A stretch of DNA of 64,000 bases from Mobula birostris (taxonomy: Eukaryota). Of this stretch, positions 1 through 64,000 are shown in pieces. The DNA is taken from assembly GCF_030028105.1 (NCBI RefSeq), contig NC_092383.1:87253921-87317920 (forward strand). The letters are read 5' to 3'. The first letter of the stretch is position 1, and every line of letters begins with the position of its first letter. Below the pieces are notes generated by a model. The model was not told the origin of the DNA, did not search any database, and saw only the letters and a program-made list of their open reading frames with translations. The translations under genes and the position numbers were made by a program.

Positions 1-489
1 CTACTTCTCCAGTCACATATGATTCCTTTTTGGATTCATATCGATACTGATACTCATGGGTTCCCTTGCTGCTATAGGTCACTGAAACCAATCACAATTA
101 TACTCTGTCCCAAAAGTCACCATTCATCTTGTACATATCTGACAATTTCCCGTTTTCACATGATGGGGGAAGTTTTCCAGGACACATACAAATGTTGCCA
201 TTCCAAAGTCAACCTGTTAGGTGCCACTGAACACTGCCTCCTTGCTGCTGAGAGAGATTGTAACTCTGATTTTCACACTGACACATACTCAGTGTCATCA
301 CTGCTGTCCTGATCTGGAGTCCTGTGATAATGTCAGACATGGCAGTTCAGGCGGATGGGGGGGACGCAGGGACACAGGGAGGTAGATGAGCTGCCGAGAT
401 TTCAAACTGGTGGGTCCTGGTTGAGATACAGAACTGCGGAAATCAACAGTGTGTTTGATTTTCAGATGTTCACTGATTCTTTTCCACAG

Positions 490-807
490 AACCTGTGTCT
501 GTTCCTTTGCTTCAATTTTCACCAACAAATGACTCAAGTTGTGGGGACTCCGTGTCAGTGTCCTGTGAGTCTGTCCATGGATCCCTTCCCATTCAGTACT
601 CATGGTATGAAAAGATCCCATCTGTGGTTTCAAAGATCTCTGATACCAATAAACTGGATCTCCATTGTCAGTCTATAAAATACAAAAATCATCTGTATTA
701 TTGTAAAGTCTCAAATACTAAAGGAGAAAAGTCCAGTGAAGTGGTCAATGTGTCCATCTCCAACAGTGTCAGCACCTGCAGAAATGTGATTGAAGTCAAC
801 AGCATGG
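490..807 (+). CDS. Gene 1 exon: C2-type Ig domain
   Basis: Acceptor tttccacag|A and donor G|gtaagt, phase 1-1. Lies in ORF 495..827 with Ig hallmarks VSVSC...YSWY...YYC. Confidence 0.88.
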
Positions 808-1084
808 GTAAGTGGTGCAGGGTTTGATTCTTTATGATAGCCGATGGAGTACAACTGATTGACTGATGTGTGCTGGATATTGTGTTGCTGGAACTTCACT
901 CAGGAACATGGAGTGTATGTTGTCACCACCTTTCAGAGAATGAAAAGCCTTTTGGCACAGCTGTTCAAACGTGAGTCACTCACCACAGTGTCTCCTGTCT
1001 CTGATTTGCTCTCACATACTGGGTGTGAATGTGTCTCATCTGGTAATATTTCTGCCATTAATTATAATAGTACTTCTGAGATAA

Positions 1085-1570
1085 TCTACTGCAAAGCTTA
1101 AAGTAAATGTATTGTCGAAGTACATATTTGTCATTATATACTATCCTGAGATCCATTTTCTTGCAGACATTCAGAGTAGATACAAATAAATAAAACAAAA
1201 TCAATGAAAAACCACACACAATCAAATGTATAAACAGCCAATGTCGAAAAGAAGACAAACTGTGCAAATATAAAAGAAACAAATTATTAAAAAGTAAAAA
1301 AAATATTGAGAACGTAAGTTATAGAGTTCTTGAAAGTGAGTCCATTGGTTGCAGAATCAGTTCAGTGTTTAAGTGAGTGAAGGTATCGACGCTGGTTCAG
1401 GAGCCTGATGGTTGAAGGGTAATAACTGTTTCTGACCCTGCTGGTGTGACACCTCCTTCCCAATGGCAGCAGCGTGAGGAGAGCATGGCCTGGGTGGTAA
1501 CAGTCCTTGATGATGGATGCTGCTTTCTCGTGACAGAGCTCCTTGGAGAATTTATCCATATTTGCTCTGC
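1085..1570 (-). mobile_element. Rex1-type LINE 3' fragment
   Basis: ORF 1362..1586(-) reads KAASIIKDCYHPGHALLTLLPLGRR...RNSYYPSTIRLLN, followed by a 3' UTR. Confidence 0.78.
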
Positions 1571-3879
1571 CTGAATTTATAAACAATTATCTGTTCTGTA
1601 CTTTATAGAAAATGGGCTGAGTCATAAAATCAAAGCGGTTGTATCTTTATAAAATATGTAGAAATCACATGGATTGTGAAAGTCCGTGTGCTGAAAACCA
1701 ACATATCTTTTTCTAGTGGATGGAATTGTGAGATGTGACCTCTAAAATCTGTGTATCCTCATTCACTGAGTCTGCAAGCAAAAGTGTAGAAAGATGGAGC
1801 TGAAATGAATCCTGTAATGAGTATTTTCAAGGACAGAAACATTATTGGAGAGGGTAGGGTTAAATTGAGACCACTCAACTACTAAACCACTGGGGGCTTG
1901 GATCAGTTGAATTGGGTCTTACTATTTCCCACATTCAGCAAATCAGAAATTCTTGGGCAAAAACAGGGCATAAAGAATGGAAATTGTATGCGGACTTGCA
2001 GAGAGAAGATTTGAGTAAAGGAACCAGCATGAAACACTGTAATGTGACAGGGACTTTATCAGTTGGAAATAGTTCAGAATATATTTATTATCAAAGTATA
2101 CAGCCTTGAAATTTGTCTGCTTACAGGCAGCCACAAAAAATGAAACCCAATTGAATCCATTAAAAAAAGACTGTCAAACACGCAATGTGCAGAAAAAAAG
2201 CAAATCAATCAAACAGTGATAGTAAACAATTAACATTCAGGACTGAAGTTCATGAAAGTGAGTCCACAGCCATGAAGCCAGTCACAGCTGATCGAGGACA
2301 CGTTAGTTGCAGGTCACAGACTCAGTTCAGCGCAGAGATGAGTAAACCTTGCAGAGCAGTTAGCCTCATATCTGCCTGTCCCTCTCCTCCAGCCCCAACC
2401 TATTCAATCTGACCCAGTGCTTACATCAGCCAAACAACAAGTTGTTCCTCACTCTTGGACCCACACCCTGTCACTTTGATATGCTTTTGTGCGTGGAACC
2501 CGCTGCCTCGATTCAGCTTGTATGCGACATTTCCATTCTGGCCCAAAGCTTAAATCCATCTGACTTCGACTTGTTCCTTGCTCTCCGGACTCCAGCATTG
2601 TCAGCAGATTAGATCTGATGAAAGATGTTCTTGTTATGGAAGGAGGCAAGCAAAGGATCAGCAGACTGGTTTCTGGAATGTCACAAGTGACAGTAGATCA
2701 GAGCCATTTAGGACTGGGAGTAGGGAAGTCTTCTTCTCTCAGAAAGTGGTGAACCTGTATTCAAGAAAGATTTAGTTACTATTCTCAGTGGTAGAGAGAT
2801 GCAGAGATATGGGAAACAATTACTCTCCCAGAAATACTGGAGATCAGAGAGTTTATTGAAAGGTAGAAAGTTGGTACTTACCAATAATATCAGAATGGTG
2901 ATGGGAAAACTGATGTGATTGAAAACCAATAAATCTCCAGGTTGTGATACTCTACATCCCAGAGAACATGAGGAATTGGCACGAGAAATAATAGATGCAC
3001 TGCTGGTCATTTTTAATTCCAATGGATTGGAGAGAAGCTGACCATTCTATTTTAAAAAGGAGGTAGAGAGGAAGGTAGAAATTCTTGAGCAATTGGCCTG
3101 ACATTAGTACAAGGAAATGTGGTGAAGAAGGACAAAAGAAAAAAAATCAATGTATCGAATTGGTCTTGTGTTTTTTGTACCCATTATAAATTCCTCCAGA
3201 AAAAAAGGTCCAGGTTTTGTTCACCATGGTCAGAGGTGGAAACCTGCGCAAGGAAGACTTTAAAGTGCCACAGGGGGTGCGCCATCCCCAGTAGCACTAT
3301 CTTCACCATGATGAGGTAAATCCCGGTGGCAAGGGTGATCCCAGGACAACCGGTCCCACATCTTGGCTGCAGGAGGCTGCCGGGTCCTTTGTTTGTTAAG
3401 GCCCGTCTATTGTGCGCCATCAGCGCATTGCTTTTCTGTCAGGGTGTGCTCCCTTAGCCTTGTCTCAACAGACTTACCACAAGGCAGTGGGGCTATTTGC
3501 CCATAGCTGGGACAGTGGTTGACGGGCTCCAGGGCATGTCCACACAGTGGTGGGTCTGCACGCCACGTCTCTGGGACCCACTGCCGATCCGAGATCCCCT
3601 GTAATTTAGCCTGGGAGCGTAAAATACCCAGTTTCCATGTGTGGCCCCGAGGAGGTACTGCAAGAGTCTTGGCAGTGGAGAGGCTCTGTACTGGCAGGAG
3701 GAGGCTTACACACTCGGCTCCTCTTTTCACCCTCTATTAAGAAGGCTAGCCAGCGGCAATAGCTGTAAGCAGGGAGTAGCAAGCAGAGAGCACTGTGCGG
3801 CATACAGCATGCACCATGCACTAACTACAAGCACTACTACACTACTACACTAGACGCTTCACACGCACCCTTTGAGCAA

Positions 3880-4617
3880 ATACTCCCACCCACACACAGT
3901 TCCACGATGGGATGACTGCTCGGGTGACCACAGGAGGACAAGAGTCTGAGCCCTTTCTTGTATGCACAGGGGTGAGGCAGGGGTGTGTACTAGTGCCAGT
4001 GCTCTTTAAAATCTTCCTCCTGTGTTAAGCTTCTCCACAACGAGATTGAAGACAGCAGCGGTGTGGCAGTGGATGTCAGATTAGATGGCAACCTCTTTCA
4101 CATCAGGAGGCTTCGCGCAACCACCAAACTCCATAGAGAGCGGGTCCTGGAGCTGCAGTATGCAGACGACTGTGGTCTTGTGGCCCATACCCCGGAGGAT
4201 CTTCAGACTGTCCTTGCTGTGGCGGTGAGAGCGTACAGCAGGATGGGGCTGACTGTCAATACCACCAAGACAAAAGTGGTTTGCCAGTGGAGTACCAGTG
4301 TCCCACCCACTCTACCTGCCTTCACTGTTGGTGATGAAAAGCTGTCAGTAGTGCCATCTTTCAAATATCTGGGGAGCATTCCTTCAGAGGATAGCGGCAT
4401 TGACAACGACGTCCAGAGCCGCATTAAACAGGCATCAGCTGCCTTTGGGAGACTTTGGCGTACAGTCTTTCTGAACAGGAGCCTTCATCCCTCCACAAAG
4501 GTCACCATATACCAAGTGGTCTGTGTCACCACCCTCTTTTATAGCTGTGAAGCTTGGGTAACCTACAGCCGTCACATCAAGTCCTTGGAGCGCTCCCACA
4601 TAAGCTGCCTCCAGACA
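3880..4617 (+). mobile_element. RTE-clade LINE RT fragment
   Basis: ORF 4063..4653 reads GNLFHIRRL...ELQYADDCGLVAH...TKTKVV...FKYLGS...RIKQASAAFGRL. Confidence 0.88.
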
Positions 4618-5110
4618 GTACACTGCATACAATTAAAGGAATTATATTTATGAATCTTAACGAAAGGGTTAGTAAAGAATAATGAAAAGAAAAGGGCCCA
4701 TTCTAATTAAACAGTCAAATGTGCACAAGTTAGAGCTCATCTTGCACTTCACTGTCACTCACACGCTGGGCCCTTGGTCAACATGAAAGCACACACCACC
4801 TTCCAAATGTTGCTCGCTATCCATCACAAGCAGTCTCCCACTGGTTCGTATGCTACGACCGGTTCTCCCCAGCGTCTTCTCTCTTCATCTCCTCTCAAAC
4901 AAAACAAGCCCCAAGCCCAACCTTAGAGTCCCTCACCAGAGAAACCTCCCTTTCAACTGAACCATCCTAATTGGATGGCTCACACTTCTCCTCATCTCTT
5001 ATCTTCAACAATAACCTGAACATAAGCTGAAAACAAGCAGCTCCCACAGAACAGCAGAAAATGAAATACATACAGATAACAGTAAAAAATATGAACCAGG
5101 GCATTACGTA
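4618..5110. mobile_element. Degenerate LTR-like fragment related to the solo LTR at 19849
   Basis: Shares ...agtaaagaa...aagaaaagggcccattct..t.aaacagtc.a.tg.gca...gtt.gagctca with 20027-20100 and truncates the RTE ORF. Confidence 0.5.
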
Positions 5111-5600
5111 CTGTATATATTCCCTGCAAAATTGCTCCTGTTCTATATTTTCAATGTTTTAATTGATTGTTTTGTTTAGAATTCTAAATTACTTCTAATA
5201 CTCAGCTTTGCTGCTTTTACAGAACATGACACATTTCCTTGGATTTAACAGATTCACAAATTTCTTTTGAAAGTCATGCTTGATGGTGGACCTTTCCCTT
5301 ATGATTACACATGCTTATATAGGATTACAGTTCCCTCAGTCCAAGTCCTTTCACTTCCCCAGCAGTACCTTCACACTGCCGGTGCCTGAATATGGGAAAG
5401 AATCCAAATGTGAACATAGTTGGGTGCACAATTAGCGTAACATTATTACTCAGCCAGCAATCGGTGATCGGGGTCCAATTCCCACCACTGTTTGCAAGCA
5501 TTGGTCCACCAGGGTCAAGTACCTATTGGTCTAACAATTGTGCTCTCTTGTTTTTAAAAGTACAAAGCAGATAAGTTTGGATTTTATTTTCTTCTAACAG

Positions 5601-5655
5601 GGCCAATTCATTTCTGTGAAAATACTGTGACAGAATCTACGACAACTACACAAGG
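5601..5655 (+). CDS. Gene 1 exon: short Thr-rich stalk (GPIHFCENTVTESTTTTQG)
   Basis: Acceptor ttttcttctaacag| and donor GG|gtatga, phase 1-2, matching the next exon. A weaker same-phase donor at 5680 is possible. Confidence 0.7.
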
Positions 5656-6386
5656 GTATGAATCTACATCAGAGAAAATGTAAAGTATAAGTGTCTCTCT
5701 ACAGGGGATTTCAATGTTATTGCTTCCAAATAGTACCAGTTGGGATAGAAATTTGTTTCTCTTTAACTGGCGTTAAGCACATTTGACATGATTAACTGCA
5801 ATGAAATCATGTATCGGGAACTGAGTATTATTCCTGGTTTTCTTGTATATGCATCAAGCCTGAGAAAAAAGATAATTTTCTTACAGTAAATATTTAATAA
5901 TTTAAGCATCGCAGTTGAAGCTCATATTCTGAGTCATAAAGTTATTGTTATATATTAGAACAACAGGCTCCTCAGCTTGACTTGCCACGAAACAAAGAAA
6001 ACCATGGAAACTGTTTAAAGAAGAGGTTCGGCTACATGGTCAGCAATGCTGTCTGTCAGAGAAGAAACCACCAATCAATCCTTTAATGCAACAGTTCAAG
6101 TGACTTGTCTGTAAAAGGACATGGTAGAGTTCCCAGATGGCCTAGACAATGGTTACTGTTCAACCAACATCACTATCGTTGGTCATGATCACATTTCTAC
6201 TTGTGAGACTTTGGAGTGAACAGATTGGCTGTTGCAAATTCCCACACTGTCAACAGTGTCTAACGTTCATTTTCTGAGCTGCAGACATCCTGAGCTCATG
6301 AAAAATGCTGTGTAAATGTCAGATTTTACAAATGGCCAAGAATATATGGTGAACCAGGACTGACCCTTTCCTATTCTTTACCACAG

Positions 6387-6478
6387 ACATACTTACACAA
6401 CTGTGCTCAGTGTCATTGGGATTCTACTCATACTACTTGTCGTTTGTCCACTTTGCTACCTGAAGAGAAAAAACAGGG
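6387..6478 (+). CDS. Gene 1 exon: uncharged transmembrane segment plus basic stop-transfer
   Basis: Acceptor ctttaccacag| and donor G|gtaggt. Encodes HTYTTVLSVIGILLILLVVCPLCYLKRKNR. Confidence 0.85.
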
Positions 6479-7015
6479 GTAGGTTTCATTTTTCCTTTAA
6501 CTATTTCATGATGAATATGATAACTAGCTGCTGAATCTTAAGGAACTTGATTTGGTTGCAGTCAACAAAAAGCCAGGATTAGAGTGCCAATGTGTCGGTT
6601 TACAACACATGAATGAATGGTGTTGCTTCCACTGTAACCTGGTGACTCCATTATTCCTGAAACATCAGGCGATGGAATCTCACTTCAACTGTGGAATGGC
6701 AGAGAACCACGAGGCTGGGTAGAAGAAAGATTTAGATGGTCTCACCTGTACTACTCATTTTTGGAGAATTAGCTGTTGTATTTAAAAGTATATTCAATAA
6801 GCTTCTCCTCAGTACAACCTCCAATTAAATGCAATCATTTCGACAATGTATGTGTAAAGTCATACTCCCATGTAATTCTCATTTAAAAAAAAGATCAGGT
6901 GTATCTTTTATCAATCTACCACTCACTGCATGTCACTGGAGAAATTTCCCTGCTCTGATTGGAAATAGTTGTCGTAGATTAAGTCAGTGTTCTGCTTTTT
7001 TGAGGTGATTCTGAG

Positions 7016-7290
7016 ATGGGCACCACAGTAGCATAGAGGTTAGCATGACGCTATTACTCCTCCGGACAGTTTGGAGCTTGGAGTTCAATTCAGTGAAATT
7101 CTGTAAGGAGTTTCAACATCCTCTCCATTGAATGTATCAATTTTTCCAGGGTGCTCCAGTTTCCTCCCACAGTCCAAAGGCACACCAAGTATGTTACTTG
7201 GTCATTGTAAATTGTCCCATGTTTAGGTTAAGGTTAATCAGACTTGTCGGGGTTGCTATGTTGAAGGGCCAGAGAGGCTTACTCCATTCA
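7016..7290 (+). mobile_element. tRNA-derived SINE (HE1/SacSINE-like)
   Basis: A-box-like gtagcatagaggttagc, B-box-like gagttcaattc and core ctccagtttcctcccacagtccaaag. Further copies at ~8005-8320 (+), 8876-8958 (+, truncated), 15105-15292 (-), 37195-37470 (-) and 38130-38270 (-). Confidence 0.75.
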
Positions 7291-8004
7291 GATATTGATT
7301 AAAATTCCTTTGACTTGCAACAAAGTGTTTCTAATGAATGAATAAGTAAAAATACAAGTGATTATAAGATGGCTGACTTGATGCCGAAGGTCAATTGCTT
7401 AGAAACATAGTAGTAAGGAATGAACAACTGCTGTAAGCTTACAATGAGCAGTCATATCTAGTGGGTAGAAATAAATTGGCAAACCATATCGTACATAACA
7501 TCCACTAATAGTCCAAGGCCATCAGAACCATTTATTGAGAATGGGACATTGGGATTCCATATGAAATTGTTGATCTCAGTGTTTAATTCAAAAGGAGGTT
7601 TTGTGGCCAGTAGGAAAATGGGGTGATTTTTATTTTGGGCAGTTTGTTCCTTCTTCCTGAGGACAGAGGCCTGGAGAGATCAGTGAGATGTTCATGGGAC
7701 AGTGTGAATATTGTCAGGTAATCTGCTCCATCATATTGTGAAGAAGTAATAGGGTCTAAATGCACACACGAAAAATGAAGGAATATGCTCAGTAGAACAG
7801 ATAAAATTTGTGGCAATTAAAAAATAAATTGCAGTCTAAACCCCTCATTACAATGTTCAAAGATGGAAAATTTCAGTTTTCAGTAGCAGAGAAGGTGGTC
7901 CTTTCAAACAACAGAACATTGTGTAGTAACCAGAGCAGAGGATTGCTCTGTGTGGAGAATCATTACTGTGTTGCAGCTGGGGTTCCCGTGGTTCTGTGAT
8001 TCAG

Positions 8005-8320
8005 TATGGGTGTCATGGTAACCTAGCGGTTCAGGTGAAGCTATTACAGCTGGGGGCGTTCCGGAGTTTGCAGTTCAATTCCAGTGCCGTTCTGAAAGGA
8101 GTCTCTGTATGTCCTCCCTGTGGGATGCATGGATACACTCCGGGTCCTCCAGTGTCCTCCCACAGTCCAAAGACGTACCAGGTAGGTGAATTGGTCAATG
8201 GAAATTGCACCATGATCAGGATAGGGTTAATCTGGTTTGTCGGGGGTTGCTGGGGTGGCGAAGCTCAAAGGGCTGCAGGGCCAGACTGTACGCAGTATCA
8301 CTAAATAAATAAATAAATAA
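8005..8320 (+). mobile_element. tRNA-derived SINE copy with (TAAA)n tail
   Basis: Same core as 7016-7290, ending taaataaataaataaataa. Confidence 0.75.
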
Positions 8321-8379
8321 ATAGTCATTTATGTTTGTAACAGCCATGGAATTTTTAGCAGTAATGTTGTATTTTTCAG

Positions 8380-8426
8380 CATCCAAGCCCAACCCATCTC
8401 ACGGAGAAGGCAACAATGAAACTCAG
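8380..8426 (+). CDS. Gene 1 exon: first cytoplasmic exon
   Basis: Acceptor atttttcag| and donor CAG|gtatgg, phase 1-0. Encodes ASKPNPSHGEGNNETQ. Confidence 0.75.
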
Positions 8427-9832
8427 GTATGGACATTAAGTATAAAGTGTCTGAATGTTTCAGAATGTTTAGAAATTGGATTACATGGGAGTTTACAGAT
8501 CAGTCATCCCCACTAGTCCAGTCCAGTATTAATACTTTACACAAACCTACGAGCACTTCTTTCATTGAATCCCATCAGCATAACCTTCCAGTTATTTGTC
8601 CCTTTCTCTTATGCTTATCCACATTTTCCTTAAGTCTATCCATAATATTTTACTTGACTATTCTTCAGAGTGGCACCAGTCTTTATTATCATTACTGAAG
8701 GGTGAAGAGTGAGATTGGTCCTTTCTCTACTGTTAGAGATGGAGCATCTAATTGTGTAAATCTGTCTTTGGGTTCAATGACTTTTCAGTTTACATTTTGT
8801 ATATTCCTTCTGAGTCTCAAAGTCTGATGTGAAATCAGAAAAAAATAGGGCAGCTCTATTCAGAATAACAAATTGGGGATGACACGGTAGAATAGCGGTT
8901 AGCATAACGCTATTACAGCGCCAGTGACCTGGGTTCACTTCCGCTGCTGTCTGCAGGGTGGAGATTGTTGGAGGATTCTGCTCTGCCATACATTTTCTCT
9001 TGTTGGCATCACTTTAACTCCAAGATCTGTACCCTCAGAGAACTGTGTGTTCCTCTTGTGCATCCTCCAGTCTCTGAATCCCACCACCAATGTCAGTAGC
9101 TTCAGCTACCCAAAACCCACCCTCTGGACAACTCCATGAACTCCTGCAATTCTGTCCTCTTAACTTTTGTTCGTTAGGGATACAGCAGAGTAACCGGTCC
9201 TTCCAGTCCACTGACCAGCCAATTACACCCATGTGATCAATTAACCTACTACAACAAACCATTCTGACTGAAAACCATAAAAGTATTGTAATTTGCCCAA
9301 ATAATCTCCAACTTCATTTTCAACCTCTCCTCTCAGTGAACCCCTGTGAAACACCGAACGGCTTCATGTGTAGGTGCTGTAAAGCAACATGCTGTTGTTG
9401 CACAGTTAGTAGTCGGTCCTCACTAAGTATCACAGCTGTTATCAAACACTCTGGAAAATGAAATTCTACAAGCTGATTGAAAGGATCAGAGTTTATTTAA
9501 AAACAGAAAACTGAAGGTGATCTGGTAGTTGCCTGAAAGAGTATCAAATTGTTTTATTGAATAAAGAAGGTATTTTCACTTTCAGAGGAGAGTAGAACTT
9601 GAGATATAAACATAAGATGGTTTAAAAAAAATCATGAAATTACGACCATAGACCATATGGGATAGGATCAGAATTAGTTCATTTGGCCCATCAAGACTTC
9701 TCTGTCCTTCAATCACAGCTGATTTATTTTCCCTCTCACCTATTATTCTGCTTTCTCCCTGTAACTTTCACAGCCTCAACTTTCACATTCATCGGTCATA
9801 AAATAGATCTCGGATTTTATTTTTTATTTCAG

Positions 9833-10081
9833 GAAATGGCCACGTTGGAAGAAAATGTCGTTTCTACAGATCTACACCATGTTCGAAACAATGAGGCGGA
9901 TGCCCAGTCGGCCAAAAATGAAACTGGAATTGTGTATGCAGATGTGAAATTTAAAAGGAAATCAAGAGCAGTCCACTCCGTTACGGATGTGGACAACGTC
10001 ACCTATGCAAATATCAAATTTCAAACCCATTGTGCAAAGCCAAAACGAAAAGCTTTCTCTCCTCCTACTCCACAGGAATAG
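9833..10081 (+). CDS. Gene 1 terminal exon with two ITIMs (IVYADV, VTYANI)
   Basis: Acceptor ttttttatttcag|GAA, phase 0, inside ORF 9683..10081. Both motifs fit the ITIM consensus (S/I/V/L)xYxx(I/V/L). Stop is TAG. Confidence 0.88.
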   Translation, partial: EMATLEENVVSTDLHHVRNNEADAQSAKNETGIVYADVKFKRKSRAVHSVTDVDNVTYANIKFQTHCAKPKRKAFSPPTPQE

Positions 10082-11329
10082 GAATAAGCTTGACAGAGTA
10101 ATTATGTGGCTAGATCGAGGCATAAGAGTTAGGCTTTTTATTCAGTTCACCTGTACACCTGCTGGTTAATGCAAATATCTGATCGGCCAGTCATGTAACA
10201 ACTCAATGCATAAAAGCATGCAGATATGAACAAGAGGTTCCGTTGACAGTAAGTTAAATTACTATTTGTTACAGCAGTGGTTGTAGAAAACACCCCTCAA
10301 TGCACAACATTCCGACACGCATGCTTTCATGCATCGAGTTGCTGCCACATGATTGATTAGGTATTTACTCTGACAAGCAGATGTACAAATGTACCTAATA
10401 AAGTGGCCACTGAGTGTAACTCTTCTGCCTGAATCTATCCACATAATTACTTCATCAAGCTGATTCTGAGCTGCTTCTTCCACACACCCCGCTTTCCAGT
10501 TCCTCTTCATTGGCAATGAGGGTCAGAGTCCAGATCATCTCTGTGTGACTGCCCGTTACGCCGCTGCGTTTGGGGCAGCAGCGCAGGTCCTCCATCTCTG
10601 GTGGTGTTCAGGGTTTCCTTCATCATGTCAATAGCTTCCTCTCAGTTTTCACTACTGGTCGTCATGCAAGTCCTGGGCAGAGTTTCAAGAATACCATCAC
10701 ACTCAGATACAGAAGGAATTTTCAATTGCTGTTTCTGTAACAGTTTTGTTTTACCAGTCAGGTTTGTCAGGCCTGATCTGAACGCACCGAAGCTGGAGGA
10801 CTGGTGGATCACCCTGGTTGTCTACCCTTTGACCTGTTTGGCAAGTGTAACCCTATCAAGAGCCAAGCATAATGCCTTGAATCCAGTCAACATAGCTCTC
10901 CGGGTCTTGAGGCACACAAGCCTCCAAGCCATGACAAGATTGTGGTCCGCTTGAAGGCTTGATCATCTCTACAGATGTTAAAATGCTCTTGTCCCTCATT
11001 CTGACTTCTACAATATACACTCTGGCACCCCACTCCCAACACCCCCTCTTCAGTTATAATTTCTTTCAGCTATTTAAATACTAACAGAGTGATTATCATG
11101 TTCCAGTTATATAGAGCTCTGTTAAGACTGCATCTGGACCATTTTGTACAGGTCTGGTTCATCCCACCTGAGGAAGGATAGACTTACAATGGACTGAGTA
11201 CAGCCAAGTTTTCCCAGAAAGATTCTGTTGATTTTGAGTTTGTTATTTCATGAGAGATTGCTGTATGAGTCTGACTGAAAGTCTACTTTCTCACTTTTAG
11301 AGGCCATTTCAGTGAAACAAAAAGTATTG

Positions 11330-12480
11330 AATTTAGATCATATCAGGGTATAACACAGAGAAATGCTCTTTGACTCACCCTCCCTGTGCTGACCATTATT
11401 CCAATCTAACTAATCCCATCTGCCTGCACATGATCGTACCTGTCCATGTGTCTGTTGAAATACCTTTTCAATGTTGCTATTGTATCTGCTTCCACCACAT
11501 CCCTTGGTAGACCATTCCAGGCACCATTTATACTCCCTGTGTAAAAAAAATTTCTCACATCTCCTTCAAAAATTTCCTGTGCTCACCTTAAATGTAAGTC
11601 CTTTATTATTTTATCCATTTATCCAGGGAACTATGACTATCTCCCCTGTCTATGCCTGTCATAATTTTACACACCTTTCCAACAGGTCGCCCCTCAGGCT
11701 CTGACACTCCAACTTTGTCCACGCTCCCCATATAGCTATTACACTCTAATCCAGGCCAAACCGTGGTTAACCTCTACTGCATCATCTCCAACTCTCCACA
11801 TTCTTTCTATAGCGTGAAGACTAAAACTACACATAGTTACTCCAAATAGTGCTGAAGTTTTATACAGTTGCAACATGACTTTCCAACTTTCATACTCAAT
11901 GTTGGCAAGCATGCCTTACACCGCCTTTACTGCCCTGTTCACTTGCATTGTTACTTTCGGGAGCTGTGGACTTGCATGCCACGATCCCATTGTAGATCAG
12001 TGCTCCAGAGGGTCCTGCCAGTTACTGCATAATTTTGTCTTACGTTTGACCTTTCAAAATGCAACACCTCATGCTTGTGTGATTTGAAGTCTATCTGTCT
12101 TTTCTCTGCCCAAACTCCCAGCTGATCTATATACTGCTGTATCCTTCGACCACATTCCTCACTATCCACAGTTTTGTTTTCTCTACAAAAGTACCTATAT
12201 TTTCATGAAAATCATTTATATCTATTACAAGTAACAGAGGTCCAGGCACTGAACCTTGCAGAGCTCCACTGGTCACAGGCCTCCAGTCAGATAATCACCC
12301 CTCTAGCACTGGTCTCAGTTGTCTATCAACATTCCAACTTTGTTTCTAACTTACAAACCCACTCTGGATCATATGTGACTTAATTTTGTGGACCAACATT
12401 GTATGAGGGACCATGTCAAAAGATTTACAAAAGACCATGTCTACAACATCCACTGCACTCCCCTCATCAATCATTTTCTT
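11330..12480 (-). mobile_element. Decayed CR1 3' fragment (further fragments at ~2640-3130, 35950-36850, 38750-39130, 40210-41280, 51290-52760, 59280-59580, 60300-60660)
   Basis: Reads WAEKRQIDF..HKHEVLHFERSN and MRGDLIEVYKIMRGINRVD-type CR1 RT C-terminal motifs, with catagaa/cataaga-type tails. Confidence 0.7.
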
Positions 12481-14169
12481 CACTATCATGTATTATTCTG
12501 GAGTTATGAAATTATAGACATAGTTTGTATTAATTAAAAGTGGGAACAAAGCTTCCTGAAATAAAATGTAATCCACTGATTGTCGAAGGGTTTTGAAACC
12601 AATCATTGAGTGTGGGACATTCTGATTCTGAAGCAACACACAAAAAATGCTGGAGGAACTCAGCAGGTCAGGCAGCATCCATGGGAGTGAACAAACAGTT
12701 GACACTTTGGGCCGCGACCCTTCATCAGGACTGGAAAGGAAGGGGGAAGGTGGCAGAATAGAAATGCGGGGGAAGGAGAAGGAGCATAGCTGGCAGGTGA
12801 CAGGTGAAACCAGGGGGGTTGGAAAGAGTAAGGGCTGGGGAAGCAGGAATCTGATGTGTGAGAGAACAGTAGAGCATCAGAGAAAAGGAAGGAGAAGGGG
12901 ACCAAGGGGGAGGTAATGGGCAGGTGAGAAACCAGAGAGGAGAATAAAAAAGAGGGGAAGGGGAGGGAATTTTTTAAAAATGGGAATTAGAAGTCAATAT
13001 TCATTCCATCGTTTCAGGCTACCCAAACAGAATGTATGTTGTTGCTGCTCCACACCAAGGGTGGTACACCACAAGTAAGACAATAGATGAATGGTGATAT
13101 TAAACGGCACTTAATGAAACCTTCAGGATAAAATCAGAGCAGACATTAAGTGGCCTTCTCCTTTATAAGCACAGTTAAAGGCATATACCTACCTTTGTAT
13201 AGCCGAGGGTCATTGCTCAACTCTGTAATAAAAAATATATATTTTGGGCTCTTGGTGTGTATATATGCTCAGAAACTCCTGGTCCAGCCACTAGTATATT
13301 AAAATTCAGCAGATGTGCTGTTCACTGTGATGTACTTCCATTGTAAATCTACAATTCTTCAAAGATTGCCTGTGTATTTTCAAAATTAAATTTATGGGTT
13401 AGGCAATGACAGCTATTAAAATGCAGTGAAATCTGTCTTTTGTTTACAAAGTATAAAACATCACTGTACTGTTTTATGTGGAGAGAGCAGAAATTGATTC
13501 TCTAGATCTGCTGTGTTGAATAAAGTTCTTTTGTATCTCACATGTTTGGTGTCCATGTGGCTCAGTTCAGCACTCACAATGATCTCGTAGAGTTACAGAG
13601 CAATACAGCGTGGATAAAGGCCTTTCGGCCCAGTCTGTCCATGCTGACCACAGGGCCCCCCAGCAGGTCCAGGTGCATTCTGTGGGTTCAGTCTCAAGAC
13701 TTATTGGAGGTCTGCAATGGTGACTGTAGGTTCAGGAGCATTTGGAGACTGTCAGGGCAAGTGATGACATTCCAAACCCTTCCTGTTGAAAACGTGCTTA
13801 GAATGCATAAGTTTCATTGGGATGTGGTGTGACCAAACATACTGCTTCATCTTGTAGCCTATTATCACAATTAAACCCTGCCGCATCTGACAGCCAGTCT
13901 GGGAATCAGTTTAGGACTGGTTTTGTGTCTTAGCATTGCCGATTACTTTATAAAGGTAATGAACCGATTTCTGCAGAGCTCAAGGTCACCAAGTGTGACC
14001 GCCACAGTGCTGAGCTTTGTTCAGAGCAGACCTGTCATCCGTCACCCAGGTCTCATTACCTAAATAGTTGTCTGAAGTGAAATGTTTTCTTAGAATATAA
14101 ATGAGGAATTATGCAGAAGGAAGGCAGATTAGAAATCACAGACACAATCACAATCACAGATGATATCAG

Positions 14170-14500
14170 ACATCCAAATGTTTGAAGTTCGCAAAGTACA
14201 TAAAACAAAAACGGTATGTGCTGCATGGCATCTTGGCTGAACAGAGGAGTACTTTTAGTAATAGACTAAGACAACTGCACTGCTCCAAAGAGCGCAATAT
14301 GAGGTCATTCTTACCCTCGGCCATTAGGCTGTATGATGAGTCAACCTATAGCTGGGGATGTGATGACCCCCTTCCAGACTGCTTGTGGTAACTTTTTTTT
14401 AATTTTACTTCTATTCTAATATTTATACCTGTGCACTTGTTATGCGACTGTGACACTGGGATTGATTCCTTTGGAATCAATAAAGTATCTATCAATCTAA
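14170..14500 (+). mobile_element. Rex1-type LINE 3' fragment
   Basis: Reads QRSTFSNRLRQLHCSKERNMRSFLPSAIRLYDES, then an aataaag-tatctatc tail; same family as 34569-35066. Confidence 0.78.
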
Positions 14501-17310
14501 TTTTCAACAAATTATAGAAATTTGTGAAGATGTTAAACTGCTAGCAGGACTTAGTGATAATACTCAAGTGAGGGGATTTTGGTGAATTGTGGGCTGAACC
14601 AGAAATTACATGAAATCACAGAATCACAGGAAATTACTTCCAGAAGCACAGGAGATGTAAGTAAGAGCCACAGATGAAGCAGTTAGCACAGAGCTTGTTG
14701 GCAGTGGGAGAATATCCGAACATACATTTGCAGTTCATGTAGAGTTCATGATTGTTGTCAGAGCTGGTTCCTGTACACAGGCACTCAGTAAATTTCTTCA
14801 AAGTCTTCCCACTCTGCTGAATCTGTTCAGCCAGTTCGACATCCCAATTGTTACAGGGACCTGCCCACTCTGGGAATTCCTCCTTACCCGGACCCTGCCC
14901 ACAACCAGAACCACACACAAACTGCTGCAGGAACTCAGCAGACCAGGCAGTGTCTACAGTGAGAAATGGCAAGCTGATGTTTTGGATTGGGACCCTTCAA
15001 TGTGAGGTGTTCAAAATCACCAGCAGGACATCTAGTGTCTCAGGAGGCATTGCCCACTCTCAGCTGGACAATTTTTATTTTTTATTTTATTTTATTTAGG
15101 GATATATCCAGCCCAACAAGAATTCACTGCCTAATGAACCTGCTAACCCGTGTGTCTTTGGAATGTGGGAGGAAACTGGAGCACCCAGAGGAAACCCACA
15201 TGGTCATAGGGAGAATGTACAAACTCCTTACAGACAGTGGTGGGAATTGAACCTGGGTCACTGGAGCTGTAATAGTGTTATGATAGCCGCTACATGGTAA
15301 AGTTAACATCAATTAGGATGGAAGGGCACAAGCTTTTCAAACCCATTCGGTAATTCCCTAATGGTGACCATTCCTGCTGTTGGCTCTGCCAGATGTAGGC
15401 TGCATGTTGGCTGCAGGGATCCCCGTGGCAGACGGCATAGTACCGCACCTGACTCTCTGATGGCCGGTGGACAGGGAACAGATCAGGAGAGGGACTTATG
15501 ATGGCTGAAAACTGTAGGTATGAGCAGGGCCGAGGCCATGGACGAGGCTTCTCCTCGTGAGTGGGGCTTGCTCTCATTGTCCAGCTTTGTTCTCACTGGT
15601 GGGCTTTCTGAGCCTTGGATTTCAGATGGAATTTGTTCCCATGGGAAGGTCTTGTTCAAATAGGAAGGATTTCAAAGTTCAAAATAAATTTAGTATCAAA
15701 GTGCATTTCTGTCACAATGCATTCTGAAAGGGTCACTAGCGAACTCAAGTGCAGGAATCACAGCGATTTCAACAATCCAAACAAAACAAGAGACTTATTC
15801 CATAAATTAACCAGCAAAACTAACAAGCACACTACAGAGAATCTTGAAGAACTGAAATGACCTGATACAGCAAAGAACTCGGTCTGAGTTTCACCAGGCA
15901 AGTATCCACAATGACCAAGCAAAGGGGAATTGGCAAGCACTCTTCAAATACACGCTGGAACCCGTAGGAGTTCAGTGCCAATCAGACAACATAGGTTTCC
16001 ACACGAAGGACTAATCCCCAAAGGCAACAACTCCAATGCAAGATATTGACAATACCGTGCTAATTAAATTATCCCAAATTGAATAAAAGTGATAAATGCA
16101 AAGACAGGCTGAAATCTCCATGATCCCAAATGAGACACCTGCAACACAAAGTGAAAAACGCAGATAATCCAAAGACAAACAATTAGACATAAAAGGTAAA
16201 CAATGCAAGAAGTACTGCATACTCAGTGAAAAAAATACAACCCACATACTAACTGAAAAAAAATCTCTTCTTCTTTAAAGAAATTTTCTGTGACAGATTC
16301 GCAGTAAATACAAATAAACACCAGAGATTCAATGAGAAAAAAACACACTCAAGATGGACAACCAACCCATGTGCAAAAGACAACAAACTGTGCAAACACA
16401 AAAAAAAAACAAAATAATATCATCAAACAATAGTTAATCGAGAGCATGAGATGAAGAGTCCTTGAAAGTGAGTCCATAGGTTGTGGAAACAGTCAGTGTT
16501 AGGGTCAGAAAACTCTTTGTAATTTTCTCACCACTCAACTTTACTCACTCAGTCCATAGATGAACGGGTTTCCAGTTAAGTTCCAGACTATACTTACGCT
16601 CTATGTAGAGCCCTGGCTCGTGTGTGAGTTTGGAGACACCAAAGCACAGCTCCCTGTTATTGCCCCAGTCGACTGACACCCAGGAAAGCCTGGCGAGGCA
16701 GGACATGTCCTGATTTTTGTGCAAACCGCAGGTAAGATCTCTGGAGTATCGCCGACTGAAGCAACCCCTCCCAATAGACACGGTACCCTTCTTTGAGGAT
16801 AGTGACCTCATTGCGATGGAGTGGCTTGTGATTTTCTGATGCTGTCATCAGCTTAGTTCCTGGTCGGTCTCCAATGGCAGTATGGTCAAAGGGGCGTTTC
16901 CAGTCAAAGAGCGATCCAACAAATTCTCAACAGTGGAGCTGGCAGAAGATGGTGATACATCACAATGGAGGAGGGCTGCAGCAGAGAAGGTCCACAGTTG
17001 TTCTGCACTCCCTGACACTGATTTGTCAGGGACTTTCATTGTGCATCAGCCTCCCCACGTTAAACAAAGTTACGCACAGGCGTTTCTTCATAAAGGGAAT
17101 AAGGAAAACATCATACTCAACTGGAGTGATAGCAGTATTTTTGTCACAGTCACCATTAACTCTTCAGTCAGGCTGTTATTAATAGTTTTGCTGACAGTAA
17201 CTATCCTTCACCATTTCAATGAGATAGTTAAAATTCGATTTGATTCATCTGTTTAGTTCAACCGAGGGGGTCTCAGATTCTAAGGTGCCCGATTTCAGCC
17301 TCTGGCTCAC

Positions 17311-17352
17311 TGTGGTTTCACAACTCAGCTTCCTGTTGCCTCCTCCTTCCTC
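17311..17352 (+). promoter_or_regulatory. Candidate myeloid-type promoter of gene 2: one RUNX site plus two ETS/PU.1-like cores
   Basis: TGTGGTT at 17311-17317, CTTCCTGT at 17329-17336 and CCTTCCTC at 17345-17352, about 105-145 nt upstream of the leader ATG. Motif match only; function is inferred. Confidence 0.45.
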
Positions 17353-17456
17353 ATTCAATTTCCACGTCCTATTTGTCTGAGTCATTTATTTAGTTCTTAG
17401 AGCGAAGAGCTGAGCGACAGACAAGTGCTGCCCGGTTGGTCACTGCCAACAGAACA

Positions 17457-17493
17457 ATGTGGATTCCGATTCTTCTCATCTGCTCACTGCCTG
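17457..17493 (+). CDS. Gene 2 leader exon (MWIPILLICSLP)
   Basis: ATG in acaATGt context, hydrophobic peptide, strong donor G|gtgagt. Phase 1 joins the V exon to give ...SLP-VSGALWA. Confidence 0.8.
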
Positions 17494-19559
17494 GTGAGTG
17501 ACTGCCGGCGCGGGACGTTACAGAGACTGGTAAATGCAAGAAATACTCAGCCGGTCAGGCTGTACCTGTGGAAATGAAACAGTGAATGTTTCAGACCCAA
17601 GACCTTTTGATCCTGTTTCACTTCCCAGAGATTCAGCCTGACATACACAGTATTCCCAGCACGTTCTGTTTTTGTCTCAGATTTCCAACATCTGCCGTTT
17701 ATTTGTCATTCAAATGATCAGTGTTAATTCGGGTCTAGTGCTCTGTTTCAGTAGCAGAGATGGTAAAGTATGTGCAGATATATAAAGACAGAAAATACTC
17801 CATAAATAGATTCAACTCTTTTGGGGTGTGGAACCACAGACACAATGCTTAGAGTACTGTATGGGTCCAGCAGTATCTATGGAGGAAAAAGGTGCTCCCG
17901 TTGGAGGCCCTGCATCGGGGCTCGTGGAGGCAGGGGCGGGTAGTTGTGGGTGTACAGGAGAAGTGTATTGAGTTGAGTACACGTCCTGGTCCTGGTGTGG
18001 CACCAGTGTGGAGGATAATGGTGGCAGAGAATGTTGCTGCCTAGAGAACAGTTAATTTGTAAAAGTTTGCACTATAAAATGCAAAGACACCCTTTCCATC
18101 CATGAAACATGATTTTAATGCTGCCTTGTACTCACTAAAATCAGCATAGGAATTATACATGAAAAATAAGTTTTTGCAGTTTTTACAGCTGTTCCTGATA
18201 TTGAAATGTCTTGTTCTTCATTTCTGTGTGGGTTGAGGTCTGATCTTGCACTCAGAATCCGGTTCCTTCTCATTCACTTCCTCAAACTCTGAACAATTGT
18301 TTTATTCAGCAGCACCCTGTAATTTTTCCCTTTTACCCATTTTTTAAAAAGCTTGTCACGGACGCTCGCCCTGCAGAGGCTCAGTGCCGGTATTTATTGT
18401 CTTCAATCATAGTTTTACTGAGTAATTCCAGGTGGGGATGTTTGTAGAGTTCAGTTAGGGAATTTGAGAAATATTTTCCTTAAACATTCATTGCCCCACT
18501 TAAAAGATGCCATCAACATAGTAGCATTTGGGGGATATGATTGCTCGTGATGTTCGATGATGTTCAGTACTCATTGACAATGTGGACTCAAATGCAGGGT
18601 ATGTGGCAAAGACACCAGCAGATGGGGTGAAATTGACCAGGTGATTGACAGGAAGGAGGAAAGATTTTCACCCCAGGGGCATTTGGATGGTTAGTGGGGC
18701 AGAAAAAGACTGTATGGAGATCAAATAGAACATAGAACAATACTTCAGCCTATAATATTGTGCTGAACCAATTAAATTAGTAATCAAATGGCCAACTCAA
18801 CTTATCCTTTCTGCCTGCACAATATCGATATCCTTCCATTTTCTCCACATTCATGTCCCGATCTAAATGTCTTTTAAAAGTTCAGACACCCCAGCCCACT
18901 GATATCAGCTGTTGACAGGCCCCCAACACCCGCTTAGTGACACTGTGGCTTTAAAGTCCAGTCCTTGTCCTGACACCCAACTCCCAGTAGGCGAATCCGT
19001 GGCTTTGAGACCCAGTCCTCACATATACAAAACACAACCAGACAAATATATATGTATATAGTCCAGACCCCTCAGTCCATTTTAAATCTTCCATCCCACA
19101 GATGAGCTATGCCGACCCCAGTAGCTCAGTGTCTCGATCGCCTCAACTCCAATGACCAAAAAGCAAGAGACCCGCAGCTTGAGGCCCAAGCCCATTCAAT
19201 GCCGCTAAAAGATCTGCAGTCAGCCACGTCAGAGCTTGTCTTCTGCTGAGCGAAATCCTGGGAGGGCAGCTCCGACTCCATTCTGGACACTGTGCCACAC
19301 CATTCCCAGTGACGCGCACCGGCTTTGCTCTCTCATTCCGGGCGGCTGCAAGCAGGCGACACCATGGTTTCAGGCCTAGTCCTCGTTACGGCCAAAGAAT
19401 CGGCTCTTTCCATCTGCCCCTGCTCACATCCAATAAATCTGCGAATAGAACTTGTGGCATACCAGATTAACAATGTCCAAAGGGGTCCTGCTATCACAAG
19501 AAAAGTGACCATGTCGGCTATATTGACTCAGGCAGCGGCACCTTGTGTGGCTCCTTCAT

Positions 19560-21612
19560 TACCTCTGCTAGTGAGCAACTCACTAATGGTGTAGACCTGC
19601 AGTACTTCGAGTTCTTAATGCATACTAGAAGCTTGTGATCATTAGGTGTACATTTAGGTACAACAGTAGCACCTTTTAGTGACCCCATAGAAGCCACTGT
19701 GACCATTTACACCACCATCTTGCTGGAAGTTAGCAATCTTCTACATTCTAAAGAATGCAGTGCTAACTTGTTCAATCTTTCCCTGTTACTCAGGTCTTTC
19801 AGCCCTGGCAACATCCTTGTAAATTTTCACTGCAATCTTTCAACCTTGTGTAACTCGCTTCAGCTAGCGGCTTAATCTAGAAGATGATAGCCCCCTGGCC
19901 CGTCATAACTTAAGAAATCTCAATTGGGTGGATGCTGTGTGATGTGTCCCCATTACAAATCAGTACCACGAAATAACAAACAGTACACAATATGCAATTA
20001 AATGATTGTGCTTTATAATTCTTAATTAGTAAAGAAACAAAACAAAGAAAAGGGCCCATTCTCATGAAACAGTCTAGTGCGCAATGTTGGAGCTCACTGT
20101 TCAATCCACTGGTTTTCCGTTGACCTGCCCCGAGCAAAACTGATCCTCGGAACCTCGCTCCAAATCGACTCCGTCCGGCAGTCCGCCACCTCTCTCCATT
20201 TGCGTCTTCTCTCCTCATCTCTCCTTGTCAAAAGACCACAAAATCCCTTCTCCCAGCACCACAAAAAACAACAACATCCCTCATTCCAAGGCCCCGTTAT
20301 CTCTAGTCATAACCCAAACACTGCTACAGAGAAACTATTACATTAGCAGTGAAACCTCACAGCACGTTACACTTGTTTACATCTTTCCTGCAGATGGGTG
20401 ACCAAAACTGTACATAATGCTCCAAATTAGCCCTTCCAAACGTTTTATACAACTTCAATGTAACATCCCATCTTCTGTACTCATTGATTTATGAAGGCCA
20501 ATGTGCCAAAAGCTTTCTTTGCAACTTTATCTACCCGTGACACCACTTTCAACAAATTATGTACCTGTTTTCCCAGATCCCTCTGTTCTACCACACTCTC
20601 ATTGCCCTACCATTCCCTGTGTAAAACCTACCCTGGTCGGTCCTACCGAAGTGCATAACATCGCACTTGTCTGTATTAAATTCTTTCTGCCATTTTTCAG
20701 CCCAATCTTCCTGCTTATGCAGATCCCTCTACAAGCCATGATAGCCTTCCTCACTACCCACTACACCCCCAGTCTTGGTGTCATCTACAAATTTGCAGAT
20801 CCAGTTAACCACGTTATGATCCAGATCATTGATACAGATGACAAACAACAAAGGACCCAGCTTCCATCCTTGCAGGACACTACTAGTCACAGGCCTCAAG
20901 TCAGAGAGGCAACCATATACTACTACTCTCTGGCTTCTCCCACAAGCCTAATCCAATATACTACCTCATCCTGAATGCCAAGTGACTGAAACTTCTTGAC
21001 AAGCCTCCCATACGGAATATTGTTAAATGCTTAACTCAATGCATGCTGACAACGTCCACTGCTTTGTCTTCATCCACTTTCCTGGTAACTTCCCTGACAT
21101 ACTCTATAAGGCTAATTAGACACGACCTACCATGCACAAAGCCATGCTGCCTATCCTTAATCAGTCCATGTCTATCCAAATACTTAATATATCCGGTCCC
21201 TTAGAATACTTTCCAATAACTTTCTCACTACTGATGTCAGATGCACTGGCCCATAACTTCCTAATTTGTATTTAGAGCCTTTTTTAAGCAGCAGAACAAC
21301 ATTGGTTATCCTCCAATCCTCTGATACTTCTCCTGTCACTAAGGATGTTTTAAATATCTCTCCTAGGGCCCTGGCAATTTCTACACTTCCCTCCCATAGT
21401 GTCCAAGGGAACATCTTCTCAGGTCCTGGGAACTTATCCACACTGATTTGCCTCAGGGTAGCAAATACCTCTTCCTCTGTAATCTGTAGATGGTCCATGA
21501 AGTTGATGCTACTTTCCCTCATTTCTACAGACTCTGTATCCATCTCCCAACTAAATACAGATGCAAAGAATGCATTTACTATCTCCCCATCTGTTTTTGC
21601 TCCGTACATGTG
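19560..21612 (-). mobile_element. CR1 LINE, RT region and 3' part (decayed)
   Basis: ORF 21184..21621(-) reads NAFFASVF...PGP...DWRITNVVLLLKKG...YGPVHLTSVVRKLLESILRDRI. Interrupted by the solo LTR. Confidence 0.88.
19849..20371. mobile_element. Solo LTR inserted in a CR1 element
   Basis: TGTAAC...GTTACA termini with a 4-bp target-site duplication CTTG (19845-19848 and 20372-20375). CR1 sequence resumes on both sides. Confidence 0.88.
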
Positions 21613-22660
21613 AAACCCCACTGGTGTCCTTCATATCAGACACATACTTCTGATAAGTTTGCTGTAGTAGATCTTCCTCACTAGTCCCACAACAGAGGTC
21701 AACGGGAAACCTCGCTTCACGCCCAAATATCAGATAATACGGCAGGTACCCGGCAGCTTCGTTCTGTGTACAGTTGTAGCAGTGGACCAGACGTTCAGTA
21801 TGTTGACTCCACTTGTCCTTTTTAACTAATTTCCAAGGTTCCGAGCATGTCTAGCAAGATCCAATTGAGCCTCTCGTGCTGCGGATCACCCTGTGTGTGA
21901 TAAGGCTTAGTCCCTGACTTCTTAACTCCAAGTATGCTCAGTAACTCATGTATGAGCCTATTCTGTAAATCCTGTCCCTGATCACTATTTACAGTATTCG
22001 CCTGGGGAGGCCATAATAAAAGATACAATTCTCCCATAACACTTTGGCCATGGTGGACACCTTCTGATTCTTGGTAGGGAAGACTTGCGCAAATCCGGTG
22101 TAGTGATCGGTAATGACCAAGACATTCACATGTTGCTGGCACCAGGCTCTGTTGATAGGAAATCCATACACACCCGGTCACGTGACCCCGCACTCTGTAA
22201 GTGGGACAATGGAACGGCCCTCGTAGGCAGCATCTTCCGCCATGTGTATCGAATGCACGACTTGCTGTATTCATTGAACTCCGGCTTCATTTGGGGCCAG
22301 TAGGACTGATCTTTCAGCAATCCATAAGTCTTGTCAACCCTCAGATGACTGGAGTCATCATGCAGTGACTTCAACACAATCCTCACAATTCTCACGCAGA
22401 GCCGGCCGGGAATCCCAAGGCTTGTCTGGAGGCGATGTGACCCAGTAATCGAATCTGGTTCCTCAGCTCCAATCTGGGCCATCCACTCAGTAGCAGAGAG
22501 ATTCAGCTCGTCCACTTGGGCCATGGCCCCTTCCACAACTGCTGACCAGATGGTGCCCATGCATGGCTCATCTCTCTAAGCAGCTGCCACTTCCCCAGGA
22601 CTCAATTCCGGCAACTGCTTTGTCTTGAGAGCAGTCAGGATGCAGTAAGCCTGTGGAGTG
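21613..22660 (-). mobile_element. Gypsy integrase remnant (frameshifted)
   Basis: Zn-binding-like HDDSSHLRVDKTYGLLKDQSYWPQM and core motifs CMDFLS, NVLVITDHYT, FPTKNQK, YYGLPRR, SDQG, TKPYHTQGDPQHERLN are spread over several frames. Confidence 0.88.
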
Positions 22661-22679
22661 GCACCATTAGAAGCTCCCA

Positions 22680-24836
22680 AAAGAACTACCACTGGATTCC
22701 GCCCTTGCCTTTCCTCTGCCTTCACCGTGATGGAAAACTGGCACATGGCTTTGACTCCTGGGGCAGGAATGCTCTCCTACTCTCTGTCCCTGTCCAGCTC
22801 TTCATGTGCACGTTGGGACAATGCATTGGCATTAATGATCAACCACGGTTGCATCCTTTTTCCACTCGAAAATTTCTTCTTTTTTGGAATATACCTGTCT
22901 TGCATATTCCTCATTTCTCGCATTAACTCCAGCCACTGCTGCTCTGCTGTCTTTCCCGCCAGTGTCTCTTTCCAGTCGACTTTGGCCAGTTCCTCTCTCA
23001 TGCCACTGTAATTTCCTTTACTCCGCTGAAATACCGACACATCAGATTTCAGCTTCTCTTTTTCTAATTTCACAGGGAACTCAATCATGTTATGATCACT
23101 GCCTCCTAAGGGTTCCTTCAGCTCAAACTCTCCATTCACCTCTGGTTCATTACACAATACCCAATCCAGTACAGCCTATCCCCTAGTAGGCTCAACAACA
23201 AGCTGTTCTAAAAAGCCATCTCGCAGACATTCTACAAATTCTCTCTCTTGAGATCCACTGCTGACCTGATTTTCCCAATCCACTCGCATGTTAAAATCCC
23301 CTACAATTATCATAACACTGCCCTTCTGACAAGCCTTTTCTATTTCCAGTTGTAATTTGTAGTCCACATCCCTGCAGCTGTTTGGAGGCCTGTACAGAAC
23401 TGCCATCAGGGTTCTTTTACCCCTGCGATTTCTTAGCTCAACCCAAAAACATTCTGCACCTTCCGATCCTATATCACCTCTTTCTAATGATTTAATATCA
23501 TTTCTTACCAATAAAGCTACGCCTCCCCCTCTGCCTACCTTCCTATCCTTCTGATACACCGTGTATCCTTGGACATTCAGCTCCCAGAGACATGCATCCT
23601 TTAGCCAGGTCTCAGTGATGGCCACAATATCATACCTGCCAATCTGTAGCTGTACAACAAGATCATCCACCTTATTCCTTATGCTGCGTGCATTTAAGTA
23701 CAACACCTTAAGACCAGTATTTGATACTTTTTGCTTTGATTTCACTGCAACTTTATTGCACTGCAACTCATCCCAATGGCTACAAATTTGCCCCATCACC
23801 TGCCTGTCTTTCCTGACATCTTTACTGCTCACTATCTTAGATTTATTTCTGTTTTCCCCTTCCTCCGCTCTATCATTCCGGTTCCCATCCCCCTGCCAAA
23901 TTAGTTTCAACCCTCCCTAACAGCTCTATTAAACTTTCCCGCCAGGATATTGGTCCCCTTCGGGTTCAGGTGTAACCTGTCCTTTTTGAACAGGTCATAC
24001 TTCCCCCAGAAAAGATCCCAATTATCCAAGAATCTGAAGCACTGCCCCCTACACCAGTCTCTCAGCCACGCATTCATCTGCCTGATCCGACTACTCTTGC
24101 CCTCGTTAGCACGTGGCACAGGTAGCAATCCCGAGATTACTACCCTGGAGGTCCTGCTTCTCAGCTTCCTTCCTAACTCCTGGAAATCTCTCTTCAGGAC
24201 CTCCTCCTTTGTCCTATCTATGTCAATGGTATCAACATGTACCAAGACAACTGGCTGCTCACCCTCCCCCTCTAGAATATTCAGGACCCGATCCGAGACA
24301 TCCCGTACCCTGGCACCTGGGAGGCAACACACCATGCGGGTATCTCTGTCAGGCTCACAGAATCTCCTGTCTGTTCCCCTGACTATGGAATCCCCTACGA
24401 CTACTGCATTTCTCTTCTCCCTCCTTCTCTCCTGCACAACAGCGCCAGGCTCAGTGCCAGAGACCCGGTCACCGTGGGCATCCCTGGTCAGGTCATCCCC
24501 CTCAACAGCATCCAGAACAAGATATTTGTTGCTGAGGGGGACAGCCACAGGGGTGCTCTCCAATATCCAGGCATTTCCCTTCCCTCTCTTGACAGTGACC
24601 CAGCTTTCTGACCCCTGTAGCCTAGGGATGACTATATCCCTGTAGCTCCTGTCTATCACCTCTTCACTTTCCCTGATAAGCAGTAGGTCATCAAGCTGCA
24701 GCTCCAGATCCCTAACAAGGTCTCTGAGGAGCTGCAACTCGGTGCACCTGGCGCAGATGCGGCCATCAGGGAGGCTGGAAGTCTCCCAGGATTCCCACAT
24801 CTGACACCCTGAACAAAGCACTAACCCTGCAGGCAT
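22680..24836 (-). mobile_element. CR1 LINE 5' half: ORF1 (Zn finger/coiled coil plus SGNH esterase-like domain) and APE endonuclease
   Basis: ORF1 runs from the ATG at 24836 to 23907 (CSGC...CARC, VVVGDSIV, LPGA, DRLHLN). ORF2 endonuclease reads LYLNARSIRNK...ITETWL...GRGGGVA...YRPPN...GDFN...GSDHNM, with a stop at 23176. Confidence 0.92.
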
Positions 24837-25989
24837 GCTATCAAATTCTACAGGAATGAAACAGGAAAAATAAGTGGTCATTGACATATAAAGTAAAAAT
24901 AACTGGTTCCAGCACAGATCATTATGGAACACTACTAGTCATCTTTCATTGGCTCCACTGTCAAGGTCTTGTTTAGATTGATCTTTGACTGGAACTTCCC
25001 CCTTGACCTTTCTGCCATGGAGGACCATACCGGATGGCATCGCTCCCAGGATGTCAGGAAATCACAAGCCTCTCCACCACCACAAGGTGATGATCCATGG
25101 AGAAGTGAGTAAGCGGTAGCATTCTGAAATGCTCTTCCTGAACAGTTGGTAGAGTCAGGAACCTTCAGCACAGTAAACTGAGCCTGGAAGGTGTATCTGA
25201 AGTGCTGTCACCTGCCGGGCAAAGGGCCCAGTGTTAGAGGGAGGACCAGAACATACAGCGCTTCTTCAACCAGTACTGAAGAAAGGGCTGAATGGCCTCT
25301 TAAGTCATAAGTTCTATGATCCTGCTCCAGGAGAACAGAAGTGGGACTGAATATTTCATTTTTTATTGACAGGAAATTCTGGTGACATATGTCAATGTCC
25401 GTTTTTGCCAAGAACAAAACCAGAATGTATGAAGACCCTAATGTTATTTTGGGATTCAACATTTTCTGTATATATAGTACATTCTCCTGCCCTCAAATTT
25501 CAGGTGAATAGAAATCAACTGCCCTCAATGACCACTCCCCTCACCCTGCTCCCCAAGAAGTAGACGGTGTCTCTTGTCTCCCTCAGTCCGCGGTCTCTCA
25601 CCATTCAGGGGAATACATGCACTGAATGTCCTTGGAAAAGTTGGGATCTGAGGAAGAAGCTGAGTAAAAAGCTGGGAGATACCGTTAGAAGCCACGCATT
25701 GAAGATGCAACTGTTCCGCGACAAGGGTATAAGCCAAACACTGGTGACTGCCAATCCTACTACCTTCTGACCACAAACAGGGGTGAATGTCTGATTGGTG
25801 TCTTTGTAAAGGGATGGATATTCACCAGCACAGCCAGGATATTCACTCTGAATATTGAAAAGATTTTGAGGATACAAAGGTCTGTGGACTCCAGAATTTG
25901 GAGTGACAAACTATCAGCTGGAGGAACTCGGTGGGTCAGGACTTCAGCATCTGTCAGGGGATGGGACGGCTGAGGTTATTGACCTGACA

Positions 25990-27400
25990 TAGGTTTCCGA
26001 CCTGAAACTGCAACAGATGTTGGCTGACCAACTGATTTCCTCCATTGCTTTGTGAGTTGCTCCAGAAAGTTGTTTGCGAAGCAGTTTCTTTTTGTCCACT
26101 CAAGAAATTTCGAGAGATTGAAAAAGTTAAAAGACATTTTCAATCTCTCATTGCTACAGCCAGAAATTCCCACTTGCTTCGAAAGGGCAACAATTTTACC
26201 AGTGCCCAAGAACACCAGTGTGAGCTGGCTGAATGATTATCGTCCAGTCGCACTCACATCTACGTGATGAAGTACTTTGAGAAGCTGGTCATGGCCAGAA
26301 TCAACTCCTGCCTCAGCCAGGACCTGCACCACAGCAATTTGCCTATTGCCACAATAGATCTATAGTGGATGCAATCTCATTGGCTGTCCATGCAGCCTTG
26401 AATCACCTGGACAATAAAATACCTATGTCAGCATACTATTTATTCACTATAGCTCAATGTTTAACACCGTCATTCCCACAGTGCTTTTTGAAGAGTTATA
26501 GAACCTGGGCTTCTGTACCTCCCTCTGCAAATGGAAGACCTCAATCTGGAAATAACAACTCCACCTCACTGACAATCGACAGTGGTTCACCTCAGGGACG
26601 TGTGGTTAGTTCGCTGCTCATGTTCTCTCTACACCCGTGACAGAGTGGCTAGGCACAGCTCAAATGTCATCTATAAATTTGCTGACGATACACCCATTGT
26701 TGGCAGAATATCAGGTGGAAATGAGAGGGTGTGCAGGAGTAGATATACCAGCAAGTGGAGAGGTGTTGTGGCAACATCCTTGCACTCACTGATTGTGGCC
26801 TTGAGAAAAGCTAAGAGGAGGGTACACACACCGTAGGGGGATTGGAAGTGTAGAGAGTGAGCAATTTCATGTTACTGGGCATTAGTATCTCTGAGGACGT
26901 AATCTGACCCCAGCAAATTGATGCAGCTGTGAAGAAGGCAAGACAGTGGCTGTATTTAATTAGGATTTTGAGAAGAATTGGTATGTCACCTAAATATCTA
27001 CATATGTACTGTGGAGAGCATTCTGACTGGCTGCGTCACTGTCTGGTATTTGGGCATGTGGGCCGGGGGTGGGGGGGGGGGGGCGGGAGGGAACGCTGAT
27101 ACTGTACAGCATCAAAGTAAGCTGCAGAAAGTTGTCAAATTAGTCAGACCCATCACGGATACTCGACTCCACAGTTTACAAGACATCCTCAAGAAGCAGT
27201 GCCTCAAAAAGGAACTCTGCCACCCAGGACATGCCTTCTTGTCATTGTTACCTTCAGGAAGGAGGTACAGAAGCCTGAAAGCATGCATTCAGAATTTCAG
27301 AAACAGCTTCGTCCCCTCTGCATCCAATTTCTGAATGGACATTGAACCCAAGAACACCTTGTCACTTATTTTTAATTCTGTTTTTTCACTGCATATTTAA
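25990..27400 (+). mobile_element. Rex1/Babar-type non-LTR retrotransposon (decayed RT and 3' end)
   Basis: Motifs [46 protein letters not shown] and CTVESILTGC...HPGHAFLSLLPSGRRYRS. Confidence 0.85.
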
Positions 27401-27559
27401 TCTAACTATTCAATATATATAAATACTGCAATGGACAGTTTTTTTTTGTTCGATATTATCCTGTATTGCATTGTAGTACTGCCACAAATTAACAAATTTC
27501 ACAACATGTGCTGTTGATATTACACCTGATTCTGATTTACGGAAACATGTTCTCTTCAG

Positions 27560-27880
27560 TTTCAGGTGCATTGTGGGCAGAGAAAAATGTAACAGGAGTT
27601 GTGGGAAGAACAATCACAATCGATTGTCACTATGAAGCAAAGTACAGCTCACACACAAAGTATTGGTGCCATGGATGGAGTCGTCATTGTTCAGTTTTAG
27701 TGGAAACAAATGAGCATCACGGACAGCGTGGACGAGTATCAATCACAGATAACCCGGAACGGAGGATATTTACTGTTACAATGAAGGATCTTCGCTCTGA
27801 AGATACAGGATGGTACAGCTGTGCAATTACAACATCAGGTTATGACCCAATGGTTAACATACATCTGCAAGTGTCTGACG
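27560..27880 (+). CDS. Gene 2 V-type Ig exon V1
   Basis: tctcttcag|...GAC G|gtatgt, 321 nt, phase 1-1. Encodes VSGALWAEKNVTGVVGRTITIDCHY...KYWCHGWSRHC...EDTGWYSCAI...HLQVSD. Confidence 0.92.
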
Positions 27881-28296
27881 GTATGTAACGCAGTGATGGA
27901 CTTTATGTCTCTATTGAAATGTCTGATCCAAGTTTTCTCTAGGAACGGCCATGGTATCATTGATATCCCCGAGGCTCCGCAGTAGTGTAGAGTCCTACTA
28001 GGAATACACAGCAGTCAAGAAACCCAATTCATGTTGATCTCACCCAATTCATGGTCATGGTCCAATGTTCCGCCTGTATCTTCAAGAATCTGATGGTACA
28101 TTTATCAGGGCTTTACTTTCTGTTCCCCACTAAAATATCTTCTTTGTCTTCACTGCGAAGGGTCAGGACAGTTCCGATATCCCGAGGGTCTACATCCCCT
28201 CTGCCATCCGATTTCTGAACTGACAGTGAACCCATGAACACTTTGTCACATATTTTTGTTTCTGTTTTTTCACTGCATATTTAATCTAACTACTTA

Positions 28297-28340
<44 letters not shown>
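28297..28340. repeat. (TA)n microsatellite; related tracts at ~29858-29885 and (CA)n at ~31405-31447
   Basis: Read directly from the sequence; each abuts the left TIR of a mariner-derived element. Confidence 0.95.
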
Positions 28341-28343
<3 letters not shown>

Positions 28344-28345
<2 letters not shown>

Positions 28346-28978
28346 AGGGTTGATTGATAAGTTTGTGGCCTAAGGTAGAAGGACCCAATTGTAGAAAACT
28401 TAGCACATTTATTTTGCAACATAGTTCCCTCCTACATTTACACACTTAGTCCAGCGGTCGTGGAGCATACGGATCCCTTCTTTGTAGAAGTTGGCATCTT
28501 GGACCTCCAGAAAGTGGCCCACAGCAGGGGTGATTGATACGTTTGTGGCCTAAGGTAGGAGATGAGTTATTAACTTCAAACCTTCTGCATTTTCACTCAA
28601 AGAGTTGAACTGCACGTGCATGTAACGAGAGCTGTATAACTCATCTCCTTCTACCTTAGGCCACGAACTTATCAATCACCCCTGCTGTGGACCACCTGGA
28701 GGTCCAAGACATTCTCGTTACATGCACGTGCAGTTCAACTCTTTGACTGATAATGCAGAATGTTTGAAGTTAGTAACTCATCTCCTTCTACCTCAGGCCA
28801 CAAACTTATCAATCACCACTGGTGTGAACCACTTCTACAAAGAAGGGATGCGTATGCTCCACGACTGCTGGACTAAGTGTGTACATGTAGAAGGGGACTA
28901 TGTTGAAAAATAAATGTACTAGGTTTTCTAAAACTGACTCCTTCTACCTTAGGCCACAAACTTATCAATTATCCCTCG
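28344..28978. mobile_element. Fold-back mariner-derived non-autonomous element, copy 1
   Basis: TIRs gggttgattgataagtttgtggcctaaggtagaagga / tccttctaccttaggccacaaacttatcaattatccctcg, inserted in a TA tract. Both arms carry the mariner transposase C-terminus (FYKEGMRMLHDCWTKCVHVEGDYVEK*) in opposite orientations, and there are internal TIR copies. Confidence 0.85.
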
Positions 28979-29120
28979 TATATTATTAATGCAATGGATA
29001 GTTTTTTGTTCTGTATTATCCTGTATTGCATTGTAGTACTGCCACAAAGTTAACAAATTTCACAACATGTGCTGTTGATATTACACCTGATTCTGATTTA
29101 CGGAAACATGTTCTCCTCAG

Positions 29121-29441
29121 TTTCAGGTGCATTGTGGGCAGAGAAAAATGTAACAGGAGTTGTGGGAAGAGCGATCACAATCGATTGTCACTATGAAGCA
29201 AAGTACAGCTCACACACAAAGTATTGGTGCCATGGATGGAGTCGTCATTGTTCAGTTTTAGTGGAAACAAATGGGCATCACGGACAGCGTGGACGAGTAT
29301 CAATCACAGATAACCCGGAACGGAGGATATTTACCGTTACAATGAAGGATCTTCGCTCTGAAGATACAGGATGGTACAGCTGTGCAATTACAACATCAGG
29401 TTATGACCCAATGGTTAACATACATCTGCAAGTGTCTGACG
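29121..29441 (+). CDS. Gene 2 V-type Ig exon V2
   Basis: Intact splice sites, 321 nt. Four nt differ from V1 (T>A, E>G, two silent). Confidence 0.9.
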
Positions 29442-29890
29442 GTATGTAACGCAGTGATTGACTTTATGTCTCTATTGAAATGTCTGATCCAAGTTTTCTC
29501 TAGGAACGGCCAGGGTATCATTGATATCCCCGAGGCTCTGCAGTAGTGTAGAGTCCTACTAGGAATACACAGCAGTCAAGAAACCCAACTCATGTTGATC
29601 TCACCCAATTCATGGTCATGGTCCAATGTTCCACCTGTATCTTCAAGAATCTGATGGTACATTTATCAGGGCTTTACTTTCTGTTCTCCACTAAAATACC
29701 TTCTGTGTCTTCATTGCGAAGGGTCAGGACAGTTCCGATATCCCGAGGGTCTACATCCCCTCTGCCATCCGATTTCTGAACTGACAGTGAACCCATGAAC
29801 ACTTTGTCACATATTTTTGTTTCTGTTTTTTCACTGCATATTTAATCTAACTACTTAATATATATATATACATATATATATATACACACA

Positions 29891-30525
29891 CAAGGGTTGA
29901 TTGATAAGTTTGTGGCCTAAGGTAGAAGGACCCAATTGTAGAAAACTTAGCACATTTATTTTGCAACATAGTTCCCTTCTACATTAACACACTTAGTCCA
30001 GCGGTCATGGAGCATACGGATCCCTTCTTTGTAGAAGTTGGCGTCTTGGACCTCCAGAAAGTGGCCCACAGCAGGGGTGATTGATACGTTTGTGGCCTAA
30101 GGTAGGAGATGAGTTATTAACTTCAAACCTTCTGCATTTTCACTCAAAGAGTTGAACTTCACATGCATGTAACGAGAGCTGTATAACTCATCTCCTTCTA
30201 CCTTAGGCCACGAATTTATCAATCACCCCTGCTGTGGACCACCTGGAGGTCCAAGACACTCTAGTTACATGCACGTGCAGTGCAACTCTTTGAGTGATAA
30301 TGCAGAATGTTTGAAGTTAATAACTCATCTCCTTCTACCTCAGGCCACAAACTTATCAATCACCATTGGTGTGAACCACTCCTACAAAGAAGGGATGCGT
30401 ATGCTCCACAACTGCTGGACTAAGTGTGTACATGTAGAAAGGGACTATGTTGAAAAATAAATGTACTAGGTTTTCTAAAACTGACTCCTTCTACCTTAGG
30501 CCACAAACTTATCAATCATCTCTCG
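29891..30525. mobile_element. Fold-back mariner-derived element, copy 2
   Basis: Near-identical to copy 1, at the same position in the repeat unit. Confidence 0.85.
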
Positions 30526-30666
30526 TATATTATTAATGCAATGGACAGTTTTTTGTTCGATATTATCCTGTATTGCATTGTAGTACTGCCACAAATTAAC
30601 AAATTTCACAACATGTGCTGTTGATATTACACCTGATTCTGATTTACGGAAACATGTTCTCCTCAG

Positions 30667-30987
30667 TTTCAGGTGCATTGTGGGCAGAGAAAAATGTAAC
30701 AGGAGTTGTGGGAAGAGCGATCACAATCGATTGTCACTATGAAGCAAAGTACAGCTCACACACAAAGTATTGGTGCCATGGATGGAGTCGTCATTGTTCA
30801 GTTTTAGTGGAAACAAATGGGCATCACGGACAGCGTGGACGAGTATCAATCACAGATAACCCGGAACGGAGGATATTTACTGTTACAATGGTGGATCTTC
30901 GCTCTGAAGATACAGGATGGTACAGCTGTGCAATTACAACATCAGGTTATGACCCAATGGTTAACATACATCTGCAAGTGTCTGACG
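30667..30987 (+). CDS. Gene 2 V-type Ig exon V3
   Basis: Intact splice sites, 321 nt. Three nt differ from V2 (K>V by a 2-nt change, one silent). Confidence 0.9.
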
Positions 30988-31396
30988 GTATGTAACGCAG
31001 TGATTGACTTTATGTCTCTATTGAAATGTCTGATCCAAGTTTTGTCTAGGAACGGACAGTGTATCATTGATATCCCCGAGGCGCCGCAGTAGTGCAGAGT
31101 CCTACTAGGAATACACAGCAGTCAAGAAACCCAACTTATGTTGATCTCACCCAATTCATGGTCATGGTCCAATGTTCCGCCTGTATCTTCAAGAATCTGA
31201 TGGTACATTTATCAGGGCTTTACTTTCTGTTCCCCACTAAAATACCTTCTGTGTCTTCACTGCGAAGGGTCAGGACAGTTCCGATATCCCGAGGGTCTAC
31301 ATCCCCTCTGCCATCCGATTTCTGAACTGACAGTGAACCCATGAACACTTTGTCACATATTTTTGTTTCTGTTTTTTCACTGCATATTTAATCTAT

Positions 31397-31446
<50 letters not shown>

Positions 31447-31451
<5 letters not shown>

Positions 31452-31927
31452 AGTGATTGATAAGTTTGTGGCCCGAGGTAGAAGGAGTCAATTTTAGAAA
31501 ACCTAGCACATTTATTTTTCAACATCGTCTCCTCCTACATTTACACACTTAGTCCAGCAGTTGTGGAGCATAGGATCCCTTCTTTATAGAAGTCGGTGTC
31601 TTGGACCTCCAGAAAGTGGCCCACAGCAGGGGTGATTGATACGTTTGTGGCCTAGGGTAGAAGGAGATGAGTTATTAACTTCAAACCTTCTGTATTATCA
31701 CTCAAAGAGTTGAACTGCACTTGCATGTAACGAGAGCTGTATAACTCATCTCCTTCTACCTTAGGCCACAAACTTATCAATCACCCCTGCTGTGGACCAC
31801 CTGGAGGTCCAAGACGCTCTCATTAGATGCACGTGCAGTTCAACTCTTTGACTGATAACGTGGAAAGTTTGAAGTTAATAACTCATCTCCTTCTACCTCA
31901 GGCCATGAAATTATCAATCAGCCCTCG
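31447..31927. mobile_element. Fold-back mariner-derived element, copy 3 (shorter, more diverged)
   Basis: Same TIRs and left arm; the right-arm transposase segment is missing. Confidence 0.8.
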
Positions 31928-32068
31928 TGTATAAATACTGCAATGGACAGTTTTTGGTTCTATATTATCCTGTATTGCATTGTAGTACTGCCACAAATTA
32001 ACAAATTTCACAACATGTGCTGTTGATATTACACCTGATTCTGATTTACGGAAACATGTTCTCTTCAG

Positions 32069-32389
32069 TTTCAGGTGCATTGTGGGCAGAGAAAAATGTA
32101 ACAGGAGTTGTGGGAAGAGCGATCACAATCCATTGTCACTATGAAGCAAAGTACCGCTCACATACAAAGTATTGGTGCCATGGATGGAGTCGTCATTGTT
32201 CAGTTTTAGTGGAAACAAATGGGCATCACGGACAGCGTGGACGAGTATCAATCACAGATAACCCGGAACGGAGGATATTTACTGTTACAATGGTGGATCT
32301 TCGCTCTGAAGATACAGGATGGTACAGCTGTGCAATTACAACATCAGGTTATGATCCAATGTTTAACATACATCTGCAAGTGTCTGACG
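32069..32389 (+). CDS. Gene 2 V-type Ig exon V4
   Basis: Intact splice sites, 321 nt. Five nt differ from V3 (D>H, S>R, V>F, two silent). Confidence 0.9.
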
Positions 32390-34568
32390 GTATGTTGCGC
32401 AGTGACTGATTTTATGTCTCCTCTGAAATGTCTGATCCAAGTTTTCTCTGGGAATGTTCAGGGTAGCATTGATATCCTGAGGCTCAGCAACAGGGCAGAG
32501 CCTTACGATGAGCTGTCAGGAGTCAGGAAACCCAATTCATGTTGATCTCACCCAATTCATGGTCACTGTCCAATGTTCCGCCTATATCTACAGGAATCTG
32601 TTGGTACATTTACCACGGATTTACTTTCTGCCCCCACATAAATATCTGCTCTGTGTCTTCACTGTGAAGGGTTACGACAACTCCCACATCCCGAGGGACC
32701 ACTGCAGTGCAGAGTCTTGTGAGGAGTGAACAGGAATCAGGGAATCACCCAGTGTGAGGTCTGACCCACTGATAGACACCGACTTCTATTGGGAGGCTCA
32801 GCACAATTTTCCTGCCTCAGAAGCATATGGAATGTCACCCTATCAGAGGTTTGCATTCAGAGTAAAACTAATAATCCAGCCATAACAGAGCAGTGAGAAT
32901 CCTGTTGCTCATGGGCTAAGTACCGGAAAACCATAAAAAGGGAATCATTTCCCAGAGCTCAACAGACTGCATTCAGTTCTTCCAAAGCAGGCCAGTCCAA
33001 TCCCTGGCCTATCTCAGGGATCAATCAGTCCCTCCTAACCCCCACCCCCCCACCTGTATCCCCATAAATGTGTTCTGAGCCCCCACCCCCAGAACCCACT
33101 GACCATCCACTCTGAAACATCCAGCCTCTTCATCCACCCATTACCGGCAGGAATCAGATTAAGTGAAATCTGATGAGATCTTGTCCCATCAGAATCCTTT
33201 TGTTTTCCTTTATCCATCTTGCCCTTTTACTCCTTGTCATTCCCCTCCACTGCCCTTGTGCCCACACTTTCTCCCTCTGGTGCCCCACCTACTTATTCTA
33301 TTCCATAGTCTACTGTCCTCTCCAAATAGATTCCTCCTTCTTTAACCCTTTGCCTCTTCCGCCTATCACCTCCCAATTTATCATACTCTTTTTTGCCCCA
33401 TCCCACCTTCCTGCCTTCCTCCTCTCACCTAGATTCACCTATCAGCTGTCAGCTTATGCTCCTCCTCCTCTCCCCACCCTTTTATTCAATCCTCTCCCCT
33501 CATTCTTTCCAGTCCTGGTGAAGCATCTCAGTCAGAAACATCACACGTGCATTTTCCTCCAGAGATGTTGCCTGACCTGCTGAGTTCCTCCAGCTCCTTT
33601 GTGTGAACATCCACCTTCCTGAGACTTCTGGGCTTCGCCCACTGCCTCCATGCAAACAGCAGCACCAAGGTACTCCTTTGCTGTAGCAGGTCCCAGAAAT
33701 CAAACACTTTCTCCCAAAACCCTCCAAGCATGTGACAGATATCTGACCATCAGAGCAAATACTGGCAATCTCACTGGCAGAAAGAGGTATAGCAACTAAA
33801 CAAATAGTTAATCACTTTTGTCATTTTTCATTGGCTAAGATTTAGCACATTACCCACATGGTAATTGTTTTAATTATCAATTAATTAATCACTATCTAAG
33901 AAATTTTCTTTATCTCATCTATAAAAGTGATGGATTTTTCAGAAGCACTATGTTTCATTTCTTTTTATTCCTTTGCATTACATCCTTTAGCATTGATTTC
34001 CCTTTAGCATCATTTCTCAGCTCTTTATTTACGTTTGTAGATTGATGAATATTTGTATGTTTTTTTACTCTAAATTAAGCAGAAATCTTTGAACTAAGAC
34101 TGCTCACACTGAAGTGGATCACTTCACATTTGTCTACAGAATGATGCATCTGCCATTCATTTGCTAATTCTCTGAACCAGTCCAAATCATGCTTAAGAAA
34201 CTCCTCATAGTACACATTGTCACCCGGCTTTGTGCCCTCTGCAAACTTGATATATTGCATTTAATTCCTCTGGACTATGTTATTAATATACAATGAGATG
34301 AGTTGGGTTTCTAACACTGAATGCAACAGTTTCCCTCTAAAAACTCACTGCCAGTCAAAAGCAGAGCTCTTCATTCCTGCTGTTTGAATTCTGTCTGCCA
34401 ACTGGTTCTCTATCCATATTAGTCCTCTAATCCACCTGTTTTAATCTGACATGTGTAGGACCTTATCAAATGCTTTCTGGAAATCCAAACACACAACCTG
34501 CTGTCATTATTCTGCAAGCTATCTTCTCATCTACTTGCACAGGGAAGCTGTTGAAACTGGATTTTATC

Positions 34569-35066
34569 GCCAGTGCGATCATGTTTGCTGTTGTGTGCTG
34601 GGGCAGCAGGCTGAGGGTAGCAGACACCAACAGAATCAACAAACTCATTCGTAAGGCCAGTGATGTTGTGGGGATGGAACTGGACTCTCTGACGGTGGTG
34701 TCTGAAAAGAGGAGGCTGTCCAAGCTGCATGTCATCTTGGACAATGTCTCCCGTCCACTACATAATATACTGGTTGGGCACAGGAGTACATTCAGCCAGA
34801 AACTCATTCCACTGAGATGCAACACAGAGCCTCATAGGAAGTCATTCCTGCCTGTGGCCATCAAACTCTACAACTCCTCCCTTGGAGGGTCAGACACCCT
34901 GAGCCAATAGGCTGGTCCTGGACTTATTTCCTGGCATAATTTACATATTACTATTTAATTATTTATGGTTTTATTACTATTTAATTACTTATGGTGCAAC
35001 TGTAACGAAAACCAATTTCCCCTGGGATCAATAAAGTATGACTTTGACTATGACTATGACTATGAC
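34569..35066 (+). mobile_element. 5'-truncated Rex1-type LINE with (GACTAT)n tail, inserted in the polypyrimidine tract of the stalk exon
   Basis: RT C-terminus SAIMFAVVCWG...RKSFLPVAIKLYNSS, then AATAAA and the tail. The paralogous site at ~50884-50905 is empty. Confidence 0.9.
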
Positions 35067-35078
35067 TTATCTCTACAG

Positions 35079-35229
35079 AATCTGGATACATTTCTGAAAC
35101 TTCTACAGAATCTGGATACATTTCTGAAACTTCTGTAACAGATTCAACGAGGACTTCACAATCTGAAACTTCAGAAATGAATTTCAATGATACTCGAAGA
35201 AAAAACATACAATCCATTTCTGCCAAAAG
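35079..35229 (+). CDS. Gene 2 Ser/Thr-rich stalk exon
   Basis: ctctacag|AA...AG|gtacaa, phase 1-2. Encodes ESGYISETSTESGYISETSVTDSTRTSQSETSEMNFNDTRRKNIQSISAK. A paralogous exon lies at 50906-51014. Confidence 0.8.
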
Positions 35230-36981
35230 GTACAATGTTCTCATTTGTCAATGTTTTGATTGACACTACTGCCATGCAAGATATGTGATGTTATTGGTGG
35301 TGATTGCTTGCGGAGGGTGGGGAATGGGAGGGGCAGGAGGTGGGTGGTACACCCACCTTTCTTTGCTGGCATTGTACCTGTGAGAGTATTGACTTCAAAC
35401 ATACTGAAATAATGGGAGAGGCCTATACACGGCTCTTTCTCACACATTTCAATCCTGAGGCTCCAAGGTAAATATTTTGTGTTGATTTAAACATGAAAGT
35501 TGAAAGTGTTATTTTAGAATCTCACTTATCAAAATGGAGAGAGTGCTGGATTTGTATCAGGCTGCTTTGCTTGTTGAGAAATAAGAGCAGATTACTCCCT
35601 TTGCCACCCCTCAGAGGATATACGGCTTGATGTCAATTGTATTTGTCAAATTCCAGCAATGCTGCTTTGCCTTGCCATGACCAACTCTGATGTGACCCTG
35701 ATGGCAAATTTCATGGTCGGTTAAGGTAAAAATGCTGGTCACTGCATCTGCAGAAAAGATGTTCCTGGGGAGTGGGCATGGGTGAGGTCAGTATTATTGC
35801 TCTGGACTACACAGCATTAAAATGGGGTTACCTTGGAGATATGTTAAAGTAAAAAGACAATTTGGCTCAGGCAGTCCAATAGTAGATGTCACACTAGAAT
35901 CTTTCGTTTGCCTCCCTATCTTGTCTTGGTATGCCTAAAGACCTTTGCTCCCAGACATAAACAGAATGTTGCCATGCAAGTTGATAGGGTGGTTAACAAA
36001 GAACATTGTGTGTTGGCTTTCATTAGTCAGATAATTTAATTTAAGAGGCTTGAGGTAATGTTGCAGCTCTATAAAACTCTGGTTCGTCCACACTTGAAGA
36101 TTGTCTTCAGTTCGAATCATTCCATATAGGAAAGATGGAAAAGCTTTAGAAGAGATTTACCAGGATGCTGCCTAGTATAGACAACATGTTTTATGAGGAT
36201 GGGATGAGTGAGCTAGGGATTTTATCTTTGGACATAAGGAGGTTAAGAGGTGACTTGATAGAGGTGTATAAGATGATAGGAGGCATTAGTAAATTGAATA
36301 GTATTGATACTTGAGTTTTTTCTGCAAGCAATGTTCCCACTTTCAAGGATTCATCATCTCATGTTCTTGATTGTTATTGCTAATATATTTATTATTATTT
36401 CTTTCTTTATGTGTTTGCACAGTTTGCTGTGTTCTGCACCCTGGTGGAACACCAAAGTTTGGTGGTCTTTTATTGATTCTGTTATGGTTATTATTCTATA
36501 GATTTATTGATTTTGCCCACGAGAAAAATGAATCTCAATGTTGTATAGCGTGAGGTATGTGTTTACATTGAACTTTGAGCTTTAATATAAGTGGACATAC
36601 TGTTAGGTCTGGGGGAAAGTATAATGGGTTATCAGAGGAAGGTCTTTTACACAGAGAGAGTGGCAAGTGCTTGAAATGTGCTGCTGGGGTACTGGTAGAA
36701 ACAAGTGCGTCTGGAAGATTTAAGATAGGCACATGAAGAAAGAAATATGAAGGGCTACGTGGGAGGGAAGGGTTAGATTAATATTGGAATAGGTTAAAGA
36801 GCTGATAAAACATGTTTGGCTGAAGAGCCTGTACTTCGCTGTACTATTCTATGTGCTTTTCCCTTACATATTTGATTTTCTTCTTATTTGTTTCCTTCTC
36901 TATTATCATCATAAAATGCATTTTATGTTGCTCACTTCATCTTAACTTCCCTACATGTTCTGGGTTATTTATCCTCTAAAT

Positions 36982-37059
36982 CAGGGGTTCACAACTTGGG
37001 GTCCATGACCCCAGTGCTTAATGGTATTAATCCTGACATAAAAAAGGTTGGAACCCTTG
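36982..37059. mobile_element. hAT-type MITE (78 bp)
   Basis: CAGGGGTTC...GAACCCTTG termini with a perfect 8-bp TSD CTCTAAAT (36974-36981 and 37060-37067). An 8-bp TSD is diagnostic of hAT. Confidence 0.85.
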
Positions 37060-38608
37060 CTCTAAATGCTCAAATTTGCAAATTCCCTTCATGGTCTCTT
37101 TAGCCATTGTGTTACGAGTGAGCCCCTTATACATTATTGATCTTGCTTCCCCCATCTCCAGACCTACCACTGTATTTATTTCTTTATTCTATTTACTGAG
37201 ATACAGTGTGGTATAGGTCCTTCCAGCCCTTTGAACCGCACCACCCAGTGACCCCCAATTTAACCTAAGCCTAATCACAGGATGATTTACAAAGACCAAT
37301 TAACGAACTGACTGATACATCCCTGGACTCTGGGCGGAAACCGGAGCACTGAGGGAAAACCCATGCATTCCACAGGGAGGACATAGAGATCCCTCACAAA
37401 AGACATCAGAATTGACCTTTGACACCTCAAGCTGTAATAGCATCGTGGTAACCACTATGCTGCATGGTGCCCAAGGAATACTGAGATTTTTTGAGATGCC
37501 CGGATTACTTTTATGATTTTTTTTGATTATCCTTATTTGTCTGTGTATTTCATTCCCCAACTCCCTTCTTCAATAAGTTATGGATCACTTATCAGCTTTC
37601 ATACAAAATCTGTCTGCAAGGATTCGTTGTCGAACTTCCAAAGAGCTGTGTCCTCTTTTGGCAAGTTTGTCTATATTTGTCACATGTACATTGAAACATA
37701 CATTGAAATGCTGTCAGGCCTGCACATGCAGGAAACTCCCAATCTTCACCTGACTAATAGAATTCACCTGCCACTCATTCTAGGCTCATTACCTGCAGCC
37801 TATTTAACCCAGTTCTCATCCACAGTCCTTGTTCACTCATCAAACCAGATGGCCTCAACAAATTGTTCCTAGCCTTCAATCCCTCGCTTGCTTGTTGTGT
37901 TTACTTTCTGCTCTTTCATGTTTTATGGCACCTCATGACTTTTTATTTTGCAGTCTATTAGTAGAGTAGCGTTTACTGCAAAATTGTCTCTGCTGATTGA
38001 TTTTGGTCAAGCTTCATCTACATTTCCTGACAAATGCATCACTTTGCATCAAATGCAACCAGCAAAGATTGTGCTGGGCAGTCTGTTAGTGTTTCTATTC
38101 TTCCAGAGCCAACATAGCATGCCCTCAAGCGACTAACCGTCAACCATCTGTCTTGAAAATATGGGAGGAAACCGGAGCACCCGGAGGAACCTCATGCAGT
38201 CTCAGAGAGAATGTACAAACTCTTTACAAATAGTGGCAGGAACTAAACCACAATGGTATAGCTAACTGTTATAAATCATTGTACCATGCAATGACATTAC
38301 ATTAACCCCAGGCTCATCGTTACCCAACCTCATTATTTCGATCCTTGCCATTTCTAAATCTATCTACATTATCTATTGTTGCAGCATACAGTATGTGTTT
38401 CCACAATTGTATCTCCAAATGATGATCATAAATTATCTTCCCTCCCTCAGTCCAGCGTGAGATTAATCTCCCAGCTGAACTTCCCTGGCCTTGCTGCTTT
38501 TATTGCTCGACTTCACTAATTTCACAGAGGAACCAGGAGGTAAATATTTGAAATACAAAGGTGTTTCCTCTTCTCCCACTGATTCTGTATCTCTTCCCCT
38601 TTGTTCAG

Positions 38609-38699
38609 TTACATGATATGGAAAGTGGGACGCTGGCTGTTCTTTGCTCTGCTGGCGATCTGCACTATCGCTGTCACGTGGTTCACGAGAGATAAAAAG
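38609..38699 (+). CDS. Gene 2 transmembrane exon with basic residue (SYMIWKVGRWLFFALLAICTIAVTWFTRDKK)
   Basis: Acceptor cttcccctttgttcag| and donor AAG|gtaagt, phase 2-0. Lys/Arg at the N-terminal edge of the hydrophobic helix. A paralogue lies at 61525-61615. Confidence 0.85.
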
Positions 38700-39500
38700 G
38701 TAAGTCTAGGTCAGTAGATGCTCCCGAATGGTTTTCATGAATTACAACATAGAACATAGAGCATTACAGCACAATACATGGAATTTGGTCTATGATGTTG
38801 TTCTGGCCTCTTAACTTACTCTAACCTTTTCTTCTTATATAGCCTTCAACTTCTCTGTGATCCATGCATCTTTTTGAGAGTTCCTTAAATGCTGCAAATG
38901 TATCTGACTCTACCACCACACCTGATAGGACGTTCCATGCACCCACAACCTCTGCGTAAAATCTTACCTCCGACGTCTCCCCAATGTGTTCCTCCAATCA
39001 ACTTAAAATTATGCCCCCTCGTATGAGACACTTCTGCCCTTGGAAAATGGCTCTGGCTATGCACTAGATTTACGCCTCTTATCATCTAGTACACCTCCAT
39101 CAAGGTGCAATACCTCTCATTCTCATTCACTCCAATTTAATTCAAATATACTGATCATTTAAAGGGAAAAAAACATTCACATATGAACGCATAACCTTTT
39201 GTCAAAACAAAGTTGCATGAAGATGATATACTGTAAGGAGGCTTTCACGCTCTGTCCATGTGTAGAATGAAGTCCTGTACTCGACAGGAAAATATATTGG
39301 ACACTGTGTTTCAGACAGAATTCTGTTGCAAGGTGCCCACATGAAATGTAAATCAAAGTCAATGTGCACTTTACTGCCCGATGCACAAGCATGTGTTTGC
39401 AACAGTGCAATGAGTGCAAAATCACAGGCACATAGAATCATACAGTATTGCATGGTTCCCTGTGTCAATCAATCTGATAATTTCACTTTTTCTTTTATAG

Positions 39501-39590
39501 AGATCTGATCAATCAGATCCTCACCGCCTGGTCCAAGAGAAAGAGAGAAGGATCCCAGATTTCACCAACCGTGCGGAAGTTTTGCACTAA
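39501..39590 (+). CDS. Gene 2 terminal exon: short tyrosine-free cytoplasmic tail
   Basis: Acceptor tttttcttttatag|AGA, phase 0. Encodes RSDQSDPHRLVQEKERRIPDFTNRAEVLH*. Confidence 0.72.
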   Translation, partial: RSDQSDPHRLVQEKERRIPDFTNRAEVLH

Positions 39591-39989
39591 GATTAAGTAT
39601 TCATTATTTATCCCGCTTTGTGGAACTTTAGAACATGATTTCACTCATGAATTCAGGGTACTAGATTTTCCTTAAAGTGTCAGTGGTTGGAAACTATTTG
39701 GATAGGGAATCAAATAATCTTCAGATCATGACATCCCATCAGAATGATTTTATTGAAAAATATTGACCTGAAATATTAGCTTTGTTATTCTCCTTGTAGT
39801 TGCTGGCTGACCTGTTGAGTATTTCCATCATCTGCAGATTTAATTTCAAACAGGCACACATTTTCCTCATATATTCAGGAATATTATTACACAGAGAAAA
39901 ACCACAATCTTATTCACATTCAGCACAATTATCGACACTGTACAAAGGTCTAAAGGACACTGATCAATGGAAAGTAATGCCGGGTCCTG

Positions 39990-39995
39990 AATAAA
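39990..39995 (+). promoter_or_regulatory. Candidate polyadenylation signal of gene 2
   Basis: AATAAA about 400 nt after the stop, overlapping an ATTAAA. Motif only. Confidence 0.35.
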
Positions 39996-41284
39996 ATTAA
40001 ATGGACGACTTCTCACCACATGTCCTGAGCACAGTCTTATCATCACAAACTCTCTCTTCCACCAGAAAAACAAATTCAAGGCATCTTGGCAGCATACCTG
40101 ATCTAACAGTGGTATCTCATTGTCTATGTCATTGTCTGACCTCGGGATTGCCTTCATGTGTATATATCACACAGGCCATGATTGGACAGATTGTTGGCTG
40201 ACCCCTCCACCATGTCAACGAGTCATAGAAAAGTCCCTTCGGCCCATCTAGTCTATGCTAAGACATTTAAGTTGCCTACTCCCAACTACTTGCACTGGCA
40301 ACATAGCCCTCCATATTCCTTCCATCCATGTACCTATCAAAACTTCTCTTAAATGTCGAAATTGATCTTACATGCACCACTTGCGCTGCAGTTCATTCCA
40401 CACTTTCATGACCTTCTGGCTGAACAGGTTTTCCCTCTTTTTCATCTCAAACTTTTCACCTTTAACCCATATTCTATGGCCTCTAGTTGTAGTCCCACCC
40501 AACCTCAGTGGAAATAGCCTGTTTGCATATTACATCACTTTACCCCTCATAACTCTGTATACCTCTATCAAATTTCTTCTCAGTCTTCTCCATTCCAAGG
40601 AATAAAGTCTGAACCTATTCAATTTTTCCATATAGCTCAGGATCTCCAGAGCTGCCAACATCCGTGTCAATTTTCATCGTACTCTTTCAAATTTATTTAT
40701 ATCTTTCCTGGAGGTAGGTGACCAAAGATGCACACAATAATCCAGATTATGCCTTATCAATGTCTGATACAAATTCAGCATAACATCCCATCTCCTGTAC
40801 TCCATAGTTTGTTTCTTTTTTGGTTCATGAAGGCCAATGTGCCAAAAGCTTTCTTATGACCCCAGCAACCTTTGAAGCCACCTTCAATGAATTATTGTCC
40901 TGTATTCCCAGATTCTTTGGTTCCACCATAACTCCCTAGTGCCCTACCGTTCACTGTGTAGGACCTACCCTGGTTGGTCCTTCTGAAGTGCAAAACCTCC
41001 CACTTGCCTGTACTAAATTCCATCGGCCATTTTTCAACCCATTTATCCAGCTGATGCAAATCTCTCACTGTCCACCACATCCCCAATCTTGGAGTCATCT
41101 GTAAATTTGCTGATGCAGTTAGCCATATTATCATCCAAATCATTGATATAGATGACAAACAACAAAGGACCCAGCACCAATCCCTGTGGCACAGCACATG
41201 TCACAGGCCTCCAGTCAGAGAGGCAAACATCTACTACCACTCTCAGGCTTCTGCTACAGAGCCAATGTCTCACTCAATTTACTA

Positions 41285-42390
41285 CCTCATCCTGAATGCC
41301 AAGATCACTGGCCAAGATCTACCACAGTGAATCCCAATCATGTATAGAATGGACAACAGACTTTTCAACCTCAACCGGTTCCAGGCCAAGAACAATGTCA
41401 GCACCATCACTATCAAGGAGCTTCAGTATGCGGAAGAGAACACCATCACAACACACTCTGAAGAAGACTTCCAATGCATCCTGAATGCAATTGCCAAGGC
41501 ATATAGGGCCCTGAATCTTGTTTTGAATATGAAAAAACACACAGGTCCTATACCAGCCACCACCATTTATCCAACCCTCCATAAAAGTTGATGATATCAC
41601 CCTTGAAAATATAGATCACTTTCCCTAACTTGGCAGCATTCTTTCCACAAAAGCAGACATTGACTCAGAGATCAACCTGTGCCTGAGCCGTGCTATCTGA
41701 GCCTATTGAAGATTAAGGAAAAAGGTCTTTGAAAAACGTGACCAACAGGTCTAAACAAAACTTTTGTTCAATAGAGCATTCTACGTTCCTACATTACTGT
41801 ATGGAGCTGAATCATGGACCACCTACAGTAGACAGCTGAAAATCCTGGAGCAATATCACCAAAGAACCTTATGACAGATTTTGAGGATCAGCTGGAAGGA
41901 CAGACACACTAACACCAGTGTACCAGAGGAGGCCAACATGAACAGCATCTCCACTACAATAAAGGAACATCAACTAGATAGATAGGTCATGTTATTTGGA
42001 TGCCTAACTCACATTTCCCCAAACAGATCCTTTACTCCCAGTTGAAGGAATGTCATCTTCAAAGATAATATTGAAATCAGCCTGAAGAAATTCAAGATTA
42101 CATCTAAAAACTGGGTAGATATTGCATTCAATAGATGCACTAGGAGAAATCTGTTCCAAGGGGGAGATGCATTATATGACAGTAACCTCCGTGGTGCTGC
42201 AGAGAACAAGCTGCAGCTGCAAAAGGAGGGAACGAACAACCACAAGACCCAGCAACTAGCCATAGCAACCTCTTAGTCTTGCCCACGTGCACCAGAACAT
42301 ACGGTATGCATCCCAGATTGGCCTCTACATCCACCTGAGGACTCACAGACAACCCCTTTGGAGAACACCTTACTCGACTCGATTGATCAC
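41285..42390 (+). mobile_element. Decayed RTE-clade LINE fragment (duplicated at ~52780-53400)
   Basis: Reads YRMDNRLFNLNRFQAK...ELQYAEE...FQCILNA; the same fragment occurs in the duplicate block. Confidence 0.8.
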
Positions 42391-45300
42391 ACCACTAAAA
42401 TGTGTGAGTTGTACCCTGTTGTGAATTGCAAAGGTCAAGTCACAGGAGGTGAATCTGCAAATCAGAGGAAATACTTTTCTCAATGCTGACCTGTAACTGG
42501 AACTCGAATACACAATAGAGTGGAGTACAGTACAGCACAGAAATAAGCCCTTCATCCCAACTCCACCATGCTGAGAGAGATGTTGATTTAAGTTAGACCC
42601 ATTCACCTGCATTTGGCCCATATTCTACTAAACCTTCCCTATCTAGAGTGCTGTCCAAATGTCATTTAAATGTTTTTGTTGTGCCTGCCTCAACCACCCT
42701 CTCTGACAGCATGGTCAATAACTGTACAATCTTCTAATGAAGAGGTTGTCCCTTTTAAATATTTCTCATTCTCCTTAAAAATATGCTATCTAGATTTTTA
42801 ACAATCTTGTTGGATACACAGAACATCTTTTCTCATGAGAAGAGATTTGTAAAAGTCTAGATTTTTACAAAAATTCTCATGATTACATTATGGTGGGTGG
42901 AGATATTGTCCTGATGAGAACTGGATCAAGAACATCAGGATACTTCTTGCTATAGTCCATCATCAGCTTTTAGTTTTGATAATGCTCAGTGAGAAATAGT
43001 TATTGTGACAGCATTCAGGCAGATTTTCAATCTTCCTCCAATATGCTGATTGTCTACACACAAATGCTGGAGGAACTCAGTTGATCAGGCAGCATCTATG
43101 GAAAGGAATAAACAGTTCGATATTTCCGGCCCAGATCCTTGATTGAACCCAGTTTCAGGTCAGGGACCCTCCTCAGATCTGATTTAAAAATGGAAGAGTG
43201 TCAGTTGAGAAAACAGATCTGCTCTGAGGAATGATGTATTAGATGAAAGACTATGCAGTTCATTCCCAGGTTATGAACATCTGACTCATGGACACTTCGA
43301 CATATGAACAAGCCTCTGTAATGGTACTTGATTCAAAAGTCCATTGTATGTTCATATGTTTACACATGACACAAAGATTGTCGATGTTGTGGGTGGTATA
43401 GAGGAGTGTATTTGCACTGTTTGCTTTCCTTTGCAGATTGGTAATTTGTCTGTCTTTGTGTGTAGTTTTGATTGATCCTATTGTATTTCTTTGTTCTACT
43501 ATGAACGCCTGCAAGAAAATGAATCTCAGGGTGACACATACTTTGATAATACATTTACCATGAAGTTTTTCAACTTTGATAAGGTGCATGATCACTGACC
43601 TTTCATAACAGATTTTGTAGAAATGGAGTGAGAAAGAGACACAAACATGAACATTTCCAGTCACTGTACAAAAGTCTTAAAGAAGAACGAGCAATGGAAA
43701 TAAAAGTTGGGTGCTGAATAAAATGAGTGAGATGCAAATTATAGCAGCTTGCATTGGTCATCAGGGTGTGAATCTGCAAATGGAAGGTGTAACTTTTCTC
43801 AGTACTGATCTGTGACTGTGACCCATGAATGTATAATAAACGGTCTTGAAAATGAGAGAAGGTGAACTGCATTATAATCAGTGTAGTATATGGTGACATA
43901 TATGCACTTTGATAATAAATTTAATTTGAATTTTGAATTCTGAAATGCCCCATTCACAAGGATTATTACATTATATCCTTCACTTGCAATGTGAGGACGT
44001 GAAGCAGTAACACCAGAGTCTGTTTGGAGCTCATTACATCTTCAGCTCAGGGTTATCTGATGGATGTTGGTGAGCCGGAGATAATTCCAGATGCAGTGGT
44101 CCCACTTGTGAATCTGGACCTGTTAAACCTGAGTCCATTCAGCCCATTGAGTCTGTTCCTCATTCTATAATGGCTGATTTATTATCCCCCTCAACCCTAT
44201 TCTCCCCATAACCGACAACACAATTACTAATCAAAAAGCTATCAGCCTTCACTTTAAGTATACCCAATGATGGCCTCCACAGCAGTCCGTGACAATGAAT
44301 TGCACAGAATCAGCACCGTCTGGTCAGCAAGTCACCCAACATAGGAAACATCCTCTCCATATACGGTCCACCTTGGATTTTGGCCCTTCACAATTCAAAA
44401 AGTTTCAATGAGAAAAGACCCCTCCCCACCCCAGCCATTCTTCTAAATTCCAGTGAGGACAGGCCCACAGCCATCAAACACTCCTCATATATTTACCCTT
44501 TCATTCCAGGGGAACCTCCTAACCTCCTATGGAACCTCTCCAGTTACAGCACATCCTTTCGAAGATAAGGGGCCCAAAACTTTTCATTATATTCCAAGTG
44601 CAGTCTGACCAATACCTGACAAAGCTGCAGTTATTGGATAAGTTCACAACAACAGAATAGAAAAGGTTTTACAATCCACTGTTGCATTAACAGGTGTGCA
44701 CATGATTGGAATTAGGTTTAAACACGGTGGTTAAATGGTCTTCTCACATTTCTACACCAAGTTGTTATTGTCATTCAGTGATCTAGTTGCTGCAACAATA
44801 ATGCTTTGCTGAAGATGTTTTGTATCTCTGCACTTGTTTTCATCAGAATATTGAACCATGGTTGTTGATGAGTTTTTCAAGAAGTGATGGGGCAATGCAG
44901 GAAGGGACCAGAACAATCTGTCAATACGTAGCATTCATTGGTACTTCTCTGTATTCTATTTGGTAAGACAAGTAAAGAAAGCAGAAGCTGTAACCACATC
45001 CTTCACTGATAGTGAACATTTGCAGATGACAGCAGGAGTGACACAGTAGAGACGGCACATACTCCACAATGTACAGAATTTAAGCAGGTATACATTCAAA
45101 GCTAATATACTGCACTGTTTTCTCCTAAAACAGATTTAACAAACTCAGGGTAACAAAAGTTCTCCATATAGTCTGAAATATTTTGTCATTGATCAGTTTA
45201 TACACTACGTGAAATTAAGTGTTTATACACAAGTGCAAAGTCAGCAAGAAAAATTAAGGAAAATATAAACTTAGATCACCTCAACCCTCTGTACTACAAT

Positions 45301-48135
45301 GAAATCAAAAACAACATGCAAAAAATGCTGGAGCAACTTAGCAGGTCAGGCAGCATCTGTGGAAATGCATAGATAGTCGAGGTTCGGGGCCTGCCTGTTA
45401 CTTTCCCCTGGGATGCCTCCTCCTTCCCTTTCTCCAATGTCCACTCTACTCTCCTCTTAGATTCCTTCTCCAGCCCTTGATCTTTCCCACCGACCTTGTT
45501 TCACCTATCACCTTCCAGACAGCCTCCTTCCCCTCGCCATCTTTTTTTTCAGACATATTCCCCCTTCCTTCTCAGTCCTGAAGAAGGGTCTTGGTCCAAA
45601 ATGTCAACAAACTATTTGTTTTCATCGATGCTGCCTGACCTGCTGATTTCCTCCAGCGTTTTCTGTGTGCCACTTTGGATTTCCAGTGTCTGCTGATTTT
45701 CTCATGTTTATGATAAAATCAAGGTTGAACAATTAACATTTTTTAGATAAACTTCAAGATGGCACCGATAAACGATGACTCTGTGAACAGAGAATGGGAA
45801 TCATATGGGAATCATAGAATATTCCCGTTTTGGGCTGCTACAGTATGCTGGTGATTTAAAACTGATTCTGTTTCTGATTCTGTATAACTTCCCCAGTATG
45901 TGCGGCATGTGAGAATCAGTATCCCTTGTACTGAAACTTACCACAGACTTCATCTGCCCCAGGCATGAATCTGGATGGATCACACTTTGACTAACATGAA
46001 AGTTCCAACTGGATGAACAGGGATGTTGGGAAATTAGCAACTGAGAAGCTGAGCAAAGGTTCACAGGGTCAAGGGTCAGGGAGACCATGGGGGTGAGATA
46101 GTTAAGACAGAAATGTCTTCTCTTTGGACAAGTGTGATCTGTCCATTTACTGTGCCCTACGATTCTATGAGAAATAGAGCGTGCAGGACCTTTCTACTCA
46201 GACCCACCACTTTCTGTCAACATGGAGTTGATTTGGTTTAGGAACAGATCTGACATCGAGTTTACCCATTGCGGATGAGTCATTCCATTCAGGAGGTTTT
46301 CTCCTCACATCAAACCAAAGCAAAGTGAAATCCCATCAAAGGTCTTGAAATTGCACTGACAGATGGAATAGATTTCAGAAGAGGTGAGCTTTAGAGGTTC
46401 CTTCAAAGAGCGGACACAGCTTTCAGAGAGGAGAGGGAATGAAGTGAAGTACTGTATGATGAGTTTGCATGAAAAGCCCCTTCTACATCACACCTATTTC
46501 TTATTTTGCTCCTTTCTCAGTAGCAAGTTCCCCAAAACAGATTTAATTTAATTTTCACCAAGGCAGATCCAGAACAATGTACAAATCTTGGAGTGTAATT
46601 CCATAACTCCCTGAAATTTGGAACAGAGTGAGATGGTAAAGTAGGTGGTGAAGAGAGCTTATGGGATTGGGCCAGCATTGAGCATTCAGGAATTCATGTT
46701 GCAAATGTATAAAAATATGGTTAGGATACACTTGGGGCAGGTGTGCAGTTGTGTCTGTGAGTGCCAGAGAGCACTGGATATTTGCATAATCAGTGTTGGT
46801 TTTGGGGTCTTACACCATTTATAGAACAGTGCCTGAATATGGGTAGACACTAAAGATGTTGAAATCTGGAGTTCAGAGTACACTCCTGAAGGACATCAGT
46901 GTGCCAAGCGGCATGTGTCAGGGGGAGGGAAATTGTTGATGGTTTGGGTGGAGACCCTGCATCAAGTGTGAATGGAGAGGGAGATAGTGTAAATAGGAGA
47001 GGGGGAGGTGTGGGACTGAGTCTACTAGGTGGTAGGGGGTTGAGGAGGGGTGAAGAATGAAATGGAATGGGAGGAAAAGGGATGGAGTTTGGAGGTGAGT
47101 GAGAGGTGGAAGCAGATAAGGGGGATAGTGTGGAACCAGGTCGGGGGAGAATATGTCCAGGTGGAGAAAATTCCTGGAAGCTGTTAAGCGGAATATCAGG
47201 TCCACCATTGCTGGAATCTGATCTTTTTCTGCAGGGATCAGCGTGACAATTGACGTTGTTGTCTTCAAATCAGTACCTTTCCTGGGCCATTTCAGTGGGG
47301 TAATTAGTAAAGAACGTTACTCGATCTGGAGTCAAAGGTAAACCAGGGTGGGTATGGATGAGAGATTTCTGTCTCTAAAGGCCTTTCTGATCCAGGTGGG
47401 ATTTTGACACTCTGGTAGTTAATCATTCTCATGATTGATATGTGTTTTTTAATTCCAGAAGTAATTTAGAAACTGTATTAAAACACTCAATGTATCCTTA
47501 CAGAAATTGAAATCACACCTGGGTTTCTAGACACTAAAATGGAAATTACTTCTGTTGCACCACCTTCTAACTACACATAGAAATACCTGACAGGTACAAA
47601 ATATAAAATCTGCATCAGAAACAGAGGGCACAGATACAGACATCCTCAGGGATTTCTTTCTGCAGTTTATAAACTTGTCTGTGAGGAGGAAGCCAGGACA
47701 TTGGCCTGAAGTGGTCCTACCAAGCCCCACCTCAACCCTCATGTTCCCTGGAATCCGAGACACACACACACCTGGGATCATCATAAGTGAAATAGCTGGT
47801 ATCTTTCTGTACATTTCAAAGGCTGACATGATCTAAGGTAATTGAAAATTCAATGAGACCGCATTCCCTCAGTACTGCACTGGAAGATCAGTCCTGGGTT
47901 TCTGCTCAGGACTCTGGAGTGGGAAGTGAACCCACAATGTACTGACACAGGGGAGAGAGCACTGACACAGCTGACACAGTAACAGTACTGACAGCACTTC
48001 AGACCAAAATGATTGGCTGTGGTGTCATGGACGACATGTTGGAAGTGGCCGGGACGTGTTTTTACCATTGTGTTCAAAGTTATTTGCTTGGATGAAGTGT
48101 TCCTATCCCCTCAGATCTGAAAATGCCTCCCTCAG

Positions 48136-48454
48136 TTTCAGGTGCATTTTGGGCAGAGAGAGATTTAAAAAGAGCTGTGGGAAGAGTGAACAAGATCGAT
48201 TGTCACTATGAAGAAACATAATGCTCACACACCAAGTATCAGTGCCATGGATGGAATAAACAAGTTCAGTTTTAGTGGAAACAAATAGCAACACAGACAA
48301 AGAGAAAGAGTGTCAATCACAGACAACCAGGAACAGAGAAAATTTACTGTTACTATGGAAGATCTTTGCTTTGGAGATACAGGATGGTACAGCTGTGGAA
48401 CTACAACACAAGGACTCAATCTGAGAGTTCATTTATGTCTACACATATACAATG
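48136..48454 (+). pseudogene. Pseudo V exon (paralogue of the gene 2 V exons)
   Basis: ctccctcag|TTTCAGGTGCATTTTGG...AATG|gtaggt. It is 319 nt (two 1-nt deletions), has an in-frame TAA after CHYEET, and KYWC is changed to KYQC. DTGWYSC is retained. Confidence 0.9.
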
Positions 48455-48831
48455 GTAGGTTTTTCAGTGATTGACTTTGTGCCTTTAATGAAATAAGTAT
48501 CTCCTCCATGTTTCCTCTGGGAAGGGTCAGAGCATTAGATGTCACAGGATGCGACGATGTGCTGATCCCAGGGTGAAGCTTGTTGAATGGAGAAATGTCC
48601 AACTTGTGGATGTGTCTAAGGAACAGCAGTCTCCTTCTCCTCCTGCTCAGCCTCAGGACAGAGTACAAGATTTCTGTCCAGACTCTGTCCATCCCTAACT
48701 ATCTCTGCATAAACATCAGTGCCAAATGTTTCCCTCTCTATGTCAGGTGACTGAACCCAGTCACAATTTTATTTTCTACTCAAAGCTATCAAACGTGTGA
48801 TGGATATTTCACAAATATGCTGCCTTTAAAC

Positions 48832-49378
48832 ACTCAGGGGCCAATTCATTCAGTACCTCCTATACAACATGAAGTGGTCACAAAGCGCATGCTCCAGGTC
48901 TTCTGCTGCTGTGGCCCACTCACTTCAAGGTTTGATGTGTTGTGTGTTCAGATAATCTTCAGCACACCACTGTCATAACACATGGTTATTTGAATTCCAG
49001 TCATATTTCTGTCAGTTTGAACCAGTCTGGCCATCTCTCTCTCATTAACAAGGCATTTTTGCTCTTGGAATTGCTACTCACTGGATATTTTTGTTTTTAC
49101 ACCATTCGCTGTAAACTCTAAAGACTATTGTACATGAAGATCCCAGGAGATCAAAAGCTTCTGAGATACTGAAAGCTCCCCATCTTTCACCAACTGTCAT
49201 CCAATGGTCAAAGTCACTAAGATCACATTTCCTCCCAATTCTGATGTTTGGCCTGAGCAACAACTGAACCTCTTGACCATGTCTGCATGCTTTTATGGAC
49301 TGTGCTGCTGCTACATGAATGACTAATTAGAGATTTGCATTAATGAGCAGGTGAACAGGTGTACCTAATAAAGTGGAA
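48832..49378. mobile_element. Tc1-derived non-autonomous element (paralogue at ~58149-58530 and 59176-59240)
   Basis: Termini resemble cactcagtggccactttattaggtacac / gtgtacctaataaagtgg. The same end sequence is seen at 10391-10417. Confidence 0.7.
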
Positions 49379-49434
49379 GAAGAGTGATTTTCAGATGTTC
49401 ATTCAGCGTTTGAATGTTTAATTCTTTCCCACAA

Positions 49435-49666
49435 AACCCATGTCTGCTCCTGTGCTTCGATATCTGTCACCAGCAAATCTCTCACGTGCCAAGTGTCTTC
49501 TGGAGATTCCTTTGCATTAAGTATAGATGGTTTGAAAATACTTCATTTGGGTATACAAAGATAAAAGGCACTAATGAACTGGCTCTACATTTTCAATCCT
49601 TCCACTACCAGAGCCATCAACATTACTGCAGTTGCTTGAATTAAAATTGATCAAAACACAGTGGGA
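49435..49666 (+). pseudogene. Pseudo C2 exon (paralogue of gene 1 exon 490-807)
   Basis: Upstream gattttcagatgttca is shared with position ~457. Acceptor is mutated cag>caa. YRWFENTSFGYTKIKGTNELALHFQSFHYQSHQHYCSCLN* aligns with YSWYEKIPSVVSKISDTNKLDLHCQSIKYKNHLYYCKVSN. It has a deletion, stops and a 3' truncation by another repeat. Confidence 0.85.
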
Positions 49667-50905
49667 TGGCCCCTCCAACACAGCTTCCTGAGCACCATTC
49701 TCTGCCGAGTGCTTTGACCCCGCCCCGGCCACCGAGAAACAAGCAAAGCCGAGGACTCGGGGCCTTCTCCTCCGGAGATTCTGGATCACACAGCAGCAGT
49801 GGCAGCGAAGCAGGCATTTCCGAAGTTTCTCCAGATGTTCCTCCGTGCTCTCACATCTGTCTCCATCAAATCAGGATTGTGCACAGCACCCTACTTGACA
49901 GATAACAGATATCATTCACCAGAGTGGCCACTGCGCACTACGTCAGGCATCATCCGCAGAAGGAGAAACGGTTAGCATTCTACATCACAAGCTCTTCATC
50001 AGAATAAAATCTCTGCCGACTTTCCTCCCAACAGCCATTTCTACTTACACTGAGAAAGTAGAAGCTGGAGGAGACCGTTTGGCCCTTTGAACCTGGGCCA
50101 CCGCTCAATGTAATCAGAGCTTATCTTCCATATTCAGTCTGTAGCTCCCACCTATCCTTCAATCCCTGATGCTTAAGAAATATCTTCAGCTCCTCCCTGG
50201 ATATACTTAATAATTCCACTTCAACTGTTTTCTGAGGTTGAGAATTTGGTTCATTCACCAGTCTCCGGGTGAAGAAATTTCACCACAACTCAGTTTTGAA
50301 CCTCTTACGCCATATCCTTAGATGGGGAACATCTTTCACCAAATTCATTTCTCCAGTCCTTTGAGAAAGATGTCGCTTTTCATTCTTCTAGAATCTTCCA
50401 TTGATCACACTGAAGTGGATAGTTTCACATTTGTCTGCAGTATGCTGCATCTGCCATTCATTTGCGAATTCTCTGAACCAGTCCAAGTCACACTAAAGAG
50501 TCTCCTCATAGTACACATTCCCATCCAGCTTTGTGCCCTCTGTAAATTTGCTATATTGCATTTAATTCCCCTGGACAATGTTATTAATATACAATGAGAC
50601 TAGTTGGGTTTATAGCACTGAATACAACAGTTTTCCACTATAAGCTTCCTTCCAGTCAAAAGCAGAGCTGTCCATTCCTTCTGTTTGAATTCTGTCTGCC
50701 AACTGGTTCTCTATCCACATCAGTCCTCTGACCTACCTGCTTTAATTTTACATACTAATCTTTCATGTAGAACCTTATCAGAAGCCTTCTGAAAGTCCAA
50801 ACACACAATGTTGACAGACTCGCTGTCAATATTCTGCAAGCTATAATCTCATCAAGTTGCACATGGAAACAACTGGAATTGAATTTTATCTCTTTATCTC
50901 TACAG

Positions 50906-51014
50906 AATGTAGATATACTTGTCAAACTTCTGCCACAGAATTAACAAGGACTTCACATTCTGAAAATTCAGAAATAAGATTCAATGCTACTGCAAGATCC
51001 AGTTCTGTCGAAAG
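50906..51014 (+). pseudogene. Stalk exon of the 48-51 kb pseudogene (donor GT>GC)
   Basis: Acceptor tttatctctacag|; encodes ECRYTCQTSATELTRTSHSENSEIRFNATARSSSVE; donor reads AG|gcacaa versus AG|gtacaa in gene 2. Flanking intron aligns with 34090-36560. Confidence 0.8.
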
Positions 51015-53673
51015 GCACAATGTCCTCAATACCAGTGTTTTGATTGACACTACTGCCACATGAAATATAATTGCTGTGATGTTATTGATGGTGGTGGCTT
51101 GCGGAGGATGGGGAGGGTGGAGAGAAGGCGGTGCACCCACTTTCAATCACTAGCATTACTTTGGAGATATGCTAAAGTAAAAGACAATTTGGCTCAGGCA
51201 GTCCAATAGTAGATGTTACCCAAGAATCGTTCGTTTGCCTCTCTGTCCTGTCTTGGTCCGAAAAAAGACCTTTGCCCAGACAGGAACAGGAAGTTGCCAT
51301 GCAATTCGATAGGATGGCTAACAAATCACATTGTGTGTTGGCTTTCATTCGTCAGGGGATTGAATTCAAGAGTCTTGAGGTAATGTTTCAACTCGAAAAA
51401 CTCTGGTTAGTCCACACTTGGAGTATTGTCTTCAGTTCTAGTCACCTCATTATAGGAAGGATGTAGTAGCTTGAGAACAGATTTACCAGGATGATGCCTG
51501 GTATAGACAACATGCTTTATGAGGATAGGGTGAGTGAGCTCAGGTTCGAGGATAAGAGGTGACTTGAGAAAGGTGTTAACGATGATAGGAGGCATAAGTA
51601 GATTGAATAGCAAGCACCTTTATTATTTGGCTATTTTCCACAACCATTGCTCCCATTTTCAAGGACTCTTCATCTCACATTCTCAATATTTATTGCCTTT
51701 TATTATTTATTTATTTATTCATTATTGTTTCTTTCTTTTTGTATTTGCACAGTTTGCTGTCTTCTGCACTCAGGATGATCTACCAAGTTTGGCAGACTTA
51801 TATTGATTCTGTTATTTTCATTATTCTATAGATTTATTGAGTATGCCCACAAGAAAATGAATCTCAGTGTTGTATACGCTGACATAGATGTACATTGAGA
51901 ATACCTTTACTTTCACTTAAACTGCCTATTACCATCAAACTGCACCGGATCATAGACCTCCATATCCTTAATGTCCAAACTTCTCTTATACATTGAAATT
52001 GAGCTTGCATGCTCTACTTGTGCTGGGAGCTCATTCCACACTCTCATGACCCTCTGAGTAAAGATGTTTCCCGTCATATTCCCCTTAAATTTCATTTTTT
52101 TCACCCTAAACCCCTGACCTCTGCTTGTAGTTCCACCCGACTGCAGCGGAAAAAGTCTGCTTTCATCTACCCTATTTATACCCCTCATAATTTTGTATAC
52201 CTCTATCAAATCTCCTCTCAATCTTCTACATTCTAAAGAATATAGTCCTCATTTAATCAATATTTCATTAAAATTCTGGTCCTCCAGACCTGGCCATGTC
52301 CTTGTAATTGTTTTTTGTACTCTTTCAAACTTGCTAATATCTTTCCTGTAGGTAGGTGACCAAACCTGGACACAATACTCCAAATTAGGCCCCATAAACA
52401 TCTTAAACAACCTCAACGTAACATCCAGTCTCCTGGATTTATGAAAGCCAATATGTAAAAGCTTTCTTTAGGATCCTATCTATCTGTGATGCCATTTTCA
52501 ATGAATTATGAAGCTGTATTCCGGGATCCCTTTGTGCTTCCACACTCCTCAGTGCCCTGCCATTCACTGCACAAGGCCTGCCCTGGTCCCTTCTGTGCAT
52601 TACCTTCCGTCTGCAATTCCTCAGCCCACTTTTCCATCTGATGCACACAACAACAAAGGACCCAGCACTAAACCCTGCAGCACAGCGCTAGTCACCGGCC
52701 TCCAGTCAGAGAGGCAACACTCTAATGCTTTTCTCTGTCTTCACTCGCAAAGCCAGTGTCTTATCTTATTTATTACCTCATCCTGAATGCCAAGATCATT
52801 GGCCAAGATCTACCATTGGGAATACCAAATATGTATAGAATGGACAACAGACTTTTCAACCTCAACTGGCTCAAGGTCAAGAACAAAGTCAGCACCATCA
52901 CTATCATGGAGTTTCGGTGCGCAGATGACAACACCATCACAGCACATTCTGAAGAAGAGTTCCAATGTATCTTGAATGCCTTTGCCAAGGGACAAAGGGC
53001 CCAGAATCTTGTTTTGAATATTAAAAAAGACACAGCTCCTATACTAGCCACTACCTAACCAGTATTTATCCAACTCTCCATAAAAGATGATATGAACCTT
53101 AAAAATATAGACCACTTTTCCTACCTTGACAGCATTCTCTCCTCAAAAGCAGACATTGATCAGAGATCAACCACTGCTTTAGCTGTGCAAGTGTAGTCTA
53201 CGCAACGTTAAGGAAAGGGGTCTTTGGAGTAGTGACCTACAGGTCTAAACAAAACTCTTGGTCTATAGAGCATTTGTCCTTCTTACGTTACTGCATGGAG
53301 CTGAATGACGGGCCATGTTCAGAAACAGTTCAGCAATCCGATTCCAGAATCAGAGTGGATAACTTAACTCAACTCAACACTCAACTACTCACTGAACACA
53401 ACCTACGGCCTCACTTTAAAGGTCTCCAGAACTCATATCTTGGTCTTATTTATTTACTTATGTCTTTAACTTTGATTGCCCTTGCAATGTTTGCCTTCCT
53501 TTGCAGATTGGTAGTTTGTCAGTCTTTGTGTGTAGTTTACATTGATTCTATTGCATTTCTTTCTTCCGCTGTGAATACCTGTAAGGAAATTTAACTCAGG
53601 ATAGTATATGGTGACACAGACATACTTTGATAATAAATTTGCCATGAAGTTTTTCAACTTTGATAAGGTGCAT

Positions 53674-54582
53674 CATGCAGCTTGTCTTGGGCACCTGAAA
53701 CCTGTCGAAGTACGTCCTTCTCCAGGTTTGACCACAGCCGATTTCCTCCAACTAGGTGGCTCGCCTTGGTCACGAAAACGTGGCCATTATAGTTCACCTG
53801 AGAACCTTACTGTCCCGGCCAGTGACTTCATTATGGAAGTCATTTGCCCAGTGGTGCCATGTTAACACCACCCCCTCATGTGGTTTAGCCCGCCAGCTGA
53901 AGCGGTTTACCAGGGTATGGCACTTAGAGCCAACGCGTGAGAGATTTGAACAGTGCAGCAGTTCAAATACCTGGGGGCAATCATCAGTGATGAAGGATCA
54001 AGACCAGAAGTCTTGGCAAGAACCACACAGACAATGACTGCACTATCCAAACTCAAGACAATATGGAGGGACAGCAACATCACCATGAAGTACAAGATCA
54101 GACTCCTGCGTGCATTGGTATTCTCCATCTTCCTGTACGCATGTGAGACATGGACCCTCACAGCAGAGCTACAGGGGAAGATCCAGGCATTGGAAATGAG
54201 ATGCTATCGCAACATCTTGGGCATCTCATACTTGGACCATATCACAAACGAGCAGGTCAGCAAGACCATCCAGCACCACATTAGCCCCCATGAAGACCTT
54301 CTCACAACGGTGAAGAAAATAAAGCTGAGGTGGTACGGCCACATAACAAGATCCAGTGGCCTTGCAAAGACCATTCTACAAGGAACTGTGGAGGGGAAAA
54401 GAACAAGAGGTAGACAGAGGAAAAGATGGATGGACAACATTAAAGAATGGACAGGAAAAACATTTGCGGTGACCCAGGCTCTGGCACACAACTGCGACAG
54501 ATGGAACAGACTGGTGCAAAGCTTGTCGTGACAGCGCCCCGACGACTCCACCAGGAGTTAAGGGCACAAGGCAAGGCAAGGC
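53674..54582 (+). mobile_element. RTE-derived element with (CAAGG)n tail and 9-bp TSD
   Basis: RT C-terminal ORF 53953..54531 (FKYLGA...FLYACETWTL...LRWYGH...RGRQRKRW). TSD AAGGTGCAT at 53665-53673 and 54583-54591; the paralogous empty site is at 43581-43589. Confidence 0.9.
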
Positions 54583-55612
54583 AAGGTGCATGATTACTGA
54601 TCTTTCATAACACATTTTGCAGAAATGGAGTGAGAAAAAGACACAGCATGAAAATTTCCAGTCACTCTACAAAGTTCTTAAAGAAGAACGAGCAATGGAA
54701 ATAAAAGTTGGGTGCTGAATAAAATGAGTGAGCTGCAAATTATTGCAGTTTGCTTTGGTCATCAGGGTGTGAATCTGCAAATAAAAGGTGTAACTTTTCT
54801 CAGTACTGATCTGTTACTGTAACCCATGAATGGATAATAAATGTTCACGGAAAATGAGAAGATGAACTGCATTTTTGCAATTATAATTCGGTTAGTAGTT
54901 GGTGATATATATGTACTTCGATAATAAATTTAATTTGAATTTTGAACTTTGAAATGCCCCACTGAGAAGGAGGAGAATCACATTACATCCCTCACCTGCT
55001 TTGCGAGGATGTGAACCAAAAACACCAGAGTCTGTTTGGAGCTCTTGACCTCTTTAGGACAGGGTTATGTGATGGGTGTTGATCAACTGCAGATAATTCC
55101 AGATGCAGTGGTTCCACTTGTAAACCTGGACCTGTTAAACCTGAGCTCATTGATAGCCTGAAGGAAGGAACTTGCTTTGTTTTTATCCGCTGCAAAACAA
55201 TAAATTTCACATCTGAAGACAGTGAAAATAAACCTGATTCTGATTCTGAAAGAGAACCTTTCCCTGTACCAGGCAACCTCAAAGCAATTCTCAAAGGGTA
55301 TAGTTAAGAATTTTAGTGCTCTTTACTTGTCTTACAAAGCAGAATTTAGGGAAGTACCAATGGATGCTTCACATAAGCAACCTGCTCTATTTTCTCCCAG
55401 CATTGCCCAATCACTTCACACCATAAGACATAGGGTGAGAATTAGGCCTTTCAGCCCATTGAGCCTGTTCCTCATTCTATAATGGCTGATTTATCCCTCT
55501 CAACCCTAATCTCACTGTAACCTCAGACACCCTTTCTAATCAAAAGCCTGTCGAACTCCGTTTTAAATATACCCCAATGTTTTTGCCTCTACAGCCGTAT
55601 GTGACAATGAAT

Positions 55613-56240
55613 CGGCGGGAGGAGAAGATGGCAGCGTGACGTGTTTGCGCAGCTCTCCGGCGAAAAATGGTATTGCATCCGTTAAATAGGGGCCGTGGAC
55701 AATTCTGTTTTGATGGAGAGTGGACATGAAAGCACAGAGGAACACCTGGAGAAATTTCTGAAACGCCCATCCGCTGCTGTTGCTACTGTGTGGTCGGGAA
55801 TCTTTCTGAGGGTAGGCCTCAAAATCCCTGGCCTTGCTTGCTTTTGGCAACCGAGAAGGAGATCAAATCGTTCGGCAGAGATGCCGCTCAGTACTCGGTG
55901 TCAGAGAGCTGATCAGAGCTCAAAGTTTTCGGATAACTCAGAGTCGGATTGTGGTTGGCATGGCAGGGAGAGTTTTTCTTCCTTCTCCCGTCTGCGTGAG
56001 ATATGGGACATTTGAGAAACTTTAAACTTTACGGTGCTCACGAACTTTCTTCATCAAGTTATGGTATTGTTACACTGTTTGTAACTATATGTATAATTAT
56101 GTGGTATTGTCAGTTTTTTCAGTCTTGGTTTGTCCTGTGTTTTGTAATATCACACCGGAGGAAATAATGTATCATTTCTTAATGCATACATTACTAAATG
56201 ACAATAAAAGGGGACTATGTGTCTTCATAATCTAATCTAA
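55613..56240 (+). mobile_element. Non-autonomous retroposon-like insertion with (TAATC)n tail
   Basis: Absent from the paralogous site gacaatgaat|tgcacag at ~44290-44307. Starts ...gagaagatggcagcg and ends aataaaa...taatctaatctaa. A related inverted fragment lies at ~49667-49900. Confidence 0.72.
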
Positions 56241-58534
56241 TTCCACAGATTCTGCACCTGTTGGTCAGGGACTCTCTCACCATAGGAAACATCCTCTCCA
56301 CATACACTCCAATTAGGTCCTTGGCTCTTCACTATTCACAATGTTTGAATGAGAATCCTTCCCTCCTCACCATTCTTCTCAACTCCAGTGAGTACCGGTC
56401 CAAACATGCTTCATACATTAACCCTTTGATTCTGGGATTGTTCTCAGGAAGCTCCTCTGGTCCCTCTACAATTACAGCCCATCCTTTCGAAGATGAGGGG
56501 GTCAAAACTGTTTATCATATTCCAAGTGCCGTCTGACCAATATCTTATAAAGCTGCAGTCGTTGGATAACTTCACAACAACAGAATGGAAAGAAGTTTTA
56601 CAATCTCACCGTTATATTTGCTGGTGTGCACATGATTGGGATGAGGTTTAAACACAATGGTTAAATGGATTTTCACTTTTCTTCATCAAATTGTTATTGT
56701 TTTTCAGTGATCTAGTTGCTGATATAAAATGCTTTGCTGAAATGTTTTGATCTCTGCACTTGTTCTCATCAGCATATTTCACCATGATTATGGTGAAGTT
56801 TTCCAAGAAGCGATGGTGCAATGCAGGAAGAGATCGAAATAATTTGTCAATATATAGTGTCCATGGTACTTCCCTATATTTTGCTTGGTAAGATGTTAGA
56901 AAACAGAAGTTCTAACCACATCCTGACACAGATGACAGCAGTGCCTGAAGCAATAGACTCTGCACACATACTATACAATGCATGTTCTTGAATCACCTCA
57001 ACCCTTGCACTACAATAAAACCAAAAAGCAACACATTCAAAATGCTGGAGGAATTCAGCAGGTCGGGCAGAAGCTATGGAATTGAATAGAATTTCTGTAT
57101 GCTGAATGTGTATGATAAGCCCTTCTACATCACACCTATTCCCTACTTTGCTCCTTCCTCAGTAGCAAGTTCCCCAGAACACGTTTGACTGAATTATCAT
57201 CAAGGCAAGATCCAGAATGATGTTCAAATCTTGGAGTGTAAGTCCATATCTCCCTGAAATTTGGAACAGAGGGAGATAGTAAAGTAGTTGGAAAGAGAGT
57301 TTATGACATTGCAGCAGGATAGAGCATTCAGCAATTCACGTTGCAAATGTATAAAAATATGGTTTGGCAACAGTTGGGTATGGTGTGCAGTTGTGTTTGC
57401 CATGTAGCAGGAAGGATGTGGAAACACTGGAGAGGATGCCACATAGCAGAAAGGATATGGAAACATTGGAGGGATTTCAAGGCTGAAGCACAGCAGGCAA
57501 ATGGAATGGGATGGAAAAGGGGTGAGGTTTAGAGGTGAGTGAGAGGTGGAAGCAGATAAGGAGAAAAAGGGAATAGTGTGGAGCCTGGTGGAGGGGTGAA
57601 TAAGTCCAGGTGGAGAAATCTGGAGGCTGTTAAGCTGAAACATCAGGACTACCATTGCTGCAATGTGATATTATTCTGCACGGATCACTATGAAAAGTAA
57701 CATTATAGTCTTAAAATCAATGTCTTCCCTGGGCCATTTCAGTGGACCAATGAGTAATGAACATGACTAGATCTGAAGTCAAATGTAAACCTTGGTGGAT
57801 AGGGATGACAGATTCCTGTCTCATCCATATTTCCTCAGGGAAGGGTTCATGCATTAGATGTCCTGGGGAGTGATGACATGCTTGTCTCGGGGATAAGCTT
57901 GCTGAATATAGAAATACCCATCTCGTTGATATGTCTGAAGAACAGCAGTCTCCTACTCGTCTTGCTCAGCCTCAGAACAGATTGCAAGATCTTTATGCAG
58001 ACCTTGCCTATCCCGAACTAACTCTGCATTAATATCAGTGCCAAAAGTTTTCCTCTCTACTGCTGGTCACTGAACCCATTCACAATTTCATTTACCCCTG
58101 AAAGCCACTGAACATGTGATGGGTATCTCTCAAGCTGTTGCCTTTAAACACTCAGTGGCCACTTTATTAGCTACCTCCCGTACCTCATAAAGTGACCACT
58201 GAGTGTATGTCCATGGTCTTCTGCTGCCGTGGCCCATTCAGTTCAAGGTTTGACTTGTTTTTCAGTACAACACTGATTATTTGAACTCCTGTCATATTTC
58301 TGTCAGCTTGCACCAGCCGGGCCATTCTTCTCTGACTTGCCTCCTTAACAAGGCATTTTTGCTCTCAGAATTTCTGCTCACTAGATACTTTTTTGTTTAT
58401 TGCACCATTGTCTGTAAACTCGAGGGGCTGTTGTGCATGAAAATCCCAGGAGATCAACAGTTTTTGAGATACTCAAACCTCCCCTTCTCGTACCAATTAT
58501 CATTCTACGATCAAAGTTACTAAAATCACATTTA

Positions 58535-59175
58535 ACACAAAATAATCTGCAGATGTTGAGGTCAAAGCAAAACTCACAACACGCTGGAGGAACTCAGCAG
58601 GTCGGGCAGCATCCGTGGAAAAGATCGGTCAACGTTTCAGGCCGGAACCCTTCGTCAGGACTGTAGAGTGAAGGGGCAGAGACCCTTTAAAGAAGGTGGG
58701 GGGAGGGTGGGAAGGAGAAGGCTGGTAGGTTCCAGGTGAAAAACCAGTAAGAGGAAAGATAAAGGAGTGGGGGAGGGGAGGCAGGGAGGTGATAGGCAGG
58801 AAAGGTGCAGAAAGAATAGGGGAAAACACAATGGGTAGTAGAAGGAGGCAGAACCATGAGAGAGGTGATAGGCAGCTGGGGGAGGGAGCAGAGTGACATA
58901 GGGATAGGGGAAGGGAGGGGGAGGGAATTACTGGAAGTTGGAGAATTCTATGTTCATACAAAGGGGCTGGAGACTACCTAGATGGTATATGAGGTTTTGT
59001 TCCTCCAACCTGAGTTTAGGCTCATCATGGCAGTAGAAGAGGCCATGTATGGACATATCTGAATGGGAGTGGGAAGCAGAGTTGAAGTGGGGGGCTACTG
59101 GGAGATCCTGTCTGTTTTGGCAGAGGTGCTTGACGAAGCGGTCCCCAAATCTGCGTCGGGTTTCACCGATTTCCT
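58535..59175 (-). mobile_element. Penelope-like element fragment (GIY-YIG endonuclease C-terminus)
   Basis: Reads IGETRRRFGDRFVKH...VAPHFNSASHSHSDMSIHGL...RLEEQNLIYHLGSLQP..MNIEFSNF. Inserted in a Tc1 derivative. Related termini (atgctggaggaactcagcaggtcaggcagcatc) occur at ~12640, 14930, 33580, 43060, 45320 and 57040. Confidence 0.85.
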
Positions 59176-60835
59176 CCTCATTTCTTTTGTTTGGCCCGAG
59201 CAACAACTGAACCTCTTGACTATGTCTGCATGCTTCTATGAACTGTTTGTCACTAAGGAAATATTGCCTGAAAAACCTGTTGGAATTTTTTGAGGAAATT
59301 CAAGGCAGGACAGACAAAGGAGAGTCAGTGGATAATGTTTACTTGAATGTTGTGAAGGCCTTTGACAAGGGTGCCACACGTGAGGCTGCTTAACAAGATA
59401 AGAACCCATGTTACTGCTGGAAAGACTATGGCTGACTGTCAGGCGGCAAAGACTGGTAATAAAGAGAACCTTTCTGTTTGCCTATCAGTGACTCGTCGTG
59501 TTCTGCACGTGTTGGGACTGCATGATGGAATGGCGGAGCAGACTCTAAGGGTTGAATGGTCTAATTCTGCCCTCCTGTATTATGGTCCCTTTGTCTTATG
59601 GTCATCATTAGCTTTAGGATTTCCTGGGCAGACCTTGTATATTAGAAACGGCTGAAATTCGAGTTTCTGGTTGCTGATTAAAATACCTCATTCACTCAGA
59701 GATATGAGAAAGGAATCCATTGCTTCTCTTTGCATCTGTGTTCAGGAATGATCAAGGCTGCTGCATTTCATGATTGTGTACAGGATAACAGATCTTCAAA
59801 ATCCATGGAAAACACTGCAGGAATGCCTGTCGTAGGTGAGGAGCAGGTCAGTGTTCAGCTTGCTACTCCATGAGCCTTACTCATTACTGTGCTGAACCGA
59901 GGTTGTGGCCTGTAACTAACGGGCTCCTGAATGGGTTGCGGTGATGACTGTTTTTGTGTCTGTGACTCACCTTTGCGAATTTAAGTTCTGAATGTAATTT
60001 GCTTACTTTTATGGTTTGCATGGTTTTTTTCTGAACATTTGTGTTTGACGGTCTTTTTTACTGAGTTCTATTTCATTTTTTTTGTTTTGTGGCTGCCTAT
60101 AGAGAGACAAATCTCAAGGTTGTATATAATATATATACTTTGATAATAAATGTAGTTTGAATTTTTAAATTGAAGTTCAATCTGATTGGCTGTGATTCCA
60201 TAATCTGACTCATCTATGCAATGAAATAGAATTCTGAATTTAACTTTTCAGCAATGTGTTCCAGTTTAGAGAGGATGCTGCAGAGTTATTAGTTGTGGAT
60301 ACAGGAGCTTCACCCCAAATCATCCATGCTGACCACAGTGTCTTCCTGAGCTTCTCCCATTTCCCTGCATTTGGCTGGTATCCTTCTGAAGCTGTTTTGT
60401 ACAAGAACTTGTCCGAATGTATTTTAAATAGTGAATTTGTAACCACTTCCAGCACTTCCTCTGGCAGCCTTTTCCATGTACACACTGCTCTGTGTGCAAA
60501 ACACTGCCCCTCCAGACCCTCTAAGACCTTCCCCTCTCGCCTCAAGCCAAGGCTCTCGGATTATTGACTCCCTTGCCCTGGGATAAAGACTGCGACCATC
60601 CACCATAGTTCTGTCCCTCTTAATTTTTAACCCTCTATCAGGTCACCCCTCAGCTGTGTTCACTTCATTACTGTGTTCTTTATCTTTTCAGTACTTTTTT
60701 GCTGCACCAGATTCAGAGTAAAAATTATTTCGCTCTGCTTTCCTCTTATGTTTAGGGAATGATATTATACAATCTGGAATCTGCTTGTGTAAATTTGATT
60801 TTACCTGTCCATTTTCTGAAGAACTTCTCCCTCAG

Positions 60836-61155
60836 TTTCAGGTGCTATATGGGCAGAAGATAAAGTAAGAGGAGTTTTGAGAAGAATGATCACAATCGAT
60901 TGTCACTATGCACCAGTGTACCGTTCACACACAAAGTATTTGTGCCGCATGTGGGGTCATCAATGCACACTGTTAGTGAATACAAATGAGCAAAATGAGC
61001 AGTATGAAAGAGTAACAATCAGAGATAACGCATATTTACTGTTACTTTGGAGAGCCTTCTCTCTCAAGATTCAGGACTTTGCAGTTGTGTAATTAGAACA
61101 GCCGGCAATTACTCAGAGTTTGACGTGCATCTACAAGTACATCTCCATGTCCTGG
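60836..61155 (+). pseudogene. Pseudo V exon (more diverged paralogue)
   Basis: cttctccctcag|TTTCAGGTGCTATATGG; reads ITIDCHYAPVYRSHTKYLC...QC. About 10 nt are deleted after GATAAC, causing a frameshift. W>L and Y>C changes hit Ig core positions. Confidence 0.88.
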
Positions 61156-61524
61156 GTGACATGTTCCTTGCACTGTGTCCACTTCCTCCAATGAAATTTC
61201 AGTATCATAAAGGCACCTCTGAACTTCTAACTTCTCTATTTTTCCTGAATCCATTTTCACTGTGTAGTTTCTAATTCAAAGAACTCATTTGTAAGAGATT
61301 AAGTTACAGTGATTATGTGCCTGTAACTGATGATCACAGGTTGTTCCCCTTCCCCCATCCCGTCATTCAGTCAACACCAGTTGACTCTTCCAGTTGAACT
61401 CTGGCTCTGCTTACTTAGCTCATCCACTCCACCAAGATTACAGAGGAAACAGGAGGTAAATATTTCAAACTCAAAGCCATATCGTTTTGTCTCATTAATT
61501 CTGTATCTCTTCCCCTTTACTCAG

Positions 61525-61615
61525 TTTCATGATAGGGAAGGTTGGTCATTGGCTGCTCTTCACTCTGCTGGTGATCTGCACTATTTCAGTCACATGGTTC
61601 ACAAGGGAAACTAAG
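61525..61615 (+). pseudogene. Paralogous TM exon (FMIGKVGHWLLFTLLVICTISVTWFTRETK), frame still open, Arg>His
   Basis: Splice sites intact (tttactcag| and AAG|gtaggc). Lies 370 nt after the frameshifted V exon, with no stalk exon recognised between them. Confidence 0.8.
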
Positions 61616-62764
61616 GTAGGCTTCTGGACATCAGTGGAATTTGCTTTCAAATATACTCATCATTTGAGGAGAGACATTTAAATACATTGACCTTTTCTTA
61701 TCCAATAGTCAATCCAAAACTATTTGCAGATGATATTCACAAGATGTCGACACACTGTATGTGTGCAGAATGCTTGATGTGAATATATTGGAGTCTAAAA
61801 ACTCTAGATACAACTCTAAAGCAGAGTTCCCAATGTCAATGGGTCTGATGATTGACCGTTGCCTTTTGTGAGGATGTATCAGGTCCTCACAAACTGGTCC
61901 ATTAGGTAAAGTGAAGGCTTCTGACTGCTGGAATTTTGCGCCAAGATAAAATATTCATACTCCTTCCCACTTTATGCAAGGGATTTATCATTTGTGAAGT
62001 TAACCACTCTTGTCATTAAATTGTTAACTTCATGAAGGTGAAAAAATAATGTTACCATTCTTCAAGAGAGTGATTTATTTTTAGCATTCTGTTTCCAACA
62101 TGTCTCAATATTGTGGCACTTCTTATTTGTTGCCACAGCAACTATTTTTAACCCTGTCACAGCTGTGAACTGCTTAAGACGATTTTACTCTATTAAACTC
62201 TCTTCTATGGATTTAAATGCCAGAGGTCGTTGTGTCTTCCAATAATTAATAAGCAGTCAGTTAAAATACTTGTTTATAAACTGCTGAAGTTAATAAGTCA
62301 TTTATCCAGTTGGTTTAGTTGAGAATGAAACTTTATACATGACGAACAGATCACATTCAGGTTCCTGGATTTTATTGATGCAGTCAGGATCATAAGACCA
62401 TAAGCACAGGAGCGGGATTAGGTCATTCAGCTGTTTCAGTTCCACAAAATGAGTTTACACAGCTTTTCAAATATTCCAAGCTGAAGCCTCCAGTTAGTCA
62501 ACTAAGAACTTATCCAGGAGAAAAAGTAATTCCTGTGAGAATGGCATTTGTAACTGAGAAATACAACAACAAGAAGCCACATTGAGCTTTTATGTGGTAA
62601 GAACAGAAGGGCCAGCATCGTGGGGACATGTTTGGCTGAGACAACTACTAATTGACTGGAAATCCATTCACTACTTCGCATGCCATAGCCCCTGCAATGA
62701 AGTTAACTGGAAACAAACTTAAAACAGTACTGGATGATGCCACAACTGTCTCCACACAGAACAG

Positions 62765-63362
62765 CATGAACCACTGCTAAATGGACCACTGCTAACAGGT
62801 GTCGGTCCCAACCTCTGTACTTCTGGTTGGAAAGCATATTGGATAAGGAAGGACCATGCTGTTCAGTAGTGTGAAAGTGATGAAAACACTGGTCTGACAA
62901 TAACAGTTTTTGTGGGCAACATATCAGAGAATGCTTCTGGCATGTTAGTAGTCAGGCGGTTATTTGTGAAATATGGTTTGGTTTTAAAATAGAAGACAGT
63001 TCCAGGAGCTTCAGGAAAGTTGCAAGCATATGGCTCTTGTGAGAATAAAGAACCAGAATCTACTGTGTGTGCATTATACTTATTGCATGAACTTCAAGTG
63101 AGAGACAAAAAGCTGCTTGTAAAAGTAGATGCAATGACCAAGGCCCAGCTGGATTAATAGAAGGTCAAAAGGAAAGGAGTCAATGGAGAGTCAAAAGCAG
63201 AGGATTCATCAGATGATGATGTGGATGAGAAAACCAAGAGGACAGATCAGGTTGTAATGGGAGAAACAGAAGGATTAATAAGAGAATACTCCAATTAACT
63301 AACTGCACCTTCCCAACATCAAGATACATAAACTAGAAGGAGAAAAGGGAAGGAGAAGAAAA
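62765..63362 (+). pseudogene. RBM25: Intronless RBM25 fragment (processed retrocopy, RRM region)
   Basis: Translation TVFVGNISENASGMLVVRRLFVKYGLVLK*KTVPGASGKLQAYGSCENKEPESTVCALYLLHELQVRDKKLLVKVDAMTKAQLD**K...DEKTKRTDQ...LIREYSN*LTAPSQ matches vertebrate RBM25 (TVFVGNISEKASDMLIRQLLAKCGLVLSWKRVQGASGKLQAFGFCEYKEPESTLRALRLLHDLQIGEKKLLVKVDAKTKAQLDEWK, recalled from memory). Multiple stops are present. Confidence 0.9.
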
Positions 63363-63674
63363 ATGTCCAGAGCTGTCAGAACCACTTTCTGCGGTCTTAA
63401 AGTCAGCTCCTACAACCACCATGGACAAGGCCCCAGAACCTGAGATAGTTTCACAGCCACAAGTATTAACTGCCAGGCGGAGTGATCCTACTGGTCAGGA
63501 AAGATGTTGTCCCACAGGAGTAGGAAATCCTCCACAGCAATTAAATCATTAGGCCTGAATGAGACAAATTAAAATTTACTATGCTGTGGATGTCTGCAAA
63601 TAGTAGCTGCATGATATATTATACTTTGTATATAGTTGATATGCATACTATATTGAGTTGCAAGCAGGGAGAAG

Positions 63675-63978
63675 TGTTGTGTATTTCATATTTTAGTAAT
63701 ATTTGAATAATATTATATATATTGTACATATATTCTTGTTTTTTTAAATAATTAAATACGGTTTATAAGTAAAAGACTTAATTTGCATATGCCATGACAT
63801 TACCATGTGATATGTGCACACATTATCGTCGTCGTCTGAACCCTTAATGCCTATGTGACACATGGGGTCTCACGTGCACACATCACTTAAAGTAAAAACA
63901 CAAACTAAGATTTACATTTCTCGGCTCTGTTGTTTTCCTTTGAATTATTTTACTGTTTTGGAGCTACAAACCATAACA
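63675..63978 (+). mobile_element. 3' LTR of the Gypsy remnant
   Basis: TG...CA ends with an imperfect terminal inverted repeat TGTTGTG/CATAACA, directly after a PPT. Confidence 0.7.
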
Positions 63979-64000
63979 AGGACCTTTCATCAAACACAGT

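Follow-up and report, generated by a model that had tools for sequence, protein, structure and literature searches.

Organization of the receptor gene

The window analyzed here, a stretch of 64,000 nucleotides of Mobula birostris DNA, contains four intact and nearly identical V-set exons of 321 nt each in an array at approximately 27.3-32.7 kb. All four lie on the forward strand in open frame, at positions 27560-27880 (V1), 29121-29441 (V2), 30667-30987 (V3) and 32069-32389 (V4). Each is preceded by a pyrimidine tract and AG and followed by GTATGT, and since all are phase 1-1, any subset of them remains in frame. The tandem genomic unit carrying a V exon measures 1.40-1.56 kb (about 1.55 kb). 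Pairwise nucleotide differences between exons number 4 for V1-V2, 3 for V2-V3, 5 for V3-V4 and 10 for V1-V4, and the encoded domains are 94-98% identical to one another. Both the coordinates and these differences bear out a first-pass annotation of the sequence, which had described four intact phase 1-1 V exons with neighbors 3-5 nt apart; the residue changes that it listed (T/A, D/H, S/R, E/G, K/V and V/F) are exactly those found in the translations.

The V exons match the Pfam V-set profile (E=1.6e-14; 54 bits, with the cut-off at 26), and their translation has the V-set core residues C22, W35 and C88 together with EDTGWYSC, a D-x-G-x-Y-x-C motif. An additional cysteine pair, KYWC-HGWSRH-C, is encoded in all four exons and aligns with the Cys pair of pIgR domains D1, D4 and D5, suggesting a second intradomain disulfide between strands C and C'. 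Diagnostic differences lie at exon positions 51, 53 and 154 for V1, 215 for V2, 225 and 226 for V3/V4, and 63, 87, 95, 287 and 294 for V4. By hand count the substitutions among the V copies comprise 7 non-synonymous and 4 synonymous changes, and two of the six residue changes fall in CDR-like loops. Diversifying selection on the copies was rejected, as these counts give no signal of it. With six residue differences in all and no such signal, the earlier proposal that the array is a RAG-independent means of diversifying an innate receptor finds no support.

The remaining parts of the gene occur once each, as had been proposed: tblastn of the window finds a single leader-like match, at 17457, and one exon each for the stalk, the transmembrane segment and the tail. 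The leader exon (17457-17493, forward strand), assigned from sequence, starts with ATG, encodes 12 residues plus the first base of the next codon, and ends at a GTGAGT donor. Related ray proteins, e.g. P0061 and P0096, have almost the same N-terminus as the leader plus the start of the V domain. The stalk exon (35079-35229, forward strand) is rich in Ser, Thr and Glu, has a perfect 30-bp repeat of 2.1 copies inside, and has an RNA-supported acceptor. No extra Ig exon was found between V4 and the stalk by tblastn, and the RNA joint described below runs from V4 directly to 35079. The transmembrane exon (38609-38699, forward strand), assigned from sequence and splice sites, encodes a WKVGRW motif followed by a hydrophobic span, and the cytoplasmic tail exon (39501-39590, forward strand) ends at a TAA stop. 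Stalk, transmembrane segment and tail together are 83% and 79% identical to those of two Hemitrygon akajei proteins (P0096 and P0004, respectively). The Arg-Trp of the transmembrane motif is conserved across relatives, as is a Lys/Arg at the outer border of the transmembrane segment, and the whole cytoplasmic tail of about 34 residues is without tyrosine. The C-terminus is also 45% identical over 53 residues to that of skate MDIR5 (E=1.6e-10). The short tyrosine-less tail, the conserved basic residue and this homology in the transmembrane segment and tail make it plausible that the gene encodes an activating receptor.

Repeats and divergence in the array introns

Two kinds of repeats accompany the V exons. 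A transposon-tail-derived segment of repeat family D8, A1 (27321-27426, forward strand), lies 5' of V1 with no MITE after it, and one further copy follows each of V1, V2 and V3 (segments A2-A4). A2 and A3 are identical, and A1 differs from them by 14%; these segments are likely to have been substrates for unequal recombination. Every intron between V exons also carries a nested fold-back, mariner-like MITE. Copy 1 (28343-28979, V1-V2 intron) has 149-nt inverted arms of 90% complementarity and, in addition, inner inverted repeats. Copy 2 (29890-30537, V2-V3 intron) is 2.8% diverged from copy 1, and copy 3 (31450-31930, V3-V4 intron), shortened by a deletion, is 8-9% diverged from the other two. 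The word depth of this element is approximately 1.5-2.3e5, compared to about 10 for single-copy DNA.

While the exons and inner introns differ by 1-3%, the outer flanks of the array have diverged by 6.5-26%, which suggests an older duplication whose copies have been kept alike through unequal crossover or gene conversion. Because flank divergence reaches 14-26%, the description of the array as newly built is no more than partly right.

Units that are 97-99% identical are difficult to assemble, and haplotype variants of fewer units could have been laid out in tandem; the DNA runs used here and the assembly probably share one source sample. Contigs from these runs nevertheless match the intron specific to unit 2 (29468-29579) exactly at a depth of 11.1 and that of unit 3 (31014-31125) at 10.8, similar to the depth of approximately 9 in unique flanking DNA and not half of it. 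Differences between units are also found in the three MITE copies and in the (AT)n/(AC)n tracts, and the combination of SNPs specific to V3 was also found in RNA. We consider such over-expansion very unlikely. The presence of unit-specific introns at single-copy depth indicates that the four-unit array is not an obvious haplotype artefact, in agreement with the first-pass annotation, which had favored real units.

Splicing of the V exons

The RNA data used here are short de Bruijn contigs, neither reads nor long reads, from which rare variants have been dropped. A GT..AG junction joining the end of a V exon to the start of a V exon was detected in all four RNA runs, at depths of 45.6 (X15), 49.1 (X16), 66.5 (X25) and 68.6 (X26), and was absent from the contigs of DNA run X1. 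The words spanning this junction are identical for V1-V2, V2-V3 and V3-V4, so that no single molecule was observed carrying the four V exons together. One junction contig agrees exactly with positions 30794-30987 (194 nt), a segment that V3 shares with no other part of the window, and continues into a V start. In run X17 of the closely related organism B, an RNA contig of 162 nt matches V1 exactly, including A154, which is specific to V1.

The 3' end of the array is represented in run X25, where a V4-type end, recognized by T at exon position 287, is joined from 32389 to 35079 at a GT..AG junction with a depth of 23. The stalk contig covers the whole exon and continues for about 30 nt, consistent with the start of the transmembrane exon. 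In the same run the joint between a V1-3-type end and a V start has a depth of 66.5, which is 2.9 times that of the V4-to-stalk joint. This ratio fits three V-to-V junctions for each V4-to-stalk junction, the value that serial splicing of all four V exons would produce, and we infer that all four are present in one mRNA molecule. No joint between a V1-3-type end and the stalk was among the junctions listed in the RNA contigs. A leader-to-V1 junction was not seen among the loose ends of RNA contigs, the table of which is swamped by transposon-derived ends.

These observations bear on the proposal that the exons generate alternative isoforms, either with one to four V domains or by Dscam-like choice of a single one, so that the gene would be a splicing-based diversity generator. 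The in-frame compatibility of all exon subsets would permit this, a fold-back element in every inter-V intron could pair in the pre-mRNA, and rare isoforms such as minor skipping products are invisible to contigs. However, V-to-V junctions are abundant in every RNA run, the V4-type end alone was seen joined to the stalk, and a 2.9:1 ratio leaves little room for skipping. Choice among domains that differ at so few residues would also yield little diversity, and V domains stand in series in the cloned skate MDIR3 and in many annotated relatives. We regard a diversity generator of this kind as quite unlikely. Given the V-to-V junctions, the V4-to-stalk joint and the ratio between them, Dscam-like single-exon choice is not the main mode of splicing, and the combinatorial isoform set suggested by the first-pass annotation is likewise unsupported as such.

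Another question is whether the V-to-V contigs come from this gene. The most abundant V type in RNA runs X15 and X16 has G63/A79/C87/C95 and does not occur in the window, and DNA contigs with C87 or C121 reach 3-4 times single-copy depth. In addition, the stalk exon lacks contig depth in X26, X15 and X16, three of the four runs showing V-to-V splicing. A paralogue or another haplotype may therefore supply part of the V-to-V signal. In a stronger form of this explanation, most of the signal would originate elsewhere, from a multi-V gene that is a paralogue or an allele, while here only V4, or fewer than four V exons, would reach the mRNA and the rest would be young unused duplicates. Against this stand the junction contig matching 194 nt of V3-only sequence, the 3:1 fit in X25, the sole run that covers the stalk, and the perfect splice sites and open frames kept in all four exons. 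The stronger form thus appears unlikely.

It should also be considered that the V-end to V-start junctions could be back-splices from RNA circles that contain one or a few V exons. In other animals, inverted repeats within introns are known to promote back-splicing, such repeats flank the V exons here, and the junction words do not separate splicing to the next V exon from splicing to the same or the preceding one. The 3:1 relation to the linear V4-to-stalk joint, on the other hand, fits serial splicing, V-V junctions occur in homologous linear cDNAs and gene models, and nothing in the data points specifically to circles. We judge this source of the junctions to be highly improbable. Taken together, V-to-V splicing in all runs, the V4-to-stalk joint and their roughly 3:1 ratio support the four-domain, pIgR-like receptor built by exon duplication that was one of the two options raised at the outset.

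Proposed origin and function

We consider it probable that the locus is one elasmobranch CD300/pIgR-like (MDIR) gene in which the V exon was amplified to four copies and homogenized, and which now produces a four-V membrane receptor. A single V exon would have become four tandem copies via unequal recombination between repeat-bearing introns, and further unequal crossover, or gene conversion, would then have kept the copies nearly identical. Splicing of the primary transcript would yield the order leader-V1-V2-V3-V4-stalk-TM-tail. The predicted product, about 550 residues long, is a type I membrane protein in which four near-identical CD300/pIgR-type V domains in series are followed by a mucin-like stalk, a transmembrane segment whose outer border carries a conserved basic residue, and a short tail without signaling motif. 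Four copies of one binding site per chain would be likely to provide more avidity or reach toward a putative ligand, and signaling may proceed via pairing with an adaptor chain.

If this is correct, the gene would represent a clean, dated case of how multi-domain innate receptors of the CD300/pIgR type get built: a repeat-flanked V exon is amplified in place, is homogenized by recombination and, because it is phase-symmetric, can enter the mRNA at once. Nothing in the array argues for a new diversity system, whether somatic or based on splicing. A further possibility, about which we are doubtful, is that the array is an individually variable module, in which unequal crossover between the repeat-laden introns alters V copy number and SNPs by haplotype; the A79/C87 type would then be an allele instead of a distant paralogue. 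In that case the population would be polymorphic for receptor length and avidity, possibly along with minor exon-skipping isoforms.

Comparison with known receptor systems

Drosophila Dscam1 also has tandem Ig exons of the same phase that look like alternatives. In Dscam1 exactly one exon per cluster enters each mRNA, whereas the V exons studied here are nearly identical and are spliced together. A Dscam1-type mutually exclusive cluster was rejected, as GT..AG V-to-V junctions were present in each of the four RNA runs and in none of the DNA contigs.

Among known structures, the closest matches are pIgR (5.7e-56, over multiple domains), CLM-1/CD300LF (1e-20), CMRF35-H (2e-16), NKp44 (2.6e-10) and TREM (approximately 1e-4), with the V domain matching pIgR D1, D4 and D5 and the CD300/CLM-1 structures. 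The V-set fold, the cysteine pair with its predicted C-C' bond and these closest structures all agree with a V domain of the CD300/pIgR/TREM type. Tetrapod and teleost pIgR share with this gene the tandem V domains of this type and the extra C-C' cysteine pair, but pIgR domains are old and mutually diverged while those described here are near copies. A true pIgR orthologue was rejected on the basis of the tail, which is short, tyrosine-free and unrelated to the long pIgR tails with their signals for basolateral sorting, endocytosis and transcytosis. Activating CD300/CMRF35-like receptors, TREM and NKp44 resemble this gene in the type of V domain, in having a short tail and in carrying a basic residue within or at the transmembrane segment, although they have one V domain instead of four. 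A short tail combined with a basic residue in the transmembrane region is the pattern of receptors that signal via DAP12 or FcR gamma.

The closest proteins are ray and skate sequences annotated as "polymeric immunoglobulin receptor-like", CMRF35-like proteins, and skate MDIR2, MDIR3 and MDIR5. By BLASTP, each V domain of the gene model is 60-70% identical to MDIR2 (E from 1e-53 to 1e-62), and 474 residues align with MDIR3 at 52% identity (E=4e-148). Sequence comparison places the gene in the elasmobranch family of CD300/pIgR-like receptors, first described in skate as MDIRs (Cannon et al. 2006, Immunogenetics 58:362, cited in PMC3031540). Its leader is shared with the clearnose skate MDIRs. 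MDIR3 has two N-terminal V domains (residues 18-122 and 124-228) that are 88% identical to each other and are joined directly (VSD followed by VSGA), as they are here. The WKVGRW transmembrane segment of this gene, with the short tail after it, finds its match in MDIR5. Homology in leader and V domains, modular phase 1-1 Ig exons with direct V-V joining, and a short tail with a charged transmembrane residue thus all point to the MDIR family. The differences are that MDIR2, MDIR3 and MDIR5 alternate V with C2-like domains, while this gene has four V exons and no C2-like exon after them, and that the tails of MDIR2 and MDIR3 are long and tyrosine-rich. Since V-only relatives exist, the lack of a C2-like domain marks a variant and is compatible with membership.

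The design of V domains in series is already known from sequences of skate MDIRs and many annotated elasmobranch "pIgR-like" genes, and V pairs at least 90% identical were present in 51 of 247 relatives. The closest parallel is Leucoraja erinacea XP_055510909.1/XP_055510910.1 ("polymeric immunoglobulin receptor-like"), which has the same architecture of four adjacent 107-residue V domains, 97-99% identical, a stalk after them and, in isoform X1, a transmembrane segment. This was apparently made by the same process. The V domains of the Leucoraja gene belong to another subfamily (approximately 40% identity to those here), it has another transmembrane segment and tail, and its annotation includes a soluble isoform. 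The different V subfamily suggests that amplification was independent in the two lineages, and the same amplification appears to have run independently in little skate, sharks and several bony fishes. Such recurrence would make the process general to the family instead of an invention peculiar to this gene. As a model, the gene could help in studying how copy number changes and how avidity is tuned among the innate receptors of elasmobranchs.

Results and Discussion

Four tandem copies of a 1.40-1.56 kb genomic unit lie in the window, each carrying one open 321-nt exon with splice sites on the plus strand: V1 at 27560-27880, V2 at 29121-29441, V3 at 30667-30987 and V4 at 32069-32389. All four are preceded by a pyrimidine tract and AG, followed by GTATGT, and are of phase 1-1; each encodes a V-set Ig domain of 106 residues (Pfam E=1.6e-14). 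The array of four intact exons proposed in the first-pass annotation was therefore confirmed, and comparison of V1-V4 returned the same six residue changes it had listed. Nucleotide differences number 4 for V1-V2, 3 for V2-V3 and 5 for V3-V4, with 10 separating the outer pair, V1-V4. Since only two of the six residue changes (S/R and E/G) are located in CDR1- and CDR2-like loops, and the variable nucleotides comprise 7 non-synonymous and 4 synonymous changes, this hand count over V1-V4 (11 variable nucleotides, 6 residue changes) gives no signal of diversifying selection.

Such similar units raise the possibility of misassembled haplotypes, whose variants, placed in tandem by mistake, would give about half the read depth of the flank. 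Contigs of the DNA read run X1 match exactly the intron sequences specific to unit 2 (29468-29579, word depth 11.1) and unit 3 (31014-31125, word depth 10.8), and unique flanking sequence past V4 has a word depth of 8.6-9.8 in the same run. This near-equality argues against haplotype misassembly. The three intronic copies of a miniature transposon (MITE) and the AT/AC microsatellites also differ from unit to unit. We conclude that the four-unit array is real and not an assembly artefact, with a small doubt because the DNA sample is possibly the assembled one and the evidence consists of contigs rather than single long reads.

RNA contigs from four of four runs of the same organism (X15, X16, X25 and X26) contain a joint from a V end to a V start with GT..AG ends, at depths of 45.6, 49.1, 66.5 and 68.6; this joint is absent from DNA run X1. 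These are short assembled contigs in which the junction words do not distinguish V1 to V2 from V2 to V3 or V3 to V4, and a back-splice would fit them too. On the upstream side, 194 nt are exact to a stretch found in V3 only. In X25, a V4-type end (T at exon position 287) is joined to the stalk exon at 35079, again with GT..AG ends, in a contig that spans the stalk exon and extends about 30 nt further, consistent with the transmembrane (TM) exon. In this run a V start is the sole partner of V1-3-type ends (depth 66.5) and the stalk the sole partner of V4-type ends (depth 23); the joints listed from RNA contigs include none that links a V1-3-type end with the stalk. The resulting ratio of 2.9 is as predicted for serial use of all four V exons. 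Serial inclusion is therefore the main mode of splicing, and use of one exon per mRNA is excluded as the main mode. These joints support the earlier suggestion of a four-domain receptor built by exon duplication, while its alternative, combinatorial or Dscam-like diversification, is left without support.

The joints recovered from RNA are V to V and V4 to stalk, without the leader-V joint, and in three of the four runs with the V-to-V joint the stalk exon has no contig. A V type with G63/A79/C87/C95 (also C121), matching none of V1-V4, is dominant in X15 and X16 and absent from the other two RNA samples, so some V reads come from a paralogue or another haplotype. This type, seen in RNA contigs aligned over 29166-29277 and 32114-32188, could be a paralogue, another haplotype or an array polymorphism. 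In DNA, contigs carrying C87 or C121 reach 3-4 times the single-copy depth.

The remaining exons, located by tblastn with parts of the gene model, are present in one copy each on the plus strand: a leader exon (17457-17493), a Ser/Thr/Glu-rich stalk exon (35079-35229), a TM exon (38609-38699) and a tail exon ending at TAA, 39590. The predicted product is a type I protein of 550 residues comprising leader, four V domains, stalk, TM and tail, in which the leader-V joint is itself a prediction. Related ray proteins have N-termini almost the same as the leader plus V start, and two neighbouring Hemitrygon akajei genes share 79-83% identity with the stalk, TM and tail. The V domains of the model are joined directly (..VSD|VSGA..), the TM segment starts WKVGRW, and the tail of about 34 residues has no tyrosine. 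The leader-V intron reaches about 10 kb because of an inserted minus-strand LINE remnant (20500-25000), one ORF of which is GDSL esterase-like and another an APE-type endonuclease. Within the stalk exon, a perfect 30-bp tandem repeat (2.1 copies, 35072-35134) doubles a ten-residue Ser/Thr/Glu-rich peptide and is a possible source of polymorphism in stalk length. The intron between V4 and the stalk contains transposon fragments (33544-33654 and 34543-35097) with very high RNA contig depth (1.5e4-7e4), and one of them stops just 10-40 nt or so before the stalk acceptor.

The V domain matches solved structures of pIgR D1, D4 and D5, CD300/CLM-1, CMRF35-H, NKp44 and TREM, and carries the extra C-C' cysteine pair typical of the pIgR/CD300/TREM group. 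A search of 1.84 billion representatives found 2864 relatives, most with several V stretches; the closest are ray, skate and shark proteins labelled "polymeric immunoglobulin receptor-like" or "CMRF35-like", the best being from Hemitrygon akajei (81-91% in the V domain). A search seeded with the Hemitrygon akajei protein led to MDIR2, MDIR3 and MDIR5 of the clearnose skate, members of the modular domain immune-type receptors, which are cartilaginous-fish receptors resembling CD300, TREM, FCAR and pIgR (PMC3031540). The gene model aligns with MDIR3 over 474 residues (E=4e-148) and its V domains are each 60-70% identical to MDIR2. The direct V-V junction is shared with MDIR3, and the WKVGRW TM with its short tail is shared with MDIR5. 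A true pIgR was rejected because nothing required for transcytosis is present in the tail.

By analogy with the family, four copies of one binding site per chain would let the receptor bind repetitive or multivalent ligands with greater avidity, with a glycosylated stalk presumably holding the V domains off the membrane. A tail free of motifs, together with a basic residue conserved at the outer border of the TM, suggests signalling via an adaptor, such as FcR gamma or DAP12 if family precedent holds.

Divergence is low within the array (V exons 0.9-3.1%, inner introns and MITEs 2-3%, the third MITE 8-9%) and higher at its edges (6.5-14% for the segment upstream of V1, 26% for the intron after V4 versus its counterparts). 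The exon SNPs are both graded along the array and mosaic, with V2 and V3 matching V1 at some positions and V4 at others. Together these features fit a putative older duplication, after which the array interior would have been homogenised by unequal crossover or gene conversion; they do not fit a simultaneous recent origin of the four copies.

Transposon-tail fragments delimit the units (A1 upstream of V1, A2-A4 after V1-V3). Nested fold-back mariner-like MITEs, with 149-nt arms and an inner element inside, lie in the V1-V2 (28343-28979), V2-V3 (29890-30537) and V3-V4 (31450-31930) introns. In units 2-4 the MITE sits at the junction of the A segment with the following segment, and the same site upstream of V1 is empty, so the element probably arrived after the first duplication and was then amplified along with the unit. 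Judging by its DNA word depth (about 1.5-2.3e5 versus about 10 for single-copy sequence), the genome holds thousands of copies, on the order of ten thousand. MITE sequence is also abundant in RNA contigs.

Decayed or diverged relatives lie elsewhere in the window. At 48138-48447 is a decayed V exon, 58% identical, whose reading frame contains a stop and a break; a stalk-like remnant comes after it at 50899-51003. The two together probably represent a pseudogene of this receptor type. A third V-like exon (60838-61139), split across two frames by a frameshift, precedes a TM-like exon (61523-61615) that is 71% identical and has His in place of the conserved Arg; this pair is a paralogue that is decaying or has diverged.

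Of the 247 relatives retrieved, 197 carry at least two V domains, 48 have at least three directly adjacent V domains and 51 contain a V pair at least 90% identical. Little skate XP_055510909/10, for which membrane and soluble isoforms are annotated, strings together four adjacent V domains of 97-99% identity ahead of a stalk; its V subfamily differs from that of the window gene, and the amplification there was therefore independent. Similar cases were found in Mustelus, Narcine, Heptranchias and several bony fishes. The multi-V design is thus already known, and the window gene adds a well-resolved view of exon amplification and homogenisation.

Follow-up and report, generated by a model that had tools for sequence, protein, structure and literature searches.

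A mechanism of LTR-mediated retroposition in animals has been described by Tan et al. (2016, Genome Res 26:1663; PMC5131818). That paper assigns 18 insertion sites to nine young fly retrocopies, of which two occupy more than one, alongside five of seven zebrafish cases, and the Gypsy element BLASTOPIA is reported to have returned in every instance at a single A-rich position close to an exon-exon junction. Host mRNA fragments inside an LTR element are further represented by maize Bs1 and human HERV-K/FAM8A1, both as cited in the same paper. Among crocodilian ERVs, gene capture has yielded CrocERV29, with KIT-ligand, and CrocERV31, with nectin3 (PMC4299795); the portion of that study dealing with them counts 9 copies whose ORF is intact and 6 insertions, reports purifying selection, and describes env as replaced or nothing as lost.

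Here, we describe a locus close to the end of the window (the whole 64,000-nucleotide stretch of DNA that was analysed) that is an old, decayed, and 5′-truncated copy of a jumping gene, in which a stretch of the host's splicing gene RBM25, devoid of introns, stands where the copying enzymes would be (Table 1). We put at roughly 85 per cent the probability that it belongs to a non-autonomous Gypsy-type family in which RBM25 took the place of the RT, RNase H, and integrase region in one template-switch capture and which then spread widely, the two flanks being putatively of one family. The mechanism is known; for an amplified family that carries RBM25, no report was found in the literature searched, repeat databases (Repbase, Dfam), subscription journals, and preprint supplements lying outside the scope of that search.

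Table 1. Features of the chimeric element and its junctions, in window coordinates.
Feature	Position	Strand	Remarks
Common interspersed-repeat tail remnant, ~40 nt	62390..62429	-	Weak local alignment; depth rises
Retroelement aspartic-protease remnant and linker	62427..62738	+	5′-truncated; interrupted by stops
Probable captured, spliced RBM25 mRNA fragment	62739..63361	+	tblastn with P0202 residues 12-49 and 51-221
Alternative RBM25 segment	62748..62798	+	In P0128, P0201, and P0202
15-nt tandem duplication	62766..62795	+	93% match; inside the alternative segment
Open 66-codon tail, ending in a stop	63352..63552	+	Out of frame with RBM25
9-nt overlap of RBM25 and retroelement tail	63353..63361	+	Last three matched RBM25 codons
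Polypurine tract	63662..63674	+	Uninterrupted purine run 63666-63674
3′ LTR, 304 bp	63675..63978	+	TG...CA, 4-base inverted ends

The carrier is likely a Gypsy-type LTR retrotransposon, a label based on a sub-cutoff Pfam match of a relative and on anatomy. Its 5′ flank, which an initial annotation made from the letters alone had assigned to the end of a Gypsy protease, shares 53 per cent identity over 62427-62576 with the unnamed protein P0127, which itself matches Pfam gag-asp_proteas at E 7e-4, short of the curated cutoff. (The top match of the protease-side search, P0126, is a Diplonema cysteine-rich repeat protein and was rejected as spurious, leaving one of two matches.) Protease side and tail lie on one strand and in the expected order, and the pol core is replaced rather than interrupted: the protease remnant ends before 62739, the tail begins at 63353, and there is neither a pol-core ORF between or near the two nor space for one, so the RT, RNase H, and integrase are missing just as the initial annotation had it. 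The polypurine tract and the TG...CA LTR of that annotation also stand, but its label ‘pol C-terminal’ for the tail gained no Pfam match and no usable Atlas match. From its position before the polypurine tract and LTR, the tail is a putative C-terminus of pol. A search of Rfam over 60000-64000 returned 0 matches.

No second copy of the LTR occurs in the window, and the truncated 5′ end of the element adjoins the repeat-tail remnant; together, these two observations indicate that this copy has lost its 5′ LTR and gag, which had not been noted before. The remnant, presumably the tail of a LINE or SINE, is weak, with local-alignment scores of 38-39 at three other sites in the window as compared with 37 for the best of 20 shuffles. 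The search for a full-length parent yielded 0 of 102 candidates in a word-seeded protein search with the protease-side frame, 0 metagenome contigs and 0 viral contigs for a 21-base pattern from the tail, and, via P0127, 5 (viral) and 112 (metagenome contigs) pattern matches, none of which was confirmed.

The window is AT-rich vertebrate DNA rich in LINE-type remnants. Its host is likely a cartilaginous fish, given that the best protein relative of the RBM25 piece comes from the shark Heptranchias perlo. On its reverse strand, at 22126-22575 and 23176-24938, an integrase zinc-binding remnant (Pfam Integrase_H2C2, E 2e-10) lies beside LINE-type esterase/endonuclease frames; in a self-comparison of the window, this remnant has no similarity to 62001-64000. 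V-set immunoglobulin exons form a tandem cluster (27312-32697, 48120-48456, and 60829-61139), which looks like a CD300/pIgR-like receptor cluster. Four of these exons are near-identical (95-98 per cent amino-acid identity to the first) in units of ~1.4-1.56 kb, and two further copies, the last of them at 60829-61139, are broken and more distant. Within 28343-31930, the tandem units include inverted repeats of considerable length, with ~90 per cent complementarity between arms of up to 149 nt, and, nested in them, a hairpin of 60 nt; the structure may be a miniature inverted-repeat element that was copied along with the exon. At 9638-10081 there is an open frame with a terminal stretch in which two ITIM-like tyrosine motifs can be seen by eye; it has no Pfam match.

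The cargo, 623 nt in length, is, judged from its sequence, a decayed and intron-free fragment of RBM25. With shark-type proteins as queries, tblastn aligned 62846-63361 in a single gap-poor HSP at 65-69 per cent identity and added a second, frame-shifted HSP at 62739-62843 (55 per cent, E 4e-4); the frame breaks near 62843-62846, and six stops interrupt the main RBM25 frame. No further RBM25 pieces were found in the window. The frame 62765-63364, with X at stops, was compared by phmmer with 516 longer candidates, 191 of which matched (best E 5e-52), and with near-length candidates, where 73 of 123 matched and the best was the RBM25-like protein XP_067833824.1 of Heptranchias perlo (69 per cent, E 1e-61). 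Among the 120 matches listed, those with a name were RBM25, the others being unnamed or hypothetical proteins with RRM, and mostly also PWI, Pfam domains. Applied to the decayed frames themselves, Pfam gave RRM_1 at E 0.012, a spurious match at E 0.11, and nothing else; a search of the PDB gave one weak match to PABP. The initial annotation had recognised an intron-free piece of the RRM region of RBM25, and these matches agree with it. Its extent, put at 62765-63362, needs correction at the start, the likeness beginning at 62739.

Exon borders were inferred from the starts, ends, and inserts of 194 aligned homologues, in the numbering of P0202 (an unnamed protein of the Heptranchias cluster), rather than from the host gene. 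Ten homologues start at residues 34/35, five start and nine have inserts at 110/111, ten end at residue 164, and five end and 26 have inserts at residue 223. The cargo crosses inferred borders without an intron at ~62798, 63025, and 63188; with three borders read through, an origin from a single exon was rejected, and the spanning of exon junctions foreseen in the initial annotation holds. At its 3′ end, the cargo stops at residue 221 of P0202, two codons before the fourth inferred border, whereas full-length homologues have ~800-850 amino acids.

Near its 5′ end, the cargo contains a segment that sits between two constitutive exons and is used alternatively: three fetched proteins carry it (P0202 and two Heptranchias models), and its exact 20 residues are absent in 120 of the 194 homologues. 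Just before it, at 62739-62747, are three codons that match the end of the upstream exon. The match to these three preceding residues and to part of the segment places the start of the cargo at ~62739 and its origin in an alternatively spliced isoform. At the position of the shark-type segment, the teleost RBM25 isoform P0144 also has an insert, with three residues in common, and the shared insert position hints at a conserved cassette exon.

Copies of the element were sought in public runs, 20 of 24 of which hold part of the stretch. Contigs of four of the 24 were aligned at 80 per cent likeness, namely X3 and X4 (both organism A), X7 (organism B), and X17 (organism D), with 10648, 152, 11555, and 11651 aligned contigs, respectively; organisms C, E, F, and G contribute small shares and fall outside these four runs. 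In X3, 74 contigs with unrelated loose ends (agreement 0.36) begin exactly at 63675, as is expected of the edge of an LTR at many insertion sites.

At the 3′ junction, 74, 9, 78, and 79 contigs (X3, X4, X7, and X17; best 24 of 3601 rows) begin fitting at 63353, and their letters upstream of that position are mutually similar (agreement 0.69-0.78); we read these shared other letters as the parent element continuing. A fit from 63353 onwards, together with RBM25 codons that match up to 63361, gives the 9-nt overlap, its host side being defined at the protein level only. This overlap is the likely 3′ template-switch site, close to the inferred exon end, and it provides the microhomology that the initial annotation had suspected there. 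Contigs of a second class, in which the upstream letters differ, break off at 63354 (at least 74 in X3 and at least 89 in X7). To the eye, they resemble a further internal derivative of the element. The position is a candidate recombination hotspot, and a break so close to the RBM25 junction suggests that the element has reused one return site.

The surroundings of the cargo are also informative as to what is absent. No A-run of six or more occurs in 62400-64000, and the sole 6-mer common to the surroundings of both RBM25 ends sits off the junctions, so that neither a poly(A) nor a TSD was found; a copy decayed by stops and devoid of poly(A) is what the initial annotation had described. An independent LINE insertion at this site was rejected, there being no poly(A), no TSD, and no mRNA 3′ end. 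A more elaborate course of events, in which a LINE-made RBM25 retrocopy landed in a resident Gypsy, its poly(A) and the pol core were deleted, and an LTR family arose by amplification of the result, strikes us as improbable. LINE remnants are frequent in the window, deletions, too, leave microhomology, and a 2026 preprint, where it treats the origin of non-mammalian retrocopies, ascribes them mainly to CR1/Tx1 LINEs; however, such a course calls for extra events that left no trace and for a fragment that ends ~600 codons ahead of the RBM25 stop without poly(A) or TSD, and the contig class at 63354 is suggestive of repeated switching by the element at that point.

The 5′ junction bears on a further explanation. 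RBM25 starts in the same frame as the protease match, with stops between both in the studied copy, and the shared frame suggests that the junction was in frame in the founder. A tandem duplication of ~15 nt, which the initial annotation had placed at this junction, does exist but is not a junction feature: RBM25 likeness starts ~26 nt further 5′, and the duplication therefore lies inside the cargo. Depth drops to near single-locus level at 62786, where other contigs show different, shorter letters, and three different X3 contigs (best 12 of 75 rows) connect both sides of 62745-62824 with other letters; the low depth and the differing letters indicate that the duplication is probably particular to this locus. 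At the other end, RBM25 and the tail are in different frames, and continuation in the RBM25 frame meets a stop at 63398-63400, 12 codons past the 3′ junction. Both junctions lie within ~3 codons of inferred exon borders, as they might if, in the style of retroviral oncogenes, an upstream element had been read through and spliced onto RBM25 exons, with a template switch at the 3′ junction only. We give this account little credence because the 5′ junction is not an exon start, the three upstream-exon codons (part of which may be microhomology) preceding the alternative segment.

LINE insertion followed by trimming and read-through followed by splicing are thus possible readings that either call for additional assumptions or put the 5′ junction in the wrong place. 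Template-switch capture, on the other hand, agrees with a chimera on one strand, a replaced pol core, spanned exon borders, the lack of poly(A) and TSD, and the 9-nt overlap at the 3′ junction. The initial annotation had opted for such a capture by a non-autonomous LTR element over a LINE retrocopy, and all tests run support that choice.

The existence of other copies of the chimera, raised there as a question, can be answered in the affirmative: they form an amplified family, with diverged contigs bridging the same 3′ junction. At 16 listed sites in 63003-63267, the contigs with a letter other than that of the window number at least 95-126 per site in X3, at least 89-127 in X7, and at least 97-126 in X17; the corresponding numbers are 22-47 at 5 listed sites in 62844-62958 and 0-6 at 10 listed sites in the flank (counts per site, capped at 128, from the best 40 of 420 rows). 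With so many differing contigs per cargo site, a single host gene cannot be the source. Summed depth over the cargo amounts to 77-4200 times single-locus depth (medians 920-1315), over the tail to 1500-4800 times, over the protease side to 200-1000 times (median 340-610 times), and over the flank to 2-14 times; the protease side being below the cargo, many cargo copies may be without it. We estimate that the cargo likely exists in hundreds to thousands of copies in each of three related species, a figure that is an estimate because summed depth does not equal copy number and that refers to RBM25-like copies, not LTR-bounded ones.

These contigs are mostly short pieces rather than whole elements, and the majority are <90 per cent alike (6313 of 10648 aligned contigs in X3). 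At 21 of 21 listed cargo sites (best-supported rows), 64-98 per cent of X3 depth is one letter unlike that of the window, and one majority letter unlike the window is what private decay of copies descended from one founder would produce. The 3′ junction is bridged, with at least 31 letters on each side, by three diverged records among 32 listed of 34838: record 20 of X4 (114 differences in 628), record 23 of X4, and record 30 of X7. The two X4 records are ~82-84 per cent identical to the studied copy and run through the junction into the tail and beyond; record 7 of X17 falls below the 31-letter bar at the 3′ side. Bridging of the 5′ junction by paralogues is weaker, and record 2 of X17 may be an orthologue. 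It is very hard to credit that the RBM25-like contigs come instead from tandem or segmental amplification or from some other carrier, with the chimera a one-off, since the uneven cargo depth (3,555 to 160,205 in X3) and contigs too short for whole elements would permit this, but diverged copies bridge an identical 3′ junction, most contigs differ as in an old dispersed family, and the flank is near single copy.

The family also predates the species concerned. Record 26 of X7 (organism B) joins the unique flank, the protease side, and the 5′ junction with 17 differences in ~630, and record 1 of X17 (organism D) joins the flank and the start of the element with 20 differences in ~290; because the insertion is common to organism B, and its 5′ end to organism D, the family is older than the species splits. 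In X4, guessed to be an RNA run, records 17, 18, and 22 comprise contigs identical to 62642-63131 and 63105-63675 at a depth of 4-6 and a contig at a depth of 408, ~86 per cent alike, that is possibly host mRNA. The identical contigs and the deeper one could be putative transcription of the locus and host mRNA, respectively, or DNA.

For the capture itself, we infer co-packaging, two template switches, and mobilisation by a helper from the precedent of Tan et al. An alternatively spliced RBM25 mRNA would have been co-packaged in the particle, and during minus-strand synthesis the enzyme would have left the element at the A-rich 9-nt overlap near the exon end, copied ~620 nt of the RBM25 mRNA, and rejoined the element just past the protease. 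Both LTRs, the primer site, the packaging region, and the polypurine tract would have remained in the product, and helper mobilisation would be possible with these retained; the enzymes of intact relatives could then have spread the chimera widely. The studied copy would subsequently have shed its 5′ half, acquired the 15-nt duplication, and undergone neutral decay.

Whether the cargo was more than a passenger is a separate matter, and we think it unlikely that RBM25 helped the family to spread and was under selection. A 5′ junction in one frame and a stop shortly past the 3′ junction mean that a founder encoding a Gag-protease-RRM fusion, comparable to gag-onc, is conceivable; alternatively, RBM25 exons could have made the RNA of the element look host-like. 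Were the cargo to aid spread, a cartilaginous-fish Gypsy lineage able to reuse its return site would act as a repeated gene-capture engine, and such an engine would explain why genes like SUDS3 top the published list of cartilaginous-fish retrocopies.

That list comes from the 2026 preprint, which, in the part concerned, credits LINEs for non-mammalian retrocopies, places SUDS3 among the top retrocopy parents of cartilaginous fishes, and interprets the unusual genes that head the parental list in these fishes as selective filtering; the linked retrocopy pipeline, as far as its description goes, discards candidates that are at least 40 per cent repeat-masked. LTR-borne cargo that has been re-amplified is a testable alternative to the selective-filtering reading. 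Because of such copies, exons of the host RBM25 gene could also end up masked by repeat libraries. The vertebrate captures compared here are, in the accounts given of them, a matter of a handful of copies, whereas at this locus a cassette of host exons has become a common repeat across several species, and this repeat offers a large natural sample in which to ask whether captured cargo is neutral or selected during spread.

Set against known systems, the locus is most like the cases in the sections of Tan et al. cited above (PMC5131818): a doubly truncated mRNA replaces internal ORFs, microsimilarity marks the 3′ switch point, poly(A) and TSD are lacking, and the product was probably re-mobilised although non-autonomous. 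As with BLASTOPIA, the switch site is A-rich, here two codons before an inferred exon end. Unlike those cases, as they are presented there, the cargo here is an old repeat, for which each of three organisms has ~100 or more distinct contigs at a site, and the species set of that paper, in the sections that set it out, comprises no cartilaginous fish. Like the crocodilian ERVs, as portrayed in the relevant portion of PMC4299795, it is an old vertebrate LTR element that gained host mRNA, multiplied, and is common to several species; those elements, however, are retroviruses, whereas the present one is Gypsy-type, has its pol core replaced, survives here as a dead copy, and was amplified on what is apparently a far larger scale. 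Bs1 and HERV-K/FAM8A1, as they are cited, concern other hosts and other classes of elements. The features of a LINE-made processed pseudogene, namely an mRNA 3′ end, a poly(A), and a TSD, are absent from the chimera, which in its structure stands with the products of LTR-mediated retroposition.
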